Source: a virus (lineage: Duplodnaviria > Caudoviricetes). From it: DNA of 38,155 nt. The translations under genes were made by a program, and so were the position numbers. Where the stretch lies: positions 1 to 38,155 of the IMG/VR virus record IMGVR_UViG_3300022173_000059. The stretch is one strand, 5' to 3'. The notes under the pieces were generated by a model. It searched no databases. It was not told the DNA's origin and saw only the letters and a program-made list of their open reading frames with translations. Below, piece by piece: positions 1 to 38,155 of the stretch (the first letter of the stretch is position 1; every line of letters starts with the position of its first letter).

Positions 1-127
1 GAAGGCGCAGTCATCGGCCCCAGCGCGTGTTTGGTGTGGAAAAGGCTCAACGCAGGGAAGTCCGCGATCATGCGGGCATGGGACTCCCGCTCTCCCGCAT
101 TGCTGGCCGTGGTCTGGGTGGCGCAGT
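1..127. repeat. Terminal direct repeat, left copy (circular assembly overlap)
   Basis: Bases 1-127 are identical to 38029-38155, and a minus-strand ORF reads in frame across the junction. Confidence 0.95.
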
Positions 128-794
128 CGGGGCACGGTTCGCCTCCTTCGTCCGGGGCGTAGTAACTCGGGCCTCCGATCATTCCTTGGCCGTTGCAAGT
201 CTGGCACTTCGGCGCTTCTGCCCGCTCGGCCTCGGTGACAAGCCGCCCAGGGTGAACCACGACGCCACTACTACTACGCTGGGCGGCGCGCATCACCTCG
301 TGTTCACCCTGCGTCAAGGGGCGTGGCTCGGTGGCTGGCTGCGCTACCGGGGCGGCGTTGCATGCAGCTTTCTTGCAGAATCGTGACGGGTCGCAGTTAG
401 GGCAGTCGCCTTGCTCGGCCTGCGCTTCCTGTGGTGCAGGAGGGGAGGCGAGACCAAGGATTCTTTCCGCGCACGCAAACGCCTTGTCTTCCAAAACGCC
501 GTACTGGTTTGCAATCCCGGCGGCCATTACCAGCGTGGCTACCTCTGTCGCCACCGGCTCACCCACTACACGGGCTTGCTCGTGGGCGGCACGGGAATTC
601 CATGATTCTTCAGCGGTCGGTTCGTATCCCTCGCAACGGTATTCGGTCCCGATCTCGCACGAGGTGCAGTGGACCTTGTGATACGGGACGGTTTCATGCG
701 ACCAAAGAGATTCATCCATAGTCCTTGATCGCACAGCATCGTCACCGCAGAATGGGCAAGGCAGCAGCGCAGGCAACTCAATGTGTTCGTTCAT
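1..794 (-). CDS. N-terminal part of origin-spanning 420-aa protein: Lar-family (restriction alleviation) zinc ribbon plus further CxxC modules
   Basis: Manual translation from ATG at 794 gives MNEHIELPALLPCPFCGDD...VHCTSCEIGT...ESWNSRA. It stays open to base 1 and continues in frame into ORF 37560..38099. PCPFCG...CxxC...WNxRA is the Lar-family pattern. Confidence 0.8.
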   Translation of the reverse strand, partial: MNEHIELPALLPCPFCGDDAVRSRTMDESLWSHETVPYHKVHCTSCEIGTEYRCEGYEPTAEESWNSRAAHEQARVVGEPVATEVATLVMAAGIANQYGVLEDKAFACAERILGLASPPAPQEAQAEQGDCPNCDPSRFCKKAACNAAPVAQPATEPRPLTQGEHEVMRAAQRSSSGVVVHPGRLVTEAERAEAPKCQTCNGQGMIGGPSYYAPDEGGEPCPDCATQTTASNAGERESHARMIADFPALSLFHTKHALGPMTAP

Positions 795-795
795 G

Positions 796-1062
796 TCAGT
801 CCTTTGTAGGGGTGAGGGCAGCGCGGGCGTTGATGACTGCCGGGCTCTCCCTGTTGATTTCGGCTACACACCAATCCAGCGCCTCACGCAACACCTCGCG
901 CTCTGCCTGAAGCTCTGCCACCCGTGCAATAAGAGGGGCGGCGGCAGCGTCGGCGCATTCCTGCCCGTAGCGCTTCATGACCAACTCGATCACGCCATAC
1001 ACGGAGCTGTGAAACTGCCGGAGGTCGGGCAGCGGAGGCATCGCCCCTGGTGGGTTTGTCAT
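796..1062 (-). CDS. Hypothetical phage protein (88 aa)
   Basis: ORF with AGGAG RBS, abutting the Lar-like gene. Confidence 0.7.
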   Translation of the reverse strand: MTNPPGAMPPLPDLRQFHSSVYGVIELVMKRYGQECADAAAAPLIARVAELQAEREVLREALDWCVAEINRESPAVINARAALTPTKD

Positions 1063-1095
1063 TTCCTATTCTCCTGTTTTTGTTGCAGTGTAGAT

Positions 1096-1123
1096 ATTCT
1101 ACAGCGATTGCAGAATATCGCAA
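1096..1123 (-). promoter_or_regulatory. Putative sigma70 promoter overlapped by a palindrome
   Basis: TTGCGA-N16-TAGAAT on the minus strand. Inverted repeat GATATTCT...AGAATATC at 1093-1119. Confidence 0.5.
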
Positions 1124-1138
1124 GAGAAATCTACATCC

Positions 1139-1390
1139 CTAGCGAAAAAACCAGATTGAAGCCACAGTACAGACCGTCACAGCGCCAGTAAACAGGATGA
1201 CATAGGCCAGCATCTGCATGCCTGAAATCATGTCCTGGTCGGCTTCGTCCTCGGATTCTGGGAATTCAAAATAGCTGTCAGGCTCATGCATCTGGACGGG
1301 CATGCCGTTGTTGCAAAAGCCGATGCACTGGCCCTTCACGGGATCGCAGCCCATAAAGCCGCAGGGTGGTTTGTAGCTTGTGGTCATCAT
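1139..1390 (-). CDS. Hypothetical protein with C-terminal TM helix
   Basis: 83-aa ORF with Cys-rich N-terminus and hydrophobic C-terminus, in an overlapping start/stop chain. Confidence 0.65.
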   Translation of the reverse strand: MMTTSYKPPCGFMGCDPVKGQCIGFCNNGMPVQMHEPDSYFEFPESEDEADQDMISGMQMLAYVILFTGAVTVCTVASIWFFR

Positions 1391-1587
1391 TCTTCCTTAG
1401 ACTCGCGACCGGACATAAAACCCAAAAACATGGCGGCTGCAATCAATGCGACGGCACCCCACGCGCCACTCCATGTGGTCACATCGGCAGGGTTTTCATT
1501 CCCGATCTTTGATGTAAAAATAAGGGATAAGCCGAACAGCCAAGCAAGCGCCAAAAATCGGTTGAGGTATTTCGCGAAGCTCATCAT
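1387..1587 (-). CDS. Small two-TM membrane protein
   Basis: 66 aa, two hydrophobic segments, ATGA-type overlaps with both neighbours. Confidence 0.65.
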   Translation of the reverse strand: MMSFAKYLNRFLALAWLFGLSLIFTSKIGNENPADVTTWSGAWGAVALIAAAMFLGFMSGRESKEE

Positions 1588-1814
1588 TGCTCCAAATAGT
1601 TAAGGATGGCGGAATTCAGCTCTTCCAGTTGCTTGCCGTAAAACAGTTCTCCGGCGTCTTGATCGCCGATGAAAACCTCTTCGAACTCGACAAACGGCTC
1701 TTCCGGTGGGTCGATTTGCGTTGCTGGGACGTAGGGATAAAGCGTCACGCCGCGCGCCTCTACCTCAACGCCGTGGACGTAGACGGTAACGCTCTTGTGT
1801 GTGGTGTGGGTCAT
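1584..1814 (-). CDS. Hypothetical acidic phage protein
   Basis: ATG at 1814 overlaps the upstream stop. MTHTTHKSVTVYVHG... Confidence 0.65.
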   Translation of the reverse strand: MTHTTHKSVTVYVHGVEVEARGVTLYPYVPATQIDPPEEPFVEFEEVFIGDQDAGELFYGKQLEELNSAILNYLEQ

Positions 1815-2122
1815 TTTTTGCCCTTTGCCCATTCATCTAGTTTTTTTTGGCGTGGCTCCCACCACTCTTTCCATTCCCTGTCCTCTCTTGCCCACTCCTC
1901 TTGCTTCTTTTTGAATTCGGCGCTGCGGTGGTCCTCTTTAGCTTGGGCCTCATCGTTAAGCCTTGCGTATCCGATGTGATCAACGCGCTCTTGGCATTTT
2001 TTGCAATACAGGTGGTAAGTAATAATCTCGTATTCGTTGTGGTACTTCTTGTTTGGCTCGACGGTCTCTCGCGTGTACACACCAAGATAGGCTGCTGGGT
2101 GTTTACATGAGAAGAAGCTCAT
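1811..2122 (-). CDS. Hypothetical protein with CxxC
   Basis: ATG at 2122 overlaps the upstream stop. YCKKC motif. Confidence 0.6.
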   Translation of the reverse strand: MSFFSCKHPAAYLGVYTRETVEPNKKYHNEYEIITYHLYCKKCQERVDHIGYARLNDEAQAKEDHRSAEFKKKQEEWAREDREWKEWWEPRQKKLDEWAKGKK

Positions 2123-2304
2123 TTCACCAACTCCCAGCAAGCGATAGCAGCCAGAGCCAGCCCAAGGCCGATTGCCAAAGACCAGTTGGCCAGCTTGTCC
2201 ATCCAGTGAATGGCCTTTACAGGTATCTCGATTGCTGCGCCGTATTCCATGGTGTGGGGAAAGGCCTCCATGGTTGAGCGGGCAAATTTACGGGTTGTGT
2301 TCAT
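2119..2304 (-). CDS. Small membrane protein
   Basis: MNTTRKFARSTMEAFP..., C-terminal TM helix, AAGGA RBS, ATGA overlap. Confidence 0.65.
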   Translation of the reverse strand: MNTTRKFARSTMEAFPHTMEYGAAIEIPVKAIHWMDKLANWSLAIGLGLALAAIACWELVK

Positions 2305-2507
2305 TTTGGTTCCTTTGCGAGTCCGCGCCAAATTCGATCTTGAAAGTCCAGCACAACGCCTCCCTGCGAAGTCCTCCATACGTGGCCGTCCCAATGAGCG
2401 ACCCATCCACTGGTGCCAAAGTCATCCCACGGAGCTGCTACTTCGTATCCGCCAACTCGAATCGGCTTCACATCATGCGAAAACCAACGGGTAAGTTCCT
2501 CGCTCAT
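2301..2507 (-). CDS. Hypothetical Trp-rich phage protein
   Basis: 68 aa, KPIRVGGYEV...WRGL pattern, coupled to neighbours. Confidence 0.7.
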   Translation of the reverse strand: MSEELTRWFSHDVKPIRVGGYEVAAPWDDFGTSGWVAHWDGHVWRTSQGGVVLDFQDRIWRGLAKEPK

Positions 2508-2698
2508 TTCCAGCCTTTCAAAGTCGGATCGTTCTGACGGGAAGAAAACCCAGCGCGCTCCAGCTTCTGCGCAGTAGCGTCTTGTTCAATCGGGACTAGC
2601 GCCCAATCGCCGGGGATGGTGTCGGACCAGGCATCCCATGCTTGGGAGGCTTCGGGGCCAGTGAGTTCGTGAACCAGTGGTTGATGAATGGTGTTCAT
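2504..2698 (-). CDS. Hypothetical protein
   Basis: ATG at 2698 with GAGG RBS. MNTIHQPLV... Confidence 0.55.
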   Translation of the reverse strand: MNTIHQPLVHELTGPEASQAWDAWSDTIPGDWALVPIEQDATAQKLERAGFSSRQNDPTLKGWK

Positions 2699-2705
2699 GG
2701 CGACC

Positions 2706-2897
2706 TCAAAAGAACCCAAGGATCGAACCGAACGGGGCGATGAATACACCAGCAACTCGGGCAACGAACATCGCGGTAACGCCGCCATCCAGCATGCCGA
2801 TCAACTTCACGATGTTGGCGATCCACCCGCCGACAGCGATAGCCCAGATGATCAAAATCAAAAACCAAGCTTCAACAAAACCTTTTTCCATCTTCAT
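2706..2897 (-). CDS. Small membrane protein
   Basis: 63 aa, hydrophobic, GWIANIVKL...GSILGFF, AGGAG RBS. First gene of the leftward operon. Confidence 0.75.
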   Translation of the reverse strand: MKMEKGFVEAWFLILIIWAIAVGGWIANIVKLIGMLDGGVTAMFVARVAGVFIAPFGSILGFF

Positions 2898-2937
2898 TCG
2901 TCTTCTCCTGTGTTACCTCTTGTGAGGCGATGGATGA

Positions 2938-2970
2938 AGTATGAATTTACGTCGCCTTACCGTCCATTTG
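2938..2970 (-). promoter_or_regulatory. Leftward promoter (CAAA-TGGACG-N17-CATACT)
   Basis: 17-bp spacing. Shares the 12-mer CAAATGGACGGT with the rightward promoter at 3506-3538. Confidence 0.55.
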
Positions 2971-3039
2971 ATTGTTAAAACTGGTTATGATTTTTCGATT
3001 GAAGAAATCTATAGGTAAAAGGAAATTTTTACTGCATAC

Positions 3040-3068
3040 TTCACAGGCACGCTGTTTGCCGCTAGAAT
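3040..3068 (+). promoter_or_regulatory. Sigma70 promoter driving the structured RNA region
   Basis: TTCACA-N17-TAGAAT. Confidence 0.65.
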
Positions 3069-3074
3069 CCATTC

Positions 3075-3218
3075 CGTCAGGTGTGGCAATCTGGCAGCTA
3101 AGCAACAGCACTACAAACCCCGAGTTTTTAGCGGGGCTGTGTGGTTTTTCAGTGGTTGCTTCACTGTCAGATCGCCCAGCCAAGGGCCAGCCCCGCTAAG
3201 CATTCGGGGTTTTTCTTT
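3075..3218 (+). ncRNA. CI/c4-like structured RNA or attenuator
   Basis: Long stem 3115-3139 with 3188-3212 closes two hairpins (3150-3166, 3174-3187). Leader 3081-3106 is complementary to 3155-3180. Confidence 0.6.
3191..3218 (+). terminator. Conditional intrinsic terminator
   Basis: CCCCG-ctaagcatt-CGGGG followed by TTTTTCTTT. Confidence 0.55.
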
Positions 3219-3226
3219 GTCTGATC

Positions 3227-3450
3227 GGGGGTCGTTTGGAAACGACGTTGACGCCCCCATGCACAGCAAACGGTTCATGCACTGATGGGTTTTGGCGTAA
3301 CGGAATCGCCCGATAGGTCTGGTTTGCACTACCGGATAAGGATTCCGAGCTTGGGCGAGTGTCAACGACCCAGGACGAAGCACCGATGCTGCGGCTCCGG
3401 ATGTAACGACGCGAAGCTACTCTCTTGCATAGGGTTGGCTTCGCTCGCCC
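3227..3450 (+). ncRNA. Multi-stem structured non-coding element (RNA or origin)
   Basis: Several complementary pairs, e.g. 3231-36/3241-46, 3301-07/3341-47, 3246-52/3361-67, 3411-18/3437-44. No convincing ORF. Confidence 0.4.
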
Positions 3451-3505
3451 CTCAACTGCTCACCAGATGTAATCTAATCGATAAGCATCCTCCGATAGTA
3501 AATAA

Positions 3506-3538
3506 CAAATGGACGGTGTTCATGGTCATGGTGAGAAT
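3506..3538 (+). promoter_or_regulatory. Rightward promoter (CAAA-TGGACG-N17-GAGAAT), probably leaderless
   Basis: The -10 box ends 6 nt before ATG 3545. Confidence 0.55.
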
Positions 3539-3544
3539 CAATGC

Positions 3545-3715
3545 ATGGACACAAAACCCGATGGGCAAACCGGATGCCTGGAACTTCCGGACGTAACAGT
3601 AGAGCAGTCGAAAGACGGCCTGCTGGTCACTCACAAGCGGACGGGCGCAACCGTCACGATTTCGGTCGAATCTTTGCAGCGCTGGTTGATCGGAAAATTG
3701 AGGGCGATTTTCTGA
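3545..3715 (+). CDS. Hypothetical protein (56 aa)
   Basis: MDTKPDGQTGCLELPDVTVEQSKDG... The stop overlaps the next ATG. Confidence 0.6.
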   Translation: MDTKPDGQTGCLELPDVTVEQSKDGLLVTHKRTGATVTISVESLQRWLIGKLRAIF

Positions 3716-4065
3716 TGAAAACAGACCGCGAATTGCTTGATAAGGCAGCAAATGTTGCTAACAAAAACGGCATGAAGATCATTTTTGATCGCGCTTATGG
3801 TGCACATCGTGATGTAACTGGCTGGCTGCCTGAATCAAATTTCAATGCTGCGCCTTTTTGGAATCCGTTAGCCAACGATGGCGATGCGCTGCGGCTGGCG
3901 GTTAAGCTCCATATCGACATCGAGTGGGAATGCCTTCAAGACGAAGCCTCGATGTGCGCATACCGACGCTCGAAGGAAGGCAGCTACTTCACAGCGATGG
4001 AATCGCCAAACGACTACCGCAGAGCCATCGTGCGCGCTGCTTCTGCCATCGGGGAGCAAATGTAA
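3715..4065 (+). CDS. Conserved phage protein (possible ABA-sandwich-like domain)
   Basis: WNPLxxDGDALRLAVKL and RRAIVRAAxxIG motifs recalled from proteobacterial phages. Confidence 0.6.
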   Translation: MKTDRELLDKAANVANKNGMKIIFDRAYGAHRDVTGWLPESNFNAAPFWNPLANDGDALRLAVKLHIDIEWECLQDEASMCAYRRSKEGSYFTAMESPNDYRRAIVRAASAIGEQM

Positions 4066-4485
4066 ATGGACCTCTTTGGCGACACCAACACAAAATCCAC
4101 ATGCGCAGGGCTTAACAAGCGCACCACAAACGCCGCTGGCGGATTTCAAGAGTTCTGGATGGCTTGGCCTAAGCACCATCGAAAGGTAGACAAGCAAGCA
4201 TGCCTGAACCGGTGGGCGAAAATGGCATGCGCAGATGACGCAGAAAAAATCACAACCATGGTCATTTGGCTCAAAACGCAGCCGGAATGGCTAAAAGACA
4301 ATGGCGGGTTCATCCCAATGCCGAAAACATGGCTTGGCCGTCAGCCTTGGTTGGAATGGGAGCCAGAGCCAGTTCGCATGAAAAGGCCCGATGCGCTTGA
4401 GATCATCAAAACGCATCAGGGCGCAGCGCCATCGGAAGAAACTAGGCGGAAGATTCGGGAGCTGTTGGGGAGCCGTGGTAAATGA
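4066..4485 (+). CDS. Phage replication initiator-like protein (C-terminal domain only)
   Basis: FQEFWMAWPKHHRKVDK...FIPMPKTWL pattern of phage replisome-organiser C-termini. Confidence 0.65.
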   Translation: MDLFGDTNTKSTCAGLNKRTTNAAGGFQEFWMAWPKHHRKVDKQACLNRWAKMACADDAEKITTMVIWLKTQPEWLKDNGGFIPMPKTWLGRQPWLEWEPEPVRMKRPDALEIIKTHQGAAPSEETRRKIRELLGSRGK

Positions 4486-4676
4486 CAAAAACCTACGCCC
4501 TAAAACGCCTGCTGGAGCATGGTCCGATGAACCTAGCCAGCATCCGGGAATGCACGATCTGGAGCCGGCACGAGGTTAGAAACGCCGTGCGGACCTGTTT
4601 GAAATATGGGGAGATACGCCGCTTGCGTGCTGCGGCTAGCTCTAAGGCGAAGTACGATTACGAGGCAATGAAATGA
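4482..4676 (+). CDS. Small winged-helix-like protein
   Basis: 64 aa, LKRLLEHGPMNLASIRECTIWSRHEV helix-turn-helix-like pattern. Confidence 0.55.
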   Translation: MTKTYALKRLLEHGPMNLASIRECTIWSRHEVRNAVRTCLKYGEIRRLRAAASSKAKYDYEAMK

Positions 4677-5098
4677 GAATCCTACTTGGAATTGATCCTG
4701 GCCGGAACACTGGGATGGCCGTAATCAAAGACGGCAAGCTAGACGCGCTGGGCACGATCTGTCCGCTAGACCTCATGGCTTGGCTGACCGATGTAAGCCC
4801 GGATCGGGTTATCTTCGAGGACAGCCGACTAACCTCGCACCTGTTCACAACAAACCGAAACCAAGCCGTGGCAAAGAGCATGGCGCGCAAAGTTGGCCAG
4901 GTGGACATGGTGTGTAACTTGATCGTGGAGGCTTGTGACCGGCTCGGAATCCCTGCGCATGGGATCAGCCCGAAAGGAAAAGGAGCAAAGCTAAACGCCG
5001 CTCAATTCAAAGCGGCCACAGGCTGGGAAGGCCCTTCAAATGAGCATGGGAGAGATTCCTGTATGGTTGCATGGCCGTACAGGAATGCAGCATCCTAG
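4673..5098 (+). CDS. RuvC-like Holliday junction resolvase
   Basis: ILLGIDPGRNTGMAV, VIFED and NEHGRDS acidic RNase H-fold motifs. Confidence 0.75.
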   Translation: MRILLGIDPGRNTGMAVIKDGKLDALGTICPLDLMAWLTDVSPDRVIFEDSRLTSHLFTTNRNQAVAKSMARKVGQVDMVCNLIVEACDRLGIPAHGISPKGKGAKLNAAQFKAATGWEGPSNEHGRDSCMVAWPYRNAAS

Positions 5099-5421
5099 AT
5101 CGCTTGCCAAAGCACCTTGGGCGAAAAATGAGAGGATCGAGCAGGCCCATAGCCAACTTTCCGAATAACCCCATTAGCAGCAGACCGACGCATAACGCCG
5201 CCCCAGGCTTTTGCGTTAAATGGAGCGTCAACAAGGTCGAGGGATTCTCCCCATTCCCTGACCTGCTCTGTCAGGAAATCTTGGCCACGATGCGCCAGGC
5301 AGTAGCGAAGTAGCGCTGCCTCTGCGTCCTCTGACCACCGCTGTTTATGGCGGTTTGCGTTTGCTTCGGATAAGGCCATGCCGGTGTTCATGGCAGATGC
5401 GGCTTGTTGGTGGGTGTTCAT
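5095..5421 (-). CDS. Conserved phage hypothetical protein
   Basis: KAWGGVMRR...GVI...SH..PKVLW pattern. GAGGAG RBS. Confidence 0.7.
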   Translation of the reverse strand: MNTHQQAASAMNTGMALSEANANRHKQRWSEDAEAALLRYCLAHRGQDFLTEQVREWGESLDLVDAPFNAKAWGGVMRRSAANGVIRKVGYGPARSSHFSPKVLWQAI

Positions 5422-5600
5422 TTCTTCTCCACGCATGTTGCTATCGGTTTGATAAAAGAAGGTGAACTATTTTTCACTTGTTGAACCCACGCCGATCCTG
5501 CTTTTAGGCATCCATCATGGGTATAAAAGCCTGGAAGTGAATTAACAGATACGCCATGCGCACTGGTCGTAAGCGTCATGATCAGAAACCAAGAATTCAT
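5418..5600 (-). CDS. Small hypothetical protein
   Basis: 60 aa, hydrophobic N-terminus, two Cys, ATGA overlaps. Confidence 0.65.
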   Translation of the reverse strand: MNSWFLIMTLTTSAHGVSVNSLPGFYTHDGCLKAGSAWVQQVKNSSPSFIKPIATCVEKK

Positions 5601-5848
5601 GTCAGTTCCTTAGCTGCTGCGATAGCGGCGCGGGAACATGCGCCGGCATCAAACGTCATTTCTTGATGGATCGTATGCAGCGGCTGTTCAACCAAAGTCG
5701 ATGGGCATCGCCTAGAAATCCATCCTAGCGCCTCCAGCAACTGCCTATGGCTTGCGTCAAGGGCGCGGACTTGCTTTACAAGATCGATGGGAGCGCTCGT
5801 GTCACCGTGCTTCTCAAGATCGTCCACCAGTTGTTTTAGCGTGCTCAA
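5597..5848 (-). CDS. Hypothetical protein
   Basis: 83 aa, TTG start behind AGGAG. Confidence 0.6.
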   Translation of the reverse strand: MSTLKQLVDDLEKHGDTSAPIDLVKQVRALDASHRQLLEALGWISRRCPSTLVEQPLHTIHQEMTFDAGACSRAAIAAAKELT

Positions 5849-5849
5849 T

Positions 5850-6191
5850 TCATTCTCCTGTCAAAAGTTGATCGCGGTCGATTTCCCATTCAGCATAGGC
5901 CGCGTCCCATACTGCAAACTTCTGTTCTTTGGTCATCGTTCGGCCCTGATCCAATTCCGCGTGGCAAGTGTGGCATCCTGGCACGGTGAACTTGTCCGAA
6001 GCCTTTAGGCCCATTCCCTTGCCGTGGATGGACTGATTCGAGTGACAGGGCACAACCGTATCCATGTAGCAGGCCGGAGTGCTGGGTAGTCTCAAATAGC
6101 ACCGCTGATACCGGCAAAGCGCAAGGTAGTCAATGCCGTCGATCTTGGCGCGGCGCTTCGGCTTTGACTTCATGGGCGATCTGCGCATCAT
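5850..6191 (-). CDS. DUF1364/YbcO-family putative nuclease
   Basis: CYLRLP...TVVPCHSNQ..HGKGMGLKASD...PGCHTCH motifs. Confidence 0.8.
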   Translation of the reverse strand: MMRRSPMKSKPKRRAKIDGIDYLALCRYQRCYLRLPSTPACYMDTVVPCHSNQSIHGKGMGLKASDKFTVPGCHTCHAELDQGRTMTKEQKFAVWDAAYAEWEIDRDQLLTGE

Positions 6192-6619
6192 CCCTGCCTC
6201 CGTACAAGCCACTTCTGGTAGGGTAGTCTTACGAGGCGGTGAAAACTTTCGGCGGCATGAGGGTTTGTGTCTAGCTCTTTTCGGCTGTCAATCTCCAGCA
6301 TTAGCTTGACCTCGCTTGACGCTTGAGCCTCGCTTTCGATTGGGCTGTTAGTCCACTCATGACCAAGCCATTCCCAAAACTCAGGTTCGCCACACCGGAT
6401 AACAAGCCACTTGCATAGCGGGCCGATGGAGTCTTTCTGCTCTGGCTCTTTGGCAGCCGCATAGCCCACTTGGAGCGCAGCAATCGCAACCGGTGTACCT
6501 GGCGCAGCAAAAAGGCTGAAAGCGTCTTTGGCATGCGCTGGTTCAATGTCGAAGGTCATGCGCAGAGTTCCATCTGCCATAGTGCGCATTCCAACAGAGG
6601 CGGCGGGTATGGCGATCAT
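6188..6619 (-). CDS. Conserved phage hypothetical protein
   Basis: MADGTLR...I.SRKELD pattern. ATGA overlap. Confidence 0.7.
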   Translation of the reverse strand: MIAIPAASVGMRTMADGTLRMTFDIEPAHAKDAFSLFAAPGTPVAIAALQVGYAAAKEPEQKDSIGPLCKWLVIRCGEPEFWEWLGHEWTNSPIESEAQASSEVKLMLEIDSRKELDTNPHAAESFHRLVRLPYQKWLVRRQG

Positions 6620-6786
6620 TTTTCCAGATCCTTTTGAAGTTTTTCCCACGCCTCAAGCGGGATTACTAATCTAGGCGGCTCCATGGATGCGAGATGAATC
6701 AATCGATCCACAATTGGCTTTGCCGCCTTTTCATACTCTTTCTGCAAAAGTACAAGTTGCTCTCGCAGATACCGTTGCTCATCCAT
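6616..6786 (-). CDS. Hypothetical protein (56 aa, not in ORF track)
   Basis: Manual translation MDEQRYLREQLVLLQKEYEKAAKPIVDRL...LEK. Fills the operon gap. Confidence 0.6.
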   Translation of the reverse strand: MDEQRYLREQLVLLQKEYEKAAKPIVDRLIHLASMEPPRLVIPLEAWEKLQKDLEK

Positions 6787-6967
6787 TACTCAACTCCTTA
6801 AATCTTGCCGCTCCGATAGCCCGAGCCTTCGGAAAAACAGCCTCTAGCTTTGCCCGCTCGGCCTTAACGTAATCAGCCCAGCCGGTTTGTAAATCCACAT
6901 CGCCACCTGCAAAGGCCAACTCTCCTAGCCAGCGGGCGCGGTCTTCGTGGAGTTCGTCTTCTGTCAT
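6779..6967 (-). CDS. Hypothetical protein
   Basis: MTEDELHEDRARW..., ATGA overlap. Confidence 0.6.
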   Translation of the reverse strand: MTEDELHEDRARWLGELAFAGGDVDLQTGWADYVKAERAKLEAVFPKARAIGAARFKELSNG

Positions 6968-7191
6968 TTTTGATATGCAACCCACTTAACCCATTGATCT
7001 TTGGTCCAGCGGAGTTGATGGGATGGGCCTAAAAGCATCCCATCGTAGCTTGGCAATTTGTTGTATTCAAAAGGCCAAAGAAGATCGTCGTTTATGAAAG
7101 CAATTCGTACTGAATGTACAAATGCATTTCTCAGCAAAACATAAGCTGCCAATGCAACCAAAATATACATTAAGACAAAAGCGTAGTTCAT
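6964..7191 (-). CDS. Hypothetical protein with N-terminal TM
   Basis: 75 aa, coupled to the HTH gene. Confidence 0.65.
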   Translation of the reverse strand: MNYAFVLMYILVALAAYVLLRNAFVHSVRIAFINDDLLWPFEYNKLPSYDGMLLGPSHQLRWTKDQWVKWVAYQK

Positions 7192-7454
7192 TTGATAGCC
7201 TCCCCCAGCAGCTTCACCGCCTTAGCAGCCGCACGCCGAACCTTTGCCGCATCGCCTGCTTTCTTGTCCACATACATAGAGTGCATGAGAAGTTGAACAG
7301 GTCGAGGAATCGGATACCGGCCAGATTCGTAGCTCGAACCCGAAGACTGGACAACGCCAAGCGACTGCCAGAACGGCCCTTGGTCCATGCCTGCTGCTGC
7401 CCTTACTTCTTTCGCTCGCTCGCCTGTGATCTCGTTTACGGGGTCTTTGGTCAT
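7188..7454 (-). CDS. XRE-family HTH transcriptional regulator
   Basis: RAAAGMDQGPFWQSLGVVQSSGSSYESGRYPIPRPV is an XRE HTH. No peptidase domain. Confidence 0.8.
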   Translation of the reverse strand: MTKDPVNEITGERAKEVRAAAGMDQGPFWQSLGVVQSSGSSYESGRYPIPRPVQLLMHSMYVDKKAGDAAKVRRAAAKAVKLLGEAIK

Positions 7455-7486
7455 CTTCTGTAGTCCATGTGGTTGGTGATGCCTGT

Positions 7487-7515
7487 ATTCTAAGGTGAAA
7501 AGAAAACATTCGCAA
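7487..7515 (-). promoter_or_regulatory. Sigma70 promoter for the XRE operon
   Basis: TTGCGA-N17-TAGAAT. Confidence 0.65.
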
Positions 7516-7577
7516 GGGATGCATAGAAACAAAAAATGCGGTATGCTTGAGGATCCAAAAACATGACAGGAGTAAGC

Positions 7578-8330
7578 ATGGAAAACGAAATCGTAGAGTC
7601 GCAACCGCGCCAGGTTGTGGCCCATCAGGTGAGCGACAGCGCTACGCTCATGAGTGCTATTGCACAAGCAGCAGCCAACCCAAACACTGACGTTGAAAAG
7701 ATGGAGCGGCTGTGGGCGATGCATGAAAAGATCGCTGCCCGTGACTCAGAGCGTGCATTCAACGATGCCATGTCCGCTGCGCAGTCCAGCATGGGCCGGA
7801 TCGCCGCTGACTCGGAGAACCCACAAACCCGCAGCGCCTACGCCAGCTATGCGCAACTTGACCGCCATGTGCGCCCGATCTACACAAAGAACGGGTTTTC
7901 CCTTAGCTTTAACACTGGCGATAGCGGAAAGGAAAACGAGCTTCGGGTTATTTGCTACGTGTCCCATGCGGCAGGCCACACCCGCACTTACACGGTCGAT
8001 ATGCCATCTGATGGCAAAGGCGCGAAGGGCGGTGATGTGATGACCAAGACGCACGCTACGGGTTCCGCCATGAGCTACGGATCGCGCTACCTGCTCAAAG
8101 CGATTTTCAACATCGCAGTTGGCGAGGGTGACGATGATGGAAACAAAGCCGGTAGCGACGGCAAGGAAAACGCTAAGTTGCAGGCTGGCCGCGATGCTGC
8201 AATGCAGGGGTTGGCAGAGCTAACTCTTTGGTGGCAAGGTCTGTCCAAGCGCGAGCAGCAATCCATGAATAGCGAATTCGGCGGGTTGCGCGTAGCCGCT
8301 CGCCGTGCTGATGAAGGGCGCGGAGCATGA
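7578..8330 (+). CDS. erf: ERF-family ssDNA annealing protein
   Basis: YASYAQLD..VRPI...GFSLSF, HAAGH and GSAMSYGSRYLL..IFNI ERF motifs. AGGAG RBS. Confidence 0.85.
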   Translation: MENEIVESQPRQVVAHQVSDSATLMSAIAQAAANPNTDVEKMERLWAMHEKIAARDSERAFNDAMSAAQSSMGRIAADSENPQTRSAYASYAQLDRHVRPIYTKNGFSLSFNTGDSGKENELRVICYVSHAAGHTRTYTVDMPSDGKGAKGGDVMTKTHATGSAMSYGSRYLLKAIFNIAVGEGDDDGNKAGSDGKENAKLQAGRDAAMQGLAELTLWWQGLSKREQQSMNSEFGGLRVAARRADEGRGA

Positions 8331-8992
8331 AGCGCGACATTCTGTTTCGGTGCAGCTCCATCGGAAAGCTGATGACGGAGCCTAAGACCAAGGCGGAAGG
8401 CCCGCTGTCTGTCGGTGCCAAAACCTACATTCGGACGCTGGTGGCCGAAGAACTGTTCGGGATTGATTTCGAGGTGTCCAGCAAGCCAATGGAAAAAGGC
8501 ATCCGCATGGAAGGCGAGGCGATTCAACTGCTGAACCGTGTTCGTGGATTTGACTTGGTGAAAAACACCGAGCGTCGATCAAATGAATGGATCAAGGGGG
8601 AGGCCGATCTTTTCAATGTTTCCAGCCTCCGAGGCCATGACCTTAAGTGTTCATGGTCGGTAGCGACGTTCCCAATCGTTACGCAGGACTGTATCGACAA
8701 GTTGTATGAATATCAGATGCGCGGGTACATGATGCTTTGGGGTGCGAAAGAGTGGGAGGTGAACTATGCCCTGCTTTCAACCCCGGAAGACCTGTGCAAG
8801 TGGGAGCCGCAGACCATGCACTTCGTTGACCACATCCCGGAGCATATGCGCCTGACAAGCTGGACCGTGGAGCATTGCCCAGACAAAGAAGCGGCCATGA
8901 TCGAAAAGATTAAGCACGCCAGAGAGTATTACCTTCAAGTCGTTGAAGAATTTGAAAGAACCCACCAATGCAAACCACTTACGTACTCCTGA
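8327..8992 (+). CDS. PD-(D/E)XK exonuclease (YqaJ/lambda-exo-like)
   Basis: FRCSS, GEAD, DLKCSW and YQMRGYM motifs. Adjacent to ERF. Confidence 0.75.
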   Translation: MKRDILFRCSSIGKLMTEPKTKAEGPLSVGAKTYIRTLVAEELFGIDFEVSSKPMEKGIRMEGEAIQLLNRVRGFDLVKNTERRSNEWIKGEADLFNVSSLRGHDLKCSWSVATFPIVTQDCIDKLYEYQMRGYMMLWGAKEWEVNYALLSTPEDLCKWEPQTMHFVDHIPEHMRLTSWTVEHCPDKEAAMIEKIKHAREYYLQVVEEFERTHQCKPLTYS

Positions 8993-9171
8993 AAATAGAG
9001 CACTCAAAACCTATCGACGCCCTGACAGACATTTCTGCTAGCCGCGTCTACACCTTGAACAACGTGGATGACGTGACGGCAAGCCTAGTGACTCCAGTAG
9101 ACATGTTCGGCATGGCTGGAAAGGTTTACTTGTCTCACGACAGGGATTGGGAGAAAAAGATTGGCGCGTAA
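8968..9171 (+). CDS. Hypothetical protein
   Basis: 67-aa ORF filling the operon. Confidence 0.6.
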   Translation: MQTTYVLLKIEHSKPIDALTDISASRVYTLNNVDDVTASLVTPVDMFGMAGKVYLSHDRDWEKKIGA

Positions 9172-9706
9172 GAAGATCGACTGCGGTCCACCTGTTGAGC
9201 TGTCCAACCCCCGCATGCTGGCGTACATCAACCAGAAATGCCACATCTGCGAAGAGTGCGGCGAAAAGAGCCATTGGCCTGGAGCTAAGAACGAAAGCGG
9301 CGTTTACCCGCTCAGGATCAACCAAAAGACGTATTCCGTGCGTCGAGTTGTGTATGAGCTAAACGGGAAGAAGCTGCAAAAAGGCGGAATGATCGTGACG
9401 AAGTGCCACAACCACCGGTGCATGAACACTGCGCTATTTCGGCAGGTCCGCATGGACTACATCGTGCGAGAGGCCCAGCGCGCCGGCACCCTGAGAACAA
9501 AGGCCATCAACCGGAAGATCGCGGAAACCAAGCGCCTTGCCGGGAAGATCACCCAAGACGCCGCAGACTCGATTCGGATGGATGACAGACGATCTGCCGA
9601 TGTTGCTGCCGAGCATGGAATCAGTGACTCCTACGTGCGCGCCATCCGTGCAGGCCATGCGCGAAAGTGCTACGCCGTAACGCCTTTCGCTGGGTTGATG
9701 GGGTAG
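9161..9706 (+). CDS. Degenerate HNH-like protein with C-terminal HTH
   Basis: RRVVYEL...KCHNHRCMN resembles HNH but lacks the usual His residues. SADVAAEHGISDSYVRAIR is HTH-like. Confidence 0.6.
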   Translation: MARKKIDCGPPVELSNPRMLAYINQKCHICEECGEKSHWPGAKNESGVYPLRINQKTYSVRRVVYELNGKKLQKGGMIVTKCHNHRCMNTALFRQVRMDYIVREAQRAGTLRTKAINRKIAETKRLAGKITQDAADSIRMDDRRSADVAAEHGISDSYVRAIRAGHARKCYAVTPFAGLMG

Positions 9707-9728
9707 GCGACGAACGGCATGATTATTC

Positions 9729-9758
9729 TTGCGCGATGCTGAGATATTCGGATATGAT
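9729..9758 (+). promoter_or_regulatory. Putative promoter upstream of the mom-like operon
   Basis: TTGCGC-N18-TATGAT. Confidence 0.45.
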
Positions 9759-9798
9759 TCAGTCATCGCAGCACGAAATGATTTTTGAAAGGCACATC

Positions 9799-9942
9799 AT
9801 GAACGCAGCAGCAGTTTACGTTTTCCGCGACGAGGCTTGCATGGCCTTCGGCTTCACAATGACGGCCGCTTACTTCAAAACCATGGAAGCCGCACAGGCT
9901 TACGCAAAAAACCACACATTCTGCAAAGTGGTTTCGCTCTAA
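9799..9942 (+). CDS. Small hypothetical protein (47 aa)
   Basis: ATG 9799 behind GAAAGG. MNAAAVYVFRDE... Confidence 0.55.
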   Translation: MNAAAVYVFRDEACMAFGFTMTAAYFKTMEAAQAYAKNHTFCKVVSL

Positions 9943-9945
9943 ACG

Positions 9946-9969
9946 GACAACACCAGCAGCAAGCCGGAC
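9946..9969 (+). repeat. 24-bp direct repeat, copy 1
   Basis: GACAACACCAGCAGCAAGCCGGAC, 23/24 identical to 10669-10692. Confidence 0.9.
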
Positions 9970-9989
9970 ACCATTACCAAGGAAATATA

Positions 9990-10670
9990 TTGAAAGTCGT
10001 TCCTATCACCAAAAAGCAGGCCGACGTGTTCGTGACGCAGAAGCACTACAGTCGCCGCGCTTCGATTTTTTGGGCCGGCTTCGGCTTGGAAATTGACGGC
10101 AAGATTGAGGGCGTTTGCGTCTATGGCCAGCCATCGCCGCCAATCCAGCGTCATGCGTTCAAAGACCGCGATTTCCGACTGTATGAACTGGCGCGGCTTG
10201 TCGTTCAGACCGGCGAGAAAAATGCGGCGTCATTTTTGGTGGGGCGATCCTTGCAGATGCTGGAAAGTCCTTGCGCCGTCGTAAGCTACGCCGACACTGA
10301 ACACGGGCACGCCGGCATCATCTACCAAGCAACGAACTGGATTTACACCGGGGCCACCAAGTCACACGATCACGCATATATCGTTGACGGGAAGCGCGTT
10401 CATCCCATGACGCTGCGCGACCGTGGAATAACGGACCCGAAGCGATGGGCGGCTGAAAACAAGATTGAGACAGCGCCGCCGATGCAAAAACACCGATACT
10501 TTTTCGCCTGCGGGAACAAGGCGCAAAAGAAATCCATTCTTACGCGTCTCAACTACCCAGCGAATGACAACTACCCGAAGCTGCCAAAAAGCATGTACGA
10601 CGCCGGCCCTCACATTCTGATGGCGGCGAACGACAACACACCCGCGCAATCGGCGCTGAACATCGCCTGA
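9990..10670 (+). CDS. mom: Mom-family (GNAT-fold) DNA adenine modification protein
   Basis: KHYS, YELARL and VVSYAD..HGH.GIIYQATNWIYTG signature. TTG start at 9990 behind AAGGA. Confidence 0.8.
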   Translation: MKVVPITKKQADVFVTQKHYSRRASIFWAGFGLEIDGKIEGVCVYGQPSPPIQRHAFKDRDFRLYELARLVVQTGEKNAASFLVGRSLQMLESPCAVVSYADTEHGHAGIIYQATNWIYTGATKSHDHAYIVDGKRVHPMTLRDRGITDPKRWAAENKIETAPPMQKHRYFFACGNKAQKKSILTRLNYPANDNYPKLPKSMYDAGPHILMAANDNTPAQSALNIA

Positions 10671-10692
10671 CAGCACCAGCAGCAAGCCGGAC
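10669..10692 (+). repeat. 24-bp direct repeat, copy 2
   Basis: GACAGCACCAGCAGCAAGCCGGAC. It runs into the hairpin GCAAGCCG/CGGCTTGC. Confidence 0.9.
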
Positions 10693-10732
10693 GCAGACGG
10701 CTTGCACAACCTAAAACGACAGGAGAAAAGAC

Positions 10733-11113
10733 ATGAACGAAAAAGCAGCGCCTATCAAAGTTACCGGAGCGATTGGAGCTTGGTGCACCAGTGACTACGA
10801 TATGGGCACATTGATGCGTGCCCTTGAGGATGGCAATCAACAAAAGGCTGTGAATACCATTTATTACAGTTGTCAGGACATGGCATCGGAAGGATGGGTA
10901 AAGGTCGGCATTGCAACAATCGAGGTCGAAATCGCGCCAATCGAAGAACTACAGAGCCAGCAACTTGCCACGCTGGTCGCCCAGCTTGAGAAAGAGCGCG
11001 CAGACAGCATGGTCCGGCAGAACGAACTGACGGACAAAATCAGCAAATTGCAGGCGCTCTCGTACAGTGGACCGTTTGTCGATCCGGGCCTTGTTGACGA
11101 ATGCCCGTTCTGA
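10733..11113 (+). CDS. Hypothetical protein with coiled coil
   Basis: 126 aa, AGGAG RBS. Confidence 0.75.
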   Translation: MNEKAAPIKVTGAIGAWCTSDYDMGTLMRALEDGNQQKAVNTIYYSCQDMASEGWVKVGIATIEVEIAPIEELQSQQLATLVAQLEKERADSMVRQNELTDKISKLQALSYSGPFVDPGLVDECPF

Positions 11114-11114
11114 C

Positions 11115-11582
11115 ATGACCAGAAAGCGCACAGTACGCAAGGTGTGGAAAAAGCTGGACGCGGTATCCCACGCTATCGCTGGAGCCTCGATCACACCCAG
11201 GGTGGAGCTAGACAAACTACTGATGCGCGAGCTTTCCGCTTTGGATGACATGACCAAGGGAAAAGCCAGCCTGCAACAGTGGTTTGACCTGGCAAACGTG
11301 GTTAATCTATGCGAAACCCTGGCGCATGAGAAAGTCGGGGCTGAGGCCAAGGAATCGTGCGGTATTGCACAGGATTCTTTGATTGAGGCGGCGAAGCGGT
11401 TTCAGGACACCAAGCGCATGGGTCTGTCGGGGATTGGCATTCAGGCGGTGCGAAATGTCATCGAATTTCACGACCTACAGCGCTCCAGCATCCCGCGCAG
11501 CCAGTACGAGGCCATCATCCGACTTACTGCCGCCCGGGTGAAGAGCGGGTATGCGACAGTTGATATTGGAGAATTGACATGA
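11115..11582 (+). CDS. Conserved phage hypothetical protein
   Basis: MTRKRTVRKVW..., 155-aa helical protein. Confidence 0.75.
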   Translation: MTRKRTVRKVWKKLDAVSHAIAGASITPRVELDKLLMRELSALDDMTKGKASLQQWFDLANVVNLCETLAHEKVGAEAKESCGIAQDSLIEAAKRFQDTKRMGLSGIGIQAVRNVIEFHDLQRSSIPRSQYEAIIRLTAARVKSGYATVDIGELT

Positions 11583-11749
11583 AGACGCTATTCGAGAAGA
11601 TGCGAAACAACCGACCTAAATTGGTATTGGCAAAGAAACGCCCTGAAAAACCTGCTCTGTTTACTGCAAGGATGATGAGCGAGGAATATCACCGCGTTTA
11701 TGATGGATTTATGAAAGAAAGCAATAATGCATGGAGAAATCGTATGTGA
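11579..11749 (+). CDS. Hypothetical basic protein (56 aa, not in ORF track)
   Basis: ATGA overlap, GGAG RBS. MKTLFEKMRNNRPKLVLAKK... Confidence 0.5.
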   Translation: MKTLFEKMRNNRPKLVLAKKRPEKPALFTARMMSEEYHRVYDGFMKESNNAWRNRM

Positions 11750-11762
11750 TGGACCATGAAGA

Positions 11763-11830
11763 CTTCGGATTTGACCATAAGCACGCTAACCACGAGGTAA
11801 ATCGTGTTGATGCTTGTTAGCAGTCCGAAG
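11763..11830 (+). other. Long imperfect hairpin preceding the tRNA-like RNA
   Basis: CTTCGGA/TCCGAAG, TAAGCA/TGCTTG and CACGA/TCGTG nested stems. Confidence 0.6.
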
Positions 11831-11833
11831 CCT

Positions 11834-11992
11834 TGATGGTGAATGCGCAGGCTGATGCGCAGATTGCTACGGGCAGCTAGAGAGACGATTGTGACTAAGG
11901 CGCTTACTAGTCCAGCGCGCGAAGGCAAACCGACTGGGTGTTCGTCCGCCTAAGTAGCAACGCCGGATATCAGCACCGGCCACCATCAACCA
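11834..11992 (+). ncRNA. tRNA-like structured RNA with kissing loops and ACCA end
   Basis: Stems TGATGGTG/CACCATCA+ACCA, TGCGCA/TGCGCA, TTGCTAC/GTAGCAA and GCCGG/CCGGC. GCTGAT and ATCAGC in the two loop regions are complementary. Confidence 0.7.
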
Positions 11993-12083
11993 ATTACCCA
12001 AACCAATTAATTGCGCTATCATTCCCGGGCCGACCGTGCGGCTTCCACGGGTCGCCTACGGGCAGTGATAAGCGGGATTAGCG

Positions 12084-12332
12084 ATGCGATTTGTTCCAAA
12101 CTGGCTGCACAGCCGACTTATTCGTTTTCGCTGGTATCGACGCCAGTGCGGAATCCCAGAGGTTAGCCACACCATTCTAGAGATTACTCGCGCGTCTTTG
12201 CGAATTCTGGAAGCCAACCTCAAGTTCGCAGAGAACATTCAGCGCGAGTATCCTACGGATGGCAAAGCGGGCGGGATGATTTCCATCGCAAAACCTCCTC
12301 GATATACCGTTAGGACTGGGGTGGCTAAATGA
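12084..12332 (+). CDS. Small protein containing a paralog of the major capsid N-terminus
   Basis: SLRILEANLKFAENIQREY...ISIAKPPRYTVRTG aligns with coat SLAILENMLGFSKNVNRDY...INIKRPPRYTYRAG. The stop overlaps the terS ATG. Confidence 0.75.
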   Translation: MRFVPNWLHSRLIRFRWYRRQCGIPEVSHTILEITRASLRILEANLKFAENIQREYPTDGKAGGMISIAKPPRYTVRTGVAK

Positions 12333-12802
12333 CAGCGGGACGCCCAACCAAATACAAACTGGAGTACGTCGCACAAGCCGCTAAGCTTTGCCAATTGGGA
12401 GCCACAGACGCGCAACTGGCTGATTTCTTTGAGGTTTCTCTTAGTACTATCAGCTTATGGAAGGTGGAGCACACTGAATTTTCGGACGCCATAAAAATCC
12501 CAAAGGATCAGGCCAACGAGCGAGTTGCCCAAAGCCTTTACCGTCGTGCCATGGGGTATGAGCATGACGAGGTGGATATTAAGGTGGTGGACAAAGAGAT
12601 TGTCATCACGCCGATACGCAAGTATTACCCGCCTGATTCAACGGCCATGATCTTTTGGCTCAAGAATCGCCAGCCGGACCAATGGCGGGATAAAACAGAG
12701 GTTTCTGGGGAAATGCGCGTCATTAGCGCAACCGACCTAAAAGACGATGAACTCGCCGCTATCGCCACAAGCAGCAGCAGCGGAACTGTTAGCAAGGCGT
12801 AA
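12329..12802 (+). CDS. terS: Terminase small subunit
   Basis: GRPTKY, GATDAQLADFFEV HTH and AMIFWLKNR..QWRDK motifs. Precedes terL. Confidence 0.85.
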   Translation: MTAGRPTKYKLEYVAQAAKLCQLGATDAQLADFFEVSLSTISLWKVEHTEFSDAIKIPKDQANERVAQSLYRRAMGYEHDEVDIKVVDKEIVITPIRKYYPPDSTAMIFWLKNRQPDQWRDKTEVSGEMRVISATDLKDDELAAIATSSSSGTVSKA

Positions 12803-14168
12803 GGCGCGGGCTGGTCTGCTCGGGTTCACTGAGTACACCAATTCCGCTTACGCCGCTGCGCCGCACCATACGCTGATCTCTGAAAAGCTTGAGGCTGTTG
12901 AGCGGGGAGAGATTAAGCGCCTGATGATCTGCATGCCGCCAAGGCACGGGAAGTCTGAGCTTGCCTCGCGTCGGTTCCCGGCCTGGTTCCTTGGCAGGAA
13001 TAGCGGTAAGCAAATCATTGCCGCCTCATATAACGCGGATCTGGCTAATGACTTTGGCCGTGAGGTGCGCAACATCGTAGACAGCAACGAGTTTCGGGCG
13101 CTGTTCGATGCCAGCCTATCCGAAGACTCAAGGGCTGCTAACAGGTGGCACACGAACGGCGGTGGCATGTACGTCGCTGCCGGTGTTGGCACTGCGGTTA
13201 CTGGCCGTGGCGCTGACGTGCTGTTGATTGATGACCCATTCAAAGATCGTGAGGAAGCCGACAGCGAGCTTAGACGCCAGCGGGTTTGGGATTGGTACAC
13301 ATCCACGGCTTACACGCGCCTGATGCCTGGAGGGGCTATCGTGGTCATCAATACCCGATGGCACGACGATGATCTATCGGGAAAGCTTCTCGCGCAACAG
13401 GATGATGGTGGCGATCAATGGGAGGTCTTGAGCCTGCCAGCCATCAACAAAGACTATGAGGCGCTTTGGCCGGAATGGTATCCAATTGACCGATTGGAGC
13501 AAATTAAGGCGGTCTTGCCCGCGCGTGATTGGAATGCCTTGTATCAACAGAACCCGATTCCCGACGATGGCGACTACTTCAAAACCGATTGGTTTGGTGA
13601 ATACGACGAGTTGCCGCCGAACCTGCGCATGTTTGGGGCTAGTGACTCGGCTGTGACCGATGGCGCTGGGGACTTCTCCGAGCATGGAATAGCGGGAGTT
13701 GATGCCAACAATAACATCTACGTGGTCGATTGGTGGTATGGGCAATCAGCTTCAAACGTCTGGATTGAGAGCCAATGTGACCTGATTGTTAAGCACTCGC
13801 CTATTTGCTGGTTCGGTGAGGCTGGCCCTATTAGGCGGGCAATTGAGCCGTTTTTGATGATGCGAATGCAACAACGGGAAGCCTATTGCCGTATAGAATG
13901 GCTCCCGAGCATTGCCGACAAGCCAACGCGAGCCAGGCCAATCCAAGCAATGGCAAGCATGGGCAAGGTATTTTTGCCTAAGCGCGCACCATGGAAAGAT
14001 CGGCTTTTGAACCAATTGCTGCGATTCCCAGCGGGTAAATTCGATGATGCGGTGGACGTGATGAGCCTATTTGGCCGTGGCCTGGAGCACATGAAGGGGC
14101 CGAAGCGTAAGCGCCAGCAATCAGAGGACAAGCCTAATTTCTATGGACAACAAGGTTGGATGAGTTGA
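12747..14168 (+). CDS. terL: Terminase large subunit
   Basis: MPPRHGKS Walker A, LLIDD Walker B, TRWH motif, C-terminal nuclease with DDAVD. Confidence 0.95.
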   Translation: MNSPLSPQAAAAELLARRKARAGLLGFTEYTNSAYAAAPHHTLISEKLEAVERGEIKRLMICMPPRHGKSELASRRFPAWFLGRNSGKQIIAASYNADLANDFGREVRNIVDSNEFRALFDASLSEDSRAANRWHTNGGGMYVAAGVGTAVTGRGADVLLIDDPFKDREEADSELRRQRVWDWYTSTAYTRLMPGGAIVVINTRWHDDDLSGKLLAQQDDGGDQWEVLSLPAINKDYEALWPEWYPIDRLEQIKAVLPARDWNALYQQNPIPDDGDYFKTDWFGEYDELPPNLRMFGASDSAVTDGAGDFSEHGIAGVDANNNIYVVDWWYGQSASNVWIESQCDLIVKHSPICWFGEAGPIRRAIEPFLMMRMQQREAYCRIEWLPSIADKPTRARPIQAMASMGKVFLPKRAPWKDRLLNQLLRFPAGKFDDAVDVMSLFGRGLEHMKGPKRKRQQSEDKPNFYGQQGWMS

Positions 14169-14539
14169 TGAAAACCGATTGGTCTAACGAGCACGCAAGC
14201 TGCAAGGTAACGCAGAACCCGGACCTTCCGGCCCACATGGACAGGGTTCGGGAGATTTCCCGCGTTTGGACCGACCCAAAGCACCGCAAGCAAGGGTTTG
14301 CAACCGAGCTTATGAAGGCTGTGACTGATGAGGCTGACATCCTCGGCATTGTGCTGATTCTCCAGCCATTGAATTGGGGGCGGTCTGGTGGAATTAGATC
14401 GCCTAAAGACTTGGAGGCCTGGTACAAGCGCTTTGGCTTCGTGAAGACCCAGAACAACCCCGTATTGATGGCCCGCGCTCCTGAGTTCCGGGCGACCATC
14501 AAGGAAACCGCCTACGCGATTGGATTACAACGTGGCTAA
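14168..14539 (+). CDS. GNAT-family acetyltransferase
   Basis: VWTDPKHRKQGFATELM acetyl-CoA motif A and WYKRFGF motif B. Confidence 0.8.
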   Translation: MKTDWSNEHASCKVTQNPDLPAHMDRVREISRVWTDPKHRKQGFATELMKAVTDEADILGIVLILQPLNWGRSGGIRSPKDLEAWYKRFGFVKTQNNPVLMARAPEFRATIKETAYAIGLQRG

Positions 14540-16871
14540 ACCCAAGGAATCAATCGTTGAGGCGGCAAAGCGCCGCTTTGATGAGGCGCAGGATTTCAAC
14601 AATACCAACCGTGGACTAGCCTTGGAAGACACGCGGTTTGCCATGGGCGACAGTGACAACGGCTGGCAATGGCCGGCTGAGGTGTACCTGAATCGCTCCA
14701 ACGTGCAGAAGAAGCCGTGCCTGACGATCAACACGACCGCGCAGCATTGCAACCAGATCATCAACAACATCCGGCAGAACAGGCCAGCGGCGCGTGTGCT
14801 GGCTGTTGACTCTGGCTCGGACATCAAGACCGCCGAGATTCTGGCCGGCATGATCCGCTCGATTCAGTCTCAGTCGTCGGCTGACACTGCCCATGATCTG
14901 GCCGCAGAGCATGCAATCTACGGTGGCGAGGGCTATTGGCGCGTCATCACGGACTACGAAGACCCGTCATCGTTCAACCAAAACATTCTCATCAAGGCGA
15001 TTCCAAACCCCCGCCTTGTGTTCATTGACCCACACGCTAAGGAGCCTGACCGCTCCGACGCTCGGTGGGGCTTTGTGTTTGAGGACATTTCCAAGCACCA
15101 ATGCGAGGAGGACTATCCCGATCTGGACTGTTCCTCGTGGGGTGACACGGACAAGCGCGGCTGGATTCAGAAGGACACGATCCGCATCGCGGAGTACTTT
15201 TACTGCGACTACGTAGCCGACACGCTGTATTTGCTGGAGAGCGGCCAATCGGTACTCAAGAGTGAGCTTCCCGAAGGGGTGACGGTCAAAGACAAATTCC
15301 TGACGATGCAAGGCCAGTCTGTCGCCATCGTGCAGGAGCGGGAAACCCAGCGCAAACAGTGGAAGTGGTGCAAGCTGGTTGGCGGGTCTGAGAAGCCTAT
15401 CGAGGAACGTGAGTGGCCCGGCCAGTATCTGCCGATCATCACGGTGGTTGGCAAGGAATTGAACGTTGATGGCCAGATCATCCGCAAGGGCATCGTTCGG
15501 GACCTGAAAGACCCGGCGCGTATGGTGAACTACAGCTATTCGGCTGCGGTGGAAACCCTGGCATTGCAGAACAAGGTGCCCTATGTGGCGTCTGCTGAGT
15601 CCATGGAAGGATTTGAGGATATCTGGGGTGTTGCCAACCTCGAAAACCGCTCATACCTGCCATACAACGAATATACGGAGGACGGAAAGCCGCTTAAGCC
15701 TCCTGCACGCCAGCCCCCGGCAGTGATGCCCACGGCCCAGGTGCAGATGCTCCAGCTTTCCACCGAGGAAATGCGTGCAGCTTCTGGACAGCAAAACGCC
15801 AACTTCGGTATCAAGTCCGAGGCTCAGTCAGGTGTGGGTATCCAGCGATTGAAGGTGCAGGGTGAAACCGCGACGTTCCACTTCCCTGACAACCTCGTGC
15901 GCGCTCTGCACTACGAAGCCAAGGTGTTGATTGACCTGATCCCCAAGATCTACGACGCGCCGCGTGTTGTGCGAATCCTTGGGCTTGGTGGTGAGGAATC
16001 AGCCGCTCAACTTGACCCATCCATGGAACAGGCCTACGCCAAGCAAGAGGGAGAGATTAAAGAGGTGTTCAACCCCACGGTCGGCAAATACGATGTGACC
16101 ATTGACACCGGGCCGAGCTTCCAGACCCAGCGCCAAGAGGCCGCAGCGGCATTGACTGAGCTTGCAACCAAGAACCCGCAGCTAATGCAGATCGCGGGTG
16201 ATTTGATCGTGCGCTCCTACGATTTCCCTGGTGCTGATGAGATTGCCAAGCGTCTGCAAAAGGCTTTGCCGCCCGGTATTGGCGATGATGAAGACAACCC
16301 AGAAGCCCAAAAGATGGCGCAAATGGCCCAGCAAATGGAGCAGATGCAGCAGGCCGGCGCGCAATTGGAAGAGCAAGTTGATGAATTGAAGGGCGCGAAA
16401 GAGGAAGCCGTACAGGCCAAACTGTTCGCCGATGCAGAGAAGGCAAAGAACATCAAGCTTGAAACCGAGATCTACCAAATGAAGGCGGTGGACAAGATCA
16501 AGACCGCCGAAGAGGAATTCAAGCAGACTGTATTGCAGGCGCAAACTGATGCACAATTGCAACAGCAAGAAATGCAGGAACAGCAAGAGCAACAGCCTAT
16601 GGAAATACCTGAATTGGCAGAGGCGACAGAGACCATTAAAGGCGTTGCCGAGGCAATGGGTGGTTTGCTTGAGAAACAGGCTTCCGATCAAATGGAGGTC
16701 GCTCAAATCCTCGTGCAAGCTATTCAGGAATCAAGCGCTCAGACTCAAGCCAGTATCCAGCAAATGGCAGAGGCATTGATGGCTGAGCGCAACAAGCCAA
16801 AGACGCTGAAACTCAGTTCCGGCAAGACAATTCAATTCGACCCGCAATCGGGTGTTGTTAAACAGGTGTGA
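14532..16871 (+). CDS. Portal protein (P22 gp1-like) with Gln-rich C-terminal coiled coil
   Basis: WQWP..PCLTIN, GIVRDLKDPARMVNY and GKYDVTIDTGPSFQTQRQEA motifs. Position after terL. Confidence 0.92.
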   Translation: MAKPKESIVEAAKRRFDEAQDFNNTNRGLALEDTRFAMGDSDNGWQWPAEVYLNRSNVQKKPCLTINTTAQHCNQIINNIRQNRPAARVLAVDSGSDIKTAEILAGMIRSIQSQSSADTAHDLAAEHAIYGGEGYWRVITDYEDPSSFNQNILIKAIPNPRLVFIDPHAKEPDRSDARWGFVFEDISKHQCEEDYPDLDCSSWGDTDKRGWIQKDTIRIAEYFYCDYVADTLYLLESGQSVLKSELPEGVTVKDKFLTMQGQSVAIVQERETQRKQWKWCKLVGGSEKPIEEREWPGQYLPIITVVGKELNVDGQIIRKGIVRDLKDPARMVNYSYSAAVETLALQNKVPYVASAESMEGFEDIWGVANLENRSYLPYNEYTEDGKPLKPPARQPPAVMPTAQVQMLQLSTEEMRAASGQQNANFGIKSEAQSGVGIQRLKVQGETATFHFPDNLVRALHYEAKVLIDLIPKIYDAPRVVRILGLGGEESAAQLDPSMEQAYAKQEGEIKEVFNPTVGKYDVTIDTGPSFQTQRQEAAAALTELATKNPQLMQIAGDLIVRSYDFPGADEIAKRLQKALPPGIGDDEDNPEAQKMAQMAQQMEQMQQAGAQLEEQVDELKGAKEEAVQAKLFADAEKAKNIKLETEIYQMKAVDKIKTAEEEFKQTVLQAQTDAQLQQQEMQEQQEQQPMEIPELAEATETIKGVAEAMGGLLEKQASDQMEVAQILVQAIQESSAQTQASIQQMAEALMAERNKPKTLKLSSGKTIQFDPQSGVVKQV

Positions 16872-16872
16872 T

Positions 16873-17028
16873 ATGAATGATTTGATTGGCCAAGAGGCTG
16901 TTATGTTCGCGACAATTCAGGTCACCCGAGCCGCAACTGGCGAGGTTGAAGAGTTTCAATTGACTGGCTATCCGATGAAGGAAGAGCCGAAACAAATGGG
17001 CGATGAGCCCGAAAAGGAAGAAGCATGA
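16873..17028 (+). CDS. Small hypothetical protein (51 aa, not in ORF track)
   Basis: MNDLIGQEAVMFATIQVTRAATGEVEEFQL..., ATGA overlap. Confidence 0.6.
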   Translation: MNDLIGQEAVMFATIQVTRAATGEVEEFQLTGYPMKEEPKQMGDEPEKEEA

Positions 17029-17222
17029 GCGAACACGATGCAAAGGGCGGAGAAAACACAGAGCCGGAAGAAGGCGGTCAAGTCGGCATCACCTCTACCG
17101 TTGAGGTTTCCGGTTCCATGACCATTCGCACCTATTCTGATGGAGCAGTCCAGCGCAATGTGTGGGCGAGCACGGCGCTGGCGCAAGAGTACGCGGCATC
17201 CGTTAAAGAGCAAGAGGCTTAA
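17025..17222 (+). CDS. Small hypothetical protein
   Basis: 65 aa, in the operon chain. Confidence 0.55.
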   Translation: MSEHDAKGGENTEPEEGGQVGITSTVEVSGSMTIRTYSDGAVQRNVWASTALAQEYAASVKEQEA

Positions 17223-17224
17223 TC

Positions 17225-17614
17225 ATGTCGACTACCCACAGCACGGCTGCACGGAACGCAGCAACCGACGCAGTTACCGCACTGATTGGCGCATCTGGCA
17301 ACTTGGCATTCCGCCTGACCGGCACAGTTGGTTCTCCCGGTGCCATTGCCGCTACTCTGGCACTGTCCGCAACCGCATTCGGCGCATCGTCGAGTGGCAC
17401 GGCAACGGCCAACGCGATCACGACGAACACTAACGTCGCCGGCAATGCTTCTCCTGTGGCTACGGCAACGCTCCAAACCTCTGGCGGCACTGTGGTGATC
17501 CATTGCGCTGTGGCGGCGTCCGCGAGCGACATCAACCTTACGAACGGTTTGACGCTTGCCGCTGGCGATACTGTGAGCTGTTCGAGCCTGACCTACACCG
17601 CCCTGAGCGCGTAA
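17225..17614 (+). CDS. Putative virion structural/decoration protein
   Basis: A/T/S/G-rich beta-type 129-aa protein in the head operon. Confidence 0.65.
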   Translation: MSTTHSTAARNAATDAVTALIGASGNLAFRLTGTVGSPGAIAATLALSATAFGASSSGTATANAITTNTNVAGNASPVATATLQTSGGTVVIHCAVAASASDINLTNGLTLAAGDTVSCSSLTYTALSA

Positions 17615-17624
17615 GGGGAACCGC

Positions 17625-19280
17625 GTGGCCACCCCGACGCTCATTAGCGTCAGTAACGTCGCGCTCCCAAACCTCGCGGACTCGGGAAACGTTGCCGTAA
17701 CAATCCCGTCTGGCGCAAATGCTTGCGTCATTGGGGGGACGTACTACGTTACAGATTCGAGCGTAATCACCAGCATTACGGGTTCTGTTTTCTCGTCCAC
17801 AACCAATGGCGGACTGAGGGTAAACAACCCGACTGGTGGGACGTACATGGGCAGCTATGCCCAAGCGTTCAAGGTCACTGCGACCGGATCGCAGACCGTG
17901 AGGGTTCAGAAGACCGGCAACTACTCCGAAGGCCCAACCTGTCAAATCGGCTGGTTCACGGTTGACGATGCTGACAACTTCGTTCCTAGCGGGGGCTTCT
18001 CAGTTGTCCAACAGACCGGGTCCCCCCAAGCCTTGGCGGCAACGGTTAACAGTAATTCGACCGATTACGTGTTTGGCATGTTCGGCACGGACGGCAGCTC
18101 GGCAGACCCGACCGCGCCGACTGGCACGACCCTACAAGGGACGATGCAGACGACGCAGTTTGACAAGTCGATTGCGTTCTCGGTCAACTCGCCTGGAGCG
18201 TCTACGACGACGGTCACGGCAGGGTCAAGAGATTTCCCTAGCCTATGCCTGATTTCTCTTAGGGGCACAGGAGGTGGGCCAACCTCGCATGCGTCGTCTG
18301 GTGCATTGGTCGGCCCCGGTGCAGTTGTTGCAGGCACAGCAGCAAGAACCAGGGCGCATGGCGCTACAGGTGCTTTAACCGGTCCTGGCTCCGCCATTGT
18401 AGGAAGCGCCAGGCACAACATACCGCATGCATCCAGCGGCGATCTGGTGGGGCCTGGCTCTACTCTGTCAGGTGCGGCGGCACGAACCAGGCAACACGCA
18501 TCTTCGGGTGACTTGATCGGCCCAGGCTCAACAGTCGTTGGCGCAGCAGCTAGAACGCGCGCCCACGCCTCAAGCGGAGCGCTAACTGGCCCAGGCTCCG
18601 AAGTGGTTGGAGTTGCCGCAAGGACTCGACAGCACGATTCTTCTGGTGCGCTGACTGGACCGGGCGCAATCATCGTTGGAGCTGCTGACCATCAAGCCGC
18701 AGCGGGCAGCCATTATGCTACAGGCGCGCTAGTTGGCCTTGGATCAGTCATAGCGGGTTCGGCTTCACGCAAGCGCACGTTCGCATCGTCTGGCGCGCTG
18801 GTAGGTCCGGGTGCCATCGTCACCGGCTCGGCCGCGCGTGTGGCTGGATCTGTATCGCATGACGCTACAGGATCTTTGGTCGGCCCCGGTTCTATCATCA
18901 ATGGCACCGCTGCAAGAGCCAACCCGCCAGTCTCACACAATGCAACCGGCGCTCTAATAGGCCCAGGGTCTATTGTTGTTGGCGAGGCCCGAAATGGAGC
19001 GGAAGAACCACAGGTTGGGATTTTCTGGCCTCCATTCTGGTGGTACAAAAACGAGGAATTGGAAGAAGAGCTGGAAAAGCTCGCTCCTGAGGTTAAAGAG
19101 GTCATCATTGAGGCTGCTGAAAAGGCAATTAATGATGAGCCTGTCGAGATTCGCGCCGAATTGAAGAAAGAAAAGATTCGATACCGCAATCAATACAAAG
19201 AAATCTACTTGCGAATTGTCGAAGAAATGCGACAATCCGAGGAAGATGAGGAAATTGCAGCAATAGTTGCATTCCTTTGA
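17625..19280 (+). CDS. Repeat-containing putative head fibre/adhesin
   Basis: N-terminal beta-rich domain, ten 23-26-aa repeats, and a charged C-terminus ending EEDEEIAAIVAFL. Confidence 0.7.
   Translation: MATPTLISVSNVALPNLADSGNVAVTIPSGANACVIGGTYYVTDSSVITSITGSVFSSTTNGGLRVNNPTGGTYMGSYAQAFKVTATGSQTVRVQKTGNYSEGPTCQIGWFTVDDADNFVPSGGFSVVQQTGSPQALAATVNSNSTDYVFGMFGTDGSSADPTAPTGTTLQGTMQTTQFDKSIAFSVNSPGASTTTVTAGSRDFPSLCLISLRGTGGGPTSHASSGALVGPGAVVAGTAARTRAHGATGALTGPGSAIVGSARHNIPHASSGDLVGPGSTLSGAAARTRQHASSGDLIGPGSTVVGAAARTRAHASSGALTGPGSEVVGVAARTRQHDSSGALTGPGAIIVGAADHQAAAGSHYATGALVGLGSVIAGSASRKRTFASSGALVGPGAIVTGSAARVAGSVSHDATGSLVGPGSIINGTAARANPPVSHNATGALIGPGSIVVGEARNGAEEPQVGIFWPPFWWYKNEELEEELEKLAPEVKEVIIEAAEKAINDEPVEIRAELKKEKIRYRNQYKEIYLRIVEEMRQSEEDEEIAAIVAFL
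18288..18992 (+). repeat. Ten tandem coding repeats HxxSGALxGPGxxxxGxAxR
   Basis: Read directly from the translation. The repeats are diverged at the DNA level. Confidence 0.9.
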
Positions 19281-19348
19281 TCCCAGCAATGGGCGTTACC
19301 GGTCGTAACCGGGTCTGGCTTAATCGCCATCCTTTCAGAAGGTAAAGC

Positions 19349-20110
19349 ATGTCTGGTGAGCAAGAGGTAGTTAGTACCGAGAACCCGGGATCTGTACCGG
19401 AAAACACAGAAACTCCAAAGGACGTGACGGCCACGCCAGAGGAAGTAGTAGAGCAGCCGGTCGCCAAGGTCTACTCGGAAGAGGAAGTCCAAGAGCGGAT
19501 TGAAAGAGCTACTGCAAAGGCCGCCGCCAAAGCAGAGCGAAGGGCATTTCGGGAAGCAGCAGAAGCGCTCCAGCGCCAGCCAGCCCACCAACAGCAGCCC
19601 GTTGATGACAAGCCTTCCCGCGCTCAATACGCGGATGACGAGTCTTACATTGATGCGGTGACTGATTGGAAGCTGGACCAGCGTGAACGTGTGTCGAATC
19701 AGTCGAAAGCAGTCGAGGCCCAAAAGTCCACGGCTGAAAAGACGGAATCGATGTACAAGGAAGCGGCGAAACTGCCAGGATTTGACCGTGAGGAATTCGA
19801 TGAATTGCCGATTACTCGGCCAATTGCCAAATTCCTAATGGAGTCGTCCGTTTCTGACAAAGTGATGGCTTACATGACCGCGAATGCGGAAGAAGTTGAG
19901 CGCATCGCCGGCCTTAGCGAAGTCAGGCAGGTTGCCGAAATGGGCAAATTGGAGGCTAAACTCTCCAGTGTGACCGTGAAGACGACAAAGGCTCCTGCAC
20001 CTATCAATCCTGTTGGTGCTGGGTCAACCCAGAGTAGGGAATTGAGTAAACTGTCCACTGCCGATTACATCGAGCAGAGGAAGAAACAAAACCCGATCTG
20101 GTCTCGGTAA
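19349..20110 (+). CDS. Scaffolding protein
   Basis: Acidic helical protein with EMGKLEAKL...KAPAPINPV, directly before the coat gene. Confidence 0.85.
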   Translation: MSGEQEVVSTENPGSVPENTETPKDVTATPEEVVEQPVAKVYSEEEVQERIERATAKAAAKAERRAFREAAEALQRQPAHQQQPVDDKPSRAQYADDESYIDAVTDWKLDQRERVSNQSKAVEAQKSTAEKTESMYKEAAKLPGFDREEFDELPITRPIAKFLMESSVSDKVMAYMTANAEEVERIAGLSEVRQVAEMGKLEAKLSSVTVKTTKAPAPINPVGAGSTQSRELSKLSTADYIEQRKKQNPIWSR

Positions 20111-20112
20111 AT

Positions 20113-20166
20113 AATTGGGCCTCATCGCAGGGATGCGCCGGGCCAATTTCTAACGCAGAGATGCGC
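20113..20166 (+). promoter_or_regulatory. Tandem GNRA-capped hairpins in the coat leader
   Basis: CGCA-GGGA-TGCG (20126) and CGCA-GAGA-TGCG (20154), just before the RBS. Confidence 0.55.
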
Positions 20167-20180
20167 TGAAAGGTAAAGAC

Positions 20181-21398
20181 ATGTCCAATACTTTGGTCAC
20201 TTGCTCCATCGTGGCGAAGGAATCGCTTGCGATTCTGGAGAACATGCTGGGCTTCTCGAAGAACGTGAACCGCGACTATGAAAGCGAATTCACCTCAAAT
20301 ATGGACCGCGGCTATGCCCCGGGCCAAACCATCAACATCAAGCGCCCTCCACGGTATACGTACCGCGCTGGACGTGTTGCTGTCCCCCAGTCCACCGTTG
20401 AAACGACCGTTCCGCTGACGCTGAATCAAGGCGGCTGCGATATCAACTTCACTTCCGCCGAGCGCACCCTGTCGCTGACCAAGCTGGAAGACAAGCTGAT
20501 GGCCGCTATCGCCCCGGTGTGCAACGAGATCGACCGCCAAGGCCTGGCTCTCGCGCATTACTCGGTTTACAACTTGGTGAACCCGGCCGGCGCGCTGCCG
20601 AACACTGCTGCAACCGCCATCGCAGCCATGGCTGACATGAACCGTCGCCTTGACGAGATGGCCGCTCCCCGCGACCGTCGCCGCGCTCTGGTGATGAATC
20701 CAGCCCTCAACGGCGCTCTGATTCAAGGCTTCGGCGGCTACTTCAACAGCCAAGCCACGATCAGCACCCAGAACCGCACGGGCCTGATGAGCAACCAGAA
20801 CTTCGGTTTTGACAACGTCGCTCTCGACCAGAACGTTGACGTCCACACCAACGGCGCAGCAACCGCGACCAACATCGCAGGCGCGAACCAGACCGGTTCT
20901 AGCGTCACTGTGGTGGCTGTGGCTGGTGGCACGCTGACCCGTGGTACCGTCATCACCCTGCCTGGCGTGTTCGCTGTCAACCCGCAATCGCGTCAATCGA
21001 CTGGTGTTCTGGCTGACTTCGTGGTGACGGCAGACGTCCTTGTCGGCGCTACCTCGATCCCAATTAGCCCGGCCATCGTTCCTTCTGGTGCATTCCAGAA
21101 CGTGACCGCCTCGCCAACGACTGCACAGCCCTACGTGATCCGTGGTGCTGCATCGACCGCCTACGGCACCAACGTCGCCTATCACAAGGATGCTTTCACC
21201 CTGGCCATGGTGCCTATGTGGATGCCTCCCAAGACCGGCGTTATGGACGTGGCGCAAGAAACGCACCAAGGCATGACCGTGAAGGTCACTCAGGTGTATG
21301 ACGGCGTGAACGACAACTCGCTGATGCGTATTGACGTGCTGTTTGGCTGGGCCGCGACCTATCCCGAACTCGCCGTGAAGTTCTACAGCGTCCAGTAA
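20181..21398 (+). CDS. Major capsid protein (P22 gp5-like)
   Basis: 405 aa, NVAYHKDAFTLA and RIDVLFGW...PE C-terminal motifs of the P22 coat family. Confidence 0.92.
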   Translation: MSNTLVTCSIVAKESLAILENMLGFSKNVNRDYESEFTSNMDRGYAPGQTINIKRPPRYTYRAGRVAVPQSTVETTVPLTLNQGGCDINFTSAERTLSLTKLEDKLMAAIAPVCNEIDRQGLALAHYSVYNLVNPAGALPNTAATAIAAMADMNRRLDEMAAPRDRRRALVMNPALNGALIQGFGGYFNSQATISTQNRTGLMSNQNFGFDNVALDQNVDVHTNGAATATNIAGANQTGSSVTVVAVAGGTLTRGTVITLPGVFAVNPQSRQSTGVLADFVVTADVLVGATSIPISPAIVPSGAFQNVTASPTTAQPYVIRGAASTAYGTNVAYHKDAFTLAMVPMWMPPKTGVMDVAQETHQGMTVKVTQVYDGVNDNSLMRIDVLFGWAATYPELAVKFYSVQ

Positions 21399-21418
21399 CC
21401 CAAAAAGGAAACAAAATC

Positions 21419-21820
21419 ATGGCTGTCCTTCTGAATCGCGCATACGCGAACTACCCTGCTAACGCAGTTGTCGAGCTGTCCGCAGAACTTGAAGCCAATC
21501 TGATCGCTCAAGGCCTGGCTGCTCGTGCTCTGGCTACCGCCATCACGACCGGCGCACAGACCACCAGCGCCTTTGCGGGCACTGCTGCAATTGCCATCGG
21601 CGCGGCTTCTGTGGTCATCACAAACCCCAATATCACCGAGAACAGCAAGGTGTGGGCGTGCGTGAACCAGGCGGCTGCCGATAGCACCCTGCTGCGGGTG
21701 GAGCGAATCGTTCCGGCCGCGGGCTTGGTGACGATCTACGGCACCGCCGCTGCTACGGCCATCACCTATGTTGATTGGGCTTTGCTCCAGCCTCCTGGCC
21801 TGACGCCTGCCATCTCCTAA
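21419..21820 (+). CDS. Putative head decoration/cement protein
   Basis: Ala/Thr-rich 133-aa protein after the coat gene, strong RBS. Confidence 0.6.
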   Translation: MAVLLNRAYANYPANAVVELSAELEANLIAQGLAARALATAITTGAQTTSAFAGTAAIAIGAASVVITNPNITENSKVWACVNQAAADSTLLRVERIVPAAGLVTIYGTAAATAITYVDWALLQPPGLTPAIS

Positions 21821-21825
21821 GCAAC

Positions 21826-21858
21826 TGCCCCCGGCTAACAAGGCTGGGGGCACCCTTT
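21826..21858 (+). terminator. Hairpin, possible terminator after capsid genes
   Basis: TGCCCCC...GGGGGCA stem with only a weak T tract. Confidence 0.4.
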
Positions 21859-21869
21859 AAGGGGAAGCA

Positions 21870-22565
21870 ATGACCGCTCTAGATCTCATCAAGCGGGCAA
21901 TGCGCCAGCTAGGTGTTTATTCCATTGGTGAAGAACCATCCGCAGATGAGGCGCAAACCGGCCTCGATGCGCTTAACGCTATGCTTGATTCTTGGGCGAC
22001 GGAGAATCTTTTCGTCCATGCCAAGACCCTTGATATTGTCCCCGTCATCTCAGGGCAAGCAAGTTTCACGGTTGGCCCGACTGGCACTGTTGCCGGTCCT
22101 CGCCCCGTCACCATTGATTCCTCGTCCTACGTTCTCTATCAGAACGTTTCCTACCCGCTCGCGAAGTGGGCGGATGCTGACTATCAACTGATTTCCCTCA
22201 AGGGTCAGATTCTCGGCATCCCGTGCGGGATTTGGCCGTTGATGACGTTCCCCGACGCACAGGTAACCATGTGGCCGATTCCTTCGGCATCCATGGACGT
22301 TTATCTGTGGTCAAACAAGCTCATTACCTCGTTTCCAGACCTTACGACGGTTGTAGAACTTCCGCCAGGCTATGAGCGCGCCATTGTTTTCTCTCTCGCA
22401 GAGGAAATCGCGCCTGAGTATGAGGTTGAGCCATCGCGCACAGTAGTTATTAAAGCGGCTCAAGGGCGAAAGAATATCAAGCGGATTAACACTCAGGTTC
22501 CGCTCATGCAGATGCCATATGGCATTCCTAACGCCAACAACTACACGAATGGGCGATTGCTGTGA
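21870..22565 (+). CDS. Head-to-tail adaptor (P22 gp4-like)
   Basis: TALDLIKRAMRQLGV..GEEP, LNAMLDSW and LPPGYERAI motifs. Confidence 0.8.
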   Translation: MTALDLIKRAMRQLGVYSIGEEPSADEAQTGLDALNAMLDSWATENLFVHAKTLDIVPVISGQASFTVGPTGTVAGPRPVTIDSSSYVLYQNVSYPLAKWADADYQLISLKGQILGIPCGIWPLMTFPDAQVTMWPIPSASMDVYLWSNKLITSFPDLTTVVELPPGYERAIVFSLAEEIAPEYEVEPSRTVVIKAAQGRKNIKRINTQVPLMQMPYGIPNANNYTNGRLL

Positions 22566-24190
22566 ACCTTCGTCCCGTCCCGCTCTTTGGCCTTGGCAAT
22601 CAAGGCAAGTCGGTCAACGTCAACGCGCAGCAGCGGACCAACCTCTATTGCCAGATAGAAGCTGATCCCGAAAAGAACGTGGTGACGATGTACCCGACAC
22701 CGGGGCTTACTACGTTTGTGAACTTCGGGGCGAATCCCTGCCGTGCTTTGTATGCCAAGGGGGATTTCATCTACGCAGTGAATCGAGACACCTTCTGGCG
22801 CATCTCCAACGATGGCACGTTGACCAACCTTGGAACGCTTCTAACCACGGGTGGCCGCTGCGATATCACCGATAACGGGTTCCAGATTTTCATAGTGGAT
22901 AACCCTAATGGGTATATCTACACACTCATTGACCCGCAGACAATCAACACCATTACCCGAGTAGGTACGCTGGCGACTTTGACGACAGCGCAGGACCATG
23001 GGCTGTCTACCGGAATGCAGGTAACGATTTCCGGGGCATTGCCGGCTCAATACAACGGAACGTATACCGTGACCGTGACGGGCTTAACGACGTTCACTTA
23101 TGTCATGGCATCAGACCCAGGGTCTAGCGCGGCTCCTGCTGGCTCCTACGTCATTACATCGGGGTTTGTGCAGGTCACAGACGCAGGGTTCCAAGGCGCG
23201 CAGACATGCACGTTCTTGAATGGCTATTTTGTGGTGACGGTGCCAGATACAGGACGCTTCCAGATTTCTGGCTTGTATCAGGGAACGACATGGGATGCGC
23301 TGGACTTCGCCACGGCGGAGAGTTCACCCGATAACCTTGTCCGCGTGATTGCCGAGAATGGGCAGTTGGTGCTATTCGGTGAATCGACCACGGAATTCTG
23401 GGGAGATAGCGGAGCTGCTGATTTCCCATTTGCAAGAATTGGTGCATCGGCCATTGAATGGGGGTTGGCTGCGCGCTGGAGTCTGACGAAATACATGGAT
23501 TCGCTCATGTTCCTTCGGCGCAATCGATTGGGTCAAGTTCAGGTTTGTGCATTGCAGGGCTATAACGCCGCACAAGTCTCGACGCCTGATCTTGATTTCC
23601 GAATGTCTCAATACGATGCGATTGAAGATGCGACAGCGTTCTCTTACATGCTGGCCGGCCATCCTTTCTATACCATCAGTTTCCCAACTGGGGATGCGAC
23701 ATGGGAATATGACGGCCAATCAAAGGCATGGGGTACTCGCATGTCTGGCGAGCAGGGCCGATATAGGGGTGAGATTCAAACGAACTACTTAAACCGATCC
23801 TATGTCTCTGATTCAGACAATGGGAAGGTTTATTTGATTGATGAATCGGTTTACACGGATGATGGCGAAACCATTGTTCGTCAATTCATCAGCAGGCATC
23901 AAACCATTGGCGATTACACGCGATTCCCGCAAATCTGGATTGAAATGCAGGCGGGAGTTGGATTGGTGTCCGGCCAAGGAGAATCCCCAAAAATGATGTT
24001 TTCTGTTAGCCGAGATGGAGGCCATACATACGGTGCAGAAGTTGTTCGATCAATTGGAAAAATAGGCGAATACAAACACCGTGCCGTATTTAATCGTGTC
24101 GGCCGCTCCCGTGACTGGTTATATAAATTTCGCATCACAGACCCCGTGAATACGGTATTCGTAGCTGCCTGGGCTAGGGTGAGCAAATAA
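22562..24190 (+). CDS. Tail hub / DNA stabilisation protein (P22 gp10-like)
   Basis: PTPGL, FATAESSPD, FGESTTEFW, SRDGGHT and ITDPV motifs. Confidence 0.88.
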   Translation: MNLRPVPLFGLGNQGKSVNVNAQQRTNLYCQIEADPEKNVVTMYPTPGLTTFVNFGANPCRALYAKGDFIYAVNRDTFWRISNDGTLTNLGTLLTTGGRCDITDNGFQIFIVDNPNGYIYTLIDPQTINTITRVGTLATLTTAQDHGLSTGMQVTISGALPAQYNGTYTVTVTGLTTFTYVMASDPGSSAAPAGSYVITSGFVQVTDAGFQGAQTCTFLNGYFVVTVPDTGRFQISGLYQGTTWDALDFATAESSPDNLVRVIAENGQLVLFGESTTEFWGDSGAADFPFARIGASAIEWGLAARWSLTKYMDSLMFLRRNRLGQVQVCALQGYNAAQVSTPDLDFRMSQYDAIEDATAFSYMLAGHPFYTISFPTGDATWEYDGQSKAWGTRMSGEQGRYRGEIQTNYLNRSYVSDSDNGKVYLIDESVYTDDGETIVRQFISRHQTIGDYTRFPQIWIEMQAGVGLVSGQGESPKMMFSVSRDGGHTYGAEVVRSIGKIGEYKHRAVFNRVGRSRDWLYKFRITDPVNTVFVAAWARVSK

Positions 24191-24453
24191 TGGCAACACG
24201 CAAAGGCTCTGCACTACCCGATAGCGGTCCTATCATGGACGTCTCGGGTAATTTCTCCCCACAATGGGGAACGTGGTTCACGCAAACCGATGCATCAGCA
24301 TCATCCCTGCGTCAATCTGGCCCTACTGCTGATAGGCCAGTTTCTGTATTGTGGATAGGACGCTTCTTTTACGATACGACGCTTAATAAGCCGGTATACG
24401 TGTCATCTGTCAATCCAACTGTTTGGCGCGATGCCATGTCCAATATCGTATGA
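24190..24453 (+). CDS. Small tail-associated protein
   Basis: SGPTADRP...FFYDTTLNKPV...WRDA motif seen in phage tail proteins. Confidence 0.65.
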   Translation: MATRKGSALPDSGPIMDVSGNFSPQWGTWFTQTDASASSLRQSGPTADRPVSVLWIGRFFYDTTLNKPVYVSSVNPTVWRDAMSNIV

Positions 24454-24713
24454 ATAGGCTTCTTGAAACACTACACAGCGGCGCTCAGGGCGCATCAAAT
24501 GGCGTTGCAGGCGTTGTGTCTGGCCCAGTTGATACGCTGGCATCAGTTCTTAGAAAATTGGGCGTGCCAGTGCCAGAAGATCCTGTCGCTGGTGAACAGT
24601 GGATGCGAAAAATGGGTTTGATGCAAGAGCCAAAGAACAAGATTGCTGGCTTGGTTGGCGAAGGGCTTGGAATGGCTCTACCTGCTGCTCCTGCTGGGAG
24701 GTTGCCGAAATGA
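24450..24713 (+). CDS. Small Gly-rich hypothetical protein
   Basis: 87 aa, ATGA overlaps on both sides. Confidence 0.6.
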   Translation: MNRLLETLHSGAQGASNGVAGVVSGPVDTLASVLRKLGVPVPEDPVAGEQWMRKMGLMQEPKNKIAGLVGEGLGMALPAAPAGRLPK

Positions 24714-25192
24714 TTTCCTACAAGTTCGATATTACACGCGGCCGGCCAATTCTTTCCATGCGCCAAAAGGTGGAGAAGTTGGAAAAATCCATGTATTCCA
24801 TGGAGCAAGTTGAATGCCCTGTCCGTCATTACTTTGCGCCTGGTATGTACGCCAGAGAAATCACTCTTCCAAAAGGAGTTACGCTGATCGGGGCTATTCA
24901 CAAGATGGAGAATCTCTGCATCTTGTCTAAGGGCAAATTGCAGTTGGTGACTGACTCGGGAACGGTGATAATCGAAGCGCCTGCCACGTTGGTGTGCAAG
25001 GCTGGCGCAAAGAATGCCGCATTTGCCATAGAAGAATCTGTTTGGACGAACTTCCTGCCAAATCCAGATAATGAGACGGATGTTGATAAGCTGGTTGAGG
25101 TCTTTACGCATTCCAAAGCCTCGGAGTTGCTTGGCGGGAAAGACAATCCGCAATTACTGGCTCTGGCAAAGCTGAAAGAATTGGAGAACTGA
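24710..25192 (+). CDS. Cupin-like conserved phage protein
   Basis: HYFAPGMYAREITLPKG..LIGAIHK...ILSKG beta-barrel pattern. Confidence 0.65.
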   Translation: MISYKFDITRGRPILSMRQKVEKLEKSMYSMEQVECPVRHYFAPGMYAREITLPKGVTLIGAIHKMENLCILSKGKLQLVTDSGTVIIEAPATLVCKAGAKNAAFAIEESVWTNFLPNPDNETDVDKLVEVFTHSKASELLGGKDNPQLLALAKLKELEN

Positions 25193-25193
25193 T

Positions 25194-26147
25194 ATGTCAT
25201 TCGGAGCTGTCGCCGCAATTGGCGGTGCCGTTATTGCGGCAGATGCAGCGGGCAATGCCGCTGACAAACAAGCAGGTGCTGCAGCAGGTGCCACAGCCGC
25301 TCAACGGGCTGCGGCTGACCGTGCCTACCAATTGCAGGAGCCTTATCAGGAGGCCGGCAACCTTGCAAACAACAAACTTCTCAGCCTGCTCGGGCTTCAA
25401 TCCGAATCTGATTCGGCGGCTTTGTCGAGCGCATTTGATAGCATATACCGTCAAGAAAGAGCTCTTGCCGATCAGAAGCACCGCGAATCACGCGGATTCG
25501 GTTTTGATGATGCGCCAGCATGGGCGCAAGCAGAATTGAGCAATTGGGATCAGCAAATTCGCAACGAAGCAAAGAAGCGTGCTCAAGCCCAAGTTAAGGC
25601 AGGTGGCGGCACTGGTTCTACGGAAAGTGGATTCGGTTCTCTGATGAAGAAGTTCGGAATGGAGGATTTTGAAGCCGATCCTGGCTATAAATTCCGAATG
25701 GATGAGGGAATGAAGGGCGTAGAGCGCTCTGCCGCATCGCGTGGCGGGTTGTTCTCGGGAGCTGCCGGCAAGCAATTGGAGCGATTCGGCCAGGGTCTTG
25801 CTTCTCAGGAATACGGGAATGCATACAATCGATTCACGAACGACCAGACTAACCAATACAACAAGTTGGCTGGTGTAGTTAATTCCGGTCAAGGTGCTGC
25901 GAATCAGATCGGAAATGCACAATTGAACTTTGGCAATCAGCAGGCCAATAACATGATTGGCGCAGGGAATGCACAAGCTGCGGCAGGTATTGCACAAGGC
26001 AATGCTTGGCAAAGCGGCATCAATGACGCCTTCAATTTGTACAACCAGTCTAATGCGCTGAATAAGGCATTGAACAGTGGTGGCTCATCTGGTGGATTTG
26101 GGACTGGTAATTTGTATGGCAATCAAGACCTTGGCAATTATTTCTAA
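25194..26147 (+). CDS. DNA ejection protein (P22 gp7-like)
   Basis: Ala/Gly/Gln-rich, DPGYKFRMDEG...SAASRGGLFSG motif. Confidence 0.8.
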   Translation: MSFGAVAAIGGAVIAADAAGNAADKQAGAAAGATAAQRAAADRAYQLQEPYQEAGNLANNKLLSLLGLQSESDSAALSSAFDSIYRQERALADQKHRESRGFGFDDAPAWAQAELSNWDQQIRNEAKKRAQAQVKAGGGTGSTESGFGSLMKKFGMEDFEADPGYKFRMDEGMKGVERSAASRGGLFSGAAGKQLERFGQGLASQEYGNAYNRFTNDQTNQYNKLAGVVNSGQGAANQIGNAQLNFGNQQANNMIGAGNAQAAAGIAQGNAWQSGINDAFNLYNQSNALNKALNSGGSSGGFGTGNLYGNQDLGNYF

Positions 26148-26155
26148 GGATCGAA

Positions 26156-27550
26156 ATGGCAACCGCTGATACCTCGATTTACAACCAAGTAGGCCGCGCC
26201 TCTCGAATTCAAACGCCATTTGAGACGCAGAATCAATTGTCTGCGGTTCTCCAGGGCGTGAATCAGAACCGCATGGCTGAAATGAAGATGCAGCAGGCTC
26301 AGGCGGATCAGGCGAAACAGAATCGGCTTTCTGCTCTTCTTGCTCCTGAGTACGCAACTCCAGAGGCAAAATATACGGCCCTTTCTCGTGGTGGATTTCA
26401 GAAAGAGGCCGACGATTTCAGGACTGGAGAGCAAACTTATCAAAAGGGCAAAGTTGATATTGACAAAAGCGCATTTGCCCTAGCAAACGACAAATACAAC
26501 AAATACAAAAGCGTGATTGGCACACTTTCGCAGCGCCCAGATTTGTCAAAAGACATGGTTGTCCAAGCTGGGCAAGAAATGGTCAATGCTGGGCTTTTGG
26601 CTCCTGATATGTTCCAGAAATCAATGGAAAATATGCCAGATGACCCTAATCAACTTCGCTTGAAGTTGCGTGAAGGCGTTATGTCTCAAATGACGCCAGA
26701 ACAACAACTGACTTTCTTCAATCCGAAGGCGGAGAAGATCGACAACGGCCAGACCATCGGCTTCCGTGACATGAACCCGAACAGCCCCACCTATGGTCAG
26801 CAAACGGGCGGCGCTGCGGTGCAACGAGAAATGACGCCGGGCGAGGTGTCTAGTGCTGCTACGGCTCGGCGCGGGCAAGATATCACGGTTCGAGGCCAGA
26901 ACATGACCGATTCGCGTTCTCGTGAGTCAAACAACAACGCCCTAACGAAGCCGTTTGAAATCACGGGAGAAGACGGTAAGCCCGTGCTCGTACAGCAAGA
27001 CAAGCAAGGAAACATCCGCCCGGTATCCGGATATGGGCCGAAGCAAGGCGCATCCAAGCCATTGACAGAAGGGCAATCTAAGGCGCTGTTGTTTGGCTCG
27101 CGCATGCAAGAGTCCAACGACATCATTAACGAACTAGCGGAAAAAGGTTCAAACGTCTCTGTACCTGGCTCAAGAACCGGCTACGGCGTCGGAACGGTTG
27201 TGAATGCCATTCAACCTGCGGATCGCCAACGCTTGGATCAGGCAAAACGAAACTTTCTCAACGCTGTTCTCCGGCGAGAGTCCGGGGCGGTGATCGCAAA
27301 AGAAGAGTTTGACAGCGGCGACAGGCAATACTTCCCACAGCCGGGTGAAGGTCCAGACGTCATTGCTCAAAAAAGGGCGGGGCGAGAAACAGCCATGCGC
27401 GGGATCATTGCCGAAGTTCCTGATGCCGAAAACAGGATAAAACAAGTTCGTGGTGGATCTTCTCCAAAAACTCCAACATCGTCTGCATCGGCGCTTTCCG
27501 CAGAAGAGGCGGCGGAGCTGGCAGACCTTCGTAAGAGGCTAGGCAAATGA
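26156..27550 (+). CDS. DNA ejection protein (gp20 position)
   Basis: Second ejection-operon gene, Gln-rich, LRRESGAVI...YFPQPG motif. Confidence 0.7.
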   Translation: MATADTSIYNQVGRASRIQTPFETQNQLSAVLQGVNQNRMAEMKMQQAQADQAKQNRLSALLAPEYATPEAKYTALSRGGFQKEADDFRTGEQTYQKGKVDIDKSAFALANDKYNKYKSVIGTLSQRPDLSKDMVVQAGQEMVNAGLLAPDMFQKSMENMPDDPNQLRLKLREGVMSQMTPEQQLTFFNPKAEKIDNGQTIGFRDMNPNSPTYGQQTGGAAVQREMTPGEVSSAATARRGQDITVRGQNMTDSRSRESNNNALTKPFEITGEDGKPVLVQQDKQGNIRPVSGYGPKQGASKPLTEGQSKALLFGSRMQESNDIINELAEKGSNVSVPGSRTGYGVGTVVNAIQPADRQRLDQAKRNFLNAVLRRESGAVIAKEEFDSGDRQYFPQPGEGPDVIAQKRAGRETAMRGIIAEVPDAENRIKQVRGGSSPKTPTSSASALSAEEAAELADLRKRLGK

Positions 27551-29364
27551 ACGAACGCGAAGAACTCGAAGCGCTTCGGCGTCTAGCTCAACTTGAGGCG
27601 AAAGCCGCAGGCGGGAAAGAACAGCGCATTGCTGCTCAAATGGAAGCGGACCGCAAGCTATACGACCCAACAAAAGACATGAGTTCTTTTGAGCGCACGG
27701 TCGCTGGTTATGGCTCTGCCGTCCCGCGTGCTATTCGTGGGGTTCGTCAGTATCTGCCTGAAATGCTTGGCGGCCTTTCTGGTGAGGAAGTCGCCCAGGC
27801 CAATGCCTTGGACAAGCCTCTTCTAGACACGACCGCTGGCAACGTTGGCAACATCGCCGGGAACATTGCGGCATTCGTCCCTACCGTTGCAATCCCTGGC
27901 GCGGCAACGCTTAGGGGCGCTGGCGCTATTGGTGCGGCTCAAGGGCTTCTGACGCCGGAAGAAAAATCCTCGGACCGGCTGCTAAATGCCGGCATCGGCG
28001 CTGCCGCTGGCGCTGGAGGCGTTGCAGCCGTTCGCGGGCTAACTGCCGCAGCGCAAGGCGCAAAAGCGCTTGTAGACCCGTTTACAGACGCTGGACGTAC
28101 CAAGATCGCGGGGCGCATGATTGAGCGGTTTGCGGATGACCCCGCACAGGTTGCCGCAGCCAAGGGGCTTAAAAGCATCACGGGTGCCGTGCCAACGCTT
28201 GCCGAAGAAACCGGCGATGCGGGTATCGCACGTTTGCAAGACGCCATTCGTGCATCAGATCCTCAGATTGCCAACCGCATCGGCCAGCGCCTGGCAGACA
28301 ACAATGCCGCTCGGGTTGGATCTCTCCAGACATTGGCCGGCGATAGCTCCAAGCGCGCAGCGGCGGAAGGTGCGCGAGAGGCGGCTACCAAAGACCTGTA
28401 TACGCAGGCCACGAAGGCGGCGTATACAGTAGATGGCAAACTATCGGAGTTGCTTGATCGTCCGGCAGTAAAACAGGCTCTCACCCGTGCAAAGACGCTG
28501 GCAGAGAACCAAGGCCGCAAGGTCGATTTCGACGTGACGCCTACGAATGCGTTTCGAGGCATGGGCGTGCCGGACAACAACACCCGCCAAATCACCGGGC
28601 AATCGCTCCAAGATTTGAAGATGGCGATGGATGAAATGTTGACAGACCCTGCATCGGGTTTCACCGGGAAAGCCGGGAACACGATCAAGGATTTGCGCGG
28701 TCAGTTGCTCAACTGGATGGAAGGTGCAAACCCGGCATTCAAACAGGCTCGCACGACCTATCGCGACATGTCCAAGCCGCTTAGTGCAATGGACATTGGA
28801 GACGAGGTTGCGCGCCGTGCCACATCGAACACCAGCGACCTGGCCGGAAATCCCAGAATGCAGGCCAATGCCCTGATGGGAATGCTGCGCGATGAGCCGG
28901 GTTTGATTGAGCGCGCCACGGGCCGAAAAGGTGTCGGGCAATCTCTGTCTGATGTGCTGACACCCGAGCAACTGAATTTGTTGCGCTCGGTAGCTGGTGA
29001 AACAGACCGGACAGCGGCGGTCGCGTCCGCTGGGGCTGGCCCTGGTTCTGCCACGGCGCAGCGCATGGCATCGCAAAACATCCTCCAGCAGTTGATCGGC
29101 CCTACTGGCATGCCTAAATCTTGGGCGGATAGTGCCATTGCCAACACGGTGATTGGCAAGCCATTCAATTTGATCTATGGCGGCGTTGCAGAACCGAAGA
29201 TTCAGAACGCGCTTGCAGAAGCTTTGCTGAACCCCGAGGCCGCTAGAAAAGCGCTGGCATCTGCTCGGCCTGGATCGCCACGCATTCCTGACAATACGTT
29301 AACCGAGTTGCTGCGCCACTCAGCGCGTGTGACGCCGGCTCAAATGGTGACCGGGGATCGGTGA
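27547..29364 (+). CDS. DNA ejection protein (gp16 position)
   Basis: 605 aa, Ala/Gly-rich, with a hydrophobic Gly-zipper region. Confidence 0.7.
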   Translation: MNEREELEALRRLAQLEAKAAGGKEQRIAAQMEADRKLYDPTKDMSSFERTVAGYGSAVPRAIRGVRQYLPEMLGGLSGEEVAQANALDKPLLDTTAGNVGNIAGNIAAFVPTVAIPGAATLRGAGAIGAAQGLLTPEEKSSDRLLNAGIGAAAGAGGVAAVRGLTAAAQGAKALVDPFTDAGRTKIAGRMIERFADDPAQVAAAKGLKSITGAVPTLAEETGDAGIARLQDAIRASDPQIANRIGQRLADNNAARVGSLQTLAGDSSKRAAAEGAREAATKDLYTQATKAAYTVDGKLSELLDRPAVKQALTRAKTLAENQGRKVDFDVTPTNAFRGMGVPDNNTRQITGQSLQDLKMAMDEMLTDPASGFTGKAGNTIKDLRGQLLNWMEGANPAFKQARTTYRDMSKPLSAMDIGDEVARRATSNTSDLAGNPRMQANALMGMLRDEPGLIERATGRKGVGQSLSDVLTPEQLNLLRSVAGETDRTAAVASAGAGPGSATAQRMASQNILQQLIGPTGMPKSWADSAIANTVIGKPFNLIYGGVAEPKIQNALAEALLNPEAARKALASARPGSPRIPDNTLTELLRHSARVTPAQMVTGDR

Positions 29365-29490
29365 AAAAAGAATCTTTTTTAGCTTGCCTTCGGGTATAAA
29401 ACGCCGAGCAAAATACGAAAGCGCCCAGGCAATGCTAAAGATAAACACTGCTACGAGCGGTTTTAGAATGATTGCAATGGCAAATGACAT
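29320..29490 (-). CDS. Small antisense membrane protein (56 aa, not in ORF track)
   Basis: MSFAIAIILKPLVAVFIFSIAWALSYFARRFIPEGKLKKILFSPIPGHHLSRRHTR. TAGAAT lies 6 nt upstream of the ATG. Confidence 0.65.
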   Translation of the reverse strand: MSFAIAIILKPLVAVFIFSIAWALSYFARRFIPEGKLKKILFSPIPGHHLSRRHTR

Positions 29491-29499
29491 GACCGCATT

Positions 29500-29997
29500 C
29501 TAGATCGTGCATCCCGGATGAAGCAAACGTTTAGCTACTAAATATGCTTGATGTGCTTCTTCTGGAGTGTCAAATCTCCCCAGATTATGAATTTTTTTGT
29601 TGACAGATATAGAAGCACGCCATCTTCCGGAAAACCACCGAACACCCAGAAAGCCACTTTTGTTTCCTTTTTGCGGAGCGTGTTGGTTTTGCATGTTAAT
29701 ACCATGGTTGGCTTCGCGCAGATTCGACCAACGGTTATCTGATGGGATGCCATTTATGTGGTCAACAAGCTTAGGCCATGAACCCGTCATGTAAAACCAC
29801 GCAAGCCGGTGAGACAGATATGGTGTGTTATCCACTTTCAGCCTTGTGTGCCCGTGTGTAAGCGGAGAGCTTTTGACGACGCCAAGAGGTACTCGTTTAG
29901 ACGCAGCAAGCCTTGTGAAAACGCCAGTATCTGGGTTGTAGTGAATTAATTGCTTAAGCCGTTCAACGGTTAAGGCCTTAGAATATTTGTCATCCAT
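29500..29997 (-). CDS. HNH homing endonuclease with AP2-like domain
   Basis: HRLAWFYMTG, VDHINGIPSDNRWSNLR, and SGFLGV...WRASI...LGRFDT motifs. Confidence 0.9.
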   Translation of the reverse strand: MDDKYSKALTVERLKQLIHYNPDTGVFTRLAASKRVPLGVVKSSPLTHGHTRLKVDNTPYLSHRLAWFYMTGSWPKLVDHINGIPSDNRWSNLREANHGINMQNQHAPQKGNKSGFLGVRWFSGRWRASISVNKKIHNLGRFDTPEEAHQAYLVAKRLLHPGCTI

Positions 29998-30023
29998 GAA
30001 GCACCTCTAATGCGGATTGGTCA

Positions 30024-30071
30024 GGGCATGGCAGGCGTTGGAATCGCCTTGCCAGTCCCGTTATTTTAGCA
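30024..30071 (-). promoter_or_regulatory. Extended -10 promoter and leader hairpin of the HNH cassette
   Basis: TG-C-TAAAAT at 30071-30063. Hairpin at 30024-30059. Confidence 0.55.
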
Positions 30072-30081
30072 AGGAATCCAA

Positions 30082-31539
30082 ATGCCGTTTTTCCTTTCCC
30101 CTGTGCTCAACGAACAGCAGTTCGATGCCAATGGCGACCCGTTGGCAGACGGGCAGATCGAAACCTATTTGGCCGGCACGCTCACGCCCGTATTTACCTA
30201 CAAAACCGAGTCAGGCACGGCCCACTCAAACCCGATCACTCTGGATTCTGCCGGGTACTTTCCAACAGGTACCCAGTTGTGGCTGGAAGGTGGCAAAGCT
30301 TACAAATTCATTGTAAAGACCTCTGTGGTGACGGGGAGTGTGACGCTCCGCACGATTGACAACATCACTGGCATCAACGATTCCAATTTGACGCCCTCCG
30401 AGTGGCAGCAATACACCACCACGGCGTTTACCTATCTTTCTCCGACCTCGTTTTCGGTGGTAGGCGATCAAACGAACATCTTCCAAGTGAATCGTCGCGT
30501 GCAGACGATGAACACCGGTGGCCTGGCGTATGGAACGGTTGTTTCTGCGGTCTATGGCGCACCAAATACGGTTGTCACCATGGCAAATACGTCGGGCGCT
30601 TTAGATTCCGGTTTGTCTGCTGTTTACTACGCGCTTTTGTCAGCGACTAACCCCAGCGTCCCGGATTTGTATGCATCGAAGGGGCTTGTAACGGCCAGCG
30701 GCCTGACCATGGCAACTGACCGTGTGCTTGGTCGTGTGTCTGCCTCTACTGGGGCAGTAGAAGAACTGACACGGGCACAACTTGCTGTACTGTCGACTTC
30801 CAAGGTCCAGCCGATTTCCGCCTCCGTTGCCTCTAGCGCCCTAACTCTGACGCTCAACCCGACGACTTTGGATTTTCGTTCGGCAACGCTTGGGAGTGGG
30901 ACGACAAACACCCGAACAATTCCGACCGCAATCACACTAGTGATTTCCAGTGGCTCAACGCTTGGCACCACAAGCGCTGTTCTTTCCCGCCTCGCGGTTC
31001 TGGCAATCGACAACGCGGGCACTGTGGAGCTGGCTATCGTCAACTTGCTTGGCGGCGTTGACATTGGGGAGGCAGGCGTAATCTCTACGACCGCAGAAGG
31101 CGGAGCGGGCGGAGCTGACAGCGCTTCGACGATCTACAGCACCACAGCGCGCGCAAACGTCCCGTATCGGATCGTTGGATATGTTGAAAGCACACAAGCC
31201 ACGGCTGGCACTTGGGCAACGACCCCGAGCCTTGTTAACGGTTCTTCCTCGCCTCTCGCTATGTGGCTTGCAGGCTATGGACGGACATGGCAAGTTGTCA
31301 CCGGTAGCCGGGCTATGGACACCAACTTCACAAATGCAACCGGCCGACCACTACAGGCGCTCGTGGCTGCCTCAGCCGCCGCTGGCGTCTCCTGCGAATT
31401 CACCATAGGAGGCGTTGTTTTGTCGAGATTCAACATCGCTGCCAGCAGCATGAATAGCACCCACTCTGTGACGGTCCAGCCTGGCGACGTATATCGATCG
31501 AACAACGGGACTCTATTGGGGTGGTCGGAACTTCGATAA
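30082..31539 (+). CDS. Tail fibre / receptor-binding protein
   Basis: N-terminal FDANGDPL..G...Y.AGT.TP..TY...NPITLD anchor. C-terminal TWQ...R....TN.TGRP...WSELR fibre-tip motif. Confidence 0.8.
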   Translation: MPFFLSPVLNEQQFDANGDPLADGQIETYLAGTLTPVFTYKTESGTAHSNPITLDSAGYFPTGTQLWLEGGKAYKFIVKTSVVTGSVTLRTIDNITGINDSNLTPSEWQQYTTTAFTYLSPTSFSVVGDQTNIFQVNRRVQTMNTGGLAYGTVVSAVYGAPNTVVTMANTSGALDSGLSAVYYALLSATNPSVPDLYASKGLVTASGLTMATDRVLGRVSASTGAVEELTRAQLAVLSTSKVQPISASVASSALTLTLNPTTLDFRSATLGSGTTNTRTIPTAITLVISSGSTLGTTSAVLSRLAVLAIDNAGTVELAIVNLLGGVDIGEAGVISTTAEGGAGGADSASTIYSTTARANVPYRIVGYVESTQATAGTWATTPSLVNGSSSPLAMWLAGYGRTWQVVTGSRAMDTNFTNATGRPLQALVAASAAAGVSCEFTIGGVVLSRFNIAASSMNSTHSVTVQPGDVYRSNNGTLLGWSELR

Positions 31540-31600
31540 TGCAAAAATGTAGTAAAAGCCGGTCAATTCCTTACAATCCCTAAACACGAAAGGGATTAGC

Positions 31601-31939
31601 ATGTTTGAAATTGATCCAAAGTCGCTAGAGTCGGTTGTTCGCAGCCCATTCACTGGCGGTTTGTTTGGCGCTTTGGTGCTGTCTTTTCGCGGTGGACCTG
31701 ACACCAGTTGGCGAGAAAGAGTTGTAACTACCTTATCAGGCGGTGTTATGGCTGGATTTATAAGCCCTGCGGCAGCAGAGTATTTCGAACTTCACACCCC
31801 AGCGATGCAATCCGGGATGGCTTTCTTTGTCGGTCTGTTTGGCCTGAATATGATGACCGCCATTCTCCGTTGGATCAAGACGGCCAATATCTCGGACTAC
31901 CTACCGTGGGGTAAACAAAAGGTTGTTAAGGATGAGTGA
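31601..31939 (+). CDS. Putative holin
   Basis: 112 aa with about three TM segments, FFVGLFG motif and a basic tail. Heads the lysis cluster. Confidence 0.7.
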   Translation: MFEIDPKSLESVVRSPFTGGLFGALVLSFRGGPDTSWRERVVTTLSGGVMAGFISPAAAEYFELHTPAMQSGMAFFVGLFGLNMMTAILRWIKTANISDYLPWGKQKVVKDE

Positions 31940-32333
31940 TCTTCAAACCTTAAACGGACTGGCCTCTTTTGTCTGTGCCTGTGTGTTGACCTGTGTGGTT
32001 CTCAGTCCTCGGGTTAAGGACGGCGTCATCATCAAGGCTGGGCTAATCGCGATGATTGGATCATTCTTCCTGACAGCGATGCTGGCATTCGAGAATTCCA
32101 AAAACTTGGATGCGTATGCGGTTTCAAACCTGATGAACCGTGGAGGCTTGATTGTTGCTGGATTGGGTGTATGGTTGAGACTTCACAAATTCCTTCGTCG
32201 GTCTAAAAAAAAGTCCGACGCACACAGCCCGAGAACGAACCAGATTCTTTCCGTAATGACAAGTCAAGCCAGCGAGCTGATGGACTTAATTTATGATTCA
32301 GAGCCTGCCAAGCGAAAAGATAAAGTCGATTGA
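31932..32333 (+). CDS. Membrane protein in the lysis cassette
   Basis: Three TM segments followed by a basic stretch. Confidence 0.65.
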   Translation: MSDLQTLNGLASFVCACVLTCVVLSPRVKDGVIIKAGLIAMIGSFFLTAMLAFENSKNLDAYAVSNLMNRGGLIVAGLGVWLRLHKFLRRSKKKSDAHSPRTNQILSVMTSQASELMDLIYDSEPAKRKDKVD

Positions 32334-32520
32334 GTTCAAGGCTCCAGTTATCACGCCGGCAAACCCATACGATTCGTTAGATGTGGTTATGCATGAGATT
32401 CAGCAGCTTTGCCGGGTTTCATGGTCTGAGAATGAAATCATCATGAAGATCGAAGAGGCTAGAGTCATGCGGCGCAATGACAAAGGCGTGACTACACCAA
32501 CAGCAGAAAGGTGGGGATGA
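32293..32520 (+). CDS. Hypothetical protein
   Basis: Fills the gap before the lysozyme. Start uncertain. Confidence 0.4.
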   Translation: MIQSLPSEKIKSIEFKAPVITPANPYDSLDVVMHEIQQLCRVSWSENEIIMKIEEARVMRRNDKGVTTPTAERWG

Positions 32521-32948
32521 TTTCAGAACTGTCCAGACAGCTAAAATCTGAGGAAGGTGTTGTTGACCACGCCTATCAAGACCATCTTGGATTTTGGACA
32601 ATCGGTGTTGGGCGATTGATCGATAAGCGTAAAGGCGGGAAGCTCAGGCCATTTGAGATTGATTACCTTCTACGTAACGACATTGAAGAGTGCATCAATG
32701 ATCTGAATAAGCGCTTGCCATGGATTCAGAATCTCGATGATGCGCGCCGGGGAGTTCTTGTCGGGATGGCGTTTCAGATGGGCCTAAATGGACTCCTAGC
32801 TTTCAAAAACACTCTTAGGATGGTTGAGAGTGGCGACTACATGGGCGCGGCCAGGAATATGATGGATTCTCTGTGGGCACGCCAGACGCCAGAACGTGCT
32901 GGCCGCATGGCAGAGCAGATGCGTACCGGTGTTTGGCAGTTCAAATGA
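32517..32948 (+). CDS. Endolysin (GH24/T4-like lysozyme)
   Basis: EEG...YQDHLGFWTIGVGR catalytic E-D-T motif, MAFQMG and WARQTPERA. Confidence 0.92.
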   Translation: MISELSRQLKSEEGVVDHAYQDHLGFWTIGVGRLIDKRKGGKLRPFEIDYLLRNDIEECINDLNKRLPWIQNLDDARRGVLVGMAFQMGLNGLLAFKNTLRMVESGDYMGAARNMMDSLWARQTPERAGRMAEQMRTGVWQFK

Positions 32949-33409
32949 TTTCCCTGTTGTTCAACCGATTCACGCTCTATGCGGCTTTGGTTGCAATGGC
33001 TCTAGCTGGCGCATATGCTTATCGATCCAGCCTGATCCAGATGGGTTACGATCAAGCAATGGCTCAAGTTAAGGAGGCCGAGACGGATCGTCTCCGAGAA
33101 CTTCTGAGAGAAAATTCCCGCTTGGTTGGCGTTGTGGAGAAGTTGAATGCTCAAGCTGAAAAACAGAAGCAGGATATTGCGGCTTTTCGTGCTCGCCAGC
33201 GTGTTGATTCTGACAAGTTGCGGGACCAAGAAGCTAACCATCAGCTCAGACTTGCCGCCGCCAGCGCCCAAGCCGTCCGTAACTATGCCACGCACCTCGA
33301 CGGAAATCTTGAACGATGCCGAAGCGACGTTGAACGATTCTCGTCAGAAGCAGCAAGCTGCTCGGTCGCTGCTCACCAAATGAATGACTACTTGAAAGAA
33401 CTTCCTTAG
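32945..33409 (+). CDS. Rz: i-spanin (Rz-like)
   Basis: N-terminal TM plus long coiled coil, after the endolysin. Confidence 0.8.
   Translation: MISLLFNRFTLYAALVAMALAGAYAYRSSLIQMGYDQAMAQVKEAETDRLRELLRENSRLVGVVEKLNAQAEKQKQDIAAFRARQRVDSDKLRDQEANHQLRLAAASAQAVRNYATHLDGNLERCRSDVERFSSEAASCSVAAHQMNDYLKELP
33147..33383 (+). CDS. Rz1: o-spanin lipoprotein (Rz1-like), embedded in Rz
   Basis: Signal peptide with LTSC lipobox and Pro-rich PPPAPKP, in the +1 frame within Rz. Confidence 0.8.
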   Translation: MLKLKNRSRILRLFVLASVLILTSCGTKKLTISSDLPPPAPKPSVTMPRTSTEILNDAEATLNDSRQKQQAARSLLTK

Positions 33410-33449
33410 TTTCGTTGCCGCTCTCCTGTCGACTCGACCACCGAGTCTT

Positions 33450-33481
33450 AGCCCGGTTCCTCACGGTTCCGGGCTTTTTTT
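33450..33481 (+). terminator. Intrinsic terminator of the late operon
   Basis: AGCCCGG...CCGGGCT followed by a T tract. Confidence 0.8.
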
Positions 33482-34121
33482 ACATCACGTCAGCGATGCA
33501 CTTCCTGAGAACGTCGCGCTTCATGGCGTACCCCTCTGGCTTGGTCGGGTGAATGCCATCCTCAAGAGGCACCCGTGGTTGAGCGCAGAAGTAAACCCCC
33601 TTGTGGGTGGCCAGAGCTTTCATCGCGGCGCGCCGTTCCTCGAAAGCGGCCACGTCGAACTTGATCGCAGCCATCAAAGGCGTCTCAGTCTCGCCGGCCG
33701 GGTTCGGCTCTTCGAGAATCACGATCTTCCCGGCCTTTTGAGCGACCGTCACCATCTCGCGCAAATTGGCTTTGTAAACCTCCAGCGGATAACCTCGATC
33801 ATTGATGCCGTGGTTTATGACGATGATCTTGGTGGGTTCAGCGCGCATCATTTCGGGCCATGGGTAGTTCACCCCGTCCGTGCCGGCCAGAAGCTGCGCG
33901 GTGTTAGTCCCGCTCACCCCACGGTTGTAGACCTTGGCCCCGGGTGCGCTGGCCGCGTGTGGCTGGCCTTGAGCAGCTTGGGTGCTGTCGCCGTAGGCTG
34001 AAATCAGATACTGGTCAGGAATCGGCATGTTCGACTCCGTCGGCGCAACCGAAGACCCACCCCCGCCACAAGCGGAAAGCAGGACTGCGAGAGAGATTGA
34101 AAGAAGAATTTTGCCTGTCAT
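33480..34121 (-). CDS. SGNH/GDSL hydrolase lipoprotein
   Basis: LLSAC lipobox. GDST, GVSG, GIND and DGIHP match SGNH blocks I, II, III and V. Confidence 0.88.
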   Translation of the reverse strand: MTGKILLSISLAVLLSACGGGGSSVAPTESNMPIPDQYLISAYGDSTQAAQGQPHAASAPGAKVYNRGVSGTNTAQLLAGTDGVNYPWPEMMRAEPTKIIVINHGINDRGYPLEVYKANLREMVTVAQKAGKIVILEEPNPAGETETPLMAAIKFDVAAFEERRAAMKALATHKGVYFCAQPRVPLEDGIHPTKPEGYAMKRDVLRKCIADVM

Positions 34122-34152
34122 GATGATCCTTGGTTTATTGCTAACGGATGCC

Positions 34153-34161
34153 AGTATATCA
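34153..34161 (-). promoter_or_regulatory. Extended -10 promoter of the SGNH gene
   Basis: TG-A-TATACT about 30 nt upstream of the ATG. Confidence 0.5.
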
Positions 34162-34258
34162 CCAAGGAATATTCATGCTGTGACTTTTTACGCCTAGACC
34201 GCCTGCTCTTTCCAGCGGTCGCGCTTCTCGCCCCGATCTCGCGCGCGTCTTGAGGTGT

Positions 34259-34654
34259 TCATGGTTCCTCCGCGCGAAGGTGGGTTCTAAGATGCTCAGC
34301 TAGTTTCTTGTCGGCTTCTGTGCGCAACTGGTGCGGCGACTTTCCGCCCGGGCGAACCACCGTCACAACGATAGGCCCCATCCGCGAAGAAAATGTGCAT
34401 TCGATGTAGTTCTTCGCATCGGGGTATCGCTCGAACATGCCGAGAAACATTCCGGCCATGAGTTGCGGGCCAGCGCCCTGCATCTCCATGTCGATAGAAC
34501 CGTTGCCGATGTTCATGCCCGTCAACAATGGGTCGGTGATCGTCGCCATCAGCTTGGCGTTTTCCTCGCGGAGTTGCCGAGCAGTAGCCCACGGGTTGAG
34601 CAGCGACACGGCGGCGAGCTTCGTGCGCAAAAGCCAGTATCGAAGTTTGCTCAC
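34259..34654 (-). CDS. Hypothetical phage protein
   Basis: GTG at 34654 overlaps the upstream stop. AKNYIE...GKSPHQLR pattern. Confidence 0.65.
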   Translation of the reverse strand: MSKLRYWLLRTKLAAVSLLNPWATARQLREENAKLMATITDPLLTGMNIGNGSIDMEMQGAGPQLMAGMFLGMFERYPDAKNYIECTFSSRMGPIVVTVVRPGGKSPHQLRTEADKKLAEHLRTHLRAEEP

Positions 34655-34911
34655 GTCCGTTCTCCCAAAGCTCGAATAGCAGCGGCGCAATGATCTACAG
34701 CGCGGTCATATGCATCGTCGGCGCCGTCTTGCGGGTCTTCAAGATGTTCGGCTAGTGCGACCTTCGCGCATTCCTCTCTCGTTCGTGCCACAGCGCGAGC
34801 TTCGATGAGAGCGGCGAAGCGTCGGAGAAATTCCACGTCCTTCTTTGGCGTGGTGGACAGCTCCGGCCAAGCGCCGGCTTTCCTTGCCATCGCTATCAGG
34901 TCTTCTGTCAT
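34651..34911 (-). CDS. Hypothetical phage protein
   Basis: MTEDLIAMARKAG...REECAKV...CAAAIRA pattern. GGAG RBS. Confidence 0.7.
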   Translation of the reverse strand: MTEDLIAMARKAGAWPELSTTPKKDVEFLRRFAALIEARAVARTREECAKVALAEHLEDPQDGADDAYDRAVDHCAAAIRALGERT

Positions 34912-35216
34912 GGCTGGCTCTCCGGTGTTTGAGGGGCGGAACGCGATTGCCTGCCAAGCTCTCGCGCTTCCTGCATGTCGGTCTTGTACTTGCACCAGCG
35001 AAGCCCTCCAATTTCTTCGAATCGCTTGCCTTGCCGATACCATGCGTTGATGTGGTTCCAAACATGGTCAGTGGGCTTCGGGTCGTTCAAGCCGTCGCCC
35101 TTCTTATTCGTGAACATCGGGCCGCAATACGGGTGATCCTCGAAGTAGTAGAGCTTCCCGGCGCTGATGGCGTAGGTCGGCCCGCCTATGCTCATGTGGA
35201 TCAGGTCGATGCTCAT
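34908..35216 (-). CDS. Hypothetical phage protein
   Basis: FEDHPYCGP motif, ATGA overlaps. Confidence 0.7.
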   Translation of the reverse strand: MSIDLIHMSIGGPTYAISAGKLYYFEDHPYCGPMFTNKKGDGLNDPKPTDHVWNHINAWYRQGKRFEEIGGLRWCKYKTDMQEARELGRQSRSAPQTPESQP

Positions 35217-35659
35217 CCCTTGCTCCCTTGTTCAGGAGTGGGAGGAGAGACGGCAAGCATCGCGCGGTACAGATCGCTTGCAAATGCTGGACCGTCCGTG
35301 ATCCTTGCGCCTTCATCAATCAGGGCAACGGCGCACATCTCTGGCGTGGGTTCGGCAGGAACGAGTTTCCAAGCGCCACGAAGCGAAGACGTTGGAGTCT
35401 TCAGGAAATCAATCACTTGATATGCAGCGCCAGGGCCGATTAGCGCTGACAATGCCGCCGACTCGCTCGCTGAAGGCTTCCACCCTTGCGGAGTGCTGGG
35501 GTGGGAGAGGGCGGCACGGGCTTGCCAGCCATACCAGATCGATTGAACGTGCGGATGGTGGTAGGTTTCCCGGCCCCAGCCATCAGCCGACTTTGTGAAG
35601 TCAAGGCCTTTAAGCTCCGCCTCGAAAAGATCACGCTCGCTCTGTTGTTCAGCTTGCAT
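35213..35659 (-). CDS. Mosaic hypothetical phage protein
   Basis: ERDLFE...WYGWQARAA and WKLVPAEPTPEM...YRAMLA modules. Confidence 0.7.
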   Translation of the reverse strand: MQAEQQSERDLFEAELKGLDFTKSADGWGRETYHHPHVQSIWYGWQARAALSHPSTPQGWKPSASESAALSALIGPGAAYQVIDFLKTPTSSLRGAWKLVPAEPTPEMCAVALIDEGARITDGPAFASDLYRAMLAVSPPTPEQGSKG

Positions 35660-35873
35660 TGCTGCTCTCTCCTTGGTGTTTGGCGCGTTTCTCGACCATG
35701 AAGCGCTTGAGCAAAACGGCCAGCATGTTGAAGACCATGGATTGCAACTTGCCTCGTTTTTTGTTGACGATGCTTTCGCACTCAGGACAGATCGCCTTGA
35801 TGTCGTCGGTCTGATACGACTCAAGAAGGTCGGCCAGAGGCGTTCCGGTCTTCCCGCAAATATCACAGGCCAT
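35649..35873 (-). CDS. Small zinc-finger protein
   Basis: MACDICGK...ICPEC. Confidence 0.7.
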   Translation of the reverse strand: MACDICGKTGTPLADLLESYQTDDIKAICPECESIVNKKRGKLQSMVFNMLAVLLKRFMVEKRAKHQGESSNAS

Positions 35874-36165
35874 TGCTGCTCTCCAATCGTTTGCGCAGGG
35901 CGGTGATGGCGGCATGGCAGTCCGCGTAGCTGGACTGATCCTCGGAGAACCAGTTCTGAGCGTGCTCCAGCGCCTCGGCGGCGGTCCGCATCAACGCTTC
36001 GTCGGCCTCGATGCGGGAGTGCTGGTGGCGGAGTTCGGCGGCAGCTCTTGCGTACTGGCTCGCCTTCCTCGTTTCCTGCCCGATCATCTGATCAAGCTTC
36101 AGAAGCGACTCGGCAGACCGCTCGAATTGCCCCGCCAACCTCAGCGCTTCAGGTTGGTCGCTCAT
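35863..36165 (-). CDS. Hypothetical phage protein
   Basis: MSDQPEALRLA...AAAELR pattern. Confidence 0.7.
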   Translation of the reverse strand: MSDQPEALRLAGQFERSAESLLKLDQMIGQETRKASQYARAAAELRHQHSRIEADEALMRTAAEALEHAQNWFSEDQSSYADCHAAITALRKRLESSNGL

Positions 36166-36686
36166 GTGCTTTCCTTGGTGACGATTCCGGCGCAGAAGGT
36201 GAAGTGCTTTGACTCCGCCTCAGCCCGGGCGCGGATTGCGTCCGCCTTGTCTTTGAAATAGCCGATATGCCGACGCCGCTTGTTGCTGTAGATGTAGGCT
36301 TCCCACTTTTGTTGCCGGACATAGAAGCTGACGCCGCGAGTTCCGGAGGTGTTGCAACGAGGAGGATTTATGTTCTCGTTGTTCTGCTTTCTGGTGGCAA
36401 GCCGCAAATTAGCAAACCTGTTGTCATCTCGTACACGGTTCTCATGGTCGACTTCCATCTCCCTGGGGTCTTCGCCCGTCATGTAGAGCCATGCCAATCG
36501 AGAGGCTTTGAACCGAGCCCCGTCTATGCTGATGTGCGCATAGCCCTTGGCGTTGACGCCTCCAGCCGTATCACCTGCGGTGACGGCATTTGAAGCGGGT
36601 GCTATCCAGGTGAAAACTCCAGTGGCCGGGTCGTAGGCGAGGACATCGCGCAACCGCTGTAGTGACGGCAGTGGTTTTGCGATCAT
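36162..36686 (-). CDS. HNH homing endonuclease with AP2-like domain
   Basis: YDPATGVFTW, RLAWLYMTG, VDHENRVRDDNRFANLR and NTSGTRGV motifs. Confidence 0.9.
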   Translation of the reverse strand: MIAKPLPSLQRLRDVLAYDPATGVFTWIAPASNAVTAGDTAGGVNAKGYAHISIDGARFKASRLAWLYMTGEDPREMEVDHENRVRDDNRFANLRLATRKQNNENINPPRCNTSGTRGVSFYVRQQKWEAYIYSNKRRRHIGYFKDKADAIRARAEAESKHFTFCAGIVTKEST

Positions 36687-37345
36687 TCGTCTACCCCAAT
36701 CCCATGGGCGCGCTCGACCGCATCAATGATGTCGCCAACGGTGTAGTTGCGGTTCTCCTTACGCCACATCTTCGTGATCGTGCTGCGCATTTCGTCCGTC
36801 AACGGCTCTCGCGTGTCTGCTGGAGAGGATGCGCGGAGGGCTGCGAAAGGCTGGTGTACGAGAACGGAGCGGGTGAATTGGCGCAACTCATCTTCGCCAG
36901 CCAAGATGGAACTCAAGCCGGAATAGGCGCAGTTCCCGATCAACTCGTCCAAGACGGCATCGTCGATACCTGCCTCGTTGAGCGCCAACTCTTCCGCGTC
37001 CACCCACGGCATGCCGGCTTTCTCGTGAAGCTCGATTGCCCTGGACAAAAGAGGTGCCGCCCCTTCTGAGGCTTGAGCCGGTGCTGTGGGTGGAGTGGGG
37101 GCGGCGGCCCGGTTCAACTGCATGCTGCGTTGGCCCATGCGGTAACCGATTTCCTCGCCGCGTTGGTAGTTCACGTCTGCAATGCGTTCGGCCTCTTCGG
37201 CGGGGATAGCCGCCAGGGCGCGGGCGGAGGCTTCGAGTTCAGCGCGCAATTCGACAGCCCGGGCGAACTCGTTCCACCGGAACGCTTCGGCGTATTTGTC
37301 TACCAGCGCCATCCACGCATCGACAGGGGTTTGGGTTGTGGTCAT
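36683..37345 (-). CDS. Hypothetical protein
   Basis: 220-aa mosaic ORF with ATGA overlaps. Confidence 0.65.
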   Translation of the reverse strand: MTTTQTPVDAWMALVDKYAEAFRWNEFARAVELRAELEASARALAAIPAEEAERIADVNYQRGEEIGYRMGQRSMQLNRAAAPTPPTAPAQASEGAAPLLSRAIELHEKAGMPWVDAEELALNEAGIDDAVLDELIGNCAYSGLSSILAGEDELRQFTRSVLVHQPFAALRASSPADTREPLTDEMRSTITKMWRKENRNYTVGDIIDAVERAHGIGVDE

Positions 37346-37563
37346 GACGGCGTCCAATCAAGTAGTACGCCGGCGCACATTGGACGGTCCTCGCCGAAGC
37401 GCTCCATGCTGTGGTGGTCCGCGTCGATGAACAGCAGGCCCATTGCCTTGCCTGCATAGGCAATGCCAGAACGCCACCCGTCCAGCCGCGCTTCGGCAAT
37501 GTCGTGTTCGCGCTGCGTCTTGGCATCGTTCACTGCGTCGATGAGATCGGTATGCACGCTCAT
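37342..37563 (-). CDS. Hypothetical protein
   Basis: 73 aa, ATGA overlaps. Confidence 0.65.
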   Translation of the reverse strand: MSVHTDLIDAVNDAKTQREHDIAEARLDGWRSGIAYAGKAMGLLFIDADHHSMERFGEDRPMCAGVLLDWTPS

Positions 37564-38155
37564 TTCTGATTCACCTCATCCCCACGGGCTGCGCGCAGCA
37601 CCGCTCTGGCGTGGTCCCGCATGACATCGCGCCCGTGTCCCGGCATTTCCTTCCATGGATAGCCCATGCACTCGGCCAGCTTCATGGCTGCGGCTTCGAT
37701 GTTGCCCTGCCCCGCTGGTGCGGGTGTGGTGACGGAGAAATCGGAAAGCGCCTCGCTCATAACTTTTGCGGTGAACCCTGACGCTCGCTCCAACTTCTCA
37801 TTGACTATGTTGGTGAGGCTCAACATAGCGCTGCGGCCATCTGGTGCATCAAAGTGAACCCACACCACACCGGAGGCATCTTTGCGCAAACTCAGCGCCT
37901 CCCGTGCTGGTGGTGCGACAGGCTTGCTGGCGAGGGCGGCGTCCCGGCACTTTGTGCAGATCACGATCCCGGGCAACTCGGCATGCTTGATGGCGATCGA
38001 TTCTGGCAACTGGCCGCAGCACAGGCACGAAGGCGCAGTCATCGGCCCCAGCGCGTGTTTGGTGTGGAAAAGGCTCAACGCAGGGAAGTCCGCGATCATG
38101 CGGGCATGGGACTCCCGCTCTCCCGCATTGCTGGCCGTGGTCTGGGTGGCGCAGT
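37560..38155 (-). CDS. C-terminal part of the origin-spanning Lar/zinc-finger protein
   Basis: In frame with 1..794 (Met 38099 equals position 71, and 794-71 = 241 codons). Contains CLCC...CTKC. Confidence 0.8.
   Translation of the reverse strand, partial: CATQTTASNAGERESHARMIADFPALSLFHTKHALGPMTAPSCLCCGQLPESIAIKHAELPGIVICTKCRDAALASKPVAPPAREALSLRKDASGVVWVHFDAPDGRSAMLSLTNIVNEKLERASGFTAKVMSEALSDFSVTTPAPAGQGNIEAAAMKLAECMGYPWKEMPGHGRDVMRDHARAVLRAARGDEVNQK
38029..38155. repeat. Terminal direct repeat, right copy
   Basis: Identical to 1-127. Confidence 0.95.

Follow-up and report, generated by a model that had tools for sequence, protein, structure and literature searches.

A Coat-Derived Open Reading Frame at the Start of terS in a P22-Like Phage as a Possible Capsid-Mimic Decoy

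Organization of the Locus

The DNA analysed here, referred to below as the window, is a complete virus record of 38,155 nt with direct terminal repeats at its ends. Pfam and PHROG profiles identify a P22-like head module in it, consisting of the terS, terL, portal, scaffold, and coat genes (Table 1). At the start of terS lies P0001, an ORF of 82 codons that joins a cationic leader to a coat-like segment of 56 residues. Its frame is open from the ATG to terS, its stop codon overlaps the terS start in ATGA, and the start of the intact coat gene is 8.1 kb away, the overlap and the distance both being as described in the original prediction. Genes for an Erf-like annealing protein and an exonuclease are present in the phage; no integrase was found among 30 further window ORFs scanned, and PADLOC gave no match.

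Some other genes of the record deserve mention. A GNAT acetyltransferase gene (14156–14539) lies between terL and portal, a position kept in many related phages, and a Mom-like DNA modification gene occupies positions 9837–10670 (PHROG 1384, E = 7e-45). Two PHROG 99 HNH endonuclease genes are present on the minus strand (29500–29997 and 36162–36686), the former being oriented opposite to the virion genes, and a lipoprotein-like ORF (33480–34121, minus strand) with a lipase-type match (PHROG 6102, E = 2e-7) follows the lysis genes.

The neighbour of the ORF is a tRNA-shaped non-coding element, which ARAGORN does not recognize as a tRNA gene and for which Rfam gives no credible match. This RNA has constant arms and a freely varying middle, and its two loops are complementary (GCTGAT/ATCAGC). 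Its arms recur in many unrelated GenBank phages and in many contigs; no description of such a tRNA-shaped element was found in the literature.

Table 1. Features of the P0001 locus and of the head module, and loci of the mini-coat family in other contigs.
Feature	Position	Strand	Evidence or remark
tRNA-shaped non-coding element	11833..11989	+	Fold z −1.4; neighbour of the ORF
terS-type leader hairpin, now 5' of the ORF	12013..12083	+	Shine-Dalgarno-like site at 12072–12077
Optional insert between terS ribosome-binding site and terS start	12080..12327	+	248 nt; contig 25, run X5
P0001, 82-aa ORF (26-aa cationic leader and 56-aa coat-like part)	12084..12332	+	Open frame
P0001 residues 1–26, Arg/Trp-rich	12084..12161	+	Net charge +6 over residues 1–25
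P0001 residues 27–82, divergent counterpart of codons 1 to ~63 of a P22-like coat gene	12162..12329	+	Two in-frame shortenings
Shine-Dalgarno-like site for terS in the last ORF codons	12318..12324	+	Duplex −6.9 kcal/mol
Terminase small subunit, terS	12329..12802	+	PHROG 309, E = 8e-55
Terminase large subunit, terL	12747..14168	+	PHROG 38, E = 6e-107
Scaffolding protein	19349..20110	+	PHROG 8865, E = 4e-28
Major coat protein, intact, P22 coat family	20181..21398	+	PF11651, E = 1e-31; PHROG 283, E = 3e-69
Mini-coat family members	L037:258-602, L239:7564-7908, L205:8335-8679, L240:6382-6729, L159:1341-1643		ORFs of 100–115 aa

Homology of the ORF to Coat N-Termini

Residues 34–79 of P0001 align with residues 11–64 of the phage's own coat with 22 of 54 positions identical (E = 4e-10). 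When a profile of 94 coat N-termini was run against 23,109 small closed ORFs, P0001 scored 49.6 bits (E = 3e-13), the best of the reversed controls reached 9.2 bits, and the one other strong match was a frameshifted coat. The proposal that the ORF copies the coat N-terminus is therefore borne out by both pairwise and profile alignment. A weaker match was obtained with PHROG 283 (major head), positions 12–59 (E = 0.021); Pfam at E 0.1 gave no match to P0001, and none of the solved structures matched the coat-like segment.

The homology begins at residue 27, where V-S-H-T-I-L stands opposite the coat start M-S-N-T-L-L, and hence earlier than residue ~33 as initially proposed; it stops four residues ahead of the ORF stop codon. 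Since residue 27 faces coat residue 1, the piece would correspond to codons 1 (now GTT) to about 63 of a coat gene, and it contains no stops or frameshifts. Only positions 7–63 of the coat profile, about one seventh of the coat, are covered. P0001, with its 82 residues and closing stop codon, is thus not a full-length coat chain of ~400 aa, and the spine helix and the A-domain, together with most or all of the P-domain, lie outside the match. By HK97-fold anatomy we take the coat-like segment to be the N-arm and the first half of the E-loop; it is collinear with the PF11651 match of the coat. The hydrophobic positions of the helix and the motif PPRYTVRTG are retained, and the structural model of P0001 consists of two helices with no predicted fold (pTM 0.30).

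Origin and Divergence of the Coat-Like Part

P0001 is 41–44% identical to the coat of its own phage and 50–53% identical to the closest sampled coats. By codon position, its identity to the own coat is 0.48, 0.69, and 0.29, in line with the earlier remark that the DNA has diverged, and different codons are used at 13 of the 23 residues that the two proteins share. Against the own coat and the best-matching coats together, identity is 0.21–0.36 at third positions and 0.64–0.75 at second positions, so the closest sampled coats are likewise saturated at third positions. A recent duplication of the own coat followed by decay was rejected on the third-position identity of 0.29. In a quick tree the P0001 branch is long (0.89) and its placement unsure.

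The coat-like part is also atypical among coats. It scores 44–52 bits, compared with 61–76 bits for all 40 held-out coats, and carries substitutions at conserved Met, Asn, Glu, and Asn positions. The conserved Glu of the N-arm, which is present in 78% of coats and which we regard as the probable equivalent of P22 D14/E15, is Ala in P0001. The loop has 15 residues versus 17 or more in all 91 parsed coats, and the N-arm has 16 residues versus 18–19 in 86 of the 91; both shortenings are in frame and are not seen in the sampled coats. About 13 of 18 highly conserved coat columns are kept versus 4 of 19 variable ones, with the alignment off-register near the loop. This contrast would be attainable by decay from an unsampled donor, because the coats themselves keep 90% and 41% at the same columns.

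The codon score of the coat-like half is gene-like (0.25 versus a gene median of 0.23). When real coat starts were randomly decayed to the same score, the frame stayed open in 219 of 489 simulations. Taken together, the divergence, the low score, and the in-frame shortenings suggest one of two histories for P0001: an old sequence altered under selection, or a fragment of an unsampled coat that has partly decayed.

The leader was described in the original prediction as an Arg/Trp-rich N-terminus unrelated to the coat, and this description holds: profile comparison found no homolog of it. The codon score of residues 1–25 resembles that of off-frame DNA. Three candidate identities of the leader were rejected: a remnant of the scaffold C-terminus (177 of the 265 shuffles reported did no worse), a Tat signal (no TIGR01409 match at E 1, best 19-residue hydropathy 0.63), and an amphipathic helix (no better than shuffles).

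An Optional Insert at the terS Start

Contig 25 of run X5 differs from the window at 1 of 104 positions over 11976–12079 and then continues, after one letter, with 12328–12438 at 19 differences in 111. This empty-site allele is given by a single 242-nt contig of a relative. In another contig, a related leader hairpin (L025:480-526) stands directly before terS. The X5 junction and the L025 leader together indicate that the leader belongs to terS and that the ORF is wedged between the ribosome-binding site and the start of that gene. As terS in the X5 contig differs by 17%, an exchange may have brought the ORF together with its terS allele.

With its original site now upstream of P0001, terS has another Shine-Dalgarno-like site within the last codons of the ORF (Table 1). 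At −5.3 kcal/mol the site before the ATG of the ORF is ordinary in strength, and the prediction that most of it is paired (unpaired probability 0.15) suggests low output. No sigma-70-like promoter was found in 11500–12800. The terS leader is predicted to pair with the ribosome-binding site, and translational control of terS is possible. A search with the leader-hairpin pattern returned L025 and two chance matches inside a coding gene. Between window positions 12013–12083 and L025, compensatory-looking changes were seen in three short leader stems.

Search for Relatives of the ORF

In a collection of 5.8 billion proteins P0001 was found only as itself, and its 53-aa coat-like part, a short query with little power, had no match among 1.84 billion representatives. 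A short-protein profile search gave 271 matches, and all of the 120 listed begin as coat N-termini and look like shortened coats. Scans of viral sequences returned coats that were complete or cut by a contig end, and a single one with a frameshift; a metagenome scan returned the window's own record and at least nine coats, and a genome scan produced a single coat-like match besides a chance one in a sensor protein. Look-alikes in the Atlas were all under 0.9.

Copy number was considered in whole records, of which 32 are at least 90% complete and some may be near-copies. The coat N-terminus was detected in 46 of 49 and in 38 of 42 of them, once each, and the sole extra match (11.6 bits) lies within a 446-aa frame. 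A second short copy was thus present in none of the 84 coat-bearing records, and GenBank phages likewise have one such place per record (14, 37, and 74 records). The coat N-terminal profile was also run on 62 distinct head modules that extend 3 kb or more upstream of portal; none of their frames gave a match, the window scoring 41.5 bits in the same search.

Homologs in the same position, whose absence the original prediction counted against itself, were therefore not found in the 62 head modules or the 84 coat-bearing records, and these records and the protein collections provided no ortholog for an estimate of selection. Coat-fragment ORFs before terS do occur in other phages, at five loci, as members of a different family; an N-terminal copy of the P0001 type is not among them.

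A Sister Family of Spine-Helix Mini-Coat Genes

The five loci (Table 1) carry small ORFs with an N-arm-like helix, a piece of the coat C-terminal strand (the weaker match), and a piece of the spine helix; P0126 also has this content. The ORFs are located directly before terS, or one to two small genes before it, and the terS genes are of different types. An intact coat is present in the contigs that bear them. Reciprocal comparison of the family profile with coats gives E ~1e-9 in two segments. For the six pairs that four of the members form, dN/dS was 0.14–0.28 throughout; in five of these pairs dS exceeded 1. The structural model of the family is confident (pLDDT 82, pTM 0.78), and fold searches with it gave no clear known fold (best Z 5.2; no E below 0.001). 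Because three of the five loci came from a targeted search, 5/62 is not to be read as a frequency.

The family profile (A3) has no match on P0001 or elsewhere in the window, and judging by sequence the family is not orthologous to P0001. What the two have in common is a coat-derived small gene just 5' of terS with an intact coat alongside. It follows from the spine-helix family that selection can act on coat-derived mini-genes placed in the pre-terS slot, the content of which varies widely. With its clear purifying selection and confident fold, this family is a better experimental target than P0001.

Two further observations were made in the related loci. In L205 and L240 the mini-coat ORF follows a GroES-like ORF (PHROG 3188 for L205). 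A 110-aa ORF at L032:1993-2322, with near-copies in L034, L035, L036, and L038, has a Tat-like leader (TIGR01409, 15.7 bits against a cut-off of 16.7) and matches the coat C-terminal strand weakly (E = 0.02–0.08).

Discussion

The sequence features make it likely that P0001 is a real gene, and the chances that its peptide is functional appear somewhat better than even. The best reading, to which we assign a probability of roughly 0.4, is an expressed decoy that mimics the coat. An optional coat-derived mini-gene would have been inserted at the terS start; its product, probably translated off the terS leader, would be the first of the packaging operon, presumably in low amount and ahead of the coat itself. 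Most likely, the decoy proper would be the coat-like half, aimed at a host protein that recognizes the start of the capsid protein, and a scarce, unfolded peptide would suit a scarce target that reads a short stretch. The gene-like punctuation at both ends of the ORF speaks for a decoy, as do the two in-frame shortenings, the retention of more conserved than variable columns, the gene-like codon score of the coat-like half, and the selected sister family. Against it stand the orphan status of the ORF in every search, the neutral simulations that leave the frame open, the score below that of held-out coats, the off-frame-like codons of the leader, and the low pTM of the model; moreover, a fragment that serves as a trigger might switch a sensor on instead of blocking it.

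As to the target, the original prediction pointed to sensing of the CapRel type. Its premise, that coats are immune triggers, stands, but the reported interfaces are mostly or wholly missing from P0001. CapRel is reported to bind the P-domain sheet and the spine helix (PMC9712102) and Avs7, Avs8, and Avs10 to bind the A-domain (10.64898/2026.01.04.697583), which makes them poor candidates here. Since the peptide has no predicted fold, a reader of linear peptides, as in the T4 Gol/Lit pair, is a better fit than these fold-reading sensors. Gol probably lies in the N-arm helix region. A CapRel-type reading would fit the spine-helix sister family. A wider proposal would be that P22-like podophages repeatedly make genes from coat pieces before terS, as epitope-sized mimics that absorb capsid-recognizing immune proteins before the coat is made. 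We consider this generalization doubtful; if true, each type of fragment points to a surface that is read by a host sensor.

A close rival of the decoy, nearly as probable in our estimate, is a recombination scar: the coat start of another phage landed at terS, the peptide is inert, and the frame is open by chance or through coupling to terS. P0001 is an orphan in every search and scores below every held-out coat, the empty-site allele has a leader that is 99% identical, and the Erf-like annealing protein and exonuclease of the phage are in keeping with such an event. The former start codon is apparently now GTT, the leader codons look off-frame, and neutral simulations keep the frame open in 45% of cases. 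A scar would, however, require an ATG to fall by chance at the right spacing from the ribosome-binding site, 26 codons free of stops in the frame of the coat piece, and a stop codon placed on the start of terS. The piece itself has no stops or frameshifts, with both shortenings in frame. Coupling alone would explain these shortenings and the ATGA overlap, but terS has its own site inside the ORF and hence less need for coupling. Finally, selected coat-derived genes occupy the same slot in other phages, which speaks against a scar.

An improbable alternative is an assembly poison, in which the peptide docks on the coat or scaffold of co-infecting phages of the donor lineage, or of satellites, and spoils their procapsids, the phage's own coat being too different. 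The greater similarity of P0001 to other coats (50–53%) than to its own, and the retention of the hydrophobic helix positions and of PPRYTVRTG, would be expected of such a poison, and assembly-blocking defence proteins such as Tab exist (PMC10884400). However, the paired ribosome-binding site (0.15) suggests small amounts of peptide against hundreds of coat subunits, and the position in the late operon, with no integrase in 30 ORFs, speaks against a guard expressed from a prophage.

Still less probable is a tuner, whereby the N-arm copy binds scaffold or relieves its autoregulation and so times head assembly relative to packaging. The statement that the P22 N-arm binds scaffold is confirmed: the scaffold binds the coat at the acidic N-arm residues D14, E15, and E18 and autoregulates its translation (10.1101/2022.12.13.520362). 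The coupling of the ORF to terS would agree with a role in timing. Titration of scaffold is nevertheless disfavoured by the replacement of the conserved N-arm Glu by Ala, and the ORF is absent from all 62 other head modules and from the relative with the same leader.

The two-part decoy locus of the original prediction, with the tRNA-shaped RNA and the coat mimic as one unit, is largely refuted and very improbable: the two adjoin on the same strand with no terminator-like site between them, but the RNA pattern was also detected at 5 of 312 other loci, all lacking a coat N-terminal ORF, unrelated phages and contigs carry its arms, the X5 empty-site contig has the 3' end of the RNA and the leader without the ORF, and the pattern was seen in none of the five spine-helix mini-gene loci, of which L037 starts only 257 nt upstream.

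The decoy remains the preferred reading. Capsid proteins are known immune triggers and are hard for phages to change, and a gene that copies only a recognized capsid patch would be a cheap counter-measure. Should P0001 prove to be a scar, it would nonetheless illustrate cleanly how such mini-genes arise at the terS start. The locus lends itself to testing, with a short ORF of 82 aa, an empty-site allele found in nature, and a selected sister family.

Comparison with Known Systems

In the largely open-access literature covered, we found no description of a phage capsid-fragment gene or decoy; this includes the available text of PMC12409349, PMC13728456, and PMC10884400. Nor was a free Gol-like gene acting as a blocker found there.

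The nearest relatives by homology are the P22-like coats (PF11651, PHROG 283), in which residues 1 to ~63 correspond to residues 27–82 of P0001. P0001 differs from them in having about one seventh of their length, two shortenings, an unrelated leader, and no predicted fold, and in being a separate gene.

By proposed action, the closest precedent is T4 Gol and the e14 Lit protein, where a short piece from the first quarter of the head protein is active and is recognized in the host; a 29-residue stretch of gp23 suffices to trigger Lit (PMC3014915). Unlike P0001, Gol is part of intact gp23 and triggers defence. CapRelSJ46 and Avs7, Avs8, and Avs10 show that HK97-fold coats are immune triggers, which is the premise of a coat decoy. 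P0001 is without the spine helix and A-domain that they read, and the sister family has the spine-helix and strand pieces.

T7 Ocr (PMC12409349) and Tab (PMC10884400) are small accessory phage proteins that work through mimicry, in the case of Ocr against defence, or by blocking virion assembly. Unlike P0001, both have tested functions and, in the available text, are not described as capsid-gene fragments.

In its genetic setting P0001 resembles boundary cassettes: it is present or absent, its junctions lie at a ribosome-binding site, and the slot is variable. Optional accessory genes and recombination remnants occur at phage gene boundaries. P0001 differs from the usual cassettes of this kind in its cargo, a fragment that stems from another lineage and belongs to an essential structural gene.
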